DNA of 64,000 bases from Christensenellaceae bacterium. Lineage in GTDB: Bacteria; Bacillota; Clostridia; Christensenellales; Borkfalkiaceae. Shown piece by piece: positions 1 to 64,000 of the stretch. A program made the translations under genes and the position numbers. The DNA lies in NCBI GenBank assembly GCA_045578765.1, contig JAZNKV010000016.1, positions 26,796-90,795 of the forward strand, in the 5' to 3' direction. How positions within the stretch are numbered: the first letter of the stretch is position 1; every line of letters starts with the position of its first letter. The notes beneath the pieces are model-generated. The model made no database searches. It was not told the DNA's origin and was given only the letters and a program-made list of their open reading frames with translations.

Positions 1-234
1 TTGCCTAAGGGCATATCTCGTGGAGACCAAGTATTAAATGCAAAATATTTTCAGCGTTTAGGTTTAGCTACTGTTTTGGAACAAAGCTCACTAACCGAAC
101 AATCACTAATTACTGCGATCAATAGCACCCTCTCTAGTAAAAGCGAGTTTAATAAAAATTTCAAAAAAACACCAATTATTGATGCTAGCAGAAAAATTTC
201 ACGAGAACTTATTGATTGCATTAAGCCACAATAG
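1..234 (+). CDS. C-terminal fragment of a GT28 (MurG-like) glycosyltransferase; the 5' part lies outside the window
   Basis: The ORF is open from the window edge. The SRGDQVLNAKYF motif and helical tail resemble the C-terminal half of Firmicute MurG-type UDP-GlcNAc transferases (from memory, not searched). Confidence 0.5.
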   Translation: MPKGISRGDQVLNAKYFQRLGLATVLEQSSLTEQSLITAINSTLSSKSEFNKNFKKTPIIDASRKISRELIDCIKPQ

Positions 235-460
235 TTGCCACGTAAAGTTTTGTGGTCCTTTCTACTACGTTTAACCCTTTATTATTTTTAAAATAACCCG
301 AAAGATAGGTTTCTATGTTTTCGGGATTTTTTTTACAAAAAACTTTTTGATTTTCTGCGCGACCATTATTACATATTTCTCTATTGTCTTTAATATAAGT
401 TTTTACGCTTGTCTTTATATAACTTTTTGTAAAAAATGTTTTTATTATTTTTTCAAACAT
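221..460 (-). CDS. possible small Lys-rich protein (79 aa from the ATG at 460), unknown function
   Basis: The ATG at 460 has GGGAGG (466-471) 5 nt upstream. However, the ORF runs through the plus-strand terminator hairpin and overlaps the GT28 stop. No family recognised. Confidence 0.25.
   Translation of the reverse strand: MFEKIIKTFFTKSYIKTSVKTYIKDNREICNNGRAENQKVFCKKNPENIETYLSGYFKNNKGLNVVERTTKLYVATIVA
297..334 (+). terminator. rho-independent terminator downstream of the GT28 gene
   Basis: cccgaaa (297-303) pairs with tttcggg (319-325), with inner atag/ctat pairs. A T8 run follows (327-334). Confidence 0.55.
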
Positions 461-500
461 GACAACCTCCCTATCACAACTATAAAATACCATCTGTATT

Positions 501-551
501 TGACATACGCTTGTCATATTGATTGACATTTTTATAAATTTGTATTAAAAT
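501..551 (+). promoter_or_regulatory. sigma-A-type promoter of the WYL regulator gene, preceded by a palindrome
   Basis: TTGACA 523-528, 17-nt spacer, TAAAAT 546-551. An inverted repeat TGACA (501-505) N6 TGTCA (512-516) lies just upstream. Confidence 0.45.
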
Positions 552-575
552 ATGTTTAGACGGAGAAGAAAATTT

Positions 576-1502
576 ATGAAAAACGAAATTATAATAAGAA
601 TATTGTTTGATTTATTGTCAAAAAAATGCGTAAAAGCTTCATATCTTGCCCAAAAATATGAAGTTAGCGTTAGGAGCATTCATCGCTACATAAACTGTTT
701 AGAAATGGCTGGAGTACCCATTTATACGATACGTGGTAATAATGGTGGTTTTGCAATCGTTGACTCCTATAAACTTTCAGCGACATTTATGTCTATAAAC
801 GAGTTTGAGCAAACAATTAACGCGCTTTCCGCTTTTGTTGAAGGTGTCCCCAACTCTACTCTATCAAACGTTATTAATAAGTTAAAAGCGATAAAAAAGA
901 ACGAATATAGTGGATTTAATATTAAAAGTGGCAATCTAATAATAGATGCTGGCCCTTGGGGTGACGCAGTTGGATATAAAAGTAAACTTATTGTTGTTCA
1001 AAAAGCCATTGAAGAAAACAAAAAATTGCAGATTAAATATCACGATAGAAATGGTGACGTTACAGAAAGAATTATCCACCCACACGTAATAGTTTTCAAA
1101 CAAGGGCTATGGTATGTGTTCGCATACTGTGAGATGAGAAAAGATTTTAGATTTTTTAAAACGGGTAGAATTGAGTTTGCTAACATTTGCGATCAAAGTT
1201 TTGAAAGGCAAAATATATCTAACAAAGATTTACCTTTAAATTTTTGGCAAGCAAGCATTGAAACTGAAAATGTTGTTTTGGAAGTTGATAAAAAATACTT
1301 ATCCGATATTGAAGAGTGGCTTGGCATTGAAAACGTTCACTTAATAAATGGTAAACACCTCGCAGAAGCAAAACTTCCTTTTGATGACGGATTAGTTTCA
1401 AAAATAATGAGTTATGGAAATGGCATAAAAGTTATTAGCCCGCAAAATCTAAAAGAAAAAATAAAAAAATGTGCACTAGAACTAGTGAACATTTATAAAT
1501 AA
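576..1502 (+). CDS. YafY-family transcriptional regulator (N-terminal HTH + WYL domain)
   Basis: HTH segment LAQKYEVSVRSIHRYINCLEMAGVPI and WYL-type core GLWYVFAYC. The ATG at 576 has GGAGAAG 7-8 nt upstream. The ATG at 552 lies next to the predicted -10 box, so it is unlikely to be the start. Confidence 0.8.
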   Translation: MKNEIIIRILFDLLSKKCVKASYLAQKYEVSVRSIHRYINCLEMAGVPIYTIRGNNGGFAIVDSYKLSATFMSINEFEQTINALSAFVEGVPNSTLSNVINKLKAIKKNEYSGFNIKSGNLIIDAGPWGDAVGYKSKLIVVQKAIEENKKLQIKYHDRNGDVTERIIHPHVIVFKQGLWYVFAYCEMRKDFRFFKTGRIEFANICDQSFERQNISNKDLPLNFWQASIETENVVLEVDKKYLSDIEEWLGIENVHLINGKHLAEAKLPFDDGLVSKIMSYGNGIKVISPQNLKEKIKKCALELVNIYK

Positions 1503-1507
1503 GCATT

Positions 1508-1542
1508 AAAAAACTACCACTATCAATAGTGGTAGTTTTTTT
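1508..1542. terminator. bidirectional terminator between convergent genes
   Basis: A 10-bp perfect stem, aaactaccac (1511-1520) with gtggtagttt (1529-1538), is flanked by an A run and a T run. Confidence 0.7.
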
Positions 1543-2500
1543 AGAATTCTTTTCTTGTACTCCTTGAAAACAAGTTCAAGAATACTTCCATAGGCTGTTT
1601 ATTTTCATACAATATAGAATAAACAGCATTAGTTATAGGCAAATCAACGTTATACTTATCGCCCAAAGCTTTCATTGCTTTAGACGTGCTTACGCCTTCT
1701 GCGAGCTTCTTAAACGGAAGACCTTTAACAAACGATTCTCCAAAGTTTCTGTTATTTGAATACTCTGAAAATAGCGTTGTTTCATAGTCGCCGAGATGAC
1801 ATAGGCCATAAGCCGATAATTCATTTCCGCCCATAGCTTTAATAAGCCTTGCAACTTCTCTTGCGCCACGCGCCATCAAAGGACCTTTAAGGGTGGTGTA
1901 TCCACCGCCATCAAGCATTCCTGCAGCAATTCCCATTACGTTTTTTGCCGCAGCGCCAATTTCGCTTCCAATAATGTCGTCTCCGTAATAAAATCTTATT
2001 AAGTTCCCACGTAAATTATCAGCAAGATATTTTACCAAATCTTTATTGTACGCATCAATGACCATACAGTTAGGGAAGCCTTTTGTAAAGGCTTGAATGT
2101 GACCTGGTCCCACCCAAACCGCAACAGAGTCTTTATCAACACCGCACTCTATCATAACTTCGCTAAGTCGTTTGCCTGTATCAAGTTCTATACCTTTCAT
2201 GCACAGAACAATTTTCTTGGCTTTAATCCCTAATTGAACTAATTTTGTAGCAAACGAGCGCAATGATTGTGAACTAATTGATATGATGATTACGTCGCTT
2301 TTGTCAACGGCAAACTTTAGGTCGGGAGTTAAAATAATTCTCTTATCAAGTTCAACGTATTCGTTCTTTCCAGTACTTTTTAACACGTCAAAACTGTAGT
2401 GTCCTTCAGTTCCCCATTGAATTACGTTGTGTCCATTATTAACCAAATACCAACCGATAAACGATCCCCATCTACCACAACCAAGTACAGATATATTCAT
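1541..2500 (-). CDS. gpsA: NAD(P)H-dependent glycerol-3-phosphate dehydrogenase family protein
   Basis: 319 aa. It has an N-terminal Rossmann motif (VLGCGRWGS) and a GpsA-like C-terminal domain (GAAAKNVMGIAAG, GLCHLGD). Confidence 0.75.
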   Translation of the reverse strand: MNISVLGCGRWGSFIGWYLVNNGHNVIQWGTEGHYSFDVLKSTGKNEYVELDKRIILTPDLKFAVDKSDVIIISISSQSLRSFATKLVQLGIKAKKIVLCMKGIELDTGKRLSEVMIECGVDKDSVAVWVGPGHIQAFTKGFPNCMVIDAYNKDLVKYLADNLRGNLIRFYYGDDIIGSEIGAAAKNVMGIAAGMLDGGGYTTLKGPLMARGAREVARLIKAMGGNELSAYGLCHLGDYETTLFSEYSNNRNFGESFVKGLPFKKLAEGVSTSKAMKALGDKYNVDLPITNAVYSILYENKQPMEVFLNLFSRSTRKEF

Positions 2501-2509
2501 AACGTCTCC

Positions 2510-3103
2510 TTAAAGAATCTTACGGTCAACAAACGCTCTTGCAAGGCTAACTTCGTCAGCATAATCTAAGTCGGTACCGATAGGAATACCATGCGCTAAA
2601 CGCGTAACTTTAACACCAAGTGGTTTTAACAAGTTAGAGATATACATTGCCGTTGCTTCACCCTCAACGTCTGGATTTGTTGCCATTATGACTTCACTTA
2701 CCCTGCTTTTAGCTATTCTTTCAAGTAGCCCTTTTATATTTATATCGTTAGGGCCTATACCATCAAGCGGTGAAATCGTTCCGTGCAAAACGTGATAAAC
2801 GCCGTTAAACTCATTAAGTTTTTCGATGGCAATAACGTCCTTAGGCTCCTTAACCACACAAATAGTTTCCGCAGAGCGATTTTTACAAACGTCACAAATT
2901 TCGCCTTCGGCAAAGTTGCCACAAATAGAACAATAGCGCACATTCTTCTTTACGTTGATTATAGCCTCAGCAAAATTCTTTGCCTGTTCTTCGCTCATGT
3001 TTATAACTTTATACGCAAAGCGTTGTGCAGTTTTTGCGCCTACACCTGGTAATTTGGAAAATTCGTTTATTAATTTGCCAATAGGTTCAATGTAAACATT
3101 CAT
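2510..3103 (-). CDS. recR: recombination protein RecR
   Basis: It has an HhH N-terminus (LPGVGAKTAQR), a C4 zinc finger (CSICGNFAEGEICDVC) and a Toprim domain. It follows ybaB and dnaX, as is typical. Confidence 0.92.
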   Translation of the reverse strand: MNVYIEPIGKLINEFSKLPGVGAKTAQRFAYKVINMSEEQAKNFAEAIINVKKNVRYCSICGNFAEGEICDVCKNRSAETICVVKEPKDVIAIEKLNEFNGVYHVLHGTISPLDGIGPNDINIKGLLERIAKSRVSEVIMATNPDVEGEATAMYISNLLKPLGVKVTRLAHGIPIGTDLDYADEVSLARAFVDRKIL

Positions 3104-3104
3104 T

Positions 3105-3440
3105 TTATAGACCTAAACCTGCAAATTTACCCATTTTTTCTTCATAAACCTCATCAGCAGTATCATAGCCATCATTAAGCGCTGCAATAATAAGGTCTTC
3201 AAGCATTGTCAAATCGTCCATATCGACAGCCTTTGGATCAATGGTAATGCCCGTAACTTCTTTTTTAGCGGTCATAGTAACTTTAACCAAGCCACTTCCA
3301 GCACTGCCTTCAACTTCAGTTTCCTCAAGTTCAGCTTGCGCCTTTTGCATTTCTTCTTGCATTTTTTGAGCTTGTCTCATCAAATTTTGCATTTGGTTGT
3401 TCCCTCCACCGAAACCACCAAAACCACCTCTGTATGCCAT
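3105..3440 (-). CDS. ybaB: YbaB/EbfC family nucleoid-associated protein
   Basis: 111 aa with a Gly-rich N-terminus and the conserved core GSAGSGLVKVTMTAKKEV. It lies between dnaX and recR. Confidence 0.88.
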   Translation of the reverse strand: MAYRGGFGGFGGGNNQMQNLMRQAQKMQEEMQKAQAELEETEVEGSAGSGLVKVTMTAKKEVTGITIDPKAVDMDDLTMLEDLIIAALNDGYDTADEVYEEKMGKFAGLGL

Positions 3441-3461
3441 AATTTATCTCCTTTTCTCTCT

Positions 3462-5060
3462 TTATTTTATAATAACTATATCGTCACCAAATATTTTTTT
3501 AACTCTTTCAGTAGCCTTGTCAACTTCATTTAACGACTTAACTAACGAAGAAAGTTTTACTTGAATTTCAAATGGTAAAAATTCTTCAAGCGCTTGTTCG
3601 ATATTCCCTCTATTTATTGATCTATCTAACAAATCTTGATCATCTGCGGATTGTGAAGTTATTACTAAAACGTTACCAACTACACTTATGTCAACTGCTT
3701 GAATTACACTCCAAAGCAGTTCACACCCCATCTTCCTTAAGTTAAGAAGAAGCTTACCTTTAATATCATCAATCGACACTTCTTGAATAGACTTTTTTAT
3801 GTTTGCATTTGATGATTCTTTATTAGACTTATCTTCTACTGGTTTTTCTATTTGAACAGTATCACGTTTTTTAGCGTCAACGTTTACACTGTCATTTTTA
3901 ACCATATAGCCGTTTTGAATTTTAATTTCTAAATCTTTAATTCTTGACATCAAGGCGTCTATGTTATAATCCGCATCGGGTTTTGCCACTTTAACTGCCG
4001 CAGTCTCAAATATAATTCTTGGATTAGTTGCGTATTTAAGTGAGTTTTCTGCATCGGTAAAAATTTCTAATGCGCGCACAAACCTATCTTCACTAACCGT
4101 ATTTGCAACGCTTTCATAAATGCTAAATTTTTCTTCCGGTAGTGCTAAAATAGAGTTTGCTTCTACACACGTTTTAATTATTAGCATATCTCTTAAAACT
4201 GAAATTATATCTTTAGTTAAAACTCCAATACTCTTTCCTGACGCACATAATTCGTTAACCATAAAAAGAACTTTACCCGAATCACCCATAAGTAGATTAT
4301 TTATAAAGCTTACGATAAGTTCATTATTGGTAGAGCCCAAAACGTCCATTACGTCGTTATAAGTAAGAGGTCCATCATTATATGAAAGAGCAATGTCAGC
4401 AATTGACAACGCATCACGAATACTACCTTCACCAGCTTTAGCTAACGCAAAAATCGCTTCTTTTTCATATTTTTTACCTTGTTCATCATAAATTTTTGAA
4501 ATTAAGTTAGCTATCTTTTCATTAGAAATTAGCCTGAAATCAAATCTCATACAACGTGACAATATGGTTGCAGGTATTTTATGAACTTCGGTAGTTGCCA
4601 AAATAAATACTGCATGTTTTGGCGGTTCTTCAAGAGTTTTTAATAACGCGTTAAAAGCCGCGCCTGTAAGCATATGAACTTCATCAATAATATAAACTTT
4701 ATACTTACAAGAAACGGGCGGATATTGAACTTTTTCCCTTAAATCTCTAATTTCGTTAACACCGTTGTTTGATGCGGCATCAATTTCAATAACGTCTATA
4801 TTTGATGGTTGAGAAATAGCTTGGCAGACAGCACACATTCCGCACGGAGAGCCGTTTATCGGCGACAAGCAATTGATTGCTTTAGCAAAAATTTTAGCTG
4901 CAGAAGTTTTACCCGTACCACGCGTACCTGTAAATAAATAAGCATGCCCAAGCCTTCCGCTAACAATCTGATTTACTAGCGTTTTTACTATATGCTCCTG
5001 ACCTATTAAGTTTTCAAAAGTCTTAGGACGATATTTTCTATAAAGTGCTAAATACGCCAT
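3462..5060 (-). CDS. dnaX: DNA polymerase III subunit gamma/tau
   Basis: Walker A GTRGTGKTS, zinc module CGMCAVCQ, and SRC motif (TILSRCMRF). Confidence 0.92.
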   Translation of the reverse strand: MAYLALYRKYRPKTFENLIGQEHIVKTLVNQIVSGRLGHAYLFTGTRGTGKTSAAKIFAKAINCLSPINGSPCGMCAVCQAISQPSNIDVIEIDAASNNGVNEIRDLREKVQYPPVSCKYKVYIIDEVHMLTGAAFNALLKTLEEPPKHAVFILATTEVHKIPATILSRCMRFDFRLISNEKIANLISKIYDEQGKKYEKEAIFALAKAGEGSIRDALSIADIALSYNDGPLTYNDVMDVLGSTNNELIVSFINNLLMGDSGKVLFMVNELCASGKSIGVLTKDIISVLRDMLIIKTCVEANSILALPEEKFSIYESVANTVSEDRFVRALEIFTDAENSLKYATNPRIIFETAAVKVAKPDADYNIDALMSRIKDLEIKIQNGYMVKNDSVNVDAKKRDTVQIEKPVEDKSNKESSNANIKKSIQEVSIDDIKGKLLLNLRKMGCELLWSVIQAVDISVVGNVLVITSQSADDQDLLDRSINRGNIEQALEEFLPFEIQVKLSSLVKSLNEVDKATERVKKIFGDDIVIIK

Positions 5061-5074
5061 TTTTCTCCTTTTCT

Positions 5075-5662
5075 TTAACCTTTTATCGCTACAAGAACTT
5101 TCCTTTTAATTCTTTGTAGCGCATTGTCAACAGATTTCTCTTTTTTACCAACTTTTTCGCTAATTTCTTTTTGTGAATAACCTTCTAAATATAGTTTTAA
5201 TATCTTTAGTTCATATCCACTTAACTTTGTGCTAATTTTTTGTTTAAGTTCGCACACCGTTTCATCGTCTATATACTTATCTTCGGGATTTGGCGAAGTC
5301 CCCATAACGATTTTAGATTTATCTAAATCACCATCTTCAACCCCAGAAAGAGAAACGTAGTTTTTTAGTGGTTGATTTTTGTTTGTGTTTGAACTTTTAA
5401 TCACCGTTAAAATTCTACTTTTAATACATAAATAAGCATAGCTTTTAAAGCTAGCTTTGCCGTTATACGTGTTTATTGCCTTAAAGACAGCAACTAAACC
5501 TTCTTGCACTAAATCTTCAGTATCTCCACCAGATAAGAAGTATGAACGCGCAACGGCTAAAACAATGCGCTTATATCGTTCAAACAATTCGTCAATCGCA
5601 TTTGGCGCATTACTTTTGGACAAAGCGACAAGCTCTTCATCCGTGAGTTTTTTAAAATCCAT
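5075..5662 (-). CDS. sigH: sigma-70 family sigma factor, SigH-like
   Basis: Region 2 is DLVQEGLVAVFKAINTY and the region 4 HTH is SQKEISEKVGKKEKSVDNALQRIKRK. It sits after mrnC-rlmB as in Bacillus. The start is placed at the internal ATG (MDFKKL), directly after the rlmB stop. Confidence 0.7.
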   Translation of the reverse strand: MDFKKLTDEELVALSKSNAPNAIDELFERYKRIVLAVARSYFLSGGDTEDLVQEGLVAVFKAINTYNGKASFKSYAYLCIKSRILTVIKSSNTNKNQPLKNYVSLSGVEDGDLDKSKIVMGTSPNPEDKYIDDETVCELKQKISTKLSGYELKILKLYLEGYSQKEISEKVGKKEKSVDNALQRIKRKVLVAIKG

Positions 5663-5663
5663 T

Positions 5664-6392
5664 TTATTTACACTTCTCCGCACGCTGACGCATAACTTCA
5701 AAGACTGCTATACCACAAGCAACCGAAGCGTTTAGCGAGTTTACTTTACCATGCATAGGAATTGAAACTATTCCATCACACTTCTCTTTTGTTAAACGTT
5801 TAACGCCACTATCCTCTCCACCTATCACCAAACAAATTTTGCCAGTTAAATTGGATTTATAAATGTTTTCTCCACCAACCTCTGCACCGTAAACCCAAAA
5901 TCCGTTATCTTTTAACGTATCAATTGCGTTATTTATGTTAGTAACTTTTGCCACCTTTACGTGATTTAGCGCACCAGCCGAAATTCTCATAACCGTGTCG
6001 GTAACAGACGCGCTTCTATCTTTACCAATAATAAGTCCTTGCGCCCCTGCGCACTCTAAAACTCTAATAATGCTTCCAAGGTTGTGCGGATCTAGAATTT
6101 CATTCAAAATTACAACTAAACTATTTTCTTCAGTACAGTCTTCTAAAATATCGTCAACGTCAAAATATTTGTAATCAGATACGTATGCGATAAAGCCCTG
6201 ATGGCGCTTACTTTCGCTTTCCTTTTCAATAACGTATTTATCTACGGATTGAAGTTTTATTTTATGCGAACGAATGACGTTAATTAAACGCTTACTTGCA
6301 TCATCTTTTAAGTCTTTTTGTACTAAAATTTTATCAATTTCTTTGTCAGTTTTTAATAATTCGTAAACTGAATTTCTACCTTCAATCTTCAT
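5664..6392 (-). CDS. rlmB: 23S rRNA (guanosine-2'-O)-methyltransferase RlmB (SpoU/TrmH family)
   Basis: SpoU motifs LDPHNLGSIIR, LVIGGEDSGV and IPMHGKVNSLNASVA are present. Confidence 0.85.
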   Translation of the reverse strand: MKIEGRNSVYELLKTDKEIDKILVQKDLKDDASKRLINVIRSHKIKLQSVDKYVIEKESESKRHQGFIAYVSDYKYFDVDDILEDCTEENSLVVILNEILDPHNLGSIIRVLECAGAQGLIIGKDRSASVTDTVMRISAGALNHVKVAKVTNINNAIDTLKDNGFWVYGAEVGGENIYKSNLTGKICLVIGGEDSGVKRLTKEKCDGIVSIPMHGKVNSLNASVACGIAVFEVMRQRAEKCK

Positions 6393-6786
6393 CTTTAATT
6401 CCTTTATTGAGTAAAAAAGTTAATCTATCGTTGTCACCAATTAGGTGTAAATATCCAACAACGGCTTCTAGCCCCGTTGACATATTGTACTCTGCAACAG
6501 TCGCATGTTTTGCTTTGGTGCTCTTTTTTGCGTTCCTTGCGCGCTTGAATATTGCAAGTTCTTCATCGTTTAATAATGGAAGAATATCTGCAACAAATTC
6601 AGCTTGAGCGGTTGCTTTAACGCGCGCTGTCGCAAGCTTGTTTAACTGCCCTGTTTTTGAGTCGCTCTTAAAAGTCAGCTCTTCTCTTATAAAAAGCGAA
6701 AATACAGCATCACCCACAAAAGCTAAAACTAAAGGGTTTAAGTTTTTAGCCTTTAGGCTATCCATTTTCTCACCGAGTTTATACAA
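6382..6786 (-). CDS. mrnC: mini-ribonuclease 3
   Basis: 134 aa with an RNase III-like signature (LAFVGDAV) and YNMSTGLEAVVGYL. It overlaps the rlmB start. An alternative start lies at 6765. Confidence 0.8.
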   Translation of the reverse strand: MYKLGEKMDSLKAKNLNPLVLAFVGDAVFSLFIREELTFKSDSKTGQLNKLATARVKATAQAEFVADILPLLNDEELAIFKRARNAKKSTKAKHATVAEYNMSTGLEAVVGYLHLIGDNDRLTFLLNKGIKDED

Positions 6787-6840
6787 CTTACACTACTCCA
6801 ATTTTCTTTATATTTATATTATACAATAATTTGTATAAAA

Positions 6841-6871
6841 AAACAATAAAATAGCCCCTTTTTATGGGGCT
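6841..6871 (-). terminator. terminator after the cwlD-like gene
   Basis: tagcccc (6851-6857) pairs with ggggcta (6865-6871). A T-rich run follows on the minus strand (plus-strand aacaataaaa, 6841-6850). Confidence 0.65.
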
Positions 6872-6882
6872 AAATTATGTAT

Positions 6883-7593
6883 TTATTTCTCAAATGCATT
6901 TTGCGCTAAATATGTAACCACACCTTTAAATATCGTATATGCTAGTTCATCCTGATACGTTGAATTTATCAATAACTTTTCATCTTCAGGGTTCGATAAA
7001 AAGCCACATTCTGCTATTACTGAAGGATAATTTGAGCAATTTAAGATATAATAATCACCCGTAAGCGCGGAACACGTTCTTGTGGCCTGAGGCATATTAT
7101 TAAAACAACTTTGTAAACTTTGCGCTAGTAATTTAGAATTTTCATCTTGCGGTTTATAAAACACTTGAGCACCACGTCTTGTCGATACACTAAATTTGTT
7201 CAAATGTATGCTTATAACCAAATTCGGCTTTACTTTGTTAATAATATCGCGCCGTTTTTCCATATCTTTTCGTTTTAAATTTTTTGTTGCCACACCATAT
7301 AGTCCAGCTTCAGAACTACGCGTAAGCACAACAATAAACCCCGCACTCACCAAGTATTTCTCAACTTTTTTTGTTAAAATTAGATTCAAATCACTTTCCT
7401 TTACTCCCGTAGTAACACCTGTTACTCCACCGTCAATTCCGCCATGACCAGCATCTAAAACAATTTTAATCTTATATGATGACGAACTCTCTGCAGACGT
7501 TTTTATCAAAGCACCAAAACACAAAACAAACGTTAAGGCCGTTGCAATCAATACAGAAATCACAATTAAACTTCTTTTTCTAAATACAATCAT
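6883..7593 (-). CDS. cwlD: N-acetylmuramoyl-L-alanine amidase, CwlD-like (Amidase_3), membrane anchored
   Basis: It has an N-terminal TM helix plus DAGHGGIDGG, ISIHLN and ECGFLSN motifs. Size and architecture fit the germination-specific amidase. Confidence 0.72.
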   Translation of the reverse strand: MIVFRKRSLIVISVLIATALTFVLCFGALIKTSAESSSSYKIKIVLDAGHGGIDGGVTGVTTGVKESDLNLILTKKVEKYLVSAGFIVVLTRSSEAGLYGVATKNLKRKDMEKRRDIINKVKPNLVISIHLNKFSVSTRRGAQVFYKPQDENSKLLAQSLQSCFNNMPQATRTCSALTGDYYILNCSNYPSVIAECGFLSNPEDEKLLINSTYQDELAYTIFKGVVTYLAQNAFEK

Positions 7594-7604
7594 ATTATCC
7601 CCTT

Positions 7605-7680
7605 AATGTTGATAACTAGCCCAAAATGGTGTACTTATCCACACTTATTAGGCTAAAAACAAAAATGAATGTTGATAACT
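7605..7680. repeat. two exact 13-nt direct repeats (aatgttgataact) upstream of cwlD
   Basis: The copies are at 7605-7617 and 7668-7680. The proximal copy abuts the cwlD SD. Confidence 0.9.
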
Positions 7681-7730
7681 TACTTTATATTTATAGTTTA
7701 AATTTTCAAAATTTATGTATTAGAATAGCG

Positions 7731-7764
7731 TTAAAATAAGAAAAGCGCACCTATTTGTACGCTT
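7731..7764 (-). terminator. terminator after rlmD
   Basis: An imperfect 8-bp stem (7743-7750 with 7757-7764, one mismatch) is followed by a T-rich tract on the minus strand. Confidence 0.5.
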
Positions 7765-7783
7765 TAAATTTTTATTATAAAGA

Positions 7784-9187
7784 TCAAATCTTTTTCAAGC
7801 AAACCACTGTCTCTATGTGCTTAGTTTGAGCAAACATATCGAAAGTACGAACGTAGTCTATCTCATAACGATTTTTAGGATCTTTTGCCTTAACAACTTG
7901 TCCATCAACCATCTCAAGTGTTCCAACAAGTAGACCAATATCCCTAGCTAACGTTGATGGTTTGCATGATACGTAAACTATTTTATCAATTCTACTCTTA
8001 ATTATACTATCTATAACAGCATATTCACAGCCTTTTCGTGGCGGATCTAATACAATTGCAATTTTTGAACCGTTTTGCTTTTCTTTACGAATTATGTCTG
8101 GCAAAATAACTTCGCATTTCCCTAATATATTCTTAACTTTATGGTCAAGTTTGTTTATAGCCATTAAGTCATTTGCGCACTCAACTGCTTCAGGAATAAT
8201 TTCTATACCTATTACGCTCTTCGCGTCCTTGGCTAGTAATGCAGTCATGAGCCCCGCACCACTATACGCATCAATAACGACCGTATCATCATCAGCGCAA
8301 GCAAGCTCTCTTACGGTTGAATAAAGCTTAGAACAAACCGACGTGTTTACTTGCATAAAAGATTGAACACCAATCTTATATTTAACACCAAACATTTCAG
8401 CAGTATAGCTTTCTGGGCCGTAATGTAATATAAATTTTTCGCCATAAATTACGTTAGTATTTTTATCATTAACATTTTGATAAAGCGAAAACGGGTATTT
8501 TAAATTGTCATTCAAAATTTCAATTAGAGTATCTTTTTGTTTAAGTTCCGTGCCAACTGTAACGACAGTTATTATAAGATTACCCTTGACTTCTTTGGCC
8601 GTTATTTCTCTAATATCACCTATACCACTAGCTTCATCATACCCTATAACGCCACACTTGTCTATATATTGCTTAAACGAAGAAATAATATTAGCCGTCC
8701 ATGGAGCGTTAATAAGACAATCGTTTATAGCAATAACTCTATGCGAATTTTCTGCAAAGAACCCTATTTCAGTGCCGTTTTTAGTATAGCATACGGGCAA
8801 CTGAAGCTTATTTCTATATCTAAACTCATTGTCGCCACGAACAGTACTTTTAACGGAAACGTTTAGATTTGCCACCTTCCTAAAAGTAACGGCAACGGCT
8901 TCTTCTTTAATTTTAAGTTGGTTTACGTATTTAATATGTTGGAGCTGACACCCACCACACTTGCTAAAAACAGGACATTTCGCCCTAATTCTTTCTTCTG
9001 CGGGCGTTAAAATTTCAACAGCCTTGCCGTAGACGCATTTTGAAGCAACTTTTAACACCTTAAAACGCACTTTTTCGCCCATCAACGTAAACGGAACAAA
9101 AATAATTCGGTTATCAAGTTTTATCACACCTTCACCGTTTGAACCCATTCCTATAACGGTTCCGATAAGTTCTTGATTTTTCTCCAT
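7784..9187 (-). CDS. rlmD: 23S rRNA (uracil-C5)-methyltransferase RlmD/RumA family
   Basis: It has an N-terminal TRAM domain, the Fe-S cysteines CPVFSKCGGCQLQH, and SAM-binding motifs DAYSGAGL and DPPRKG. Confidence 0.85.
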   Translation of the reverse strand: MEKNQELIGTVIGMGSNGEGVIKLDNRIIFVPFTLMGEKVRFKVLKVASKCVYGKAVEILTPAEERIRAKCPVFSKCGGCQLQHIKYVNQLKIKEEAVAVTFRKVANLNVSVKSTVRGDNEFRYRNKLQLPVCYTKNGTEIGFFAENSHRVIAINDCLINAPWTANIISSFKQYIDKCGVIGYDEASGIGDIREITAKEVKGNLIITVVTVGTELKQKDTLIEILNDNLKYPFSLYQNVNDKNTNVIYGEKFILHYGPESYTAEMFGVKYKIGVQSFMQVNTSVCSKLYSTVRELACADDDTVVIDAYSGAGLMTALLAKDAKSVIGIEIIPEAVECANDLMAINKLDHKVKNILGKCEVILPDIIRKEKQNGSKIAIVLDPPRKGCEYAVIDSIIKSRIDKIVYVSCKPSTLARDIGLLVGTLEMVDGQVVKAKDPKNRYEIDYVRTFDMFAQTKHIETVVCLKKI

Positions 9188-9195
9188 AAACTTCC

Positions 9196-9732
9196 TTACT
9201 TTATAATTTTTCCTAAATACTTATCCATAACACTTCTTACTACAGGGATAAACCTATCGTAAATAATATAAAAAATAACAGCAACTACTGCAACAGCATA
9301 GATTACATAATCTACCAGCCACAAAGGTATATCGCTAAAAACTTGCCCAAGTAATGCCGTATAATAAAAATAACAAATATATGCGACTGCAATACACCAA
9401 ACTAGTCCAATAATAAAACAAACAATTTTGTTATACTTTTTATCCATAAACCTGCATTTTACAATAGGATAAATACCAAAAAACGTGAAATACGCTGGAA
9501 TAATTAAAGAATTAATCCTTGCCAACAAGCCGAGCAAAAGCGCAATAACACCGCCCGCAACAGCACACAAAATACAACCTTTATACGACTTAAAATATAA
9601 CGGCAAAATAACGAACACCGACGCTAGTATAAGTGAAAAAACTTCCGCTATTTCAAAAATTGTTCCTACAAGTAAACATATTGCAACAAGTGCAGCCGAA
9701 ATCGCACTGAGCGAGATAACCTTATTTTGCAT
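9196..9732 (-). CDS. polytopic membrane protein of unknown function (about 5-6 TM helices)
   Basis: 178 aa and almost entirely hydrophobic. Its start overlaps the stop of the J-like gene (shared base 9732). Confidence 0.6.
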   Translation of the reverse strand: MQNKVISLSAISAALVAICLLVGTIFEIAEVFSLILASVFVILPLYFKSYKGCILCAVAGGVIALLLGLLARINSLIIPAYFTFFGIYPIVKCRFMDKKYNKIVCFIIGLVWCIAVAYICYFYYTALLGQVFSDIPLWLVDYVIYAVAVVAVIFYIIYDRFIPVVRSVMDKYLGKIIK

Positions 9733-10337
9733 TATCTACAACAAAAACTACAAAGCATGTCCATTAAGCACCAAGTAGCGCAAAATGACAAACAGTTGTT
9801 ACTGTCAACACCGCCCATTTGCGCGCTTCTTTGAGCGTTGGGGTCTTGGTTGTACGCATTATTAGATCGAAATTGACTGTCGTTGAAAGCAATTTTTTGT
9901 TTTAACTTTGAAAGTGCGTCAGCATACTTTTTATTATAAGGCTCTTTTGTAAGCGCAATTTCAAGTTGCTTTAAACTTTCATTTATCCAATTCTTTTTAT
10001 AAAAAATTACAGATTGAAGATAGTGCCACTCAGCATCTCTATCATGGTAATCGTCAAGATGTTGTTGAGCCTTGCTGATATCTCCACTTCTAATCAAATT
10101 TTCCACTTCACTGTAATTGTTTGTATCTTTATCACCTTCAACGGTTTTTTCCCTTGACGCTTTTATTTCTTGATATGCAGTTTCAACTTTTGTAAGCATT
10201 TTAGCCGCATAATTACCCGCTTCACCTTCATAAAAGCGTTCTTTTGAATATTTAGCTTTAAGCTCTTTATACGCAACTTCAACTTGTTCGTCGGTTGCGC
10301 CTTCGCTTAAGTTTAAAACTTTGTAGTATTCTTGCAT
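9732..10337 (-). CDS. J-domain-like protein lacking the HPD motif, with a TPR-like middle and a Cys-rich C-terminal tail
   Basis: The N-terminus YYKVLNLSEGATDEQVEVAYKELKAKYSKERF follows the J-domain helix I-II pattern, but KYSKE replaces KYHPD. The last 20 aa (CLSFCATWCLMDMLCSFCCR) contain 6 Cys. Confidence 0.7.
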   Translation of the reverse strand: MQEYYKVLNLSEGATDEQVEVAYKELKAKYSKERFYEGEAGNYAAKMLTKVETAYQEIKASREKTVEGDKDTNNYSEVENLIRSGDISKAQQHLDDYHDRDAEWHYLQSVIFYKKNWINESLKQLEIALTKEPYNKKYADALSKLKQKIAFNDSQFRSNNAYNQDPNAQRSAQMGGVDSNNCLSFCATWCLMDMLCSFCCR

Positions 10338-11179
10338 TTATTATTCTCCATTATTTGTTTGGTATGAAAACTCAACCCGCGTAGCAACACGTTATCGAGT
10401 AAATCGTGATTGAATTTATAGTCTAACTGTTGCGCTAATTCTCCTATTTTTGATAAAACGGCAGAAAACACGATAATAATTTCTCTTGAATTTTGTTCAA
10501 TAAGTTCTTTTTTATCTTTAACTAGCGGATAGGCACAGATAAAAACGTTATAATTCTTGTTCTTTATATCCTTGTCAAAATCATCAATTGCATCTATAAG
10601 ATATATCCATTTACCTAAATTATACGCTAATTCTTTCACGTTTTCGGTGTATTTATCACCCATTAAAATTTTAACGATTTTAGCCATCATATTCCCAAAC
10701 GGATCAGCAATCATATCAATGCTGTCACATTGGCTTTTTTCATATGATAACAACTCGTCATACATAGTTTTAACAGCCACGTCGATTTCAGGTTCTTGCC
10801 TTTTTGCCTTTTTGTATGCCGATTTGAAAAAAGAACGTTTAACCCTACCTTTACCGTTATCTAAAACGTCATCATTAAGTTTGTGATATGCTAGAATTAC
10901 GTTTAATGCACCAATGCGCTTAGTCAAATCATCAACAATAGCAATCGGGCGTTTTTTAATACGATGAATTACACAATGCTGTTTTTCAATCTTTACGTCT
11001 TGTCCTAATAAGTTATGCAACAAAACGCTTAAAAAAGTAAGATCATAGTTAAGAACAAGCCTTGCTTTTTGACCACACGAACAGCCTATGCCTTTACAAA
11101 GCCCACAATACATTGCTTTATAAAGTATGGTATCTTTAACGTACAAATTAGCAAAGTCTGTTTTTACGTAGCCAAACAT
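10313..11179 (-). CDS. DUF5685-like protein (family name recalled from memory)
   Basis: The N-terminus is MFGYVKTD...YCGLCKGIGCSCG (CxxCx4CxC), followed by HCVIH. Its start follows the trpS stop directly, and its 3' end overlaps the J-like gene by 25 nt. Confidence 0.6.
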   Translation of the reverse strand: MFGYVKTDFANLYVKDTILYKAMYCGLCKGIGCSCGQKARLVLNYDLTFLSVLLHNLLGQDVKIEKQHCVIHRIKKRPIAIVDDLTKRIGALNVILAYHKLNDDVLDNGKGRVKRSFFKSAYKKAKRQEPEIDVAVKTMYDELLSYEKSQCDSIDMIADPFGNMMAKIVKILMGDKYTENVKELAYNLGKWIYLIDAIDDFDKDIKNKNYNVFICAYPLVKDKKELIEQNSREIIIVFSAVLSKIGELAQQLDYKFNHDLLDNVLLRGLSFHTKQIMENNKCKNTTKF

Positions 11180-11180
11180 A

Positions 11181-12185
11181 TTAGCCCCTTTTTCTTTGAA
11201 CTAAACCAAGTTTTCTATACACTTTGCCAAGCGTTCTATACGCAAGCCTTTCGGCGCGTTCTGCCCCACTCTTTAATACTTCATCAAGGTACGCCTTATC
11301 GCTCAAAAGTTTATTCTTTTCTTGCCTTATAGGCTCAATTACCGATGCAACGGTACGGCCGACTTCAATCTTAAAGTCCCCGTAGCCCTTTCCTGCAAAT
11401 TCTTTTTCTGCCTGTTCAAACGTTTTATCAGTAAACGCACAGTAGATTGATAATAAATTACTTATGCCAGGTTTTTCGGGCGAATATATAATTTTATCAT
11501 CACTATCAGTAACGGCGCGCTTAAACTTTCTAACTATAGTATCAGGATCATCATCCATAGAAATAAAGGCATTAGTGTTGGCATCAGACTTACTCATTTT
11601 GCGCGTAGGTTCAGCTAAACTCATTACTCTTGCAGCAGACTTGCCTATATAACCTTCGGGCACCTTAAATGTTTCACCAAATCTATTGTTAAACCTAATT
11701 GCCAAATCTCTAGCAAGTTCTAGGTGTTGCTTTTGGTCTGCGCCGATAGGAACAAGTTCAGTTTGATAGAGCAATATATCAGCAGCCATAAGTACAGGAT
11801 AGTCCATTAAACCCATATTGATATTATCTTCATGTTTTAAGCTCTTATCTTTAAACTGCGTCATTCTTGAAAGTTCACCGGGATAACAAATAGTGTTTAA
11901 TACCCAAGCAAGTTCTGCGTGAGCAGAAACGTGTGATTGTGCAAATAAAATAGATTTTTCAGGGTCAATTCCACACGCAATGTAAAGAGCCACCAACTCA
12001 TAAGTGTTTTTTCTTAAAACTGCAGGATCTTGCTTTACCGTTAACGTATGAAGATCTGCTAGTGAAAACACACTATTATAATCGTCTTGCAACTTCTTAA
12101 AATTGCGCAATGCACCTAAATAGTTGCCAATAGTCAAAATTCCACTTGGTTGTATGGCGCTGAATAATATTTTCTTATCTTCCAT
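11181..12185 (-). CDS. trpS: tryptophan--tRNA ligase
   Basis: It has a class I HIGH-like motif (TIGNYLG) and KMSKS (KMSKSD). The 334-aa length fits. Confidence 0.92.
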   Translation of the reverse strand: MEDKKILFSAIQPSGILTIGNYLGALRNFKKLQDDYNSVFSLADLHTLTVKQDPAVLRKNTYELVALYIACGIDPEKSILFAQSHVSAHAELAWVLNTICYPGELSRMTQFKDKSLKHEDNINMGLMDYPVLMAADILLYQTELVPIGADQKQHLELARDLAIRFNNRFGETFKVPEGYIGKSAARVMSLAEPTRKMSKSDANTNAFISMDDDPDTIVRKFKRAVTDSDDKIIYSPEKPGISNLLSIYCAFTDKTFEQAEKEFAGKGYGDFKIEVGRTVASVIEPIRQEKNKLLSDKAYLDEVLKSGAERAERLAYRTLGKVYRKLGLVQRKRG

Positions 12186-12212
12186 TATTTTTACCTGTAA
12201 TTATTCCTTAAT

Positions 12213-13697
12213 TTACTTCTTAATAAACTCCATTACGGCATCGACTGCTTGAGTTTTTTCAATTACATCGTTAAATATTTTTTGTTTGTTTTTTAATTCG
12301 CTGATTTGTTTAGGTATTGGAGAAGCTGAAAGCTCGTATAATTTACTTGCTGATTGAAAAGCATCTTTAGGAGCTTTGCCGTCAACCGCCTTTAAAACGT
12401 CGTGCGCGAACTTATATGGACTTGCCGTTGACACAACAACAGTAGGCGTTTGATCACCCGTATATTGCCTGTACTTGCTATTAACGTCGTAAGCAACAGC
12501 CGTATGCGTATCCAAAACATATCCGTACTCATCAAATACTTCACCTATGGTTTGTTCGCATTCTTCTTCGTCAGTATAGTCGGCAAAGAACTCTTTATCA
12601 AGCACTTCCTTTTCTTGACTTGATATTGTATACGCACCTTTATCCTTAAGGTCTGCCATTCTTTTCTCTGTAAGAACAAAATCTCTACCTGAAAGTTCGA
12701 ATATTAAACGTTCTAAATTGCTTGATATTAAAATATCCATTGATGGAGACATCGTCTTAAAGAACTCTCTATTCCTATCATAAGTTCCACTTGCGAAAAA
12801 CTCAGTTAATACGTTGTTTGAATTGGATGCACAAATAAGTTTTTCAATAGGAAGCCCCATTTTCTTTGCATAATATCCTGCTAGGATATTGCCAAAGTTT
12901 CCGGTTGGAACAACAAAGTTAATTTTATCGCCCAATTTGATTTCACCAGAACTTATCAAATCACAGTACGCTGAAAAATAGTAGGTAATTTGTGGAACAA
13001 GTCTACCAAAATTCATTGAGTTTGCACTTGACAAAACCACGCCGTTTTTCAATAATTCGTCATTAATTTCTTTACTAACGAAAATATTTTTTACAGCTGT
13101 TTGACAATCGTCAAAGTTACCGTTAATCCCAACAACGTTTACGTTACTACCTTCTTGCGTGCACATTTGGAGTTTTTGCATATCACTAACACCTTCGCTT
13201 GGATAAAAGACCATAATCTTTATGCCGTCAGCATCCTTAAACCCTTCTAGTGCAGCTTTACCTGTATCACCGCTAGTTGCAACTAAAATAAGAACTTGTT
13301 CTTTTATGCCACTTATGTCGCAGCCTTTTCTTAACAAATACGGCAAAAGTGTCAAAGCGACGTCTTTAAAAGCAAGCGTTGGGCCGTGGAATAATTCCAT
13401 AATAAACGTGCCGTCATCTAATTTCACCAACGGAGCAGCATCGTTTTCTTCAAACTTGCTGTAAGCATTTTCACAAGCGCATAATAACTGTTCATAATCG
13501 TATTCATCGAGATAACGACGTAAAACGTAACAGGCGCGCTCAGCATAATTCATATCAATAAGTTTATAAAAATCGTCATTATTAAATTGCGGAAATGTTT
13601 GAGGAACAAAAAGCCCGCCATCTTCTGCAAGCCCTTTTGCAATTGCTTTAGAAGCTTGGTCTACTTGTGATTTACCCCTTGTGCTTATAAACTTCAT
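12213..13697 (-). CDS. thrC: threonine synthase (long form)
   Basis: PLP-lysine motif TLAFKD, plus SGDTGKA and SANSMNFGRL. 494 aa. Confidence 0.9.
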   Translation of the reverse strand: MKFISTRGKSQVDQASKAIAKGLAEDGGLFVPQTFPQFNNDDFYKLIDMNYAERACYVLRRYLDEYDYEQLLCACENAYSKFEENDAAPLVKLDDGTFIMELFHGPTLAFKDVALTLLPYLLRKGCDISGIKEQVLILVATSGDTGKAALEGFKDADGIKIMVFYPSEGVSDMQKLQMCTQEGSNVNVVGINGNFDDCQTAVKNIFVSKEINDELLKNGVVLSSANSMNFGRLVPQITYYFSAYCDLISSGEIKLGDKINFVVPTGNFGNILAGYYAKKMGLPIEKLICASNSNNVLTEFFASGTYDRNREFFKTMSPSMDILISSNLERLIFELSGRDFVLTEKRMADLKDKGAYTISSQEKEVLDKEFFADYTDEEECEQTIGEVFDEYGYVLDTHTAVAYDVNSKYRQYTGDQTPTVVVSTASPYKFAHDVLKAVDGKAPKDAFQSASKLYELSASPIPKQISELKNKQKIFNDVIEKTQAVDAVMEFIKK

Positions 13698-13715
13698 AAT
13701 TACTCCATAAATATT

Positions 13716-13746
13716 AAAAGTCGGAAAAACTTCCGACTTTTATTTT
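13716..13746. terminator. strong hairpin between the ATPase gene and thrC
   Basis: An 11-bp perfect stem, aaaagtcggaa (13716-13726) with ttccgactttt (13731-13741), has a 4-nt loop and T-rich runs on both strands. Confidence 0.7.
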
Positions 13747-13775
13747 ACACTATTTGTTATATAAAAAGCAACTTT

Positions 13776-14180
13776 TTAAACGTACTTTGCGATAAACTCG
13801 GGCAAATCTTCCTTAGCGGAACTACACGTTAAAACAAATTTAACACCGAAGTCCTTTTCTAATTTATCCATTGCGTTAAAAATGCTTTCTAATTGACCTA
13901 ATGGCTTATTAGCAATCCTAGCAATACCGTCAATAAATATGTATTCATTATCGCCGTTGGCTGCAACCAACCCTTTCAAAAAGCCCCTAAATCCATCTTC
14001 ACCGATTATTTCAAAACCTGAAACGTCAAGATATCTAATTTGATTGCTTAAATCATATGTGTATCTAGTTGTGTCGGTAACAAAAATAACGTGGCCTTTA
14101 GCGGTTTCTAAAGTGTTGTTTGCACTTTCTAAAATTGCTTTGGTTTTGCCTGTTCCTTTGGGTCCGTAAATAATTTTCAT
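13776..14180 (-). CDS. minimal stand-alone P-loop NTPase (134 aa), function unknown
   Basis: It has Walker A GPKGTGKT at residues 6-13 and a Walker B-like YIFIDG. No other domain is present. Confidence 0.55.
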   Translation of the reverse strand: MKIIYGPKGTGKTKAILESANNTLETAKGHVIFVTDTTRYTYDLSNQIRYLDVSGFEIIGEDGFRGFLKGLVAANGDNEYIFIDGIARIANKPLGQLESIFNAMDKLEKDFGVKFVLTCSSAKEDLPEFIAKYV

Positions 14181-14289
14181 TTAGAAAATTCCTCCTAATA
14201 TCATCTCTAGTTATATTGTATAACACTTTTTCAAAAAATACAATAGGTTTTTAAAAAATATTTTTGTAAAAATAACCTTTTTTATAAAA

Positions 14290-15486
14290 TTATTTAAGTT
14301 CGTTTACAAAATCCTTAAAACGACGAATCCCTTCGGTTATATCTTCCTTAGAAATAGCGTAAGAAAGTCTTATACATTCGTCATTGCCAAAAGCAACGCC
14401 AGGAACAAGAGCTATACCCTTTTTAAGCGCGCAGTCTGCAAATGAGAGTGAACCCGTGATTTTATTTCCTTCAAATGTTTTTCCATATAAACCAGAAACG
14501 TTTATAAACACATAAAACGCACCTTTTGGAGTAATGCATTCAATATTTTTAACGTCGCTTAAAAGTTCAATCATCAACTTTCTTCTTTCGTCAAAAACAG
14601 ACTGCATGTTGCTAATAAATTCTTCACCTTCAGGTGCAGTTAGCGCCGTTACTGAAGCATATTGGGCAATTGAGCACGCATTACTTGTCGTGTGGCTTTG
14701 CATACTTGAAATTGCTTTTGCAATCGCACTAGGAGCAGCAAGATAACCTATTCTCCAACCAGTCATAGAATACGTTTTACTCATACCGTTAATGATTACG
14801 GTGTGTTCTTTCATAAACTCGCTTACTTGCGCAATGGAAAAATGCTTTTCGCCATCGTAAATAAGCTTTTCGTAAATTTCGTCTGAAACAACGTAAATTC
14901 CGTGCTTTTCACAAACTGCTGCGATTCCTCTAATTTCTCGCTCGTTATATACGGCACCTGTTGGGTTGTTTGGTGTATTTAATATTAAGCATTTTGTTTT
15001 TTCTGTAACGTTTTCTTCAAGTTGTTGTGCTGAAATTTTGTAACCGTTTTCTTTTTTTGCATCAACAAGCACACATTTTCCGCCTGCGAGTTTAATAAGC
15101 TCAGGATAGGTTAACCAGAAAGGACTCGGTAAAATTACTTCATCGCCATCGTCAACTATAGCGCATATTGCATGATATAAAGAGCTTTTTGCCCCAGAAG
15201 AAATTACTATTTGATTGGGTTCATAGCTTAAGTTATTATCTTTTAAAAACTTTTCGCAAACAGCTTTTTTTAAGTTTAGCATACCTGCTGCGGGAGTATA
15301 CTTTGTAAAACCGATATCAAGCGCCTTTTTAGCACTTTCAATTATGTAGTCGGGCGTATTAAAGTCGGGCTCACCAGCACCAAAGCCGATAACCGAAACG
15401 CCCTCCGCTTTCATCTTGTTAGCCTTTGCGGTGATTTCAAGCGTCAATGATGGCGCTATTTCTCTTACTTTCTTAGAAACACTCAT
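14290..15486 (-). CDS. class I PLP-dependent aminotransferase (aspartate aminotransferase-like)
   Basis: PLP-lysine motif SKTYSMTGWRIGY, plus NPNNPTG-like NTPNNPTG. 398 aa. Confidence 0.85.
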   Translation of the reverse strand: MSVSKKVREIAPSLTLEITAKANKMKAEGVSVIGFGAGEPDFNTPDYIIESAKKALDIGFTKYTPAAGMLNLKKAVCEKFLKDNNLSYEPNQIVISSGAKSSLYHAICAIVDDGDEVILPSPFWLTYPELIKLAGGKCVLVDAKKENGYKISAQQLEENVTEKTKCLILNTPNNPTGAVYNEREIRGIAAVCEKHGIYVVSDEIYEKLIYDGEKHFSIAQVSEFMKEHTVIINGMSKTYSMTGWRIGYLAAPSAIAKAISSMQSHTTSNACSIAQYASVTALTAPEGEEFISNMQSVFDERRKLMIELLSDVKNIECITPKGAFYVFINVSGLYGKTFEGNKITGSLSFADCALKKGIALVPGVAFGNDECIRLSYAISKEDITEGIRRFKDFVNELK

Positions 15487-15498
15487 GTTTTGTACTCC

Positions 15499-16575
15499 TT
15501 ATTCTTCATCAATTCCTGCGCTGAGTTTAAGTTCTCTATCGTGAATAGCAAGCGCTTCAACCATTTCATCTATGTCACCAAGCATAAAATTATCTATTGA
15601 GTGAAGCGTTAAACCTATTCTATGATCGGTTACCCTACCTTGCGGGAAGTTATACGTTCTAATTCTTTCAGAACGGTCACCCGTTCCAACTTGACTTCTT
15701 CTATTTTCCGAATATTCTTTATCGTATTGAGATTGATAGTAGTCGTAAAGCCTACTTTTTAACACTCTCATAGCCTTTTCACGATTTTTTGTTTGTGAGC
15801 GTTCATCTTGACACAACACCACAATCCCTGTAGGAATATGCGTTAATCTAATACATGATTCGGTTTTGTTAACGTGCTGTCCGCCCGCACCTGAAGATCG
15901 CAAAGTGTCAACTCTTAAGTCTTTTTCGTCAATATGAACTTCTACGTCTTCTGCTTCAGGCAAAACTGCAACGGTTGCAGTTGACGTGTGAACTCTACCT
16001 TGAGACTCGGTTTCTGGAACACGTTGAACTCTATGAACCCCGCTCTCATATTTCAATTTGCTATACACACCCTTGCCAGAAATAGAAAATATAGCTTCTT
16101 TTAACCCGCCAAGCTCTGTCGTGCTAATTTCAATATCTTCAGTCTTCCAACGATTGCGTTCAGCATACTTAATATAAAGTTTATAAAGCTCATATGCAAA
16201 CAAGTTGGCTTCGTCACCACCAGCGCCACCACGAATTTCCATAATAACGTTCTTATCGTCATTAGGGTCCTTAGGTAAAAGCAAAATTCTAAGCTCTTCG
16301 GAAATTTTAGCAATACTATCCTTTAACGACTCAATTTCTTCTTGCATAAGAGCTTTCATTTCTTGGTCGGTTTCTAAAGGTACCATTTCACGCATATCTT
16401 CTTGTTCTTTTATTGCTTTTTTATATTCGGTATACTTCTCAACAGTAGGTGTTATGTCTGCAAGTTCTTTAGTGTATGCGCGCCATTCATCCATACGTGA
16501 TATAACTTCACTATCCCCAACTAATTGATTAAGTTTGTCAAATCTTTCAAGCATTTTATCAAGTTTTTTGAACAT
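15499..16575 (-). CDS. prfA: peptide chain release factor 1
   Basis: It has the GGQ motif ([10 protein letters not shown]) and the PxT tripeptide (PET). Its start overlaps the prmC-fusion stop (TAATG). Confidence 0.95.
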
Positions 16576-18383
16576 TAATATACCGCCTTAACAATCCTTT
16601 CAATATTTTCGTAATCTTTTATTATCTCAACACTCTTATATTCAAAGAGCATGTTTTTAATTTGTTCAACTTGCCCTGCGCCACATTCTAAAAGTAAAAC
16701 GCCGTTTTCATTTAAGTATTCTTTAGCTTGATTTGCAATGATTCTATAGAAATCAAGTCCATCTTCACCACCATCAAGCGCTAAATTAGGTTCAAAATCT
16801 TTTACTTCTTTTTGAAGCGTAAAAACGTCCGCGCTCTTTATATAAGGTGGATTTGAAATTATGACGTCAAACTTCTTGCCTTCAAGCGCACAAAACATAT
16901 CGCTTTGCAAAAACTCAACAGGCGTGTTGTTTAAGCTGGCGTTTTCTTTGGCTAGACTTAAAGCGTCTAGGCTTATATCAATTGCCGTAACTTTAGCATT
17001 ACTTTCCTTTTGAACAGCGATTGCTATTGCGCCACTACCAGTACACAAATCGAGCACATTACTATTTTTATCAATATATTTTAATGCGCTTAACACCAAA
17101 AGCTCAGTTTCAGGCCTTGGAATAAGCACTCTTTCATCAACTTTAATTTTATAACCATAAAAATCAGTATCACCAACACAGTACCAAAGCGGTCTGCCCG
17201 TAATGCGTTCTTCAACGGTTTTATTGATTTTTTCAATTTGTGTTATACTAACCAAATCGTCATTATACAACTGGTCTCTTTTTATACCAAGTGCTAAAGA
17301 AACGATCCACTCACTCTCCGCGCCTTCATCTATTCCGTTTTCCAACAGAGTTTTTTTCACAATCTCCAAAAGCTCTTTTCTCTTTTTAGGCGTTGGGAAA
17401 TTTTGCTCTTTAATATTTTCATCTAAATCCATTTGCTGAACTTTTTTAAAAGCAGTAATGGCAACTTCTAACATTTTGTCATCAGGTTCGCGCGTCGTAA
17501 CACGTTGCAACAACAACCCTGGAACTTTTAACGGAAAAACGAATATGCTTTTTGTTTTCGCTAAAAGCTTTAAAAGTTCATAAGATAACCCTGCAACAAC
17601 AGGAAGCAATGCAATTTTAAGCAAAACTCTATATACTTTATCAATTGGGCCAGCTAAACTTTCGATAACCGCAAATAGCAGAATACTAATCAACATTACA
17701 AAAACTATAAACGTTGTTCCGCAACGGTCGTGAACTCTACTACAAGTTTTTGCATTTTCAACAGTTAATTCCTTACCCAACTCATAACAAGATATCGTTT
17801 TATGTTCAGCGCCGTGGTACATAAACGTTCTACGCACGTCTTTTAGTAACGAGGCTAATAAAATATAGGAAACAAATATTACAAGTTTTAATCCGCCTTC
17901 AATAAAGTTTTTTGCCCAAATATCAAAGACAAATCCGCTTCCTACGAGTGTTTCAATCAAAGAACGCACAAACTGCGGTAGCCACATAAACAAAAAAACT
18001 GCTAACGCAAGCCCAAGAATAAGCGAAAATACTGTTATAACGCTCATCACGTTTAATTTTAATTTTTCCGCCATCCACTTTTCAAATTTTGAAGGCTCAC
18101 TTTCTCCAAACACTTCAGCCGAGCGCATAAGCGTTTTGCTTCCACCAACCAAAGATTCAATAAAAGCAACCACACCACGCACAATAGGCAACCTCAAAAA
18201 AAGGTTGCGTTTAGATTGCGGTTTAATTCTTTTGGTTTCAAGTCTAATAACTCCGTCAGCATCTCTAACCGCGGTAGCTATTGCCGACCTACCGCGCATC
18301 ATAACGCCTTCTATTACTGCTTGACCACCAATTGAAACGGTTTTACTGCAACGAGTTAAATTGCATTTTTTACTATCTTTCAT
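16575..18383 (-). CDS. prmC: fusion protein: N-terminal DUF1385-type membrane domain + C-terminal release-factor glutamine methyltransferase PrmC
   Basis: This is a single 602-aa ORF. Residues ~15-310 carry YHGAEHK and HDRCGT motifs and several TM helices (DUF1385 pattern, from memory). Residues ~320-602 are a complete PrmC ([22 protein letters not shown]). Confidence 0.85.
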
Positions 18384-18395
18384 AAATTAAAATGT

Positions 18396-18437
18396 AAAAA
18401 AAAGGGCTTTAAGAATATTATGGATACTCTTAAAGCC
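18396..18437 (-). terminator. rho-independent terminator after rpmE
   Basis: An 11-bp stem (18404-18414 with 18427-18437) is followed by a T8 run on the minus strand (plus-strand A run, 18396-18403). Confidence 0.75.
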
Positions 18438-18453
18438 GCGCAACATATTTAAA

Positions 18454-18666
18454 CTATTTTGCTGCTTTGCCATATCTCTTGTTGAACTTGTCAACACGGC
18501 CGCCGGTATCAACCAACTTTTGTTTACCCGTAAAGAATGGGTGACATTTACTGCAAATATCAACCTTTATAACGTCGCCTTTCTTAGTAGAACCGGTTTT
18601 AAAAGTTTCACCACACGCGCAAACAACGGTTACTTCATGATAATCGGGATGTATAGCTTCTTTCAT
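18454..18666 (-). CDS. rpmE: 50S ribosomal protein L31 (Zn-ribbon type)
   Basis: MKEAIHPDY...CACGETF...[10 protein letters not shown]. The ATG at 18666 has GAGGTG 5 nt upstream. Confidence 0.92.
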
Positions 18667-18839
18667 AACACACCTCACTTGCTAATTTACTCAGTAATTA
18701 TATTATATTTTTCAAATATAGTCAACTATAAATAGCCCGTTTATAAAAATTTTCTAAAAAGTTTTTACCACATTATTTTACTTGATTTATTTTTATTTTT
18801 GTAATATAATTATTAAAAATTTTGCATTGCGGAGACTTT

Positions 18840-19856
18840 ATGAAAGGTTGGAAAATTATTAAACCTTTAACTCTTAAAGAACAAGAGCTTAAAGATAATA
18901 TCGAAAACAACGCGCTTACCAAAGTAAAGGTTACAAAAGCGCTTATTTCGCTTTCCGACGTTTTGAGATATAACGGTGAATTAGAATCTTACTCTGTTGT
19001 ATTAGGTAGTTCTGGCATTGGCATTGTTAGTGAAACACAAGCAAATCTTTTCGGCCTAGAAAAAGGCAAGCACGTATATATCGAGCCAAGAAGAGAATGT
19101 ACTGAATGTTATAACTGCCAAAGTGGCAACCCTACAAAGTGTTCTAACTTCCAAATTGCGGGCGAAGACTTTGATGGGTTTTTAAGCGATTTTGTTAACG
19201 TTGATGCAGGCAAACTCTTTGCCCTACCCGATAGTGTTCCCGATCTTGAAGCTCTTTTTATAGACCATATTTCACTCGCAATCGAAGTAGTTGATAAACT
19301 CGGCATACAAAAAGGCGATTACGTAGCTATCGTTGGCGCTAATAACTTTGGCAATATTTTGGCTCAACTTCTTATCTACTATCAAGCTGTTCCAATTGTT
19401 GCTACAACCAATGAAGAAGACTATCAAATTGCAAAAAACTCTGGTATTTACTATGTTTTAGGTCCAGATGATAACTGGCAAAAGGAAGTTAACTCAATTA
19501 CTAGCGGGCGCATGACTAATAGTGTTGTGTATATTTCCGACTGTAATATTCCAACCACAAAAGCATTTTCTCTCGCGTCGTTTAACGCCAGCATCGCATT
19601 TACCGGCGTATATCAAAAAAACAACGCAATAAATTTTGCACAAGCTATAAAAAAACAACTTCAAATAATATGTATAAATCACGGTTTTGGAAACACGGCA
19701 ACTAGCATTAATATAATTGCAAATAAAGCAATTAACTTAACCCATTTAAAACTTGATAGTTCAACTTATGACAACGTTCCCATGGCTCTTGACAACATGA
19801 ATAAAACCTTTAATGAAAAAGGCAAAATTTATGAGACAATAGTTGATTTAGTATAA
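18840..19856 (+). CDS. MDR (zinc-type alcohol dehydrogenase-like) superfamily protein with degenerate catalytic-zinc ligands
   Basis: The structural-zinc motif CTECYNCQSGNPTKC is present. The GHE position reads GSSGIG and the glycine motif reads GANNFG. The ATG at 18840 has GGAG 6 nt upstream. Confidence 0.7.
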   Translation: MKGWKIIKPLTLKEQELKDNIENNALTKVKVTKALISLSDVLRYNGELESYSVVLGSSGIGIVSETQANLFGLEKGKHVYIEPRRECTECYNCQSGNPTKCSNFQIAGEDFDGFLSDFVNVDAGKLFALPDSVPDLEALFIDHISLAIEVVDKLGIQKGDYVAIVGANNFGNILAQLLIYYQAVPIVATTNEEDYQIAKNSGIYYVLGPDDNWQKEVNSITSGRMTNSVVYISDCNIPTTKAFSLASFNASIAFTGVYQKNNAINFAQAIKKQLQIICINHGFGNTATSINIIANKAINLTHLKLDSSTYDNVPMALDNMNKTFNEKGKIYETIVDLV

Positions 19857-19879
19857 GAAAATATTTAGTATAAGAAAAG
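19846..19879 (+). repeat. 17-nt tandem duplication spanning the stop codon of the MDR gene
   Basis: atttagtataagaaaat (19846-19862) is followed by atttagtataagaaaag (19863-19879). 16 of 17 positions are identical. Confidence 0.9.
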
Positions 19880-19906
19880 CCCCATAACTTTGGGGCTTTT
19901 ATTTAT
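19875..19906 (+). terminator. terminator of the MDR gene
   Basis: A 10-bp stem, aaaagcccca (19875-19884) with tggggctttt (19891-19900), is followed by atttat. Confidence 0.8.
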
Positions 19907-19930
19907 CCAACGTAATTTAAAAAATATCGC

Positions 19931-19963
19931 TAAAATTAAAAAAGGTCGCTGATTGCGACCTTT
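19931..19963 (-). terminator. terminator closing the priA...rpe operon
   Basis: A 9-bp stem (19941-19949 with 19955-19963) has a 5-nt loop. A T-rich run follows on the minus strand (19931-19940). Confidence 0.75.
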
Positions 19964-20045
19964 ATTTTTCTTTTGTTTTACGACAAAAAACGAGCTTTAA
20001 AAATTTACGAATTATCATTGGCGGTTTAACACAACAAATTCTCAT
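19962..20045 (-). CDS. candidate 27-aa basic Cys-containing micropeptide (MRICCVKPPMIIRKFLKLVFCRKTKEK)
   Basis: I translated this by hand; it is below the cutoff of the ORF track. The ATG at 20045 has GAGG 6 nt upstream (gcGAGGtatattATG). The stop TAA (19962-19964) runs into the terminator stem. It lies 52 nt downstream of rpe. Confidence 0.35.
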   Translation of the reverse strand: MRICCVKPPMIIRKFLKLVFCRKTKEK

Positions 20046-20097
20046 AATATACCTCGCAATATATTATATGCTTAAAGCGCCAAAACTTGTTAAAAAA

Positions 20098-20754
20098 TTA
20101 AATTTCTCTTAATTCTCTAATAATTTTTGCCCTATCTACTTCGTTAAACACAGTGCTTCCTGCAACTATTACGTTTGCACCTGCTTCTTTAACCAAGCCA
20201 ACGTTTTCTTTATTTATTCCGCCATCAATTTCTAAATCTATATCTTTACCCGTCGCGTCAATCATTTCCCTTACTTCTTTGATTTTAGACAATACGTCTG
20301 GAATAAACTTTTGACCACCAAACCCTGGATAAACACTCATTAAAAGAACCATATCGCAAAGTTCAATAACGTCTTTTATTGCACTTGCAGGTGTATCGGG
20401 ATTGATAACAACACCACATTTTACGCCTAAATCTTTAATAGCAAGCAACGTTTCTATAAGTTTTTCTTTACATGCTTCGTAGTGCACTGTAATGATATCA
20501 GCACCGGCTTCAGCAAATTGACGAATATAATTCCACGGATTAACTATCATTAAGTGACAATCAAAAACAGCTTTGCTATACGGCCTAATTTCTTTAACAA
20601 ATTTTGGGCCAAAAGAAATATTTTTAACAAAACTGCCATCCATAATATCAATGTGTAAAAGGTCTGCACCATCGCGAGTAATGTTTGCAATTTCTTCCCC
20701 TGCTCTTGCAAAATCAGCAGATAAAATAGAGGGAGCAATTTTAATTTTAGTCAT
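20098..20754 (-). CDS. rpe: ribulose-phosphate 3-epimerase
   Basis: 218 aa. IAPSILSADF, HIDIMDG, DGGI and typical length. Confidence 0.92.
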   Translation of the reverse strand: MTKIKIAPSILSADFARAGEEIANITRDGADLLHIDIMDGSFVKNISFGPKFVKEIRPYSKAVFDCHLMIVNPWNYIRQFAEAGADIITVHYEACKEKLIETLLAIKDLGVKCGVVINPDTPASAIKDVIELCDMVLLMSVYPGFGGQKFIPDVLSKIKEVREMIDATGKDIDLEIDGGINKENVGLVKEAGANVIVAGSTVFNEVDRAKIIRELREI

Positions 20755-21604
20755 AATTTTTTCTCCTTAATAATAATTCATTGTATATTTCCACGTACCT
20801 AAGGTAACGCTCTTTTGACAAAACACCATCTTCAACTAGTTGCTTGACTTTGCACTGCGGTTCGTTGACGTGCATACATCCACGAAACTTACATAAATGT
20901 GCATGTTCTAAGTATTCAGGGTAGCACTCGGGAAGTTCATCAAGTTCTACCATAGCATCTATTACTGCAAACCCTGGCGAATCAATTATTTTAATGTTAT
21001 CTTTTTCAAAAATTTCCGAGCGCGTAGTCGTATGTTTTCCTCTTGCGATTTTTTCGCTTAATTCGCCTGTTTTTAATTGCATATTAAACAATGCGTTTAC
21101 AAGTGAGGTTTTACCCACGGCGCTTTGTCCAGCAAACACCGAAAGTTTCCCTTTTAGCAGATTTTTTAGTTCGTCAATACCATCTCCCGTTTTTGCTGAA
21201 ACGCAAAGAATTTTAATGCCTAATTTTTCATATTCGTTTAGCATATGTTGGTAAAGTGATACGTCAATATCGGCTTTATTTACAACGATTATCATTTCAA
21301 CGTCTTCTTTAACTGCATTAACGTAAAGCTTGTCAATCAAGTAAAAATCAGGTTTAGGATTGGGTGAAAAAACAGAAACAATATAATCAACGTTTGCAAC
21401 GTTTGGACGAATGAATCTATTTTTTCTTTGTTCTATGCTTTTGATTGCATTATTCTCAATAGTTACGAAGTCACCGACGCACAAATCTTCACCGCGCGAT
21501 TTAATTGCACCACGAGCAACGCATTTTATAAGTTTTTCACCAACTTTCACCCAATACGCGTTAGAAGTGGCCTTATAAATTTGACCTAAAAAATCACCCT
21601 TCAT
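20747..21604 (-). CDS. rsgA: ribosome small-subunit biogenesis GTPase RsgA (CpgA)
   Basis: It has an OB-fold N-terminus, circularly permuted GTPase motifs (VNKADI, GQSAVGKTSL) and a Zn knuckle (CKFRGCMHVNEPQC). The ATG at 21604 gives a canonical N-terminus; the ORF extends to a TTG at 21649. Confidence 0.85.
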   Translation of the reverse strand: MKGDFLGQIYKATSNAYWVKVGEKLIKCVARGAIKSRGEDLCVGDFVTIENNAIKSIEQRKNRFIRPNVANVDYIVSVFSPNPKPDFYLIDKLYVNAVKEDVEMIIVVNKADIDVSLYQHMLNEYEKLGIKILCVSAKTGDGIDELKNLLKGKLSVFAGQSAVGKTSLVNALFNMQLKTGELSEKIARGKHTTTRSEIFEKDNIKIIDSPGFAVIDAMVELDELPECYPEYLEHAHLCKFRGCMHVNEPQCKVKQLVEDGVLSKERYLRYVEIYNELLLRRKNYD

Positions 21605-22643
21605 TTTCTTCAAGATATCTTTGGCGAAGTTGTCCGCAAGCACCGTCAATATCTTCCCCCATTTTTCTTCTAACCGTTACCGAAAGCCCTGCTTTTTCAA
21701 GCACGCCCATAAATCTATAAGCTTTTTTGTCAGTTGTGCTTTTAAGGTTGTTTTCCTTAACTTCATTAAGTCTAATCAAGTTTAGGTGACATGGTCTACC
21801 TTTTAAAAGTCTTATGAGTTCGTTTGCGTGGCGTTCAGTGTCATTCTCGCCGTTAATTAAAACGTACTCGAAAATATATCGTCTGCCCGTTTTTTTAAAA
21901 TAGTTGTGGCAAGCATCTAGTATTTCTTTTATCTTGTACGCCTTCGCTACGGGCATAATTTTTTGCCTTTCATCATCAAAAACAGCGTGTAGTGATACTG
22001 TAAGATTGATTGAAACGTTTTCATTTGCAAGCTCATACATTTTAGGAACAATTCCTGAAGTTGACAAACTGACGTTTCGCTGACTAATATTTATTCCGTT
22101 CTTGTCGGCTACGTTTCTAATAAAATCAAGTGTATTATCATAATTGTCTAGTGGTTCACCACTTCCCATTAAAACTATATTGATAACTTTTCGCTTTTCA
22201 CCTAAACCACCATTTAAAAACTTGTTTGCACAAATTACTTGACCTAATATTTCGCCTGAAGATAAGTTTCTAACTAATCCATTGAGTCCAGAAGCGCAAA
22301 ACGCACAACCCATTCTACAACCTACTTGAGTTGATACACACAACGAATAGCCGTGATTATATTTCATTAATACGCCTTCAATAACGTTTGAATCGTAAAG
22401 CTTATACAAAAATTTTACAGTGCCATCAATAGACTGTAAGTGTTTAATAATGGTTACAGGTTGGGCAATAAATTCACTTTCAAGCTTCTCTCTAAATATT
22501 TTAGATAGATCGGTCATCTGAGAAAATTCTAAGCCCAAATGTAGTGACTTAAAAATCTGCCCTGTTCTATATCCCTTTTCGCCCAGTTCAGTAATTTTGT
22601 TTTTAAGTTGATCAAAGCTAAGATCAAGTAAACAACTTTTCAT
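21594..22643 (-). CDS. rlmN: 23S rRNA/tRNA A2503/A37 C2-methyltransferase RlmN (radical SAM)
   Basis: CRMGCAFCASG (Cx3Cx2C), GEPLDNYDN and a C-terminal GACGQL. Confidence 0.9.
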   Translation of the reverse strand: MKSCLLDLSFDQLKNKITELGEKGYRTGQIFKSLHLGLEFSQMTDLSKIFREKLESEFIAQPVTIIKHLQSIDGTVKFLYKLYDSNVIEGVLMKYNHGYSLCVSTQVGCRMGCAFCASGLNGLVRNLSSGEILGQVICANKFLNGGLGEKRKVINIVLMGSGEPLDNYDNTLDFIRNVADKNGINISQRNVSLSTSGIVPKMYELANENVSINLTVSLHAVFDDERQKIMPVAKAYKIKEILDACHNYFKKTGRRYIFEYVLINGENDTERHANELIRLLKGRPCHLNLIRLNEVKENNLKSTTDKKAYRFMGVLEKAGLSVTVRRKMGEDIDGACGQLRQRYLEENEG

Positions 22644-22644
22644 A

Positions 22645-23889
22645 CTATTTTACTCTTTTTAATTTGGCAACAAAAAAGCCTAATCCACCAGAAATATCTG
22701 GTAAAAACAAATTTGCGCCAAAAACGTTTTCATGCTGTAATTTGCTATTGATTTCGCATAATTCAAAGTCGCTTATGTCACGCATAAAGGCATTAACTAT
22801 CTCTATATTTTCACTATCTAATATTGAACAAGTAGAATAATATAAGTATCCGCCTATCTTTACATAACGCGAAACGTTTTTAAGAATAGAAAACTGCTCT
22901 TTATTGAGTGAATTTAGGTCGCTAAAATCTTTTTTTAGTTTCATATCTGGGTTATCGCTTATTACCCCTGACCCGCTACACGGCGCATCACAAAGCACAG
23001 CGTCAAAACAGTTTTCAAATTCACTTAAAAAGATTTTAGAATCACATACGCTTTCATAAACATTGCTCACGTGCATTCGGTGTTTATATTCTCTAATAAG
23101 TTCAACTCTATGCGGGTGAATATCCCAGCTTGTAACCTTTTTACACTTATGCGCAAGCCTTATGCTTTTACCCCCAGGCGCTGAACAACAATCAAGTAAG
23201 TTATCACACGGCTCAACAACGTCACAAATAGCAACCGAACCAAGCGCTTGATATGTATACAATCCCTTATCGTAATCTGCGTTTCTTATAAAGTTTTTGG
23301 CTAAATACACGTTATCAAAAGGTGTTAAAGAATATTCCACCCCTGCGTTATCCAAATACTCTTTACCGTTGACGTTGTAAAAAGATAAACACGTGCCGAT
23401 ATTTTGTGCGCTTATAATAATTTCCGCACGTTCAAAACCATACTTTTTTACAAGTTCAACTGCAATAAATTTAGGGCACGAATATTGTACTGAAAGTTTT
23501 TCTATTTTTTCAGTAGGAAGTTCAATTTTTGTATTTATAAACTTTCTTAAAAATGCGTTTACAAACCCGCTCGCTCCTGCTTTGCCAAGTTTTTTAACAA
23601 GTTCAACTGCATTTTTTGTTACCGCATACTCTTTTTTATCTAAATACTTGATAGCATACATTGAAATCTTAAGTATTGTGCGAATTGTAAGTTTTGGTGA
23701 CTTTGGCGCAATTTTTGTTAAATAATATGAAAGTTCAATATCTTTATCAAGCACACCGTAAACAGTTTTAACTATTAAGGCGCGGTTTTTTTCTTCAATT
23801 AACGTTGAATTTATTGCTTGTTTAACGTAAGCGCCGTCGCTATATACCTTGTGAAGTATTGAGTAACAATCGTAAAAATAATTTATCAT
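22645..23889 (-). CDS. rsmB: 16S rRNA (cytosine967-C5)-methyltransferase RsmB
   Basis: It has a NusB-like N-terminus plus DCCSAPGGKS and DAPCSGSG motifs. The ATG at 23889 overlaps the fmt stop (TAATG). Confidence 0.85.
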   Translation of the reverse strand: MINYFYDCYSILHKVYSDGAYVKQAINSTLIEEKNRALIVKTVYGVLDKDIELSYYLTKIAPKSPKLTIRTILKISMYAIKYLDKKEYAVTKNAVELVKKLGKAGASGFVNAFLRKFINTKIELPTEKIEKLSVQYSCPKFIAVELVKKYGFERAEIIISAQNIGTCLSFYNVNGKEYLDNAGVEYSLTPFDNVYLAKNFIRNADYDKGLYTYQALGSVAICDVVEPCDNLLDCCSAPGGKSIRLAHKCKKVTSWDIHPHRVELIREYKHRMHVSNVYESVCDSKIFLSEFENCFDAVLCDAPCSGSGVISDNPDMKLKKDFSDLNSLNKEQFSILKNVSRYVKIGGYLYYSTCSILDSENIEIVNAFMRDISDFELCEINSKLQHENVFGANLFLPDISGGLGFFVAKLKRVK

Positions 23890-24806
23890 TAGCAAAAATC
23901 TCCGCCAACGTCAAATTTATTCCCTCTTAAAAAGTCGGCTATGTTCATTGGTTTGCCCCCTGCTTTTTGCACGTTAAGCAGTGAAACAGCTTTATCCTTA
24001 CATGCAACAATAAGCTCATTATCACACTTAAGCACCTTTCCACACTCACCACTCATATCAACAACTTTTGCTTTGTAAATTTTGAACGGATTACCGCCAA
24101 GCATACAAAACGCAACGGGTGCAGGATTAAAAGCACGTATTTTATTCACAATATTTTCAGCGCTGTCGTTCCAATCAATTTTCGCTAATTCTTTAGTAAT
24201 TATTTTGCTAAAGGTTGCCTTATCGGCATCCTGTTTAATAAATTTTGCACTTTTATCAAGGATTGAAGGCATTGTCTTAACTATAAGTTCTGCACCGACT
24301 GTAGCAAGCTTTTCAAAAAGTTCGCCACAAGTTTCTTGTTCTAAAATTTCAACTTCTTGCGAACTAATAATATCGCCCGTATCAATACCGATATCCGTTT
24401 TCATTATAGTAACGCCCGTTTTCTTTTCACCGTTTAATATTGCGTAATGTATGGGCGATGCACCTCGATATTTTGGCAAAATTGAAGCGTGAATATTTAT
24501 AACACCAAGTGGAGCAATATCAATTATTTCTTGCGATAAAATTTGCCCAAACGCACAAGTAATCATAACGTCTGGTCTTAAAGATTTCAAATCTTCAACG
24601 CCTTCAAGTTTAATTTTATCATATTGATAAACGGGTATGTTGTTTTCAAGCGCAACAAGTTTAACCGGTGGTGGTGTTAAAACTTGCTTTCTACCAACCG
24701 GTTTGTCTTTATTAGTTACAACAGCAACAACGTTATAACCGTTTTCTATTAGTTTTTTAAGCGGTAACACCGCAAAATCGGGTGTGCCGAGATAAACTAT
24801 TCTCAA
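23889..24806 (-). CDS. fmt: methionyl-tRNA formyltransferase
   Basis: MRIVYLGTPDFAV..., INIHASILPKYRGASPI. Confidence 0.92.
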   Translation of the reverse strand: MRIVYLGTPDFAVLPLKKLIENGYNVVAVVTNKDKPVGRKQVLTPPPVKLVALENNIPVYQYDKIKLEGVEDLKSLRPDVMITCAFGQILSQEIIDIAPLGVINIHASILPKYRGASPIHYAILNGEKKTGVTIMKTDIGIDTGDIISSQEVEILEQETCGELFEKLATVGAELIVKTMPSILDKSAKFIKQDADKATFSKIITKELAKIDWNDSAENIVNKIRAFNPAPVAFCMLGGNPFKIYKAKVVDMSGECGKVLKCDNELIVACKDKAVSLLNVQKAGGKPMNIADFLRGNKFDVGGDFC

Positions 24807-25261
24807 CCTTCTTCCTCCTGAAGATTATATGCCTTATCAACGTATATAACGCCGTTCAAGTGGTCGTTTTCATGGCAAAATGCACGTGCTAAGAAACCTT
24901 GCGCCTTTACAGTGAAAGGCTTACCATATCTATCAAACGCTTTGACCGTAACCTTGTTAGGGCGCTCAACCGTGCCATACTTTCCTTTTACAGATAAACA
25001 GCCTTCATCACCTATTTGTTTGCCACTTTCACTAATTATTTCAGGGTTGATGCACTCATAATATTGATTTTCAGCCATAACTATGAACACCCTTCTTAAC
25101 ACCCCAACTTGCGGGGCGGCAAGACCTGCGCCTTGCGCTTTGATGAGCGTATCTTTCATGTCATCTAAAAGCTGATGAGTTTTTTCGCCAAAGTCAGTTA
25201 CTGGAAAGCTTTTTTTTCTAAGCGTCGGGTCGCCAAGTTGAATTATATTTCTAATTGCCAT
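24803..25261 (-). CDS. def: peptide deformylase
   Basis: Motifs GAGLAAPQVG, EGCLS and HENDHLNG. Confidence 0.92.
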   Translation of the reverse strand: MAIRNIIQLGDPTLRKKSFPVTDFGEKTHQLLDDMKDTLIKAQGAGLAAPQVGVLRRVFIVMAENQYYECINPEIISESGKQIGDEGCLSVKGKYGTVERPNKVTVKAFDRYGKPFTVKAQGFLARAFCHENDHLNGVIYVDKAYNLQEEEG

Positions 25262-25271
25262 TACATCCTCT

Positions 25272-27470
25272 TTATACTAAGTTATTTGTATTTATTTCAA
25301 AAGAAACGTTTACGCTTCTGTTATTGTATTTGTCTACGGTAAAGAAAATTTTATCCAACAAATCTTTATCGTTTGCGTCAACACGCATTAACACTTGATA
25401 TCTAAATTTGCTTTGTAGTTTTTTAATTGGCGCTTTCATGCAACCAAAGAACTTGAATTTTTCCCTTTCGCATTGGTAAATCAAGTCAAGTTCCCCGTGA
25501 ATAGCTTTTACAGCATCAAGTGCTTTTTCATCATCAGCGCTACTCACTAAAACACGCAAAACGTCGGTATACGGCGGGAAAGCCGTTGCTTTTCTAATTG
25601 ATATTTCTTGATTAAAAAAGCCTTTATAGTCATAGTTTATCGCTTGTCTTAAAACGATATTTTCGGGCGAATAGGTTTGCAAAATTACTTTACCAGCTTG
25701 ATTTGCTCTACCACTTCTGCCAGCAACTTGCGTTAATAGCTGGAAGGTTCTTTCACTACTTCTGTAATCAGAAAAATGCAAACTCATATCCGCATCAAGT
25801 ATACCCACAAGCGTAACAAACGGAAAATCGTGACCCTTTGCTATCATTTGTGTTCCAACTAAAATATCCGCTTCCCGTGCCGAAAATTGGTTAAGTATTT
25901 TAAAGTGACCTTCTTTATTTTGAGTGGTATCTCTATCCATTCTTAAAATTTTAGCGCTTGGAAAAAGTTTTTTAAGTTCATAAACAACCCTTTCCGTTCC
26001 CGTTCCGCCATAACGGATATACGGGCTACCACACTCTGTGCACGCCTCAATCATTTTATACTTTGCGCCACAATAATGACAAAGCAACGACTCATCTTCT
26101 TTGTGGTAACAGAGCGATACGTCACAAGAAGAACACTTTTGAACGTGCCCACATTCCGTACAAATAACCGTTTTAGAGTAACCACGTTGATTTAAGAAAA
26201 TTATTGCTTGATTGCCTTTATCCAAACAATCTTTTAACTCATCTTTTAATGCCGAAGAAAAGGGAGAATTGTTGCCACGCATAACTTCCTTTCTCATATC
26301 GGCAACCTCTACTTCAGGCAAAGGTTTTTTATTAACTCTATCGGGTAATTCTATTAAATTATACTCGTTTTCTAAAGCTTTTTTATAACTTTCGATTGAC
26401 GGCGTTGCACTACCTAAAATTAGTTTAGCATTATTAAATTCAGCCCTAAACTTAGCCACTTCAACCGTCGAATATCTAGGCGAAGATTCGCTAGTGTAAC
26501 TACCGTCATGCTCTTCGTCAATAATAATTAAACCAACGTTTTCTATAGGCGCGAAAATAGCACTCCTTGCACCAATAACAATGTTAGCCTCTCCATTACG
26601 AAGTCTCCACCATTCATCAAAGCGCTCACCCGCAGAAAGCCCACTATGTAGGATTGCCGCGCTATCGCCAAACCTTGCGCGAAGCTGCTTGAGCATTTGT
26701 GGTGTAAGGGCAATTTCAGGAACAAGCATAATTGCCGTTTTGCCACTATTTATCGTCTTATTTATTAAATTCAAATAAACTTCGGTCTTTCCGCTACCAG
26801 TAACACCGAATAATAAACTAACAGTTTTATCTGTTTCTAAAACACTTTGCACGGCTTCAGTTTGCTTTTCGGTTAGTGTAATTTGCTTGTTTTCCACGTC
26901 CAGCGCCCTATATGGTGAACGGAAAAATTTCTCTTGACTGATTGACGCAAACCCTTTATCAACAATAGAGTTCACAGCATTAGCCCCAAATTTCTCAGCT
27001 AACGTTGTAAACTTTGTTTTGCCGTTTTGGTTTAGATATTCAAGGCACTCTTTTTGTTTTATTGCATTTTTCTTTAATGAAGAAAGAGCATCATAAACGT
27101 TACAGTTGTTATGTAATTGAACAAATCTAACGAATTGCTCTTTTACCTTTCCCTTTCTCATTTCCGAGGGCAAAAACAATCTAAGCGCTGCCGCACGAGT
27201 AACGTAACAAGTATCACAAACAAAATCCATTAACTTGAGAGTTTCTTTTGTTAATGCTGGCGTTTGCTCTAGAACCTTAAAAATAGGCTTAATTTTATCA
27301 GGGTCAAAGTCGCTTACGTCACTTAATCCAATAACGATACCTTCTATAAACTTTTTACCGAACGGCACAACGACGCGACTGCCAAGCGAAACCTTGCAGT
27401 CTAAAACAGAATACTCAAATATTTTATCAACTTCGGTGTTGTTTATATCTATTATTACCTGTGCGTACAT
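25272..27470 (-). CDS. priA: primosomal replication-restart helicase PriA
   Basis: Walker A GVTGSGKT, a DEEH box (IIDEEHD), and a Cys-rich Zn region (CTECGHVQKCSSCDVSLCYH...CHYCG). Confidence 0.92.
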   Translation of the reverse strand: MYAQVIIDINNTEVDKIFEYSVLDCKVSLGSRVVVPFGKKFIEGIVIGLSDVSDFDPDKIKPIFKVLEQTPALTKETLKLMDFVCDTCYVTRAAALRLFLPSEMRKGKVKEQFVRFVQLHNNCNVYDALSSLKKNAIKQKECLEYLNQNGKTKFTTLAEKFGANAVNSIVDKGFASISQEKFFRSPYRALDVENKQITLTEKQTEAVQSVLETDKTVSLLFGVTGSGKTEVYLNLINKTINSGKTAIMLVPEIALTPQMLKQLRARFGDSAAILHSGLSAGERFDEWWRLRNGEANIVIGARSAIFAPIENVGLIIIDEEHDGSYTSESSPRYSTVEVAKFRAEFNNAKLILGSATPSIESYKKALENEYNLIELPDRVNKKPLPEVEVADMRKEVMRGNNSPFSSALKDELKDCLDKGNQAIIFLNQRGYSKTVICTECGHVQKCSSCDVSLCYHKEDESLLCHYCGAKYKMIEACTECGSPYIRYGGTGTERVVYELKKLFPSAKILRMDRDTTQNKEGHFKILNQFSAREADILVGTQMIAKGHDFPFVTLVGILDADMSLHFSDYRSSERTFQLLTQVAGRSGRANQAGKVILQTYSPENIVLRQAINYDYKGFFNQEISIRKATAFPPYTDVLRVLVSSADDEKALDAVKAIHGELDLIYQCEREKFKFFGCMKAPIKKLQSKFRYQVLMRVDANDKDLLDKIFFTVDKYNNRSVNVSFEINTNNLV

Positions 27471-27480
27471 CTTACCCTAA

Positions 27481-27515
27481 AACAAAATATGTTCACCACA
27501 AAGATGAACACATTT
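27481..27515 (-). terminator. hairpin/terminator between rpoZ and priA
   Basis: tgttca (27490-27495) pairs with tgaaca (27504-27509), extended by A/T pairs. tattttgtttt follows on the minus strand. Confidence 0.5.
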
Positions 27516-27524
27516 TAAGCATTA

Positions 27525-27728
27525 TTAGTCGTCGTTTGCAATAAGTTTACCGTCGTAAATTTCTTGCGCTGCAACAGACAAAGGTTTTTCTTTGCTGGGA
27601 AGTTCAGTATAACCTTGGTTTTGCGCTTGCTCCATAAGTTGTCTTGCGCGTTTACTTGTTACTATGCAAAGTTCGTATTTTGAGCCAATCTTGTTTGCCA
27701 ATTCATCAATAGGCGGTTTATGTATCAT
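27525..27728 (-). CDS. rpoZ: DNA-directed RNA polymerase subunit omega
   Basis: 67 aa, KYELCIVTSKRARQL, positioned after gmk. Confidence 0.85.
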   Translation of the reverse strand: MIHKPPIDELANKIGSKYELCIVTSKRARQLMEQAQNQGYTELPSKEKPLSVAAQEIYDGKLIANDD

Positions 27729-27749
27729 ATTTTTTTCTCCTTTTGGGAA

Positions 27750-28313
27750 TTATTCCAATTTGTTTTTTTCTTGTTTAATTATTTGCTCAACGTCGCTTAA
27801 TGCCTTATCTAAATCGTCATTGATAACAGCATAGTCGTAAAACGACTGTTTTTCTAATTCATATTCAATCCTACTCATGCGAAGATTTATCTTTTCTATA
27901 GACTCGGTACTACGCTTAAGTAATCTGTTTCTAATTTCTTCCTTTGACGGCGGAGTTATCATTATAAGCACCGCTGATGGATAGCTTTTTTTAACTTCTA
28001 ACCCACCGTTAACATCAATTTCCAACAAAACATCACTCTTTTCCAACTTTCTAAGAACAAAATCTTTTGGTGTTCCGTAATAATTATCAAAATGTTCCGA
28101 ATATTCTAAAAAACCACCGTTTTCAATTTTGTCCTTAAATTCATCTTTGTTTATAAAAAAGTATTCTCTTCCGTTTTCTTCGCAAGTTCTTGGTGCTCTA
28201 GTAGTGCAAGAAATGCTAAGTGAAATATTTTTGTTCCTTTCAACAAGCAAATTTGCTATCGTACCTTTACCTACGCCAGACGGACCGGAAAGCACTATCA
28301 AAACGTTTCTCAT
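27750..28313 (-). CDS. gmk: guanylate kinase
   Basis: P-loop GPSGVGKGT, TTRAPR and EYSEHFDNYYGT. Confidence 0.92.
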   Translation of the reverse strand: MRNVLIVLSGPSGVGKGTIANLLVERNKNISLSISCTTRAPRTCEENGREYFFINKDEFKDKIENGGFLEYSEHFDNYYGTPKDFVLRKLEKSDVLLEIDVNGGLEVKKSYPSAVLIMITPPSKEEIRNRLLKRSTESIEKINLRMSRIEYELEKQSFYDYAVINDDLDKALSDVEQIIKQEKNKLE

Positions 28314-29182
28314 TACTCTAAATTTTGTACCTGTTCTCTAACTTTTTCAATTTCGTTTTTAAGTTCTAACGCATAGCCGGTAACTTCTATATCGTTCGAC
28401 TTTGAACATATGGTATTTGTTTCTCTATTAAACTCTTGCATCAAGAAGTCAAGCTTTTTACCCATTCCATCAACTTTCACTATATCTTTGAATTGGCAAA
28501 CGTGCGAATTTAGCCTAGTAAGTTCTTCATCAATGTTAGCCTTATCGGTGAAAAATGCCACTTCGTTAAGAAGCCTGGTTTCATCATACTTAACTTCAGC
28601 AAGAGCTTCGCTAATCCTATTTTTAAGCTTTTCTTTATACTCTTTTGCTACCATTGGAGCGCGACGTGAAATTTTTTCAACCAAACTCTTAATCGTATCC
28701 ATTCTACAAAGCATGTCCGCAACAAGTTTCTCGCCTTCTAACTTACGCATTTCATTTAATTTTTCACACGCGCTTTGTACGGTTGACTTAACAATTTCTG
28801 TAAACTCGGTCATATCCGGTGCGGTTGCGTCGGTAATAACGTCAGGCAAGCGCATAATCATACTCACCGAGCAATCGTTATCAAGACCAAGTGCATTAGA
28901 TATTTCTTTACTTGCATTGTAGTAACTTTGCGCCTTTTCTAAATTAACAGATATAGATGAAGATGCTTCTCTTTGATCGGAAAAATTAAAGAACAAATCT
29001 ATGCGCCCACGCTTTACGAAAGTTTGAACAGTTTTTCTTACAACGTCCTCTAGTGCAATAAACGCCCTTGGCATTTTTGGATTAAAATCAAAGTTACGGT
29101 TATTAACCGTTTTAAGTTCCACCGTAAGCGTAATTCCATCTTTAGAATATTCCGCACGGCCGTACCCAGTCATACTGTACAT
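28313..29182 (-). CDS. yicC: YicC/YloC family endoribonuclease
   Basis: MTGYGRAE N-terminus, C-terminal DUF1732-like EIEKVREQVQNLE, and conserved position upstream of gmk. Confidence 0.85.
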   Translation of the reverse strand: MYSMTGYGRAEYSKDGITLTVELKTVNNRNFDFNPKMPRAFIALEDVVRKTVQTFVKRGRIDLFFNFSDQREASSSISVNLEKAQSYYNASKEISNALGLDNDCSVSMIMRLPDVITDATAPDMTEFTEIVKSTVQSACEKLNEMRKLEGEKLVADMLCRMDTIKSLVEKISRRAPMVAKEYKEKLKNRISEALAEVKYDETRLLNEVAFFTDKANIDEELTRLNSHVCQFKDIVKVDGMGKKLDFLMQEFNRETNTICSKSNDIEVTGYALELKNEIEKVREQVQNLE

Positions 29183-29253
29183 ATTACACTCCTAAACGAC
29201 ACGGCAGTCATATTTTAAAATATAATATATTTTATCACAAAAAAACATATTTA

Positions 29254-31197
29254 TCAAGTTTTTATAAGCGATTTAAAAGTTTCTTCATCTATTATTTTAA
29301 TATTTAACTTACGCGCCTTATCAAGTTTGCTCCCTGCATTTTCGCCAGCAAGCACAATCGTTGTGTTTTTTGACACACTCGAAACAACTTCGCCCCCTAA
29401 ACTCTCTATTATTTTACTCGCTTCATCTCTCTTAAAACTAGCAAGCGTGCCCGTCAAAACGACTTTTTCACCTGAAAAAATGCCGTCATGATTTATTTTT
29501 TGCTCATAAATGATTGTAACGCCAAGACTTAAAAGTTCATTAATCTCATTGATGTTTTCTTGGTCACGGAAGAAATTATAAATTCCATCCGCAACAATAT
29601 CACCAACCTCATCAATAGCAAGCAAACTTTCTTTATCCGCCTCTATCAAGTCATCAATACTTAAAAATCTTTTTGCTAAGTCTTTTGCCGTCTTTTTCCC
29701 CACGTTATCTATACCAAGTGCAAATATAAAGTTATCAAAGGCAACAGTTTTCGATTTTTCTATCGCGTTAAATAAATTATTAGTCTTAGCTTGTTTATAT
29801 CCTTCAAGATTACTTATTTTAACTCTATCAAGCGTGTATAGACAGGAAAATTTATCTACACCAAACTCATCAAACAATAGGCCGGCTGTCATTTCGCTAA
29901 ACCCTTCTATATTCATCCCAGCTTTACTTGCAAAATGAGTAAGTTTTGCAATTACTCTCGGCCTACATTTTTTATTTGGACAAAACAAATTTGCACCAGT
30001 TTCAATAAGTTGTGTATTACAATATGGACAAATAGAGGGCTTTTCTACAGGAGTTGAACTATCATAAACTTCTGTCGTGCCCAAAATTTCGGGTATGACT
30101 TCGTTACTTCTTCTAACTAACACGCGAGCGCCAATCATAACGCCTTTTCTTAAAACATCACCGTAATTGTTAAGCGTTGCTTTTCTAACCGTTGCACCCG
30201 CAAGTTCCGTCGGCTCAAGTATCCCAAGAGGAGTAAGTTTTCCCGTTCTACCAACTTGCCACTTAACGTCATTAAGTATTGTCGTAACTTCTTCAGCCTC
30301 AAACTTAAACGCAATTGCCCAACGCGGAAATTTATCAGTATTGCCAAGCTCTTCTCTTTTCTTAAAATCATTTAGTTTGACAACGGCGCCATCAGTTAAA
30401 ATATCAAGTGTTTTCCTACTGATTTCAATATCTTTTATTGCACGCATAACTTCTTCAATATCTCTGCAAACCGCAAGATATGGGTGAACCTTAAATCCGT
30501 TTTCTTTTAAAAACTCAACACATTCAACTTGTGAAGAAAAGTCCTTGCCTTCGATATAGTTAACGTTGTAAAACAATATTTCAACGCGTCTTTTTTCGGT
30601 AACTTTAGGGTCCAAATTCCTTATTGCGCCAGCAACAGCGTTGCGGGCATTTTTTAGCGGTTCACTAGCTGTTTTGTTGTATTCATCAAGTACTGACAAC
30701 CTTATTATTGCTTCTCCTTGAACCTCAACTTTGCCTTGATGCTCAATAGTTAGCGGAAAGCTTTTTACTGTTAAAACCTGTGCCGTAACGTCTTCCCCCT
30801 CAACACCATTCCCGCGAGTTGAAGCACATATAAATTTGCCGTTTTCATACGTCAAACAAACTGTCAAACCGTCAAACTTATACTCTACGGTGTAATCAAA
30901 CCCTTGCCCTTCTTTGTTTATTCTTTTATCAAAAGCAATAAGTTCTTCTTCCGTTGTAGCCTTATCAAGACTATACAGTCTATTTACGTGCTTGTGTTTC
31001 TTAAAAGCAGAAATAGGCTCTCCACCCACTCGTTTTGTAGGCGAATCAAATAAGACAACACCTGTTTCTTTTTCAAGTTTTACAAGTTGATCATATAACG
31101 CATCGTATTCTTTGTCGGATACGGTTGGATTATCTAAAACGTAATATTCATGCGCATATTTATTAAGAAGATCAACTATTTTTCTCATTTTATCCAT
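29254..31197 (-). CDS. ligA: NAD-dependent DNA ligase
   Basis: It has the adenylation lysine motif EYKFDG, a Zn finger (CPYCNTQL...CPNKKC), HhH repeats and a BRCT tail. The ATG at 31197 has GGAG 7 nt upstream and overlaps the pcrA end. Confidence 0.92.
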   Translation of the reverse strand: MDKMRKIVDLLNKYAHEYYVLDNPTVSDKEYDALYDQLVKLEKETGVVLFDSPTKRVGGEPISAFKKHKHVNRLYSLDKATTEEELIAFDKRINKEGQGFDYTVEYKFDGLTVCLTYENGKFICASTRGNGVEGEDVTAQVLTVKSFPLTIEHQGKVEVQGEAIIRLSVLDEYNKTASEPLKNARNAVAGAIRNLDPKVTEKRRVEILFYNVNYIEGKDFSSQVECVEFLKENGFKVHPYLAVCRDIEEVMRAIKDIEISRKTLDILTDGAVVKLNDFKKREELGNTDKFPRWAIAFKFEAEEVTTILNDVKWQVGRTGKLTPLGILEPTELAGATVRKATLNNYGDVLRKGVMIGARVLVRRSNEVIPEILGTTEVYDSSTPVEKPSICPYCNTQLIETGANLFCPNKKCRPRVIAKLTHFASKAGMNIEGFSEMTAGLLFDEFGVDKFSCLYTLDRVKISNLEGYKQAKTNNLFNAIEKSKTVAFDNFIFALGIDNVGKKTAKDLAKRFLSIDDLIEADKESLLAIDEVGDIVADGIYNFFRDQENINEINELLSLGVTIIYEQKINHDGIFSGEKVVLTGTLASFKRDEASKIIESLGGEVVSSVSKNTTIVLAGENAGSKLDKARKLNIKIIDEETFKSLIKT

Positions 31198-33427
31198 TTA
31201 TTATCTCCATAGGTGCAAACTTTAAGGAAAGCGACTTTATTCCAACACCCTTAAAAGCAACGTCAACAACGGTAGTTTCCCCTTGTCCTTTTACACAAAT
31301 AACCACACCTTCGCCAAATTTTACGTGGTGAACGCGCGTTCCAGACTTATAATTTGAATATGCAACGCCCTTATTTTCTTGCGGTTTTGTTCCCATTATC
31401 GTCTTTTTTGCATAATTAGAAGTATAGCCACCAGCAGATTTATAATCGTCTTGCTCGTCATAAAAACGAATTGGTTTATTAAAATTTTCGCTTTCTTTTT
31501 TAATAGGCGCTGGCGACAAAATCGCTTGAGCTTCCTTTAAAAAACGCGATTGCGTCATATACTCGCGCTTACCGTAGAGATATCTACTCATAGCGCGCGT
31601 TAAATATAATCTTTCCATAGCCCTAGTAACAGCAACGTACATCAGCCTACGCTCTTCTTCAAGCTCGCTAGGCTCATCAACACTCCTAGGCGTTGGAATA
31701 ATTTTTTCATCAAGCCCAGAAACAAACACACATTTATACTCTAAACCTTTAACTGCGTGAATTGTTGCGATAGTTACAGCATCTTCTGCGTTTATCGCGT
31801 CGGTATCAGAACTTAAAGTAACAGAATTCAAATAATCAGCAAGCGTAACGACTCCGTTGTCTTTTTCAAATTGGTCAGCAGAGTTTTTTAATTCGCTTAT
31901 ATTGTAAAGTTTTGACATTGCATCTTCAGTTTTTTCTTCAAATTGATCTAAAAAGCCCGTGCTATCCAGCACAAAATCTATTACGTCAACAATTTTATTT
32001 GCCCTTGAAAATGCCCTAAAGCTATCTAACAACTTACCAAAATTATAAAGTTTTGTTTTTGCTGAGCTTGAAATTGCAGATTGCTCCAGTTTAAAAACAC
32101 TTTCGTACAAGGAATATGAATTCGCCACCGCAAATTCTCTAAGATCTTTTAACGTCTTGTCACCTATTCCGCGCTTAGGTGTGGCAATTGCTCTTAAAAA
32201 CGACTCATCGTCTCGTTCGTTGTTAATCACTTTTAAATACGCTAAAACGTCTTTAATTTCCTTTCTTTCAAAAAATTTAAACCCGCCAAAAACCTTGCAA
32301 GGAATACCATATTTCATAAACTCTTGCTCGTACGCACGCGACAAGGCATTCACACGCATGAAAACAGCGAAATCACGGTAATTATAACTTTGATTGCGCT
32401 CCATCAAGTTTTTAATTTGTAGAGCAGTAAACGTCGCTTCATTGTTTTCATCGTTACCAACAAAAACCTCAACCTTAACCCCGTCTGCATTATCCGTCCA
32501 CAACTCTTTTTCGCGCCTTTCGGTATTGTTTTTTATAATGGCATTTGCTAGTTGCAGTATCTTTTTTGTAGAGCGATAATTTCGTTCCAACTTAAATACT
32601 TTTGCCCCACGATAAATATCGTCAAATGACAAAATGTTTTCTATTTTAGCGCCACGCCAACCATAAATACTTTGATCATCATCACCAACAACAAAAATAT
32701 TTCCGTGCTTTCTAGAAAGAATTTTAGCAATAGCAAATTGAACTTTATTTGTATCTTGAAACTCGTCTATATGTATATACTCAAATTTTTGCGCATAATA
32801 ATCAGCCACTTCTGGATGGGAAGTGAATAAATAATATGTTTTAAGTAATAAATCATCAAAGTCGAGCGCGTTTGACTTTATAAGCATTTGCTCATATTCG
32901 TTGTAAATTGAATAATATTCTTCAACAAATCTGTCGTGAGCGTATGCCCTTTTATATTCGATCGGTGCTAAACACTCGTTTTTCGCATTGGAAATAACGT
33001 TTTTAACAGGCTTTAAGAACTTATCTACATCATAACCCAACCCGTCAATAACACGCTTTAAAACTTTATCCTTGTCAGTTTCATCATAAATAGTAAAGTT
33101 TACGTCATAACCGATTTTATCAATATCGCGACGCAAAATTCTAACGCACATACTATGGATTGTTGAAACCCACATATCGTAAAGATCACCAACGATATTT
33201 TTTAGCCTTTCTTTCATTTCGTTAGCGGCCTTGTTAGTAAACGTTATTGCCATAATATTGCTTGGAGATACGTTTTTTTGCATTATTAAATATGCGATTC
33301 TAGTTGTTAAAACACGAGTTTTACCACTACCCGCACCCGCAATAACTAAAACGGCACCTTCAGTTTCAAGCACCGGCTTAATTTGTTCTTCATTTAATTG
33401 TTGTAAAAGTTCATTGATATCGGTCAT
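31190..33427 (-). CDS. pcrA: ATP-dependent DNA helicase PcrA (UvrD family)
   Basis: AGAGSGKT, DEFQDT, and a C-terminal Tudor-like GTRVHHVKFGEG. Confidence 0.92.
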   Translation of the reverse strand: MTDINELLQQLNEEQIKPVLETEGAVLVIAGAGSGKTRVLTTRIAYLIMQKNVSPSNIMAITFTNKAANEMKERLKNIVGDLYDMWVSTIHSMCVRILRRDIDKIGYDVNFTIYDETDKDKVLKRVIDGLGYDVDKFLKPVKNVISNAKNECLAPIEYKRAYAHDRFVEEYYSIYNEYEQMLIKSNALDFDDLLLKTYYLFTSHPEVADYYAQKFEYIHIDEFQDTNKVQFAIAKILSRKHGNIFVVGDDDQSIYGWRGAKIENILSFDDIYRGAKVFKLERNYRSTKKILQLANAIIKNNTERREKELWTDNADGVKVEVFVGNDENNEATFTALQIKNLMERNQSYNYRDFAVFMRVNALSRAYEQEFMKYGIPCKVFGGFKFFERKEIKDVLAYLKVINNERDDESFLRAIATPKRGIGDKTLKDLREFAVANSYSLYESVFKLEQSAISSSAKTKLYNFGKLLDSFRAFSRANKIVDVIDFVLDSTGFLDQFEEKTEDAMSKLYNISELKNSADQFEKDNGVVTLADYLNSVTLSSDTDAINAEDAVTIATIHAVKGLEYKCVFVSGLDEKIIPTPRSVDEPSELEEERRLMYVAVTRAMERLYLTRAMSRYLYGKREYMTQSRFLKEAQAILSPAPIKKESENFNKPIRFYDEQDDYKSAGGYTSNYAKKTIMGTKPQENKGVAYSNYKSGTRVHHVKFGEGVVICVKGQGETTVVDVAFKGVGIKSLSLKFAPMEIING

Positions 33428-33570
33428 AATTTCTCCTGAAATTATTATAACACAAACCGCATCATTTGTTCAACTATAAACGCACAAAACAACACATAAT
33501 TGGCTTAATTTTCTTGCAATGTACAATCTTTTGTGATATATTATAAACAAGCTAAAAATAAGGTGAATTT

Positions 33571-34413
33571 ATGAAAAAAACACACTTAATCAACAAAACT
33601 GTTGTAATATCAGGCGCAAGTGGTGGACTTGGCTTTGCCGTAGCAAAACTTCTTATAGAAAAGTATAACTGCAAAATTATCGGCATAGCGAGAAACGAAC
33701 AAAAAATTAAAACCGCCATTGAAACTTTAGGCGATAAAAAAGAAAACTTTACCTACCGTCTGTTTGACGTTTCAGTAAAAGAAAACTGGGTAAATTTTTA
33801 TAACGAGCTTGTTGAAAGCAATACTCAAATAGATATGCTTATAAACAACGCTGGGTTCATGCTCCCCTTTGCTACATTTGAAAAGTATACCGACCAACAA
33901 GTAGAAGAAATTATTAACACAAATTTTATTGCAAACGTAAATTCAGTTAAAGTTCTTTTGCCTTTATTAAAAAAGTCAAAAACACCGTCTATTGTTAATA
34001 TTAGTAGTGCTGCGGGGCTTTGCGTTGTTGTGGGGCAAAGCATGTACTGTGCAACAAAGTTTGCAATGCGTGGGTTTACTGAATCTCTTCAACAAGATTA
34101 CAAAAAGCAAATTTACGTTGGCGGAGTTTATCCTGGATTTATTAAAACGGATATTTTGAATAGACAAAGCATTGATGACAAAAGCAATAAACTTATCCAT
34201 AAACTTATGATGCCTGTAGAAAAAGCATCCAAAAAAATCGTTAAGGGTATTGCAAAAAAGAAAAAACGTATAGTTATGGGTGTTGATGGAAGATTCATGA
34301 ACTTTTTTGGAAAGATAATGCCAAAAGCAACCCCTTCAATTATTACAAAAGTCTTAAAAACTTCTAAACTTGACATGTTTGAAGAAGTGTTCGAATACAA
34401 GGAGAAAAAATGA
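33571..34413 (+). CDS. SDR family oxidoreductase
   Basis: GASGGLG cofactor motif, NNAG and catalytic YCATK. Confidence 0.8.
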   Translation: MKKTHLINKTVVISGASGGLGFAVAKLLIEKYNCKIIGIARNEQKIKTAIETLGDKKENFTYRLFDVSVKENWVNFYNELVESNTQIDMLINNAGFMLPFATFEKYTDQQVEEIINTNFIANVNSVKVLLPLLKKSKTPSIVNISSAAGLCVVVGQSMYCATKFAMRGFTESLQQDYKKQIYVGGVYPGFIKTDILNRQSIDDKSNKLIHKLMMPVEKASKKIVKGIAKKKKRIVMGVDGRFMNFFGKIMPKATPSIITKVLKTSKLDMFEEVFEYKEKK

Positions 34414-35246
34414 AAAGAATTTTAACCATACAAGATATTTCTTGTGTAGGAAAATGTTCACTTACCGTTGCGCTACCAATTATTTCAGCATGTGGAATTG
34501 AGTGTAGCGCATTACCAACGGCAGTATTGTCAACACATACGGCGTTCAACGGTTTTACTTTCCGTGATTTAACCGGAGATTTAACCGCAATAACTAAACA
34601 CTGGAAAGAACAAAATATTGATTTTTCCGCATTGTACACTGGCTATCTTGGCTCATTTGAACAACTTAAAATCGTGTCAAATATTTTTGACGAATATAAA
34701 AATGATAAAAACTTTATATTAGTCGATCCTGTAATGGCTGACAATGGTAAACTATATGCAGGATTTAACTTAGAGTTCGCTAAAGCAATGTCTTTATTGT
34801 GCAAAAAAGCTGACGTAGTGGTTCCTAACTTAACCGAGGCTTGTTTTATGTTGAATCGTGAGTATATTCCTAATGATTATAGCGAAGATTATATCAAAGA
34901 TATTCTAAAAGAATTAACTGATATAGGCGCTAAAATTGCAGTTTTAACAGGTGTTAGCTTTAGCAAAAACGAACTTGGCGTTTATGCTTACGACAAAGTT
35001 AAAGACGAATATTTTTACTACTATAGAGAAAAACTTCCCAAAAGTTTTCACGGCACGGGAGATGTTTTCGCAAGCTCGCTATGCGGTGCAATGACCGTTG
35101 GGAAGGACGTTAAATCGGCGTTAAAAATCGCAGTTGATTTTACTGTTGAAAGTATAAAAAACACTATCAACAATCCCAATAGTAATTGGTACGGCGTTGA
35201 GTTTGAAAGTGCTCTTCCTCTGCTTATAAATAGCTTATCTAAATAA
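34410..35246 (+). CDS. pdxK: pyridoxal/pyridoxamine kinase (ribokinase superfamily)
   Basis: ILTIQDISCVGKCSL, DPVMADNGKLY and GTGDVFAS motifs. It overlaps the SDR stop (ATGA). Confidence 0.8.
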   Translation: MKRILTIQDISCVGKCSLTVALPIISACGIECSALPTAVLSTHTAFNGFTFRDLTGDLTAITKHWKEQNIDFSALYTGYLGSFEQLKIVSNIFDEYKNDKNFILVDPVMADNGKLYAGFNLEFAKAMSLLCKKADVVVPNLTEACFMLNREYIPNDYSEDYIKDILKELTDIGAKIAVLTGVSFSKNELGVYAYDKVKDEYFYYYREKLPKSFHGTGDVFASSLCGAMTVGKDVKSALKIAVDFTVESIKNTINNPNSNWYGVEFESALPLLINSLSK

Positions 35247-35252
35247 ACAATA

Positions 35253-35299
35253 AAAAAATGCTTTTGCAAAATTGCAAAAGCATTTTTATTTTTTTTATT
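35253..35299. terminator. bidirectional terminator
   Basis: A long near-perfect palindrome, aaaaatgcttttgcaa / ttgcaaaagcattttt (35255-35288), has T runs on both strands. Confidence 0.8.
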
Positions 35300-35822
35300 A
35301 AAGTTTAACAAAAAAGTCTGGTCTATGGAAAGTATTATCGCAAGCGGGTTGCCACGCAATTAAATGTTTATCCCTTGTACCACCTTCGGTTTCAATTCTA
35401 AAGGCGTTAAACAAAATACCAATTTCTTTATTATAACCTATTTTATTTAGGGGAAGTGCAAAACTGCACTTATAATCATTGCCGTTTTTAACAACTTTTG
35501 ACTCAACAAAACATTTTTTAACAGGCTCTAGACTAATATCACCATTGCCGTTATTTGTTATTTTCATTAAAAACACGCAATTATTCGGCGCAACTTCAAC
35601 TTCGTAGTAATGTTTACGGCTTCCGTCAGTACAAATGAAAGCTTCGCAAACGTCACCCTCAAATATATCACTATTATACGTATCACCCGTACAATAAAAT
35701 TTTGAGTCCTTACAGTCAAATTCAAATTTTAAATGTGTTTCTGTTAAGGTGATCTTACACTCAGTAGCACACTTAGCTGGGTCACCTGTCCTGTAATTTC
35801 TTAATGTCTTCTTTATTTCCAT
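35298..35822 (-). CDS. carbohydrate-binding family 9-like (DOMON-like) protein without a signal peptide
   Basis: 174 aa. The pattern EAFI...YYEVEVAPNN...NAFRIE...FHRPDFF is typical of CBM9-like proteins (from memory). No N-terminal hydrophobic segment. Confidence 0.6.
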   Translation of the reverse strand: MEIKKTLRNYRTGDPAKCATECKITLTETHLKFEFDCKDSKFYCTGDTYNSDIFEGDVCEAFICTDGSRKHYYEVEVAPNNCVFLMKITNNGNGDISLEPVKKCFVESKVVKNGNDYKCSFALPLNKIGYNKEIGILFNAFRIETEGGTRDKHLIAWQPACDNTFHRPDFFVKL

Positions 35823-35831
35823 AATAAATCC

Positions 35832-36914
35832 TTACTTAGTAATTGTAACTTTATTTAGCGCTCTTGGGCTATCGGGATTGTTACCAATCGCACAAGAAAT
35901 TTTACAAGCAAACATTTGTGCAAAAATCGCAAAAGCAAACATACATACTTCTTCTGGCACACTAAAGTCGATAAAAGCATCGTTGCACTTTGAAAATCTA
36001 CCCTTTAACAAAACGTCATTAGTAACTAAAAGCACCGGCGCTTTTAAAGACAGCATCTTCTCTATACACTGAATTTGGTCTGAACGGACAAGCTTTTTCA
36101 TCTCTTCATCGCCTTTGTTTTCCGCACAATAAATAATGACGGGTGTTTGTTCGTTCACCATTGCCATAGGCCCGTGATAAAAGTCACTGCCTGCATAGCC
36201 TTTCATTTGAATATAACAAGTTTCTTGAAGTTTTAGTGACGCTTCTAGTGCAATAGGATATGTAACACCGCGTGAAAGAACAAAACCACTGTTCATAGCC
36301 TTGAATTTCTCAGCATACTTTGTTGTTAACGCGTCTATTTTTGGAAAAACCTTCGTAATTTCCGCCTTAAGATTCTTTAAGAACATAAGGTATTCTCTAT
36401 TATTAGCAAGTTCCGCCGCCAGCCACAAAAGAATAAAAAGTTGAGCATTAAACGTCTTGGTCGCAGCGACACTGCTTTCTAGCCCCGCTTCACAGCAAAG
36501 ATGATACTTTGCTTGCTTAGCCATAGGGCTATTGGCGTCATTAGTAACGGCAATTGTGATTGCACCTTGCTCATTACCTTTTTTAATAACTTCTAAAACG
36601 TCCGCCGCCTTACCGCTTTGGCTACAGCCTATAACAATGCTGTTAGAATAATTGATTTTACCTTTGTAAAGAGTTATAACGCTTGGCGCAGATAAGCCGA
36701 CAGTATACTCAGAGTTAACTTCTAACACATACTTAAAGTAAATAAGTGCATGATCCGAAGTACCCCTTGCCGCAGCCACAAAATTACGCGCCGTGCCATT
36801 TTTAACGTCTTTAACAAGTGAGTTCATAACGTGCACATTTGCTTGTTGAATTTCGCTAAAAATTCTTGGAGTTTCATTGATTTCTTTCCACATTAAAGTA
36901 TCTAAATAATTCAT
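35832..36914 (-). CDS. double-SIS-domain sugar-phosphate isomerase/deglycase-like protein (GlmS C-terminal / AgaS / FrlB-like)
   Basis: 360 aa with two SIS repeats (AARGTSDHA...GCSQSGKAADV, and a second half with GYAGSDFYHGP). Confidence 0.78.
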   Translation of the reverse strand: MNYLDTLMWKEINETPRIFSEIQQANVHVMNSLVKDVKNGTARNFVAAARGTSDHALIYFKYVLEVNSEYTVGLSAPSVITLYKGKINYSNSIVIGCSQSGKAADVLEVIKKGNEQGAITIAVTNDANSPMAKQAKYHLCCEAGLESSVAATKTFNAQLFILLWLAAELANNREYLMFLKNLKAEITKVFPKIDALTTKYAEKFKAMNSGFVLSRGVTYPIALEASLKLQETCYIQMKGYAGSDFYHGPMAMVNEQTPVIIYCAENKGDEEMKKLVRSDQIQCIEKMLSLKAPVLLVTNDVLLKGRFSKCNDAFIDFSVPEEVCMFAFAIFAQMFACKISCAIGNNPDSPRALNKVTITK

Positions 36915-36967
36915 AACACCCTTCCTTAGTATTATTCTATCACTTTAATATGGTATTGTCAATAGGT

Positions 36968-38329
36968 TTATTTTATTTCGGGTAATGAAGCAGCTGCAAT
37001 ACTTTGACCAACACGCTTGTTAGATTCATCAGGCATTGTAATATTTATATTTGCAAATTTAGGGAATTCTTCTTTTAATACTTGCTTCGCCCTTTCAACT
37101 ATAATACTTCCACCTTCACCACTAGTTACTCTACCGAGAAGTAACAAGTGCTTAATTTGATAGAATTCAGAGTAATATGGTATAGCATATCCTAAATAAG
37201 TACCAATATCTTCATATATTTGTCTTGCCATTGCATCGCCATTTTTCATTAAGCCTTGAATTTCTTTTAACCTTTCCGCTGGTGAAGAATCTTCGCTAAA
37301 CTTGTACCCTGCATTTTCAGCAAGTTTAATTACACCGTCTTGAGAGAAGTATTTAACACCACAACCATAATCACCGCTCCATTCGTCAACCATAGCGTCT
37401 TTGTTAAAGTCAACAGGTACGAATGCAACTTCACTCAACCAACCGTTCAAAAGGCCTTGATTGTTGATGTAACCAACAGCTTCACTAGTTCCCATAGCAA
37501 TACCAAGAACACAGTTATCCTTTAAGTCAATTGCCCCAGCAAGAGCGGTAACGTCACCGTCGTTTGCAACTTCTAATGGAGCATTAAATTCTTTAGCGAT
37601 ATCAATATACATGTTTTGAACGTGCGGTTTATAGTCTTCCTTAGGAACTTTTAAGAAAAGTGATGCAACCATGATCTTGTTGTTAATGTAAACGCCCGCA
37701 CTTGAAACGCCAATAGCATCAACTCTCGGCATCTTTGACGCTGCAGTTTGCATTGCCGCTTTGATTCCTTCATAATGATAGTGATAATCCGAATTGATTT
37801 TTGGGAACCAAACAACTTCTTCGCTATAAACAACTTTACCATCAACTACAGCGCTTACCTTTCTATCACTTCCGCCTGCATCAAAGCCAATACGACATCC
37901 GTCAAGGTGCCCACCAATTTTTACAGAGCATTTGTTTTCCTTCGGGAAAGATTTTTCATCCGTTATAATAACTTCAAACGGACATTCGTATACCGTTTGC
38001 ATAAAGTCAACGTCAAACGCGCGCAAACCCTTATCGGTATAATCGGCTTTGATTTTTTCGTAAACGAAATCATCACCGCAAATATAAATCTTATATCCAC
38101 CTACAACCCATAAGATTGACTTAATAATTCTTTCAGCAACCTTATAGTTTTCCAAACCCTTATCTTGTTCTGCAAAAATTTTAAGTTCGTAAATATAATT
38201 GTATCCATCATTTCTTTCAACGCAAAGCTTAAGCGTTTTATTTGGCGCTTTTTCAACTTGTTCTTTGAATTCTTTAAGCTTTAAGCTTAAGGGATAAAAT
38301 CCTTGATCATATTTGGGAATAAATTTCAT
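36968..38329 (-). CDS. ROK family protein with a ~140-aa N-terminal extension
   Basis: It has a sugar-kinase/ASKHA core (GFDAGGSDRKV, ANDGDVTALAG, GTSEAVGY). I did not see a CxCGxxGC zinc motif. 453 aa against ~300 for plain ROK kinases. Confidence 0.72.
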   Translation of the reverse strand: MKFIPKYDQGFYPLSLKLKEFKEQVEKAPNKTLKLCVERNDGYNYIYELKIFAEQDKGLENYKVAERIIKSILWVVGGYKIYICGDDFVYEKIKADYTDKGLRAFDVDFMQTVYECPFEVIITDEKSFPKENKCSVKIGGHLDGCRIGFDAGGSDRKVSAVVDGKVVYSEEVVWFPKINSDYHYHYEGIKAAMQTAASKMPRVDAIGVSSAGVYINNKIMVASLFLKVPKEDYKPHVQNMYIDIAKEFNAPLEVANDGDVTALAGAIDLKDNCVLGIAMGTSEAVGYINNQGLLNGWLSEVAFVPVDFNKDAMVDEWSGDYGCGVKYFSQDGVIKLAENAGYKFSEDSSPAERLKEIQGLMKNGDAMARQIYEDIGTYLGYAIPYYSEFYQIKHLLLLGRVTSGEGGSIIVERAKQVLKEEFPKFANINITMPDESNKRVGQSIAAASLPEIK

Positions 38330-38453
38330 AATTATCTCCTTGTTTTTTATACTTTAATTATACTATAATTTTTATAGCCTACTTTTATAAATTTGAAACA
38401 ATTATTTGCATAAAAAGACAAAAAATCAACTTTTACTTGCTTTTTGTTAAACA

Positions 38454-39368
38454 ATGTTATATCATATCGGTATGAAAGAAAATTTATTTGTTAAAACTCA
38501 ATTATCTTGTCCAATTAATGTTTCGGGCATTTACACCGTGCATTACTTTAAGTATGGAAAAAATTTCCGTTTTGCAGAAGAATCTCACGATTTTTGGGAA
38601 TTAGTGTATATTGATAGCGGCAAAGCCAAAATTGTTAATGACGACAAGGTGTTCTATCTAACCCAAGGCAATGCGTTTTTACATATGCCAAACGCTAAAC
38701 ATACTATTTCTACTGAAGAAGACTTTGCGAACTCTGCAATTATTTCCTTTGAAAGCAAAAGTAGGTTATTAAAAAAACTTGCCGAAAAAGTGGTCGTTTT
38801 AACCGATTATGAAAAAACTTTGCTAAATAAAATTATCACCGAAGCAAAGCAAGGTTTTTTGGACAAACTTAACGACGTGCACCTTAAAAAAATGTCCAAA
38901 AACCCATTAGCTCCTATAGGATGCGAACAAGTTATCAAAAACTGTATTGAACTACTTTTCTTATCAATAATTAGAAACACTCAATCAACAAACAACTCAA
39001 CCGAAGAGATTAGCCTAAACATTAGTTCTGACCAAATTGTAGTTAACATAAGAAAAATATTAAACGAAAAACTTGATCAAGCTGAGCCAATAAACCTTGC
39101 CAATCTTTCGTATAAGTTAGGATTTAGTAAAAGCTATATTAAATCACAATTCAAAAAGAAAACGGGCTTATCAATAATCAAATATTATATCAACATGAAA
39201 ATTGACAAGGCTAAAAAGCTTCTAAGCCAACAAAAATATTCTGTTAGTGAAATTGCCGATATTCTTGGCTTTGGTTCGGTTTATTACTTTAGTAGACAGT
39301 TTAAATTGCACACCGACATGTCGCCAACTGAATATATAAATTCAATAAAAGCCGATAACGTATTATAA
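38454..39368 (+). CDS. AraC family transcriptional regulator (cupin sensor + HTH)
   Basis: It has an N-terminal cupin-like region (HDFWELVYIDSG) and a C-terminal AraC HTH (SVSEIADILGFGSVYYFSRQFK). It is divergent from the ROK/SIS operon. The start is uncertain (38454 or 38472). Confidence 0.8.
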   Translation: MLYHIGMKENLFVKTQLSCPINVSGIYTVHYFKYGKNFRFAEESHDFWELVYIDSGKAKIVNDDKVFYLTQGNAFLHMPNAKHTISTEEDFANSAIISFESKSRLLKKLAEKVVVLTDYEKTLLNKIITEAKQGFLDKLNDVHLKKMSKNPLAPIGCEQVIKNCIELLFLSIIRNTQSTNNSTEEISLNISSDQIVVNIRKILNEKLDQAEPINLANLSYKLGFSKSYIKSQFKKKTGLSIIKYYINMKIDKAKKLLSQQKYSVSEIADILGFGSVYYFSRQFKLHTDMSPTEYINSIKADNVL

Positions 39369-39376
39369 ATTTAACG

Positions 39377-39410
39377 AAAAAAAGCATCCGTAGGATGCTC
39401 TTTTTATTTT
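39377..39410. terminator. bidirectional terminator between araC-like and glucokinase genes
   Basis: agcatcc (39383-39389) pairs with ggatgct (39393-39399). It is flanked by A6 and ctttttatttt. Confidence 0.75.
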
Positions 39411-39411
39411 A

Positions 39412-40353
39412 TTAAAACACTAGCGCTGCCGCACCGATTATTCCCGCATCATTCCCTAACGACGCTGTTAAAATTTGCGTTCTTGGCGCATCTTTATAAC
39501 CATAGTCAAACTTTTCGCAATAACCTTTTAATTTGTTAATTAGATAGTCGCCTTGCCCGCTTATTCCTCCGCCAATAATAAACGCTTGAGGGCGGAAAAT
39601 ATTGAACATATTAAGCATACTTTCGCCTAAATAGCAAACGTATCTATCAACAACTGCACTTGCAGTTTTATCTCCTTGTTTTGCACACTCAAATGCAGTT
39701 CTTCCGTCAACCTTGTCTAAATCGCCCTCAACGTAAGCCCACATTAAACTTTCTTTATTGATAAGCATTGCGCTTTTGGTTTGCTTGATTAACGCTGTGG
39801 CTGAAGTGTAACATTCAACACAACCGCGCCGTCCGCAAGTACATTGTTCGCCGTCTAAAAACAAGGTTGTATGCCCAAGTTCTGCCCCGCGCGACCAACC
39901 ACCTTCAAATAGTTTACCATTTATAACCATGCCACCACCGACACCTGTTCCAAGCGTAAACATTACCGCAGTATCAACACCTTTTGCACAACCAAACAAG
40001 ACTTCCGCTAGCGTTGCAACGTTTGCGTCATTTGAAATTTTTATCGGCAAATCAAAATGTTTATTTAATAATTTTGCAATAGGAACGTTTTCCCATCCCA
40101 AGTTTGGAAGATAATCTATATTACCTGTTTCACTTGTAACTGCGCCTGGGCAACCTATCCCAATGCCATCAACAGCATTAACGTCAATATTTAGCTTTTT
40201 TAATAATTCGTTTACGTGTTCAGCAATGGTCTTAACTGCATCGTCTATACAGCTTGGCGTAACAAAACGAGATTGGCAAAGAATTTTTCCTTGTTTATCA
40301 ACAACACCAATCTTTATACTCATTCCGCCTATATCAATACCGATTGAATACAT
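39412..40353 (-). CDS. glcK: ROK family glucokinase
   Basis: GIDIGGMSIK, NDANVATLAE and the zinc motif CTCGRRGCVE. The ATG at 40353 is preceded by AGGTGGA. Confidence 0.85.
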   Translation of the reverse strand: MYSIGIDIGGMSIKIGVVDKQGKILCQSRFVTPSCIDDAVKTIAEHVNELLKKLNIDVNAVDGIGIGCPGAVTSETGNIDYLPNLGWENVPIAKLLNKHFDLPIKISNDANVATLAEVLFGCAKGVDTAVMFTLGTGVGGGMVINGKLFEGGWSRGAELGHTTLFLDGEQCTCGRRGCVECYTSATALIKQTKSAMLINKESLMWAYVEGDLDKVDGRTAFECAKQGDKTASAVVDRYVCYLGESMLNMFNIFRPQAFIIGGGISGQGDYLINKLKGYCEKFDYGYKDAPRTQILTASLGNDAGIIGAAALVF

Positions 40354-40555
40354 ATTTCCACCTATATTCATATAATTTATTTCAATATAATACAATATAT
40401 ATTAATAATTATATTTTATTTTGAATATTTGGTCAAGCAATATGCAAAACATGTCTTATATTTTGATATAGAATAAAAAAATCAACTGTATTTTTCTACA
40501 TTTTTAGCAATATTAAAAAAAAATAAAAAAATTTTGAAAAACCACTAAAAAACAC

Positions 40556-40584
40556 TTGCCTTTTAATTCTAAATTTGGTATATT
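40556..40584 (+). promoter_or_regulatory. putative promoter of the tRNA cluster
   Basis: TTGCCT 40556-40561, 17-nt spacer, TATATT 40579-40584. It lies about 20 nt upstream of tRNA-Val. Confidence 0.4.
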
Positions 40585-40604
40585 ATATCAGCAATGACGA
40601 ACAC

Positions 40605-40680
40605 GGAAGCATAGCTCAGCTGGGAGAGCATCTGCCTTACAAGCAGAGGGTCATAGGTTCGAGCCCTATTGTTTCCACCA
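40605..40680 (+). tRNA. tRNA-Val (anticodon UAC)
   Basis: Hand-folded cloverleaf. The acceptor is ggaagca/tgtttcc, the anticodon loop is cuUACaa, and the T-loop is ggttcgagcc. CCA is encoded. 76 nt. Confidence 0.93.
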
Positions 40681-40703
40681 AATCGTCATTGCACCATCAT
40701 GGT

Positions 40704-40778
40704 GCGGGAATGGCTCAGTGGTAGAGCGTCGCCTTGCCAAGGCGAATGTCGCGAGTTCGAATCTCGTTTCCCGCTCCA
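40704..40778 (+). tRNA. tRNA-Gly (anticodon GCC)
   Basis: Acceptor gcgggaa/ttcccgc, anticodon loop uuGCCaa, T-loop gttcgaatc. CCA encoded. 75 nt. Confidence 0.93.
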
Positions 40779-40810
40779 TTTTTTTATTTTTAGGAGTTTT
40801 ATTCCTATTC

Positions 40811-40884
40811 GGCGCCATCGCCAAGTGGTAAGGCCCGGGTCTGCAAAACCCTTACCCCCAGTTCGAATCTGGGTGGCGCCTCCA
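40811..40884 (+). tRNA. tRNA-Cys (anticodon GCA)
   Basis: Acceptor ggcgcca/tggcgcc, anticodon loop cuGCAaa, T-arm cccag-ttcgaat-ctggg, discriminator U. CCA encoded. 74 nt. Confidence 0.92.
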
Positions 40885-40886
40885 AA

Positions 40887-40918
40887 AAAACTCCTCGCTA
40901 TTTTTAGCGTGGAGTTTT
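40887..40918 (+). other. hairpin between tRNA-Cys and tRNA-Leu (processing or partial-termination element)
   Basis: aaaactcc-t-cgct (40887-40899) pairs with agcg-t-ggagtttt (40906-40918), 12 bp with one mismatch. It lies 16 nt before tRNA-Leu. Confidence 0.5.
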
Positions 40919-40934
40919 ATTTCTAAATCGCGTC

Positions 40935-41021
40935 GCCGCTGTGGCGGAATAGGCAGACGCAAGGGACTTAAAATCCCTCGGAGTAACATCCGTGCCGGTT
41001 CAAGTCCGGCCAGCGGCACCA
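40935..41021 (+). tRNA. tRNA-Leu (anticodon UAA), class II with a long variable arm
   Basis: Acceptor gccgctg/cagcggc, anticodon loop cuUAAaa, long variable arm, T-loop ggttcaagtcc. CCA encoded. 87 nt. Confidence 0.93.
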
Positions 41022-41022
41022 C

Positions 41023-41059
41023 GAAAATCGTTAGGTTTACCTAGCGATTTTCTTTTTTT
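41023..41059 (+). terminator. rho-independent terminator of the tRNA operon
   Basis: A 13-bp stem (41023-41035 with 41040-41052, one G-U pair) has a 4-nt loop and is followed by T7 (41053-41059). Confidence 0.85.
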
Positions 41060-41130
41060 CGCTAAACCGACAAAAAGCTTTGTCGATTTGGTAATTTTTA
41101 CAATAATAAATTAATTACATTGACCTTTTC

Positions 41131-41427
41131 TCACATACAAATCATATTATATAGTAGGTTATCATATGAGAGAGATTTTTCGGTTAAAACTGAATTATTT
41201 TCGTGGCATTGATAAATGAAAAAGCAATAGCCTTGCACGTTATCGTTCTCGTCAACAGAAACTAAAATCGGTCTGGTTTCGTCTTTCAAAATCGCCTATA
41301 ATTCTTCGGTAGAATATTTAGTGCCGACCTTAAAAATATCAGGTCTACCCTCATGATGAACCAAACACACTTGCTTTAATAAATCAATAATTTTAGGTAT
41401 ATCCTTTTCAATTGCTCTTCTTATCAT
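41131..41427 (-). pseudogene. decayed GNAT-family N-acetyltransferase gene (in-frame TAG and 3' truncation)
   Basis: Hand translation from the ATG at 41427 (AAGGA SD upstream) gives MIRRAIEKDIPKIIDLLKQVCLVHHEGRPDIFKVGTKYSTEEL. A TAG follows at 41296-41298, then AILKDETRPILVSVDENDNVQGYCFFIY... ending at TGA 41131-41133. The reading frame is only 98 codons and lacks the acetyl-CoA-binding motif A region expected in a 150-170 aa GNAT. Confidence 0.5.
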
Positions 41428-41435
41428 TTTTATCC

Positions 41436-41972
41436 TTAATATTTTACCTTATATCCTTTTTCTAAATCTAATTGATACAAAACCTTATCTACATCTTCAA
41501 ACTTAATGTTAGGGCAAACTTTTTCATTATACGAATAACAATCTTTTATGTATTTGATATATAACTCAAATTGCTTTTTATTTGCATTTTTACCATAAAA
41601 TGTAGGCAGTTCTTCCCCATACAGTTCTCTATACGCCCTTTGATCGATAATAGGAAATGTTTCAGGATAAAACATTTTTAATATTGTGCTCGCCATAGCA
41701 ATTTTAATGCCATTTGTTTCTAACAAACCAATTACTATACTTTCAACTTCTTTTTCTTTCTCATTAAATAAATCGGGGGTTATCTTTAATTTTTTTATAA
41801 ATGCAAATAATTTTGTGTCTACATTAACTTGCCTATTTATTTTCCATAAAACAATGGAATTAATTATGTCCCTATTTTCCGTTTCGTTTTCGCCAGAACT
41901 ATTTTTAATTCTTTCTATAATTTCTTTATCCTCTGCGTAAGAATAACGCTCTAATATATTATTAAAATCCAT
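41436..41972 (-). CDS. hypothetical protein; pattern resembles the 'OGG-fold' HhH-like family of uncharacterised proteins
   Basis: 178 aa. LWKINRQ...GIKIAMASTILKMFYPETFPIIDQRAYREL...YIKYI...KVLYQLD matches my recollection of proteins annotated as 8-oxoguanine DNA glycosylase OGG-fold proteins. Not verified. Confidence 0.55.
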   Translation of the reverse strand: MDFNNILERYSYAEDKEIIERIKNSSGENETENRDIINSIVLWKINRQVNVDTKLFAFIKKLKITPDLFNEKEKEVESIVIGLLETNGIKIAMASTILKMFYPETFPIIDQRAYRELYGEELPTFYGKNANKKQFELYIKYIKDCYSYNEKVCPNIKFEDVDKVLYQLDLEKGYKVKY

Positions 41973-41984
41973 TTTTATTCCCTT

Positions 41985-43673
41985 TTATTTCTCCATTCCA
42001 CACGAGTAGCATTGTTTGGATAGCATTTCTTCGTTTTTGATAGTGCTATATAATCTAAAACCACCTGCAAAGTTGTAGGCATCAAAGCCGTTTTGCGTTA
42101 AAATGCGAGTTGCAAGATAACTGCGCAAGCCACTTTGACACATTACGTAGATTTTTTTAGTTTTATCAAGTTCGCTTAAACGCTCTCTTAAATCGTCAAG
42201 TGGAATATTTATAAAATCTTCTGCATGACCACGCAGATATTCAAAAGGTGTGCGAGTATCAAGCAAAATTGCGTCTTTTCTTTCTCTTAAAGACGGAATA
42301 TCTTCATAGTAAAACTGCTTAACTATGCCGTTTTTGATGTTTTCCACAACGAAACCTGCCATATTTACGGGATCTTTTGCAGAAGAATACGGCGGAGCGT
42401 AAGCAAGGTCTAAATCTTTTAGTTCATAGGCTTTCACACCTACCCTAATTGCCGTTGCAATAACGTCAATGCGTTTATCAACTCCGTCATAGCCGATAAT
42501 TTGCGCGCCTAAAATCTTATAGGTCGACTTTTCAAAAATGAGTTTTAAGGTCATTGCCGTTGCATTTGGATAATAGCCTGCGTGTGAGTTTTGCGTTAAA
42601 ATAACCTTTTCGTATTCAACGCCGTTTGCTTTTGCTTGCTGTTCGTTAATACCAGTAGTCGCCACCGTCATATCAAATAGTTTAATAACTGACGAGCCTT
42701 GCGATCCTTTATATTCGCTGTTTAACCCACAAATATTATCGGCAACTATTCGCCCTTGCTTGTTGGCAGGTCCTGCAAGTGAAATTACTGAATCCTTATC
42801 GGTTATAAAATGTTTAACTTCAACTGCATCCCCAACTGCATAGATATCGGGAATTGAAGTTTCCATTTTTGAGTTGACTTTAATTGCGCCTTTAACGCCG
42901 AGTTCCAAGCCTATTTTTTTGGCAAGCGTATTTTCGGGGGTAACGCCAACTGCAAGCACAACCATATCAACGCTTATACTTGAGCCGTTATCAAAGTCAA
43001 GCGAAACTTGTTCGCCTGTAATACTCATTTTATTTGTGTTAGTGTTTAGTAACAACTGTACGCCGTGGTGACGCATTTTAGCGTGGATAAACGACGCCAT
43101 ATCACAGTCAACCGTCGGTAAAAGATGATTAGAGCGTTGCACGATAGTCGTTTTAATGCCTAATTCCGCAAGGTTTTCTGCCATTTCAAGACCGATAAAG
43201 CCACCGCCTATAACAACTGCCGTTTTAGGCTCAAATTGTTCTACAAATGCACGAATTTTAAGCGTATCTTCTACGGTGCGAAGTGTGAACGTTCTTTCGT
43301 TTTCAGTATAGAAATCGGGCAATATCGGTTTTGCGCCAGGTGATAAAATGAGTTTATCGTATTTCTCGGTAAAACTCGTTCCCGTTTTCAAGTCGGTGAC
43401 TTTGACGGTTTTATTTTGCACATCAATATCAGTTACTTCATGATTAACTTTAGCAACTATTCTAAAACGACGAAATAAACTTTCGGGAGTTTGAAGTGTC
43501 AAATCTTCCTTATCTTCAATAACGCCACCGATATAATACGGCAAACCACAGTTTGCGTATGAAATAAAGCCCGAACGCTCATAAATAATAATTTCTGCGT
43601 GTTCGTTGAGTCTTCTTATTCTTGCACTAGCCGTTGCGCCACCTGCAACCCCACCCACAATTATAATTTTCAT
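41985..43673 (-). CDS. CoA-disulfide reductase / NADH oxidase-family flavoprotein with a C-terminal rhodanese domain
   Basis: FAD motif GGVAGGATAS, redox Cys SYANCGLPYY, NAD motif VIGGGFIGLE, rhodanese active site CQSGLRS. The ATG at 43673 has AAGGAG 9 nt upstream. Confidence 0.85.
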   Translation of the reverse strand: MKIIIVGGVAGGATASARIRRLNEHAEIIIYERSGFISYANCGLPYYIGGVIEDKEDLTLQTPESLFRRFRIVAKVNHEVTDIDVQNKTVKVTDLKTGTSFTEKYDKLILSPGAKPILPDFYTENERTFTLRTVEDTLKIRAFVEQFEPKTAVVIGGGFIGLEMAENLAELGIKTTIVQRSNHLLPTVDCDMASFIHAKMRHHGVQLLLNTNTNKMSITGEQVSLDFDNGSSISVDMVVLAVGVTPENTLAKKIGLELGVKGAIKVNSKMETSIPDIYAVGDAVEVKHFITDKDSVISLAGPANKQGRIVADNICGLNSEYKGSQGSSVIKLFDMTVATTGINEQQAKANGVEYEKVILTQNSHAGYYPNATAMTLKLIFEKSTYKILGAQIIGYDGVDKRIDVIATAIRVGVKAYELKDLDLAYAPPYSSAKDPVNMAGFVVENIKNGIVKQFYYEDIPSLRERKDAILLDTRTPFEYLRGHAEDFINIPLDDLRERLSELDKTKKIYVMCQSGLRSYLATRILTQNGFDAYNFAGGFRLYSTIKNEEMLSKQCYSCGMEK

Positions 43674-43810
43674 AAATAGCAACTCCTTTGGTTTTTATGC
43701 TTTGCTTATCGCTTTTTTGATTATTTCAAATGTTACCTTTATCAGCAAACGCCTATGCTTTAAAAAATTTTAATTAAGTTATAAAACCTTCTTAAACTTT
43801 TGTATATGCC

Positions 43811-44371
43811 CTACTTCAACTTTAAGCCATCACTAAAAGCTTGCCCTACTTTTTCGCCAAAAGTATAATAACCATGCGTATCACAATCAAAACACAAAGG
43901 CTTAAATTTAGTTAAGTCAACTTTATCTTTATCGGTTAAAATATTTTCGTCAGCTTGAACGTTTACAACCCTACCAATACAAACCTCGCTATCCTGATCA
44001 TAACTAACAAGTTCGCATTCAAGTGAAAGCGGAAACTCTTGTATAATAGGTGCGTTTACAAACTCACCTCTTACATGATGCCAGCCAGTTCTTTCAAACT
44101 TATTAGTTATTTTATTGCCAGAAACCACGCCAACGTAATCAGCCGGAACAACGTTCTTTACATCAGCAAACGCTACTGTAAACTGTTTATTAAGTTTAAT
44201 ATTCTTCATGGTTTTATGCCCAGATGAAATACAAATCGACACCAAATTTTCGTCACAAACAGTTCCCCAAGCAGCGTTCATTGCGTTGGGATTGCCCTTT
44301 TCGTCATAGGTGCCGATAATTAGCACGGGTAGTGGGTACATATATGCTTTGGGTTTTAAATTCTTCTTCAT
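43811..44371 (-). CDS. flavin reductase family protein (flavoredoxin-like)
   Basis: 186 aa. The YPLPVLIIGTYDEKGNPNAMNAAWG pattern is typical of the FMN-binding split barrel. Confidence 0.78.
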   Translation of the reverse strand: MKKNLKPKAYMYPLPVLIIGTYDEKGNPNAMNAAWGTVCDENLVSICISSGHKTMKNIKLNKQFTVAFADVKNVVPADYVGVVSGNKITNKFERTGWHHVRGEFVNAPIIQEFPLSLECELVSYDQDSEVCIGRVVNVQADENILTDKDKVDLTKFKPLCFDCDTHGYYTFGEKVGQAFSDGLKLK

Positions 44372-44454
44372 GGTTTTCTCCTTTTGATTATTATATCATA
44401 CTCAAATACTACTTACAATAAATATAAAATTTTTTATATTGATTTTTAGGTTTT

Positions 44455-44483
44455 AATAACAAAAAGGTTGGCTTTTGCCAACC
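44455..44483 (-). terminator. terminator after tRNA-Leu(CAG)
   Basis: ggttggc (44466-44472) pairs with gccaacc (44477-44483), loop tttt. A T5 run follows on the minus strand. Confidence 0.7.
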
Positions 44484-44486
44484 CTA

Positions 44487-44569
44487 TGGTGCGGATAACA
44501 GGATTTGAACCTGCACGGTCGCCCACTAGAATCTGAATCTAGCGCGTCTGCCAGTTCCGCCATATCCGC
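44487..44569 (-). tRNA. tRNA-Leu (anticodon CAG), class II
   Basis: The reverse complement folds with acceptor gcggata/tatccgc, anticodon stem ctaga/tctag, loop uuCAGau and T-loop ggttcaaatcc. CCA encoded. 83 nt. Coordinates may be off by 1. Confidence 0.9.
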
Positions 44570-44626
44570 AAACTTTTAATAAATAAAACAATTATATTTC
44601 ATTTATTATAGTTTTGCTAAATAATT

Positions 44627-44911
44627 TTATATTTCGTAATCAATCGCAACGCTCGATTGCCTTACAGCGTGCATGTGCTTTTTTACGACGCCACAGTGAT
44701 AAGGATCTTCTTGATAGTCGTTAAGCGCGTTCATATCGTCAACGATTACCGTAAGCATTACGTCGTAAGAACGTGATGAATGCAAGCAGTCAACGCCAAC
44801 TTCTATATCTCTTATCATAGGTACGTTTCCTTTCATTGAAAGCAAAACTTCTTTAGCCTTTTCGGCACTTTCCCCTTCTTTTAACTTAAAGCATACAACG
44901 TGTTTTAACAT
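44627..44911 (-). CDS. Dabb (stress-responsive alpha/beta barrel) family protein
   Basis: 94 aa. MLKHVVCFKLKEG...DYQEDPYH is typical of the Dabb domain. Confidence 0.8.
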   Translation of the reverse strand: MLKHVVCFKLKEGESAEKAKEVLLSMKGNVPMIRDIEVGVDCLHSSRSYDVMLTVIVDDMNALNDYQEDPYHCGVVKKHMHAVRQSSVAIDYEI

Positions 44912-44921
44912 AACATCTCCT

Positions 44922-45974
44922 TTAATCTAATGCAACTACAGCGCTTGCATTAAGCGACAAATCGGCAAAATTTCCTCTTACGTATTGCAAATATCCTTCC
45001 GCGCCTATCATTGCGCCGTTGTCAGTACAATATCTTTTTTCTGGTATAACAAGTTTAATATTCTTGCCCTCAACTGCTTTTGAAAGAGCTAAACGCAAGT
45101 ATCCGTTAGCACCAACACCGCCCGAAACAGCAATAGTATTATATCCCGTTAATTCAACTGCTTTTATCGCCTTTTCAACAAGTACATCAATAGCAGAGCA
45201 TTGGAAACTACAAGCTAGATCCGCTTTGTTTATTTCATTGCCACGCGCTGTTTCGTTGTTCACGTGGTTAATAACGGCAGTCTTTAAACCGCTATATGAA
45301 AAGTCATACTCGCTACCCACATAGTTTTTTAACATTTTTGGGAGCTTAATGACGTTTTTCCCTTCTTTTGCAAGGCGCTCAACGTTAGGTCCACCTGGAT
45401 AAGATAACCCCAGCACTCTTGCAACCTTGTCAAACGCTTCGCCAACAGCATCGTCCAACGTGCTACCCAAAACTTTTATTTTGTAATAATCTTCTACTGC
45501 AACGATTGCCGTATGTCCACCGCTAGCAAGAATGGTTATAAACGGTGGTTCAAGCGTTTTATCAGCCAAATATGACGCAGCAATATGCCCCCTTATGTGA
45601 CTGACGGGAACAAGTGGTTTATTTGCTGAAAATGCTAAAGATTTTGCGAAAGACACCCCTACTAAAAGCGCACCTAAAAGCCCTGCGCCTTCTGTTACTG
45701 CAAACGCATCAATATCATTTAAACTTAAGTTTGCATTTTTAAGTGCATTTTTTGTGGCAATAAGTATTGCAGACGTGTGCGTTCTTGATGCAATTTCAGG
45801 CACAACACCGCCAAAGCGCGCGTGCTCGGTTGCCGAACTAATAATTTCATCCGCTAATATTTCTCTACCGTTTTTGATTATCGCAACCGCCGTTTCGTCA
45901 CAAGACGTTTCAATACCCATTATGATTGCATCTTTTTTAGGCGCGTGCTCTTTAATCTTATCAAAGTAACTCAT
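44922..45974 (-). CDS. tsaD: tRNA N6-adenosine threonylcarbamoyltransferase TsaD
   Basis: GIETSCDET, HIRGHI and SGGVGAN motifs. Its start overlaps the prfB stop (ATGA). Confidence 0.92.
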   Translation of the reverse strand: MSYFDKIKEHAPKKDAIIMGIETSCDETAVAIIKNGREILADEIISSATEHARFGGVVPEIASRTHTSAILIATKNALKNANLSLNDIDAFAVTEGAGLLGALLVGVSFAKSLAFSANKPLVPVSHIRGHIAASYLADKTLEPPFITILASGGHTAIVAVEDYYKIKVLGSTLDDAVGEAFDKVARVLGLSYPGGPNVERLAKEGKNVIKLPKMLKNYVGSEYDFSYSGLKTAVINHVNNETARGNEINKADLACSFQCSAIDVLVEKAIKAVELTGYNTIAVSGGVGANGYLRLALSKAVEGKNIKLVIPEKRYCTDNGAMIGAEGYLQYVRGNFADLSLNASAVVALD

Positions 45975-47072
45975 TGTGATTTTTTCAAATAATCGTTTAT
46001 AAAACCTTGTATATTTCCGTTCATAACAGAGTTAACGTCAGTAATTTCAAACCCTGTTCTATGATCTTTAACTAAAGTGTATGGGCAGAAAACGTAACTG
46101 CGAATTTGACTGCCCCATTCTATCTTTTTGATTTCACCCTTTATTTCTTGGTCTTGCTCCATACGTTCTGCTTCACGCTTTTCTATAAGCTTACTGATAA
46201 GCATTCTCATTGCCATTTCACGATTTTGAGTTTGACTGCGCTCGTTTTGACAAGCAACGACAATACCAGTTGATAAGTGCGTTATTCTTATTGCAGATTC
46301 GGTTTTATTTACGTGCTGACCGCCAGCACCACTCGAGCGGAAAGTGTCAACCTTTAATTCGTCAGGGCTAATTTTTATTTCTTCGTCATCTTCAATTTCC
46401 GGCATAACTTCAAGTGAAGCAAACGACGTGTGACGACGCTTGTTTGCGTCAAAAGGTGAAATCCTAACAAGCCTATGAACGCCTTTTTCCGCCTTTAAAT
46501 ATCCGTATGCACAATCACCTTCTATCTTGAACGAAACTGACTTAATACCTGCTTCATCACCCGCCAAGCGGTCAAGTTCGGTTAACGTGTAGCCGTTCTT
46601 TTCTGCGTAATACATGTACATGCGGTAAAGCATTTCCGTCCAGTCGCACGCTTCTGTGCCACCTGCACCAGCATGCAACGTTAAAAGCGCGTTTAGTTTA
46701 TCATATTTGCCTTTAAGAAGCGCAGAAAGACGCATTTCTTCTATCGTTTTTTCAACTTCAATAAGTTCCGAACTTAATTCTTCCAAAATGCTCTCGTCAT
46801 TTTCTTCTTCAGCAAGATCAACCAAATCTTCGGCATCAAAAATCGTTTTTTCCGCTTTAGAAAAAGCCGTAACTTTATTTGTCAAAAACGCAATTTCCTT
46901 AGATATTTGCTGTGATTTAGCAAGGTCGGTATATATTTCGGGGGTTTGAGAAAGGTTTATCTTTTCTTCTAACTCTAAACGCAAATTATCAACGTCAAAG
47001 AGAGTGTCCCGTCTCGCTAAGGATACCTTTTAATTCTTTAATTTTAATCTTAAATTCTTCGCTCTTGATCAT
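45971..47072 (-). CDS. prfB: peptide chain release factor 2, expressed through a programmed +1 frameshift
   Basis: ORF0 runs ATG 47072 ... CTT TGA (TGA 46995-46997; MIKSEEFKIKIKELKGILSETGHSL). The +1 frame continues DVDNLRLELEEK... into the 337-aa ORF, which carries SPF and GGQ motifs. The ATG has AGGTGA upstream. Confidence 0.9.
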
Positions 47073-47079
47073 ATATCAC

Positions 47080-49764
47080 CTATTTGCCTATTCCACAACA
47101 GTTCTTGTATTTTTTACCGCTTCCGCAAGGACAAGGGTCGTTTCTACCGATTTCTTTCTTTGCTTTTTTGGGCATTATAGGGCCTTGTGTTTGGTTTGTT
47201 TGAAGGTTTTCAGTTGTTTCTCTTTTTTCAGGCACTCTTTGTAATTCTGCTTTTAGTAGCAAAGTGATAGTGTCATCTTGAATTGATGAAGTTAAATCCT
47301 CAAACATTTCAAAACCTTCTTTTTTATACTCAACAACAGGGTCAACTTGACCATACCCCCTAAGGCTTATCCCCTTGCGGAGTTGGTCCATTGAGTCAAT
47401 ATGGTCAATCCACTTGGTGTCAATGTTGCGGAGTAATACCATTCTTTCAATTTCAGCAAAATCAACACCCATTTCATTGTATTTTGCAACCTTCTGGTCA
47501 TAAACTTCAATAGTTTCTTGCGTGAGTTTTTCAATAAAGTATTCGTAATCCCAGTTGCTTGCGCGCTCTTTTGTAATAAACTCACTACCTTTGGGTAAAA
47601 GTTTTAATTCAATCGCCGTGTTTAGTGCGTCTAAATCCCAAGTATCAGGCTTATTTTCGTTATCAATAACACTACCTACAACGTAGCGAACAAAGTCAGG
47701 AATAAGTTTGGTTATGTTTTGATGAACGTTTTGGTCGGTAATAACTCTCATTCTTTCAGCATACATAACTTCACGTTGTTTGTTCATTACGTCATCATAC
47801 TCTAAAACATGTTTTCTTATACCAAAGTTTTTGCCTTCAATTGTGCGTTGAGCATTTTCAATGCTTCTTGACAACATTTTAGATTGCATGGGCTGATCTT
47901 CGTCCACCTTAAAGAATTCATAAATTCTTTGCATTCTATCCCCGCCGAAACGTTTTGCAAGATCGTCTTCCAAAGATATAAAGAAAACAGAAGATCCTGC
48001 GTCGCCTTGACGACCGCTTCGACCACGGAGCTGGTTATCAATACGACGTGATTCGTGGCGTTCAGTGCCTAAAATATGAAGTCCACCAGCGCTTACAACT
48101 TTTTCCTTTTCAACATCAGTTTTTTCTTTAAACTTTGCGTAAACTTCAGCGTAGTATTCTCTTGCTTGTTGAGCTTCTTCGGGAATATCGATTATAAATG
48201 AAGTTGCAAGATCAATAACTTCATCTGAATATCCTTTTTCTCTCAATTTTTGTTTAGCCAAAAACTCTGGGTTACCACCAAGAAGTATATCTGTACCACG
48301 GCCCGCCATGTTAGTTGCAATGGTTACTGCACCAAATCTGCCTGCTTGAGCCACGATATCCGCTTCTCTTGCGTGGTTTTTAGCATTAAGAACGTTGTGC
48401 TTTACACCCGCACGAGTCAAAAGCTTACTTATTTCTTCAGACTTTTCAACAGTTACAGTACCAACAAGAATGGGTTGGCCGTTTTTATGGCGTTCTACAA
48501 TTTCTTTAACAATCGCTTTGTTTTTACCAGCCACAGTTTTATAAATTATGTCGGGCATATCAATTCTTGCAACCGGTTTGTTTGTGGGAATTTCCAAAAC
48601 ATCAAGTCCGTAAATCGACCTAAACTCTTCTTCTTCAGATTTAGCAGTACCCGTCATGCCTGAAAGCTTTTTGTATAGACGGAAATAGTTTTGGAAGGTT
48701 ATGGTTGCATAAGTTTTATTTTCGTTGCGAATTCTAACGCTTTCCTTTGCTTCGATTGCTTGGTGAAGCCCGTCTGAATAACGCCTACCTATCATAAGAC
48801 GACCAGTAAACTCGTCAACAATGATTACTTCCCCATCCGAAACAACGTAATCGTTATCACGCTTGAAAATATAGTTTGCCTTTAAGGCTTGTTGAATGTG
48901 ATGCGAAAGCGATGCATTCTCAATATCGGCAAAGCTATTTAGTCCAAAGAAAGATTCGGCCTTTTTTGCGCCAGATTCGGTAATTTGAACAGACTTTTCT
49001 TTGATGTCAATGGTAAAATCTTTGTCTAAAACTAGAGTTTTAACAAACTTATTTGCCGTAAAATACTTTTCGCTTGATTCTTGACCTTTACCTGAAATTA
49101 TAAGAGGAGTTCTCGCTTCGTCAATTAAAATTGAGTCCACTTCGTCAACAATCGCAAACGCCAAAGGGCGTTGAACCATACTTTCTACCCTTGTTTTTAG
49201 GTTATCTCTTAAGTAGTCAAAACCCATTTCGTTGTTCGTGCCGTAGGTAATGTCGCACGCGTATGCTTGCTTTTTGTCTTTATCTTCCATACCCGTTATC
49301 GCCACGCCAACCGTTAAGCCGAGAAATTTATAAACCTTACCCATCCACTCTGCGTCACGTGAAGCAAGATAATCGTTTACGGTTACTACGTGTACGCCTT
49401 CACCAGTCAAAGCATTTAAGTATGCGGGAAGAGTTGCAACAAGAGTTTTACCTTCACCTGTTCTCATTTCAGCAACTCTACCTTGATGCAAGCAGATACC
49501 GCCGATAATTTGCACCTTATAGTGACGCATATTAAGAACACGCCAAGCAGCTTCTCTAACCACGGCAAACGCGTCACACAAAATATCATCAAGCGTTTCA
49601 CCCGCTTTCAGCCTTCCACGCAAAAAGTCCGTCTGTTCACGAAGTTCTTCGTCAGTAAAACTTGCATACTTGCTTTCAAGAGCAATTACGTCGTCAGCAA
49701 GTTTATCAATTCTCTTTAAATTCTTTCGGCTTTCTCCGCCAAGGATATACCTAAATAATCCCAT
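47080..49764 (-). CDS. secA: preprotein translocase ATPase SecA
   Basis: MRTGEGKT, a DEAD-like DEVDS, and a C-terminal zinc motif (CPCGSGKKYKNCCG). 894 aa. Confidence 0.95.
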   Translation of the reverse strand: MGLFRYILGGESRKNLKRIDKLADDVIALESKYASFTDEELREQTDFLRGRLKAGETLDDILCDAFAVVREAAWRVLNMRHYKVQIIGGICLHQGRVAEMRTGEGKTLVATLPAYLNALTGEGVHVVTVNDYLASRDAEWMGKVYKFLGLTVGVAITGMEDKDKKQAYACDITYGTNNEMGFDYLRDNLKTRVESMVQRPLAFAIVDEVDSILIDEARTPLIISGKGQESSEKYFTANKFVKTLVLDKDFTIDIKEKSVQITESGAKKAESFFGLNSFADIENASLSHHIQQALKANYIFKRDNDYVVSDGEVIIVDEFTGRLMIGRRYSDGLHQAIEAKESVRIRNENKTYATITFQNYFRLYKKLSGMTGTAKSEEEEFRSIYGLDVLEIPTNKPVARIDMPDIIYKTVAGKNKAIVKEIVERHKNGQPILVGTVTVEKSEEISKLLTRAGVKHNVLNAKNHAREADIVAQAGRFGAVTIATNMAGRGTDILLGGNPEFLAKQKLREKGYSDEVIDLATSFIIDIPEEAQQAREYYAEVYAKFKEKTDVEKEKVVSAGGLHILGTERHESRRIDNQLRGRSGRQGDAGSSVFFISLEDDLAKRFGGDRMQRIYEFFKVDEDQPMQSKMLSRSIENAQRTIEGKNFGIRKHVLEYDDVMNKQREVMYAERMRVITDQNVHQNITKLIPDFVRYVVGSVIDNENKPDTWDLDALNTAIELKLLPKGSEFITKERASNWDYEYFIEKLTQETIEVYDQKVAKYNEMGVDFAEIERMVLLRNIDTKWIDHIDSMDQLRKGISLRGYGQVDPVVEYKKEGFEMFEDLTSSIQDDTITLLLKAELQRVPEKRETTENLQTNQTQGPIMPKKAKKEIGRNDPCPCGSGKKYKNCCGIGK

Positions 49765-49785
49765 TTCATTCTCCGTAATTTAATT

Positions 49786-50523
49786 TTAATATTTATCAAT
49801 GGGCGGTGTGCTGGCAACTGTAACTAAGTATACTTTTTCAGCACCCGCTTTCTTTAATATCTTTGCAATAATTTCCGCCGTTGAACCGGTTGTAGTAACA
49901 TCGTCAACAATAACAAGCGTTTTATCTTTTACAGCGCCTTTATCGACAACCTTAAAAGCACCTTCTAAGTTTTTAAGACGTTCTGCTCTGGATAATGTCG
50001 CTTGCCTTTTAGTTTCTTTTACTTTATCTACGCAATGTAAGAGTGGAACATTAGTACTTTCACTCAACTTTTGCGCGAGGATTTTTGATTGATTGTACCC
50101 TCTTTTCCGTTCCGCTCTTTTGGTCATTGGAATATAAATGAAGCCATCAGCATTAAAATAATTTTTTAAATACAAAAGCGCTAAACGTTGGGCAAAATAA
50201 TCAAGCAAATATTGTTTACCTGCATATTTTGCGTTTTTAATTAATTTGTCTATGGGCTTTTCATAGGAAAAACAACTTCTTGAAAGGTCTAAAGAGACCA
50301 AATAGCCTTTACACGTCGTACAATAGCGTTCAGGAGCAATAACTTTCCTTCCACAATGCGCACAAATAGGTCCGTCATTAAAAGGCAGTTGCTTTTCACA
50401 ATCTTCACAAAAATATTTGTCTTTATCAAATATCTCACGTTCGCAAAGCAAACATTTCCAGTTTGGCGTAAATAACGCATTTTTTATAATTATAAAAAGC
50501 TTTTTTAAAATACCTTGTTTCAC
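49786..50523 (-). CDS. comFC: ComF family protein (ComFC-type phosphoribosyltransferase-like)
   Basis: It has N-terminal paired CxxC motifs and a PRT motif ([13 protein letters not shown]). Its start overlaps the metK stop (ATGA). Confidence 0.75.
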
Positions 50524-51686
50524 AAGTATTTTTTAAGGTCGCAAGCCTTATCCGTTCTTTCCCAAGCAAAGCCTTCTTTACCAAAGTGGCCGTAACTTGC
50601 CGTAGCCTTATAAACAGGTGCATTAAGTTCAAGTTTTTCAATGATTGCCGAAGGGCGCAAATCGAATTCTTTTTGAACAATTTGAGCAATGTTTTCATCA
50701 CTTATTTTACCCGTACCAAACGTGTTTATCAAAACTGAAACAGGTTTTGCAACACCTATTGCGTAAGCAAGTTGAATTTGGCATTGTTTTGCAAGCCCTG
50801 CGCTTACAACGTTTTTGCAAACGTATCTTGCCATATAAGTTGCTGAACGGTCAACTTTCGTGGGGTCTTTTCCGCTAAACGCTCCCCCACCGTGCGGACA
50901 CATACCGCCGTAAGTGTCAACTATAATTTTTCTACCCGTTAACCCAGAGTCGCCATTAGGCCCACCAATTTCAAATCTACCTGTAGGATTGATAAAATAT
51001 TCGGTGTTTTCATCAAGATATTTTGCAGGAATTACCTTTTCAATAATCAACTTTTTAACGTCACTACGCAATTGTTCGGTGCTAACACTATCATCATGCT
51101 GAGTGGACAAAACAACCGTCTTGACACGAACAGGTATTCCGTCTTCATACTCAACGGTAACTTGTCCTTTACCATCAGGACGCAAATATTTTAGTTCGCC
51201 TTGTTTTCTAACGCTTTCTAATTTTTGACATAACTTATGAGCAAGCGTAATAGGTAGTGGCATAAGTTCTTCTGTTTCAGTCGACGCATAGCCAAACATA
51301 ATACCTTGATCGCCTGCGCCTATCTTGTCGTATTTATCGTCACCCGACTTGCTTTCAACAGAGTTGTCAACGCCAAGCGCAATGTCGGCACTTTGATTTT
51401 TGAGTTTGACTATAATTTCAACGTCATCTGCACTAAACCCAATGTTTTTATCCGTATATCCTATTTCACTAATAACCTTTCTTGCAACACTTTCAATGTC
51501 AACTTGTGCCGAAGAAGTAATTTCGCCCATTATTAGCAAAAAATCAGTAGTAACACTACATTCACAAGCAACCCTTGCGTTAGGGTCTTTTTCTAAATAA
51601 GCATCCAAAATAGCATCGGAAATATTGTCACAAACTTTGTCAGGATGACCACTGGTAACACTTTCACTGGTAAAATAATATTTCAT
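50520..51686 (-). CDS. metK: S-adenosylmethionine synthase
   Basis: [25 protein letters not shown] and [16 protein letters not shown]. Confidence 0.95.
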
Positions 51687-51720
51687 AGTTTCCTCATAAG
51701 CAATAATTTACTATTTAATT

Positions 51721-51749
51721 ATTATACACTAATAATTAGAGTGTGTCAA
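51721..51749 (-). promoter_or_regulatory. consensus sigma-A promoter of metK
   Basis: On the minus strand: TTGACA (51749-51744), 17-nt spacer, TATAAT (51726-51721). This leaves a leader of only about 30 nt. Confidence 0.55.
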
Positions 51750-51847
51750 TTGTGTTAACGCATAATGCTTGTATTTTTTAAATTTACACATTAAATTTTT
51801 TGCCGAAAATTGATATATTTTAGCACGTTTTTTTATAGTTTAAAATA

Positions 51848-51863
51848 TTGACTTCAATGTCAA
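51848..51863. promoter_or_regulatory. palindromic operator candidate 1 (TTGAC-N6-GTCAA)
   Basis: ttgacttcaatgtcaa has perfect 5-bp arms. It is about 30 nt upstream of the tetR -35 box. Confidence 0.45.
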
Positions 51864-51890
51864 TTTTTTATTTTTTTACCTCTATTTTGT

Positions 51891-51920
51891 TTGACAAAAA
51901 AAACGTTAAAGGATTATAAT
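51891..51920 (+). promoter_or_regulatory. promoter of the tetR-ABC-ABC-radical SAM operon
   Basis: TTGACA 51891-51896, 18-nt spacer, TATAAT 51915-51920. Confidence 0.5.
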
Positions 51921-51927
51921 ATATTTG

Positions 51928-51943
51928 TTGACTTTTGTGTCAA
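51928..51943. promoter_or_regulatory. palindromic operator candidate 2 (TTGAC-N6-GTCAA)
   Basis: ttgacttttgtgtcaa lies immediately downstream of the -10 box and upstream of the SD (aagga) and ATG 51957. Confidence 0.5.
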
Positions 51944-51956
51944 TACAAGGATTGTT

Positions 51957-52571
51957 ATGATAGAAAAAAATCAAGATTTAACACTAAAAGAACAAAGAAA
52001 AAACCAAATTGTTTTATCCGCGTTAAAGGTGTTTTGCAAAAAGGGATATGACGGTGCAACGGTTAACGACATAGTAAAGCATGCAAAATGTAGCCACGGG
52101 CTTTTTTATCATTATTTTAAAAATAAGAAAGAGCTTTTTGACGCTGTTAGCGAAATACGTGGTAAACATATGATGACCTTTTTAGACGACGTGCTAAAAG
52201 ATGATTCAAACTATGTGGAAAAACTATACAAATTGACTCAATATACTTTTGAAAATATTAAAAATGACGAGATTTTTGCATACCGTTATTACTTTTTTGT
52301 TACAACTGTATTTAACAACACAAAAAAATGCAACCGCCCACATAGCAATGAAACACCACCACATTTAAGAATGTTTGCCTTTTTTGAAAAAGGAATAAAT
52401 CGTGGTGACTTTAATGACAACTTCCCACCAGAAGAGTGCGCTAAACTATATAATTCAATAATACAAGGTGCAACGTTAAACTTTATACTTTGCCCAAAAG
52501 AATTTAAACAAAACTTCAAGTTCCCTATGTTAGAATTTATTGTAAACATATTTAAAAAAGGAGGCAACTAA
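51957..52571 (+). CDS. TetR/AcrR family transcriptional regulator
   Basis: HTH motif GYDGATVNDIVKHAKCSHGLFYHYFKNKKELF. The start is placed at ATG 51957, because the track ORF start at 51891 is the -35 box. Confidence 0.8.
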   Translation: MIEKNQDLTLKEQRKNQIVLSALKVFCKKGYDGATVNDIVKHAKCSHGLFYHYFKNKKELFDAVSEIRGKHMMTFLDDVLKDDSNYVEKLYKLTQYTFENIKNDEIFAYRYYFFVTTVFNNTKKCNRPHSNETPPHLRMFAFFEKGINRGDFNDNFPPEECAKLYNSIIQGATLNFILCPKEFKQNFKFPMLEFIVNIFKKGGN

Positions 52572-54424
52572 TGGCTAAAACAAAAACAAAACAAACAAGC
52601 GGATTCATGCCTTCGGTCAAAACTCTCGCAAAGTCAATAAGAGAATACAAAAAGCCGTCTATTCTTGCACCTATTTTCGTTGCAATAGAAGTAGTGTTGG
52701 AGTGCTTTATTCCCTACATTATGACCTTACTTCTTGGTGCAATAGATTTTATATCAAATAACCCCGAAAATCCCAACCCTATTTCAGTAAACATTGTTAA
52801 ACTTATATTCGGCAATAATCCACCCGTACTTTTAACAACAATCTTATGGTTTGGATTAGCATTGCTCTTACTTGCTGGGCTATCTTTAACATGCGGTGCA
52901 CTTTCAGGTAAGTTTTGCGCCATAGCATCAAGCGGGTTTGCTAAAAACTTAAGAAAAGATATGTATTATAAAGTTCAAGATTTTTCTTTTGCTAATATTG
53001 ACCGCTTTTCTTCTTCAAGTTTGATAACAAGGTTAACCACTGACGTTATGCACGTTGAAATGAGCTATATGATGATAATTAGAACGGCTGTTCGTTCTCC
53101 GTTTATGCTTATTTTTTCTTTGGTAATGTCCTTTTCAATCAACGCAAATATGGCTTTAATCTTTTTAGGTACAACACCTATTTTAGCCACTGGTTTGATT
53201 TTGATTATGACTAAGGCAATACCGTTCTTTCACAGAATATTCAAAAAATATGATAAAATGAATGAATCTGTTGAAGAAAACATTAGCGGTATGCGCGTTG
53301 TTAAGTCATACGTTAGAGAAGATTTTGAAAAAGAAAAATTTGAAAGCGCCTCTTCAAGTGTTAAAAGCGATTTTATTAAAGCAGAAAAACTTATAGCGTT
53401 AAACGGCCCGTTAATGAACTTTTGCGTTTATACTGGGCTTATACTTATATACATTATTGGTTCATCCATTATAATAAACTCAAAAGAATCATTACTTAAG
53501 ATGACTGAGCTTCAAAGTTTTATGACTTATTCTTTCCAAATGCTCATGTCTCTTATGATGCTTTCAATGATAATGGTTCAACTAATAATGTCAACTGCAA
53601 GTATGAAAAGAATTGCAGAAGTACTTAATGAACAGCCCACAATAGTTTCTCCTACAAATGCAGTTAACGAAGTTAATGACGGTTCCATTGAGTTTAACAA
53701 CGTAAACTTCAAGTACTCACAAAGCGCACAAAGATACGCATTATCAAACGTTAATCTAAAAATTGAGAGCGGGCAAACAATTGGTATAATCGGTAGTACA
53801 GGTTCAAGCAAAACTACTCTTGTTCAACTTATCCCCCGCCTTTACGATACAACTGATGGTATAGTTAAGGTTGGTGGTGTTGACGTTAAAGAATATGATT
53901 TAGATACTTTACGAAATGCCGTTGCAATGGTACTGCAAAAGAACGTTCTTTTCTCTGGCACGGTTAGAGAAAACATGCAATGGGGAAATAAAACTGCTAC
54001 TGACGAACAAATCCAACATGCACTTAATCTCGCACAAATTGGCAATATGGAGCTTGATAAGTATATTGAACAAAGTGGTGTCAACGTTTCAGGCGGACAA
54101 AAACAGAGACTTTGCATTGCAAGAGCTTTGCTCAAAAATCCAAAAATAATTATATTTGATGATTCGACAAGTGCTGTTGATACAAAAACGGACGCTCTTA
54201 TTAGAAAATCTTTAAGAGAATATATTCCCGAAACAACAAAAATAATAATCGCACAAAGAATAGCATCAGTTCAAGACGCTGACCAAATCATCATAATGGA
54301 TGGCGGAGAAATTTCCGCACTTGGAACACACGAAGAGCTTCTTGCTGGCAACGAAATTTATCAACAACTTTATCACTCTCAACACAATGCTCAAAACAAG
54401 AAGGGAGGTGATATCAATGGCTAG
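52571..54424 (+). CDS. ABC exporter subunit (fused TMD-NBD), partner 1
   Basis: It has six predicted TM helices, Walker A GSTGSSKTT, signature VSGGQKQR and Walker B IIIFDDSTS. Confidence 0.85.
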   Translation: MAKTKTKQTSGFMPSVKTLAKSIREYKKPSILAPIFVAIEVVLECFIPYIMTLLLGAIDFISNNPENPNPISVNIVKLIFGNNPPVLLTTILWFGLALLLLAGLSLTCGALSGKFCAIASSGFAKNLRKDMYYKVQDFSFANIDRFSSSSLITRLTTDVMHVEMSYMMIIRTAVRSPFMLIFSLVMSFSINANMALIFLGTTPILATGLILIMTKAIPFFHRIFKKYDKMNESVEENISGMRVVKSYVREDFEKEKFESASSSVKSDFIKAEKLIALNGPLMNFCVYTGLILIYIIGSSIIINSKESLLKMTELQSFMTYSFQMLMSLMMLSMIMVQLIMSTASMKRIAEVLNEQPTIVSPTNAVNEVNDGSIEFNNVNFKYSQSAQRYALSNVNLKIESGQTIGIIGSTGSSKTTLVQLIPRLYDTTDGIVKVGGVDVKEYDLDTLRNAVAMVLQKNVLFSGTVRENMQWGNKTATDEQIQHALNLAQIGNMELDKYIEQSGVNVSGGQKQRLCIARALLKNPKIIIFDDSTSAVDTKTDALIRKSLREYIPETTKIIIAQRIASVQDADQIIIMDGGEISALGTHEELLAGNEIYQQLYHSQHNAQNKKGGDING

Positions 54425-56384
54425 AGCAATGAATATGCGTTCGGGTAGAAACGGCATGAAAGGTGGACCCCGTCCTAAAGCAAAAAAAGGCACACTAAAA
54501 AGAGTTTTATCAATGCTTTTTTCAAGCAGTAAAAAGCATATGGCCGTTGTATTTGCTTGTATTACTATAAGCGCAATTACTGGCGTTACTTCTTCAATAT
54601 TCTTAAAAGAATTATTAAAACTAATTGAAGTTGGCGTCGATTCAGGCTTTTCTGCAGTAGCTCAAGCCCTTACTACCCTATTTGTTACTATGGGTGCGGT
54701 ATATTTTACTTCAATACTGTGCAACTATATTCAAACACGAGTAATGGCATCAGTAACACAAAACTTTTTGCATAAAATAAGAACTGACGTTTTTAATAAA
54801 ATGCAATCGTTGCCTATTAAATATTTTGATTCGCATTTAACCGGCGATATAATGAGCTCCTACACCAACGATACTGACGCTATCCGTCAACTCGTTTCAC
54901 AAAGCATCCCCAACCTATATTCGTCTTTGATAAGCGTTACAACCTTGCTTGTTATAATGTTAACTTCTAGTATATGGCTGTCGTTAGTAATATTTTTAGG
55001 CGTGATTGCAATGTTTTTCGTTACAAAAATTGTTGGTGGAAATAGTGCAAAGTTCTTCGTTAAACAACAAATCGCTCTTGGCGCAGAAGAAGGCTATATC
55101 CAAGAAATGATACAAGGACAGAAGGTTGTAAAGGTTTTCTGCCATGAAGAAGAAAGCAAAGAAAAGTTCAACGAAAAGAACAACCAGCTTTGCAAAGACG
55201 CAACAAGCGCACATACTTACGCAAATATTTTGATGCCTATTATGGGAAATCTTGGCAACATTTTATACGTTCTTCTTGCGTTTATCGGTGGACTTTTAGT
55301 TGCACTTGGCGTACAAAACTTAACAATAACAGGTTTTGAACCGCTTTTTACGATGGAAAATAAACTTTCTTTCTTAATAACGATTATCGCATTTTTGCCT
55401 ATAAGCAAACAGTTTACAGGCCAAGTATCGCAATCATCACAACAAATTAACTCTATAGTTATGGGGCTTGCCGGTGCATCAAGACTTTTTGAACTGCTTG
55501 ACCAAGAACCTGAAAAAGACGAAGGTTACGTTACGCTTGTTCGTTGCAACATTGACAAAAACGGCGTCATAACGGAATGTGAAGAACGCACTGGACATTG
55601 GGCGTGGAAGCACCCACACAAAACGGATGGAACTGTCACCTACACCGAGCTTAAAGGCGATATTCAAATGTTTGACGTTGACTTTGGATACGTTGAAGAC
55701 AAAATCGTTTTACACGACGTTTCACTTTACGCAAAACCCGGTCAAAAAATAGCATTTGTTGGTGCAACTGGCGCTGGAAAAACAACCATCACCAACCTTA
55801 TAAATCGTTTCTACGATATTGCCGACGGAAAAATTCGTTATGATGGGATAAACATTAACAAAATAAAAAAAGAGGATTTAAGGCGCTCTCTCGGTATTGT
55901 TCTACAAGACACCAACCTGTTTACAGGAACCATTATGGAAAATATTCGTTACGGAAGGCTTTCGGCAACTGATGAAGAGTGCATTGAGGCGGCAAAACTT
56001 GCTTACGCGCACGACTTTATTACAAGATTGCCTGAAGGCTATAACACTATGCTTTCTGCCGATGGCGCTAACCTTTCACAAGGGCAAAGACAACTCCTAT
56101 CTATAGCACGCGCTGCGGTTAAAGATGCACCCGTTATGATTTTAGACGAAGCGACGTCTTCAATCGATACAAGAACCGAAGCTTTAGTCCAAAAAGGTAC
56201 GGATAGGCTTATGCAAGGCAGAACTGTTTTCGTTATCGCGCACAGACTTTCTACCGTTCAAAATTCAGACGTTATAATGGTGCTTGAACAGGGTAGAATC
56301 ATTGAACGTGGTTCACACGAAGAATTAATCGCAAAGCAAGGAAAATATTACCAACTTTACACTGGAGCTTTTGAACTTGAATAA
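54417..56384 (+). CDS. ABC exporter subunit (fused TMD-NBD), partner 2
   Basis: The ATG at 54417 has GGAGGTG 6 nt upstream and overlaps partner 1 by 8 nt. It has Walker A GATGAGKTT, signature LSQGQRQ and Walker B ILDEATSS. A ~45-aa insert (YVTLVRCNIDKNG...WAWKHPHK) lies between the TMD and NBD. Confidence 0.85.
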   Translation: MARAMNMRSGRNGMKGGPRPKAKKGTLKRVLSMLFSSSKKHMAVVFACITISAITGVTSSIFLKELLKLIEVGVDSGFSAVAQALTTLFVTMGAVYFTSILCNYIQTRVMASVTQNFLHKIRTDVFNKMQSLPIKYFDSHLTGDIMSSYTNDTDAIRQLVSQSIPNLYSSLISVTTLLVIMLTSSIWLSLVIFLGVIAMFFVTKIVGGNSAKFFVKQQIALGAEEGYIQEMIQGQKVVKVFCHEEESKEKFNEKNNQLCKDATSAHTYANILMPIMGNLGNILYVLLAFIGGLLVALGVQNLTITGFEPLFTMENKLSFLITIIAFLPISKQFTGQVSQSSQQINSIVMGLAGASRLFELLDQEPEKDEGYVTLVRCNIDKNGVITECEERTGHWAWKHPHKTDGTVTYTELKGDIQMFDVDFGYVEDKIVLHDVSLYAKPGQKIAFVGATGAGKTTITNLINRFYDIADGKIRYDGININKIKKEDLRRSLGIVLQDTNLFTGTIMENIRYGRLSATDEECIEAAKLAYAHDFITRLPEGYNTMLSADGANLSQGQRQLLSIARAAVKDAPVMILDEATSSIDTRTEALVQKGTDRLMQGRTVFVIAHRLSTVQNSDVIMVLEQGRIIERGSHEELIAKQGKYYQLYTGAFELE

Positions 56385-57240
56385 TTTTTGCAATCTTTGC
56401 CCCAACAAATGCAAAGTAAACAAAACTACACAAAAAGGTTTATGCGGGACTGACGATGAAATTTTTATCGCCAAATATTACTTGCACCCTTTTGAAGAGC
56501 CTATAATCAGCGGAACAAACGGCTCTGGTACAGTATTCTTTTGCGGATGCTCGCTTAAATGTGTTTTTTGCCAAAACTTTGAGCTTTCACGCTCAATGCG
56601 CGGTAAAGAAATTTCGGTAAAAGAACTTGCTAACATATTTAAGTTTTTAGAAGATAATGGTGCACACAACATTAACCTTGTCAGTCCAACTCATTACTCT
56701 AATAAGATAATAGATGCGCTTAAAATCTATCGCCCAAAAATTCCTATAGTCTACAATACGCACGGCTATGAAAATACTGAAATATTGAATACGTTAAATG
56801 ATTTTGTTGACATTTATCTTCCCGATATAAAATTTTTCTCGCCTATAGTTTCTAAAAAATATTGCGGAAAAGAAAACTATTTTAACGTTGCAAGTAAAGC
56901 TATAGAGTTTATGATACAAAGTAAACCTTTAAGTTTTGGCGACGACGGTCTAGTTAAAAGTGGCGTTGTTGTAAGGCACTTAGTTTTACCACAAAACGTT
57001 AATGACAGCAAGAAAATTTTGGATTGGTATTCTTCTATTAAAGATAACGCGTTTATCAACGTTATGAGTCAATATACACCGTTTGGAAACATTACTAATT
57101 TTCCAGAGCTTAACAGAAAAATAACAAGGCGTGAATATGAAAACGTTATTGATTATGCAATTTCGTTAGGAATAGAAAACATGTTCTATCAAGAACAAAT
57201 TAGCGCTGATGAAAAATATATTCCCAAATGGGATTTTTAG
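56371..57240 (+). CDS. radical SAM protein, PflX-like (pyruvate formate-lyase activase-related)
   Basis: It has a Cx3Cx2C motif (CSLKCVFCQN) and an N-terminal extra Cys cluster (CNLCPNKCKV...C). It overlaps the ABC stop. The start is TTG 56371 or TTG 56377. Confidence 0.72.
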   Translation: MNLNNFCNLCPNKCKVNKTTQKGLCGTDDEIFIAKYYLHPFEEPIISGTNGSGTVFFCGCSLKCVFCQNFELSRSMRGKEISVKELANIFKFLEDNGAHNINLVSPTHYSNKIIDALKIYRPKIPIVYNTHGYENTEILNTLNDFVDIYLPDIKFFSPIVSKKYCGKENYFNVASKAIEFMIQSKPLSFGDDGLVKSGVVVRHLVLPQNVNDSKKILDWYSSIKDNAFINVMSQYTPFGNITNFPELNRKITRREYENVIDYAISLGIENMFYQEQISADEKYIPKWDF

Positions 57241-57246
57241 GATAAG

Positions 57247-57286
57247 AAAAAGGCTTTGCTTATATTGAAGCAAAGCCTTTATTTTT
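57247..57286. terminator. bidirectional terminator
   Basis: A 13-bp perfect stem, aaaggctttgctt (57249-57261) with aagcaaagccttt (57268-57280), is flanked by A and T runs. Confidence 0.8.
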
Positions 57287-57292
57287 GCAATA

Positions 57293-58072
57293 TTAGTTGT
57301 TAGGAACTATGTCCCCAACGTCGTTAAGTACGTATTTGGGCGCATATGGGTAATTTGGTAAATCTTCTTTATTCGTAACGCCTGTTAACACTAACACAGT
57401 GTCAAGCTCACTTTCTATACCTGCTATTATATCAGTGTCCATTCTATCCCCTATAATCGCTGCGTCTATTCTATGACAATCGAGTTTTTTAAGAGCGTGA
57501 CGCATCATCAACGGGTTAGGTTTACCAACGTAATATGCACTCTTTCCTGTAGTTAGCTCTATGGGAGAAATAAGCGCACGGCAAGCGGGAATTATGCCAC
57601 TCTCTACCTTCGCGGTAAGATCGGTGTTAGTGCCGATAAGTTTTGCACCGTTCATAACGAGCTTTACAGCCTTTTCAATTTTTTCATAATTAAGTGAACG
57701 AGTTTCACCAAAAACAACGTAGTCAGGGTTTATGTCGTTCATTGAAAACCCCGCTTCGTAAAGCGCGTTTGTAAGCCCCGGTTCGCCTATTACGTAAACA
57801 GAACCGTTAGGGCATTGACTTTTAAGATATGATGCTGTTGCTAATGCGCTAGTGTAAAAATGTTCTTCACCAACGTTTAGCCCCATTCGTGCGAGTTTTT
57901 CTTTTAATTCTCTTGGAGAACGTTCAGAACTATTTGTCAAGAACAAATAGTTTTTCCCCTCACTTTCAAGCCACTCAACAAATTCTTTAACTCGTGGGAT
58001 AAGGCGGTTGCCATGATAAATAACACCGTCCATATCACATATAAAACACTTTTTATTTCTCAAATTTTCCAT
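57293..58072 (-). CDS. HAD-IIA family hydrolase (NagD-like sugar-phosphate phosphatase)
   Basis: It has the DMDGV nucleophile motif, LTNSS and a GD(x)3-4D motif (GDRMDTD). An alternative GTG start lies at 58081. Confidence 0.8.
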   Translation of the reverse strand: MENLRNKKCFICDMDGVIYHGNRLIPRVKEFVEWLESEGKNYLFLTNSSERSPRELKEKLARMGLNVGEEHFYTSALATASYLKSQCPNGSVYVIGEPGLTNALYEAGFSMNDINPDYVVFGETRSLNYEKIEKAVKLVMNGAKLIGTNTDLTAKVESGIIPACRALISPIELTTGKSAYYVGKPNPLMMRHALKKLDCHRIDAAIIGDRMDTDIIAGIESELDTVLVLTGVTNKEDLPNYPYAPKYVLNDVGDIVPNN

Positions 58073-58083
58073 AAATACCACAC

Positions 58084-59598
58084 TTATTTTAAATGTTCTT
58101 TCTTTACAACTTTTAAGCCTTTTCTTTGCGCATAAGTAGTTTTGCGTTCAGGAAGTTTAAACCATGAAATTTTTTCTTTGTCCCTATATAATACCATAAA
58201 CACGGCAAGCAATGCAACTATCACGAAGAAAAGAATTAAAAACCAAGTCGGGAAAGTTTCGCCTTTTACTTTTTCCCACATTTCATTTATATCCAACAAC
58301 GTATCTGGTGCAAAATAACTCATAACAGCGCACCTATTAACAATTTCTTCCGTGGGATATTGCGCAATAAGTCTACCATAAGATTCTTCACTAACGATAA
58401 TTTTATATTCATTGTCATTGCCGAAGAAATAAGATAAATCAACTTCTATCGTTCCTTCTTCAACCTCAGTATATCCTTCGTCAAACCAGCCGGTAACAAC
58501 GGCATCAAAAAGTGATAAGTTTTCAACGATGATACTGCCATCATCTTCTTCAATTTCAACGTCAAACGTATTCCCGCCGGCAATCATGCTAGTGTAGCCG
58601 GTATAATTCATGTTTCTATAAACGTTTTCAGGGCGAGAAATAAACTCTAAGAACTTGTATACGGCTTGGTGGTTATTGCTCCCTGAAGGCATAACAAATC
58701 CATCAAACCAAATATTACTACCTTCATCGGGAACGTAATAACTGAGCGAACGTGTATCCGCCCCATCTAAAACTGTTCCATCTTCATCTTCTGCGTCACC
58801 AGCAGCAACGTCTATCGCATAAGCGGCATCCCCACTCCAAGCGATATATGCGTCGATATTCCCTAGAATAATATCGTTTTTACCGCTATCAACTTCAAAG
58901 CCGTATAGCCTATTTTTAATTGAAGATAGAACTTCGCCAACTTTTTCAATATGTTCAGCGCCTGTTCTATTAAGAATCTCAGTTATCTGTTCATTGGTAG
59001 TTGCATTTTCAAGTTCATCTTTATAAGCCATTGCAAGACCAACCAAATATGAATCTCTAACAGAATCTTTTATCGTTGCCTTTTTGATAAGGGCATCATC
59101 TTCAAAAACGCCACCCCAAGATTGAACAGTTGACTCGTCCACAACGTCAGTGTTGTAAACCCAGCCCATTGTTCCCCACATATATCCTACCATATATTGT
59201 GAAAGGGTTGAGCCGTCATCTAACACTATTCCGTTTAACCTATCCTTGATAAACGGTGAAAGATTATCTTGATAGTTTGCAATTTGGCTAAAGTCAAGCT
59301 TTTGAATTCTGCCTTCCACAGCAAGCTTTTCAATCATATACTCTGACGGAACAACTAAGTCATAGCTGTTGGGGTTTATTACAAGTTCATTATAAAGATT
59401 TTCGTTCGTACCATATGTTGAGTAAATTACTTTTATTCCTGTTTCGTTTTCAAAGTCTTGAAGTAAGGTCTCGTCTATATAATCTTCACAGTTACAAACT
59501 CTCAACACGTTGGTTTGCTCAGTAGATGCGCAGCCAAATGAAAATATCGTTGAAAAAATCATTAACGCAACTAAAATAAGAGATAAAATTCTTTTCAT
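58084..59598 (-). CDS. potD: PotD-like polyamine-binding lipoprotein, enlarged and with an extra C-terminal TM anchor
   Basis: The ATG at 59598 has AAGGAGG 9 nt upstream. It has a lipobox (FSFGCAS), a PotD/PotF-type fold signature (VIYSTYGTNENLY, VVPSEYM), and a C-terminal hydrophobic helix (WFLILFFVIVALLAVFMVLY) plus a basic tail. Confidence 0.78.
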   Translation of the reverse strand: MKRILSLILVALMIFSTIFSFGCASTEQTNVLRVCNCEDYIDETLLQDFENETGIKVIYSTYGTNENLYNELVINPNSYDLVVPSEYMIEKLAVEGRIQKLDFSQIANYQDNLSPFIKDRLNGIVLDDGSTLSQYMVGYMWGTMGWVYNTDVVDESTVQSWGGVFEDDALIKKATIKDSVRDSYLVGLAMAYKDELENATTNEQITEILNRTGAEHIEKVGEVLSSIKNRLYGFEVDSGKNDIILGNIDAYIAWSGDAAYAIDVAAGDAEDEDGTVLDGADTRSLSYYVPDEGSNIWFDGFVMPSGSNNHQAVYKFLEFISRPENVYRNMNYTGYTSMIAGGNTFDVEIEEDDGSIIVENLSLFDAVVTGWFDEGYTEVEEGTIEVDLSYFFGNDNEYKIIVSEESYGRLIAQYPTEEIVNRCAVMSYFAPDTLLDINEMWEKVKGETFPTWFLILFFVIVALLAVFMVLYRDKEKISWFKLPERKTTYAQRKGLKVVKKEHLK

Positions 59599-59599
59599 A

Positions 59600-60400
59600 T
59601 TATTTTGCCTCCTTTTTTCTAGTGCTAACGTTTTTAACAACAACAACCAAAATTATAACTATAAATATAATTGCAGAAAGAGCACGGAGCGCGGGCAGTG
59701 ATGAATTTGCATTCGACTTTGCCATTGCACCATAAACGTATGTTGAAATAGTATCAAAACCAGCAGGTTTAGTGTATGCTGAAATAATATAATCGTCGAG
59801 CGAAAGCGTTATTGCAAGCATAAAACCACTCAAAATTCCTGGCAATATTTCTGGGACAATTACACTAAATAGAGCCCTTGCTGGAGACGCGCCAAGGTCT
59901 AACGCCGCCTCATACAAGTTAGAATCCATTTGTTTTAACTTTGGAATTACTGATAATACCACAAACGGCGTGGTAATAACCAAATGCCCTATTACAAGCG
60001 CAAAATATGAACGACTTTCGGTAAATATAAATGCAAACAATAGTACAAGTGCAACTGCCGTTACAATTTCAGCGTTGATAACGGGAATTCTTGATGCTGC
60101 GGAAACGCCTTTACCAAACTTGCCCTTGCTGTAATAAATACCGATTGCACCAAGTGTACCAAGCACGGTTGCCAATACCGCAACTAACACGGCAAGAATA
60201 AGAGTATCCCAAACGATTTTCATCAAAGCACTATCAGCAAACAATTTTTTATATAATTCTAAAGAAAAACCTTGCTTTATTGCTTCTTGAATATTTACAA
60301 CGGGCGTATCAACAAAGCTGTAAACTACAAGAGTGAATATGGGTGCATAAATAAATAAAAGGATTAATGCAATATAAAATACTTGGAAGAACTTTTTCAT
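59600..60400 (-). CDS. potC: spermidine/putrescine ABC transporter permease PotC
   Basis: 266 aa with six TM helices and an EAA-like loop (YEAALDLGASPARALFSV). Confidence 0.85.
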   Translation of the reverse strand: MKKFFQVFYIALILLFIYAPIFTLVVYSFVDTPVVNIQEAIKQGFSLELYKKLFADSALMKIVWDTLILAVLVAVLATVLGTLGAIGIYYSKGKFGKGVSAASRIPVINAEIVTAVALVLLFAFIFTESRSYFALVIGHLVITTPFVVLSVIPKLKQMDSNLYEAALDLGASPARALFSVIVPEILPGILSGFMLAITLSLDDYIISAYTKPAGFDTISTYVYGAMAKSNANSSLPALRALSAIIFIVIILVVVVKNVSTRKKEAK

Positions 60401-61227
60401 TATATGTTAGTCCCCCTTGCATTATTTTCACTCTTAAAACTACCCGTAACCCACATTGATACAAGCATAATAACAAGTAACACCATAGCCATTGCCGAGC
60501 CGAAATTCCAGTTTTGGAAGGTTGTAAACTGCTCGTCAATAAGTTTGCCGATAATAGTTATTAGCCCGTTGCCAAACGTGTCTGAAATAACGTAACAAGT
60601 CATAGTGGGCATAAACACCATTGTTACACCGCTGGCTATTCCTGACATTGAAAGTGGTAACGTTACTTTTCTAAACGTTGTAAACGCGTTTGCGCCCAAA
60701 TCATTGCTTGCCTCAATCAAACTTTTATCCATTTTAATTAAAACGGTGTAAATTGGCATTATCATAAAAGGCAAATAATCGTAAACCATACCTATAACAA
60801 CGTTTACGTAATTATTAAACCCAAACACGCCTATAAGCGTCAACAAATCTTTCATCGCCATTGCACGAAGAACGAAGTTTATCCACATAGGCATAATAAA
60901 TAGCATGAGTAGCGTTCCGCCCTTGTTTAACTTGCTTTTTGCAAGTATGTACGCAACAGGATATGCAATGATTATACAAATTATCGTTGTTGCAAGCGCG
61001 ATAAGCATACTTATTATTAAGGTCGAAAGTGTAGTTTCACTTGAAAAAAATCTTATAAAATTATCAAACGAAATCACGCCGTTTTTATCCGTAAAAGCAT
61101 GGAACACTATTAGTAGCAACGGAAGAACAACAAATAGCGCCAAAAACAGCCCGTACGGAATACATAATTGTTTTCTAGAAAAGTTCAAACCGAACTTCTT
61201 CTTGTTTAAGGTGTTTTGTTCGGTCAT
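60400..61227 (-). CDS. potB: spermidine/putrescine ABC transporter permease PotB
   Basis: 275 aa with an EAA-like loop (IEASNDLGANAFTTFRKVTLP). It overlaps both neighbours. Confidence 0.85.
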   Translation of the reverse strand: MTEQNTLNKKKFGLNFSRKQLCIPYGLFLALFVVLPLLLIVFHAFTDKNGVISFDNFIRFFSSETTLSTLIISMLIALATTIICIIIAYPVAYILAKSKLNKGGTLLMLFIMPMWINFVLRAMAMKDLLTLIGVFGFNNYVNVVIGMVYDYLPFMIMPIYTVLIKMDKSLIEASNDLGANAFTTFRKVTLPLSMSGIASGVTMVFMPTMTCYVISDTFGNGLITIIGKLIDEQFTTFQNWNFGSAMAMVLLVIMLVSMWVTGSFKSENNARGTNI

Positions 61228-62735
61228 CTTTTAATCTCCTGCTTTAATGAAAGCCTAATCTTTTCTTTAGGAATAATAACGCTAACCCTATCGTTTTCAT
61301 TCCAAGTATCTTCGGTATCAAATACAAAGTCTTCTTCGTTTTCATCAGTTCTAACGATAAGTTGATAGTGGTCACCCTTATAAATCATTGAAACGATATT
61401 ACCTATAGCCCCGCCATCTTCTTCATGGTCACTTATTTCTATATCTTTTAACCCCACTTCAACGTTAACGTCAACGTCGGTAAGGTCGATTTTTTCGCCT
61501 TCTGCCGTGATTAGATATCCGTCTTCATCAAGGAAAGAACCAGGATAAAGTTGCGTAACGTCACACTCAAACTCCCCATCGCCAAAACATACGGTGTTCT
61601 TTTTTGTAATATATCCGTCGTATTTATTAGAAGAAAACTCCTTAGCCATAATGTGAATATCGCTCGGCTTTATAAACAAGCTTACCTTTTCACCAACTTT
61701 TCTTTCAATGGTATCTTGAATAACAATTTCTGTTTTACCAACAAGCATAACCATTTCGTAGTGAACGCCCTTAAATATTGAGCTAATAATTTTTCCGTTT
61801 ACTTGCCCTTTGCCTTCGTCCATCAAGAACACGTCTTCAGGGCGAACAACAACGTCAACTTTTTCGTTCTTATCAAACACGTCAACACATTCAAAAACAT
61901 GGTTTATAAACCTAACCTTATTATCGCCGGCATAAGTTCCGCTAAAAATATTACTTTCGCCTATAAAGTCTGCAACGAAAGAGTTTTTGGGTTCGTTATA
62001 AATGTCGGTAGGCGTGCCTACTTGTTGAATCACACCGTCTTTCATTACAACGATTGTATCACTCATTGTAAGCGCTTCTTCTTGGTCGTGCGTAACGTAA
62101 ATAAATGTAATACCAAGTTTTTTATGCATTTCTTTAAGTTCTAACTGCATATCTTTACGCATCTTTAAGTCAAGTGCGCCAAGCGGTTCATCTAAAAGCA
62201 AAATTTCAGGCTCGTTAACTATTGCCCTTGCAATAGCAACACGTTGTTGTTGACCGCCTGAGAGCGTGGAAACACTGCGCTTTTCAAAACCTTCAAGGTC
62301 AACCATTTTAAGCGCTTTTTCAACCTTTTCTATAATTTCTTTCTTAGGCAATTTCTCAATTCTTTTAAACTGCTTGCCTTTTTTGTCTTCATACGTTACT
62401 TCAACTCTTTTAAGTTTAAGCCCGAAAGCAATGTTATCGTACACGTTCAAATGTGGAAACAAAGCGTATCTTTGGAATACGGTATTTATAGGGCGTTTAT
62501 TGGGTGGCAAAAGGCTTATGTCTTGACCGTTAAGCAAAATTTTACCAGAAGTGGGTTTGTCAAATCCCGCGATCATACGTAAGGTCGTTGTTTTGCCACA
62601 ACCCGACGGCCCTAAAAATGTGATAAATTCACCCTTTCTAACGTATAGATTAACCTTGTCAACGGCAACCATACCGTCATCAAATTCACGGGTTAAATCA
62701 ATAAGTTCAATAATTTTTTCGCTTTTGTTTGTCAT
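61224..62735 (-). CDS. potA: spermidine/putrescine import ATPase PotA with a ~130-aa C-terminal extension
   Basis: Walker A GPSGCGKTT, signature LSGGQQQR, Walker B LLLDEPLGALD. A TOBE-like segment is followed by a second TOBE-like segment (GNIVSMIYKGDHYQLIV...RVSVIIPKEKIRL). 503 aa. Confidence 0.88.
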   Translation of the reverse strand: MTNKSEKIIELIDLTREFDDGMVAVDKVNLYVRKGEFITFLGPSGCGKTTTLRMIAGFDKPTSGKILLNGQDISLLPPNKRPINTVFQRYALFPHLNVYDNIAFGLKLKRVEVTYEDKKGKQFKRIEKLPKKEIIEKVEKALKMVDLEGFEKRSVSTLSGGQQQRVAIARAIVNEPEILLLDEPLGALDLKMRKDMQLELKEMHKKLGITFIYVTHDQEEALTMSDTIVVMKDGVIQQVGTPTDIYNEPKNSFVADFIGESNIFSGTYAGDNKVRFINHVFECVDVFDKNEKVDVVVRPEDVFLMDEGKGQVNGKIISSIFKGVHYEMVMLVGKTEIVIQDTIERKVGEKVSLFIKPSDIHIMAKEFSSNKYDGYITKKNTVCFGDGEFECDVTQLYPGSFLDEDGYLITAEGEKIDLTDVDVNVEVGLKDIEISDHEEDGGAIGNIVSMIYKGDHYQLIVRTDENEEDFVFDTEDTWNENDRVSVIIPKEKIRLSLKQEIKR

Positions 62736-62770
62736 AACAATACCTCATAAGATAGATTTTGACTTGCTTT

Positions 62771-62801
62771 AAAATAAAAAAAGCAAGTTAACCTAACTTG
62801 C
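62771..62801 (-). terminator. intrinsic terminator (attenuator candidate) inside the potA leader
   Basis: Minus-strand RNA reads gcaaguua-ggu-uaacuugc (8 bp, 62801-62783), followed by UUUUUUUAUUUU (62782-71). It lies about 25 nt upstream of the potA SD (GAGG 62746-62743). Confidence 0.6.
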
Positions 62802-62871
62802 AAAACAAATACCCTAAAATAAATATAATGACAAACACCTTTGCCGTTACAAAAAAAGGATAATGGGTAAT

Positions 62872-63092
62872 CAGAGTCTATATAGCAACAAAACTTTTAC
62901 TACTCTTTATTGACCGTTTCACAAGTCTGCGAATTTCGCATTTTCGGTTATAAAGTAACCAACTTATAAACTTTGAGCACAATGCTCAATCAATAAGGCG
63001 AATACTCGCCACTCGGCAGTGGACCCGGCTGTCCGTATGGCCTCAACTCTTCATCGCTAAAGAGTGGTCCTTTATCGCTTGGAAAGACTCTG
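62872..63092 (-). promoter_or_regulatory. unclassified structured 5' leader RNA element of the potABCD operon
   Basis: This is a non-coding, locally GC-rich element. It has three tandem hairpins (62973-62989, 62946-62960, 62928-62940) enclosed by a 9-bp helix (62988-62996 with 62907-62915). An 8-bp bracket helix (63085-63092 with 62872-62879) spans the whole element. G-U pairs favour the minus strand. Confidence 0.5.
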
Positions 63093-63118
63093 TTTACTAA
63101 ACTCACTTTCCGTTTTAT

Positions 63119-63147
63119 ATATTAAAACATTTGCTTTGTTTTGTCAA
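63119..63147 (-). promoter_or_regulatory. near-consensus sigma-A promoter driving the potA leader
   Basis: On the minus strand: TTGACA (63147-63142), 17-nt spacer, TAATAT (63124-63119). Confidence 0.55.
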
Positions 63148-63258
63148 TCATTTTTTATTATTAAATAAAAAAATATAGCCTTTTCTTGTCTGTTTTGTTT
63201 GCTAATTACGTCTTTGTTTTTGTATAATATATCTACAAAAACTTTTTAGGAGTAGAGA

Positions 63259-63870
63259 TTGGATTTTTTTATTCAAGCAATTGGTTTTATAGGCATTGCG
63301 CTAATAATAATTTCAGTGCAGTTTAACGTGCATTGGAAGATTATGCTCTTTAGAACGCTTGGCTCTATTACCTTTGTTATTCAATATATCTTTTTGGGCG
63401 CGTGGGTAGGTATGGTTATGGACCTTATTGGTTGCATAAGAAACATTGTGTTTACCTATAACGTTAGAAAAAAACGAGAAAATATCTTTTGGATTTGGTT
63501 TTTTTCTATAGTTACAATTATTTGTGGCGTTACAACAATTATTATGACGTGGGATAAATGTATTGGTTACGTATCACACTGGTCTAGTGACCAAAACGTT
63601 GTTTTGATTTTAGCTGTTTCCGTTAGTATAATTTCTATTTTTGCAAAGCTTATTACAACTATCGCTTACGGATTTAAAAATCCACATATTATTCGAAGAT
63701 TAAATATTCCATCAAGTGTATGCTGGGTAGTTTATAACGTTCTTGCCTTTTCTATTGCGGGTATTGTAAGCGATTTGATGAGTTTAATTTCAACGATAAT
63801 TGCTGAAATCCGTTACACAGGAAAACCTTCACTTGAAAATAAATCAAAACAAAACAACGAACATAATTAA
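63259..63870 (+). CDS. YgjV-like inner membrane protein
   Basis: 203 aa with about 6 TM helices. The FIQAIGFIGIAL...QYIFLGAWVG pattern is like the Imp-YgjV family (from memory). The TTG start is preceded by AGGAG. Confidence 0.65.
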   Translation: MDFFIQAIGFIGIALIIISVQFNVHWKIMLFRTLGSITFVIQYIFLGAWVGMVMDLIGCIRNIVFTYNVRKKRENIFWIWFFSIVTIICGVTTIIMTWDKCIGYVSHWSSDQNVVLILAVSVSIISIFAKLITTIAYGFKNPHIIRRLNIPSSVCWVVYNVLAFSIAGIVSDLMSLISTIIAEIRYTGKPSLENKSKQNNEHN

Positions 63871-63897
63871 AATAAAATAATATCAAAACTATAAAAC

Positions 63898-63930
63898 AAA
63901 AAAGCACCCTTGAGGGTGCTTTAATTTTTT
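63898..63930. terminator. bidirectional terminator
   Basis: aaagcaccc (63901-63909) pairs with gggtgcttt (63914-63922), a 9-bp stem flanked by A and T runs. Confidence 0.8.
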
Positions 63931-63931
63931 C

Positions 63932-64000
63932 TCACCAATCGTCTTTCGGCGTTAGTTTAATGTCATCATAGTATTCAAAGTAACGTTCCTTGTCGCTCTT
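63932..64000 (-). CDS. 3' end of an unidentified minus-strand gene that continues beyond the window
   Basis: The frame is open from the window edge to TGA (63932-63934). The tail reads ...KSDKERYFEYYDDIKLTPKDDW, followed by the terminator. Confidence 0.3.
   Translation of the reverse strand, partial: KSDKERYFEYYDDIKLTPKDDW

Follow-up and report, generated by a model that had tools for sequence, protein, structure and literature searches.

An ldcC/SpF59-family RNA in the potABCD leader lies within a larger conserved element and is a probable polyamine-responsive attenuator

The search for a widespread polyamine-sensing RNA in Gram-positive bacteria is an old one and, to our knowledge, the only polyamine-sensing class validated to date is a SAM-I variant that is rare. 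Large aptamers with optional peripheral domains are familiar from the cobalamin riboswitches, and Bacillota also possess protein-dependent attenuators (PyrR, TRAP and LicT/RAT), whose sites are short, about 30-60 nt, and whose protein partners are known. The SAM-I variant, termed the spermidine riboswitch, was validated for a Trichococcus ilyis representative and has 13 representatives, upstream of ldcC, speE and speB in Bacillota (Salvail et al. 2023, PMC10853860). A first-pass annotation of the DNA studied here had held that no polyamine riboswitch class was established in Firmicutes; the 2023 validation contradicts this, although the RNA concerned is different from the potABCD leader described below. 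A second relevant RNA is the ldcC motif, reported in 2017 from 5′ UTRs of PotA and of genes for polyamine decarboxylases, with a suggested role in polyamine homeostasis; a possible pseudoknot was also proposed, and its nucleotides are invariant (Weinberg et al., PMC5737381). No binding, termination or expression experiment on the ldcC RNA, and no ligand for it, was found in the literature searched. Reports on spermidine-dependent termination at Borrelia potB (PMC10319736) and on potABCD transcription in S. agalactiae (PMC8744998) were considered and set aside, as they concern other elements.

The window (the whole 64-kb stretch of DNA that was analysed) contains a potABCD operon with the following genes and leader signals:

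58084..62735, minus strand: potABCD operon, from the list of open reading frames
62735-61224, minus strand: potA, with Pfam domains ABC_tran and TOBE_2
61227-60400, minus strand: potB, with Pfam domain BPD_transp_1
60400-59600, minus strand: potC, with Pfam domain BPD_transp_1
59646-58084, minus strand: potD, with Pfam domain SBP_bac_8
63119..63147, minus strand: sigma-70-type promoter, with -35 TTGACA at 63147-63142, a 17-nt spacer and -10 TAATAT at 63124-63119
62743..62746, minus strand: potA Shine-Dalgarno sequence GAGG, 7 nt ahead of the ATG at 62735, read from the sequence

The first-pass annotation had described the region ahead of potABCD as a structured regulatory leader acting in cis, which has a promoter of its own and carries an aptamer-like domain followed by an intrinsic terminator, and our analysis bears this description out. 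The leader runs for about 377 nt up to the potA ATG at 62735, as annotated, and the near-consensus minus-strand promoter (TTGACA, 17 nt, TAATAT) is present with 10/12 consensus matches. A lone promoter consensus does not exceed chance (7 sites against 5.7 expected in the region scanned). At the equivalent place, a promoter with at least 10/12 matches was found in 86/115 related loci versus 9/115 reversed controls, and the -10 hexamer ends a median of 75 nt ahead of the core in related loci, exactly as it does in the window. The position of the promoter is thus conserved relative to the element, and transcription is predicted to start near 63112. The stretch at 62997-63057, noted earlier as GC-rich, has 62.3% G+C, whereas the leader has 36.6% and the window 36.1%, and folding of the whole leader beats 100/100 shuffles (z = -3.75).

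It had also been claimed that the leader lacks an ORF preceded by a Shine-Dalgarno sequence. This agrees with our reading, as there are just a 38-aa GTG ORF and a 34-aa TTG ORF, neither with such a sequence, and no reading frame in the leader is conserved across loci. These data bear on the idea that the invariant core encodes a leader peptide (...RPYGQPGPLP..., GTG ORF 63106-62990) and that ribosome stalling controls termination. The frame through the core is open in the window, the peptide would be Pro/Gly-rich, and other bacteria do have arrest peptides that sense polyamines, speFL being one that is mentioned (PMC10319736). However, no frame is consistently open in 111 loci, the stop codon lies at distances that do not keep the frame, and a start codon occurs in just 68 of them (ATG in 31). 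Further, invariance of the core extends to every codon position, the helices on either side of it covary as RNA, and no Shine-Dalgarno sequence precedes the GTG. Lacking a conserved frame or start codon in the 111 loci, the RPYGQPG peptide is effectively refuted, and we regard stalling control as exceedingly improbable.

The core of the leader matched a catalogued RNA. At 63070-63013 on the minus strand, Rfam RF02440 (SpF59/ldcC) scored 69.6 bits, above its gathering score of 37.2 (E = 2e-12 locally, 1.8e-10 over the whole window), and the match is full-length, covering model positions 1-54 of 54. The alignment keeps all invariant nucleotides except for one A-to-G change just before the core; the features of the ldcC bulged hairpin, an invariant AAGGCCAUACGGACAGCCGGGUC bulge and a UGCCGA tail, are present in the window, and helices P2a and P2b of this hairpin covary across the family. 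The RNA also lies in the 5′ UTR of potABCD in a Bacillota-type genome, as the family context describes. The leader had been labelled unclassified, a novelty that was said to fall with any significant Rfam match. Since RF02440 matches the GC-rich core over its full length and well above its gathering score, that label is refuted. Family membership is thereby shown and, taken at face value, the leader adds a further copy to a candidate regulatory RNA that is already catalogued, in a gene context that had also been reported. Inside the bulge, a coupled C-to-U and A-to-G change, observed at only two metagenome loci, hints at internal GGCC/AGCC pairing. No match to SAM-I (RF00162) was found in 62600-63300 at E <= 10 or window-wide at the gathering threshold.

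About 240 related loci were compared in order to define the extent of the element. A plain MAFFT alignment of all loci was spoiled by variable hairpins, and two others were used instead: A1, an alignment of the standard-spacing loci, and then A2, an independent set aligned with a covariance model. The conserved closed RNA comprises about 230 nt (63097-62867, minus strand) and consists of P1a/P1b, the ldcC arm P2, and P3-P8:

62869..63110, minus strand: conserved leader element in full, matched by R1, the covariance model made for this analysis
63085..63097, minus strand: P1a 5′ strand GUAAaCAGAGUCU, core 63092-63085, partner 62879-62867
63071..63079, minus strand: P1b 5′ strand AGCGAUAAA, pairs with 62892-62884
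63013..63070, minus strand: ldcC/SpF59 module, with P2a 63070-63066/63025-63021, P2b 63065-63060/63051-63046, invariant bulge AGGCCAUACGGACAGCCGGGUC and tail ACUGCCGA; the sole part modelled by Rfam
62997..63010, minus strand: P3 hairpin GGCGA-GUAU-UCGCC, 5/5 pairs covary in the family
62988..62996, minus strand: P4 5′ strand UUAUUGAUU, pairs with GGUCAAUAA at 62915-62907
62975..62987, minus strand: P5 hairpin GAGCA-UUG-UGCUC, covaries (GAGUU/AGCUC, GCGUU/AGCGC, GAGAU/AUCUC)
62962..62970, minus strand: P6 5′ strand UUUAUAAGU, pairs with ACUUGUGAA at 62926-62918
62946..62960, minus strand: P7 hairpin GGUUA-CUUUA-UAACC, sequence very highly conserved
62928..62940, minus strand: P8 variable hairpin UGCGA-AAU-UCGCA, 5/5 pairs covary
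62907..62915, minus strand: P4 3′ strand GGUCAAUAA, on the same basis as the 5′ strand
62893..62906, minus strand: joining strand AGAGUAGUAAAAGU between P4 and P1b, nearly invariant columns in A1
62884..62892, minus strand: P1b 3′ strand UUUGUUGCU, from pairing, covariation and an own-partner test
62867..62879, minus strand: P1a 3′ strand AGACUCUGaUUAC, from an alignment-free test and A2
62807..62866, minus strand: linker from element to terminator, U-rich and poorly conserved; similarity to the closest relative stops at the end of P1

Judged by these comparisons, the RF02440 model covers only about a quarter of the conserved unit, and the catalogued 54-nt motif is an optional side-arm of it. 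P1a/b, P3-P8 and the joining strands are not represented in Rfam 15. Sequence blocks at fixed offsets were present in nearly all of 120 genome loci and in all four gene groups, and the element was found across Bacilli, Clostridia and Negativicutes with almost unchanged sequence. The ldcC arm is absent in about 10% of loci; these still precede the same genes, and they gave no match in Rfam 15. Model R1 scored 222.5 bits against the window (E = 1.8e-59; next best match in the window 8.9 bits), a score that holds by construction because the window sequence was in the seed alignment, and it recovered 99/100 independent metagenome loci. Neither block searches nor R1 found a second copy of the element in the 64-kb window. 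At the closest relative locus, from a Christensenellaceae MAG (L031) whose PotA is 88% identical, similarity to the window is 84% across the element and ends at the end of P1. The real unit of the ldcC family is about four times its Rfam model, with a constant part that can occur without the catalogued motif, and binding or termination assays belong on this domain of about 230 nt rather than on the 54-nt hairpin.

A covariation check on related leaders had been proposed with the original description. On A1 and A2, the structure proved conserved and compensatory changes were found: 89.2% of cells are paired on A1 (33-47% in slid controls) and 93.1% on A2 (34-44%). Double-sided changes on A2 affect 29 pairs versus 15.5 +/- 1.8 in shuffles and 288 cells versus 90 +/- 10, counts that lean towards the model structure because A2 was fitted to it, and the shuffle comparison overstates independence since the loci are phylogenetically related. 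This covariation supports a conserved, structured aptamer-like domain.

Individual helices differ in their evidence. The 8-bp long-range helix annotated at 63092-63085/62879-62872 corresponds to P1a and extends to 63097/62867 with one A.A mismatch. In an alignment-free test, at least 8 contiguous pairs formed in 32/99 loci versus 6/99 reversed controls and the extensions covary; on A2, 77.8% of cells are paired and the outer pair is CG, GC, UG or UA. P1a is weak on MAFFT columns (58.7%), and both the alignment-free test and A2 trace this to a misaligned upstream flank. P1b is paired in 91.7% and 94.7% of cells, its innermost aligned pair takes the forms AU/UA/GU/UG/GC, and its own partner was preferred over non-own partners (p = 1.8e-7, a value that relatedness among loci makes too favourable). 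The annotated 9-bp helix 62996-62988/62915-62907 is P4, which is family-invariant and includes two conserved U.G pairs; its rare changes preserve pairing (UG to UA or CG) and amount to no real covariation. The three consecutive hairpins seen earlier are P5 (62987-62975), P7 (62960-62946) and P8 (62940-62928), of which P5 and P8 covary. P6 is paired in 99.7-99.8% of cells, with changes of UG to UA/CG, AU to GU and AU to GC. P7 is paired in 88-89%, with one compensatory case on A1 and none on A2, and appears to be the weakest-supported helix, conserved without clear covariation. The joining strand at 62893-62906 probably belongs to the functional core, given its near invariance. A local hairpin, P9 (GUAGU 62903-62899/GCUAU 62886-62882), is pairable in 96% but does not covary and overlaps the covarying P1b; it was rejected as a helix of the model and could represent an alternative state.

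The elements of a putative switch lie within the domain and beyond the linker:

62776..62801, minus strand: intrinsic terminator GCAAGUUA-GGU-UAACUUGC, hairpin 62801-62783 plus U7 62782-62776, from a terminator scan
62916..62927, minus strand: switch strand GACUUGUGAAAC, either the P6 3′ strand or the antiterminator 5′ strand with 62806-62795
62795..62806, minus strand: antiterminator 3′ strand GUUUUGCAAGUU, overlapping the terminator 5′ arm

The annotated terminator before potA was thus located at 62801-62783 with its U7 at 62782-62776 (hairpin -7.0 kcal/mol), and the GCAAGU repeat after the U tract is present as a second copy at 62767-62762. Homologous GCAAGU... terminators occur in other loci, and Bacilli loci carry the same AGCAAGUGAUG...U7 terminators. 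A simple finder gave a clean terminator in 60/100 loci, and the rest were inspected by eye. The motif CA[AG]G is present in 32/43 terminator 5′ arms versus 4/43 reversed arms, and in 18/38 loci versus 4/38 controls the 5′ arm found its best partner in the ACUUGUG block together with the P8 3′ arm. Duplex energy was better with a locus's own segment than with non-own segments, both for the variable 12 nt alone (p = 0.002) and when the conserved block was included (p = 1.6e-7), again with independence overstated by shared ancestry. The terminator 5′ arm can pair with the P6/P8 3′ strands, and the two co-vary; we interpret this pairing as an antiterminator, a recognisable and co-varying feature of the family. 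In the window, the antiterminator duplex 62927-62916/62806-62795 has 12 bp and -14.0 kcal/mol. The unconstrained minimum free energy fold of the window transcript (-96.5 kcal/mol) reproduces the comparative model together with the terminator, and a forced antiterminator fold reaches -93.0 kcal/mol, placing the two states about 3 kcal/mol apart. The analysis thus supports a terminator/antiterminator competition; in modelled folds, the element appears to switch the terminator on or off by mutually exclusive pairing linked to the aptamer-like domain.

The first-pass annotation had proposed ligand- or protein-dependent attenuation. The terminator competition agrees with this, and a polyamine-related input is logical; the switch that it proposed, alternating pairing of ACUCUU(U) at 63065-63059, was rejected. 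Both pairings exist in the window, that with 63051-63046 being the covarying P2b, but the alternative with 62908-62902 lacks conservation: P2b changes from locus to locus in the family, whereas the AAGAGU supposed to be the other partner stays constant. The conserved competition appears instead to be that between the P6/P8 helix and the terminator 5′ arm.

A leader with its own promoter and terminator is expected to accumulate as a discrete short transcript, and RF02440 carries the Rfam type 'Gene; sRNA', after the Streptococcus SpF59 transcript. The terminated leader (about 340 nt) might on these grounds be a trans-acting small RNA whose place before potA is secondary. However, an attenuator would also give an accumulating short transcript, the element is always on the same strand and directly upstream of a few polyamine gene classes, and the co-varying complementarity that ties the terminator arm to the element is a signature of cis control. 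We therefore consider a trans-acting role improbable.

Among the 203 assignable genes downstream of the element, 197 fall into four polyamine supply classes: Orn/Arg/Lys decarboxylases, SAM decarboxylase, carboxyspermidine-dehydrogenase-type enzymes and PotABCD. No exporter or catabolic gene was found among the 203. These counts support a supply regulon, in line with the role in polyamine homeostasis that Weinberg et al. (2017) had suggested independently, and the element precedes polyamine synthesis and uptake genes in a large proportion of the Clostridia of the gut and the Bacilli of soil. This wide placement makes it the obvious candidate for the common polyamine-sensing RNA of Gram-positive bacteria.

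Our preferred reading, which we hold to be somewhat favoured by the evidence, is that the potABCD leader belongs to the ldcC/SpF59 family, attenuates transcription in cis and acts as a polyamine-responsive OFF switch, likely a riboswitch. A transcript started by the sigma-70 promoter near 63112 would fold its first ~245 nt into a closed multi-helix domain, in which P1a and P1b close a junction with three arms: P2 (ldcC), P3 and P4[P5, P6[P7, P8]]. In the OFF state, the domain would be folded and GACUUGUGAAAC (62927-62916) held in P6, leaving the terminator (62801-62783 plus U7) free to form, and transcription would end ahead of potA. In the ON state, an unstabilised domain would let GACUUGUGAAAC pair with GUUUUGCAAGUU (62806-62795), consuming the terminator 5′ arm, and polymerase would read through into potABCD. 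Since the element precedes genes that raise cellular polyamines, the stabilising signal would most likely be a polyamine end product such as spermidine, most likely bound directly by the RNA. The analysis shows family membership, structure, regulon and the competition of terminator with antiterminator, and from these we infer the OFF logic, which signal is read and that its binding is direct.

A broader and more tentative extension, which we think possible but somewhat doubtful, is that P1a/b, the junction and P3-P8, with their conserved U.G pairs and joining strands, make up an RNA of about 230 nt that constitutes a widespread, dedicated polyamine riboswitch class and governs the entire Bacillota supply regulon by termination, with the ldcC arm as a dispensable tertiary or accessory module. 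Cataloguing of the optional 54-nt side-arm alone would then explain why the ldcC motif has remained an orphan.

The same RNA and switch could also be operated by a trans-acting factor, either a polyamine-dependent RNA-binding protein or another macromolecule, that binds the conserved single-stranded blocks; the leader would then be a protein-dependent attenuator after the fashion of PyrR, TRAP or LicT. Many invariant nucleotides are indeed modelled as unpaired (AGGCCAUACGGACAGCCGGG, AAGAGUAGUAAAAGU and the UUCC/AUAU internal loop), though such stretches are no less characteristic of ligand pockets and of tertiary contacts. The ldcC arm is missing from about 10% of loci and so can be dispensed with, as could be expected of an added module for protein binding or docking, and the literature searched gives no ligand for the motif from the years after its description in 2017. 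On the other hand, no recurrent regulator gene was noticed beside the loci, where only the immediately downstream gene was classified, and the near-unchanged sequence over Bacilli, Clostridia and Negativicutes resembles that of large metabolite aptamers. We judge a trans-acting factor to be rather unlikely, with perhaps the best claim among the rivals to direct sensing.

Known systems share some features with the polyamine-responsive attenuator proposed here and differ in others. PyrR, TRAP and LicT systems share with it a stabilised upstream structure that decides an antiterminator-terminator competition; in contrast, the window element is far larger. Cobalamin-type aptamers are similar in having a domain of more than 200 nt, a constant core with a facultative arm and a terminator platform, but show no sequence or Rfam similarity to the window element. 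The spermidine riboswitch, found in Bacillota at polyamine genes and acting as an OFF switch via a terminator and antiterminator, follows the logic proposed for the window; it is nevertheless rare, with a four-way SAM-I fold and a demonstrated ligand (PMC10853860), and the window RNA is entirely different. Relative to the ldcC/SpF59 RNA, catalogued as a single bulged hairpin with a possible pseudoknot (RF02440, PMC5737381), the window shows that hairpin as one arm of an RNA of about 230 nt.

One point against the preferred reading concerns the layout of the switch. About 110 nt separate the terminator from the antiterminator partner upstream of it, which is located inside the domain rather than at the 3′ end of P1, and this arrangement is unusual for riboswitches.

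Our analysis places the potABCD leader in a known RNA family. With Rfam 15 gathering thresholds, positions 63070-63013 (minus strand) gave a full-length match to RF02440, 'SpF59 sRNA (ldcC RNA)', scoring 69.6 bits against a threshold of 37.2. The match corresponds to the GC-rich stretch recognized in the first-pass annotation (62997-63057; 62.3% G+C vs 36.6% in the leader and 36.1% in the window), and the ACUCUU/AAGAGU pairing noticed there is the inner helix of the ldcC motif. Since that annotation had itself taken a significant Rfam hit to remove the novelty, its claim of an unclassified element falls. Its statement that Firmicutes have no established polyamine riboswitch is likewise outdated, as a spermidine riboswitch was validated in 2023 (PMC10853860). 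However, that RNA is a SAM-I variant and differs from the potABCD leader; the Rfam search found no SAM-I match in the window. Weinberg et al. (2017, PMC5737381) described the ldcC motif as widespread in Firmicutes and as a bulged hairpin that may include an invariant pseudoknot. They placed it in the 5′ UTRs of PotA and of decarboxylase genes (arginine, ornithine and SAM), and considered a role in polyamine homeostasis possible. No published ligand or mechanism for ldcC RNA itself was found in the literature searched. The window instance is an ordinary member of this known orphan family, ldcC/SpF59.

The surroundings of the leader comprise the following features.
63147-63119, minus strand: promoter TTGACA-17-TAATAT
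62801-62776, minus strand: terminator, 8 bp plus U7
62746-62743, minus strand: potA Shine-Dalgarno GAGG (sequence reading)
62735, minus strand: potA ATG (sequence reading)
63259-63870, plus strand, opposite to the leader: YgjV-like membrane-protein gene (Pfam/ORF scan)
63901-63922, both strands: two-way terminator, a perfect 9-bp GC-rich hairpin with flanking T-runs on both strands (scan)
Reading and scanning the minus strand of 62500-64000 recovered the promoter, the terminator and the leader of about 377 nt as first proposed. The leader contains no SD-preceded ORF, and its control by a leader peptide, which we regard as extremely improbable, was rejected. Its fold beats 100 of 100 shuffles (z = -3.75), and Pfam identifies the downstream operon as potABCD. 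The two-way terminator is flanked by the ends of a minus-strand gene (stop near 63931) and of the YgjV-like gene. Because the YgjV-like gene and the terminator stand between the leader and the upstream minus-strand gene, the leader requires a promoter of its own, which the 63901-63922 terminator insulates from upstream transcription. The promoter position is kept, with at least 10/12 matches in 86 of 115 loci vs 9 of 115 reversed, and the conserved ldcC sequence (the core) lies a median 75 nt from the -10 hexamer, the same as in the window. The element is single-copy; block searches and our covariance model (R1) found no second copy in the window.

Some neighboring features were recorded in passing. 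PotD (58084-59646, minus strand) is unusually long at 520 aa, its ORF overlaps potC by 47 nt, and it has a lipoprotein-like signal at the N terminus and, at the C terminus, a hydrophobic segment and then a basic tail. PotA (61224-62735, minus strand; 503 aa) has, beyond its TOBE domain, an acidic extension of ~130 aa that it shares with locus L070. The Rfam scan also gave a cluster of four tRNA genes (40605-41018, plus strand) and one tRNA gene (44490-44569, minus strand), all unrelated to the leader.

An exact search of one-genome-per-species contigs with the 22-nt core yielded at least 120 loci, and the matches listed are all from Bacillota (Oscillospiraceae, Lachnospiraceae, Christensenellaceae, Paenibacillus, Bacillaceae and Acidaminococcus). 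Among them the core typically lies 150-450 nt from the next gene (286 nt in the window), so a long spacer is the rule for the ldcC family. Further blocks, common to potA leaders and then to all four gene groups, occur at near-fixed offsets from the core start.
Offset -48: AGAGUCUUUCC, in about half of the loci
Offset +47: CUUAUUGAUUG
Offset +79: AAGUUGGUUAC
Offset +117: ACUUGUGAAA
Offset +128: GGUCAAUAAGAGUAG
Offset +161: UAUAGACUCU
Between these blocks are hairpins whose sequence varies across loci while pairing is kept. The closest of the loci listed, a Christensenellaceae MAG (L031), encodes a PotA 88% identical to the window's. Its leader is 84% identical from the promoter to the end of helix P1a and falls below detection in the linker beyond, a pattern consistent with the element itself being under selection. 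The functional unit is a multi-helix RNA of ~230 nt together with a co-varying antiterminator and a terminator, and this unit, extending beyond the 54-nt catalogued motif, is what the analysis adds at the family level.

The RNA is composed of these helices, all on the minus strand.
63092-63085 with 62879-62872: P1a, extending to 63097/62867 with one A.A mismatch
63079-63071 with 62892-62884: P1b
63070-63013: P2a and P2b, the ldcC arm
63010-62997: P3
62996-62988 with 62915-62907: P4
62987-62975: P5
62970-62962 with 62926-62918: P6
62960-62946: P7
62940-62928: P8
The three hairpins, the 9-bp helix and the 8-bp long-range helix drawn from the sequence alone reappear here as P5, P7 and P8, P4, and P1a, respectively. 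Scored without P1b on 61 diverse loci aligned with MAFFT (A1), the structure had 89.2% of cells paired vs 33-47% with partners slid by 1-3 columns; 22 pairs changed on both sides, giving 200 double-sided-change cells vs 73 ± 10 in shuffles. Misalignment of the upstream flank made P1a look weak on A1 (58.7% paired). An alignment-free test found at least 8 contiguous P1a pairs in 32 of 99 loci vs 6 of 99 reversed controls, and its extensions covary (e.g. AUUAGAGUCU/AGACUCUGAU, CUUAGAGUCU/AGACUCUGAG and GCAUAGAGUUU/AGACUCUGUGC). Pairing in P1b was 91.7%, against a maximum of 62% with slid partners; the innermost of its aligned pairs was AU in 26 cases, UA in 17, UG in 5 and GC in 3, and for its variable extension a crude own-vs-non-own comparison gave p = 1.8e-7. 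No covariation was seen for a rival local hairpin, P9, which was left out of the model.

R1, built from A1 and the drawn structure (244 positions, 63 pairs), finds 99 of 100 metagenome loci outside the seed. In the alignment that it produced (A2; 85 distinct sequences), which is fitted to the model, 93.1% of cells were paired vs 34-44% slid. The sequences are phylogenetically related, and on A2 29 pairs had double-sided changes vs 15.5 ± 1.8 in shuffles, with 288 double-sided cells vs 90 ± 10. P1b, P2a, P2b, P3, P5 and P8 covary on A2; P4 and P6, each with two conserved U.G pairs, are essentially invariant, their few changes keeping the pairing, and no real covariation was found for P7.

Among the metagenome loci (L121-L240), the core variants AGGCUCCACGGACGGCCGGGUC and AGGCUACACGGACGGCCGGGUC mark two loci that couple GGCC to GGCU with ACAG to ACGG within the 'invariant' ldcC bulge. 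This C.A to U.G swap is isosteric and hints at a GGCC/AGCC hairpin inside the bulge, one missing from the Rfam structure. Separately, seven Oscillospiraceae potA leaders (L034, L042, L057, L061, L074, L076 and L110) carry a conserved UCUCAAUUGGGA directly after the promoter, complementary to CCCAUUG(G/A)GAU just past the 3′ strand of P1, suggesting an additional outer helix (P0) in these leaders; the window has none.

Since the genome loci were all found through the core, metagenome contigs were scanned instead with a block from the 3′ part, GGUCAAUAAGAGUAGUAAAAGU. The core lay at most 260 nt upstream in 95 of 109 testable loci (69 exact, 26 small variants). In eleven metagenome loci the ldcC arm is missing, although the P1a/P1b/P3-P8 domain is complete and the promoter present: P1b directly abuts P3 in L129, L170, L182 (3285-3469, minus strand, our example of the variant), L184, L186 and L196, a plain hairpin replaces the arm in L224 and L239, L132 and L152 also lack it, and L227 is a diverged copy. 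Of the three other no-core loci, L177 has its core 272 nt upstream past a large insertion, L218 misses the whole upstream part, and L176 is a fragment in or next to coding sequence. The ldcC-less loci score 121-148 bits with R1 and have no Rfam match at gathering thresholds (for L182, none even at E <= 1); in nine of the 11 the gene that follows is an Orn/Arg/Lys decarboxylase or speD, one lacks any ORF in reach and one has only a short unassigned ORF. Because they match R1 and not Rfam, the constant domain lies outside Rfam 15, and it was not found in the literature searched either. Judged from these sequences, the ldcC motif is an optional arm that enters at the junction, and the 54-nt motif is dispensable. 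The L176 fragment (GGUCAAUAAGAGUAGUAAAAGU...UUGCUAUAUAAGACC, around oriented position 2989) lies upstream of a CTP-synthase-like gene with none of the remaining element present, and is possibly a decayed remnant.

A simple finder placed a clean terminator between element and gene in 60 of 100 loci; in the Bacilli loci that escaped it, the terminators are of the same kind but bulged (AGCAAGUGAUG...CACUUGCU-U7). The terminator 5′ arms are unexpectedly alike, with CA[AG]G in 32 of 43 vs 4 of 43 reversed arms. In an unbiased duplex search, their best partner was the ACUUGUG block plus the adjacent P8 3′ arm (18 of 38 loci vs 4 of 38 controls). The 5′ arm also changes in step with the variable P8 arm at the same locus: duplex energies, own vs non-own, were -6.46 vs -5.13 kcal/mol for the variable 12 nt alone (Wilcoxon p = 0.002) and -11.31 vs -9.22 kcal/mol with the conserved block (p = 1.6e-7). 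The window has a corresponding predicted duplex.
62927-62916 with 62806-62795, minus strand: antiterminator, GACUUGUGAAAC with GUUUUGCAAGUU
This duplex has 12 bp at -14.0 kcal/mol, compared with -7.0 for the hairpin of the terminator. Folded without constraints, the terminated transcript has the comparative model plus terminator as its MFE structure (-96.5), and enforcing the antiterminator (-93.0) costs about 3 kcal/mol. The opposition of terminator and co-varying predicted antiterminator supports the attenuator originally proposed; we give very little credence to the terminated leader acting instead as a trans-acting sRNA.

In the window's 62762-62790 region, a second GCAAGU copy with its preceding AAA (AAAGCAAGU, 62770-62762, minus strand) can form 9 bp with the 3′ arm of the terminator and the first U residues (ACUUGCUUU, 62788-62780; -9.3 kcal/mol). 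This copy is absent from L031 and is probably window-specific; the pairing could stabilise the read-through mRNA. In the Bacilli loci L014, L017, L027, L041 and L045, the linker from P1 to the terminator is long (150-250 nt), itself conserved and structured: an early UGAUAUAUU...AAUAUU pairs with AAUAUU...AUAUCA just 5′ of the terminator, and extra hairpin-plus-GCUUUUU elements resemble additional tandem terminators.

With the 240 loci listed, 197 of 203 assignable downstream genes fall into four classes: PLP-dependent Orn/Arg/Lys decarboxylases (96), SAM decarboxylases (43), PotA (38) and saccharopine-dehydrogenase-like proteins of the carboxyspermidine dehydrogenase type (20). The remaining six are three C39-like peptidases, one amidohydrolase-like protein, the L176 fragment and a mis-called ORF (L239). 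No exporter or degradative enzyme is among the 203. Each of the four classes raises the cellular polyamine level, and the coherent logic is therefore repression by the polyamine end product. Because the folded element lets the terminator form, the signal should stabilise the fold. We thus envisage an OFF switch in which a polyamine end product would stabilise the folded element, the terminator would form and transcription would end ahead of the gene. We infer that the polyamine is probably bound by the RNA itself; that a protein or other trans-acting factor reads the signal is unlikely, if the most serious of the alternatives considered. At L147, L208 and L215 the next gene encodes a secreted papain/C39-like cysteine peptidase of ~290 aa and no polyamine enzyme; an 'endopeptidase C39A' association of the ldcC motif was mentioned by Weinberg et al. 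(PMC5737381).
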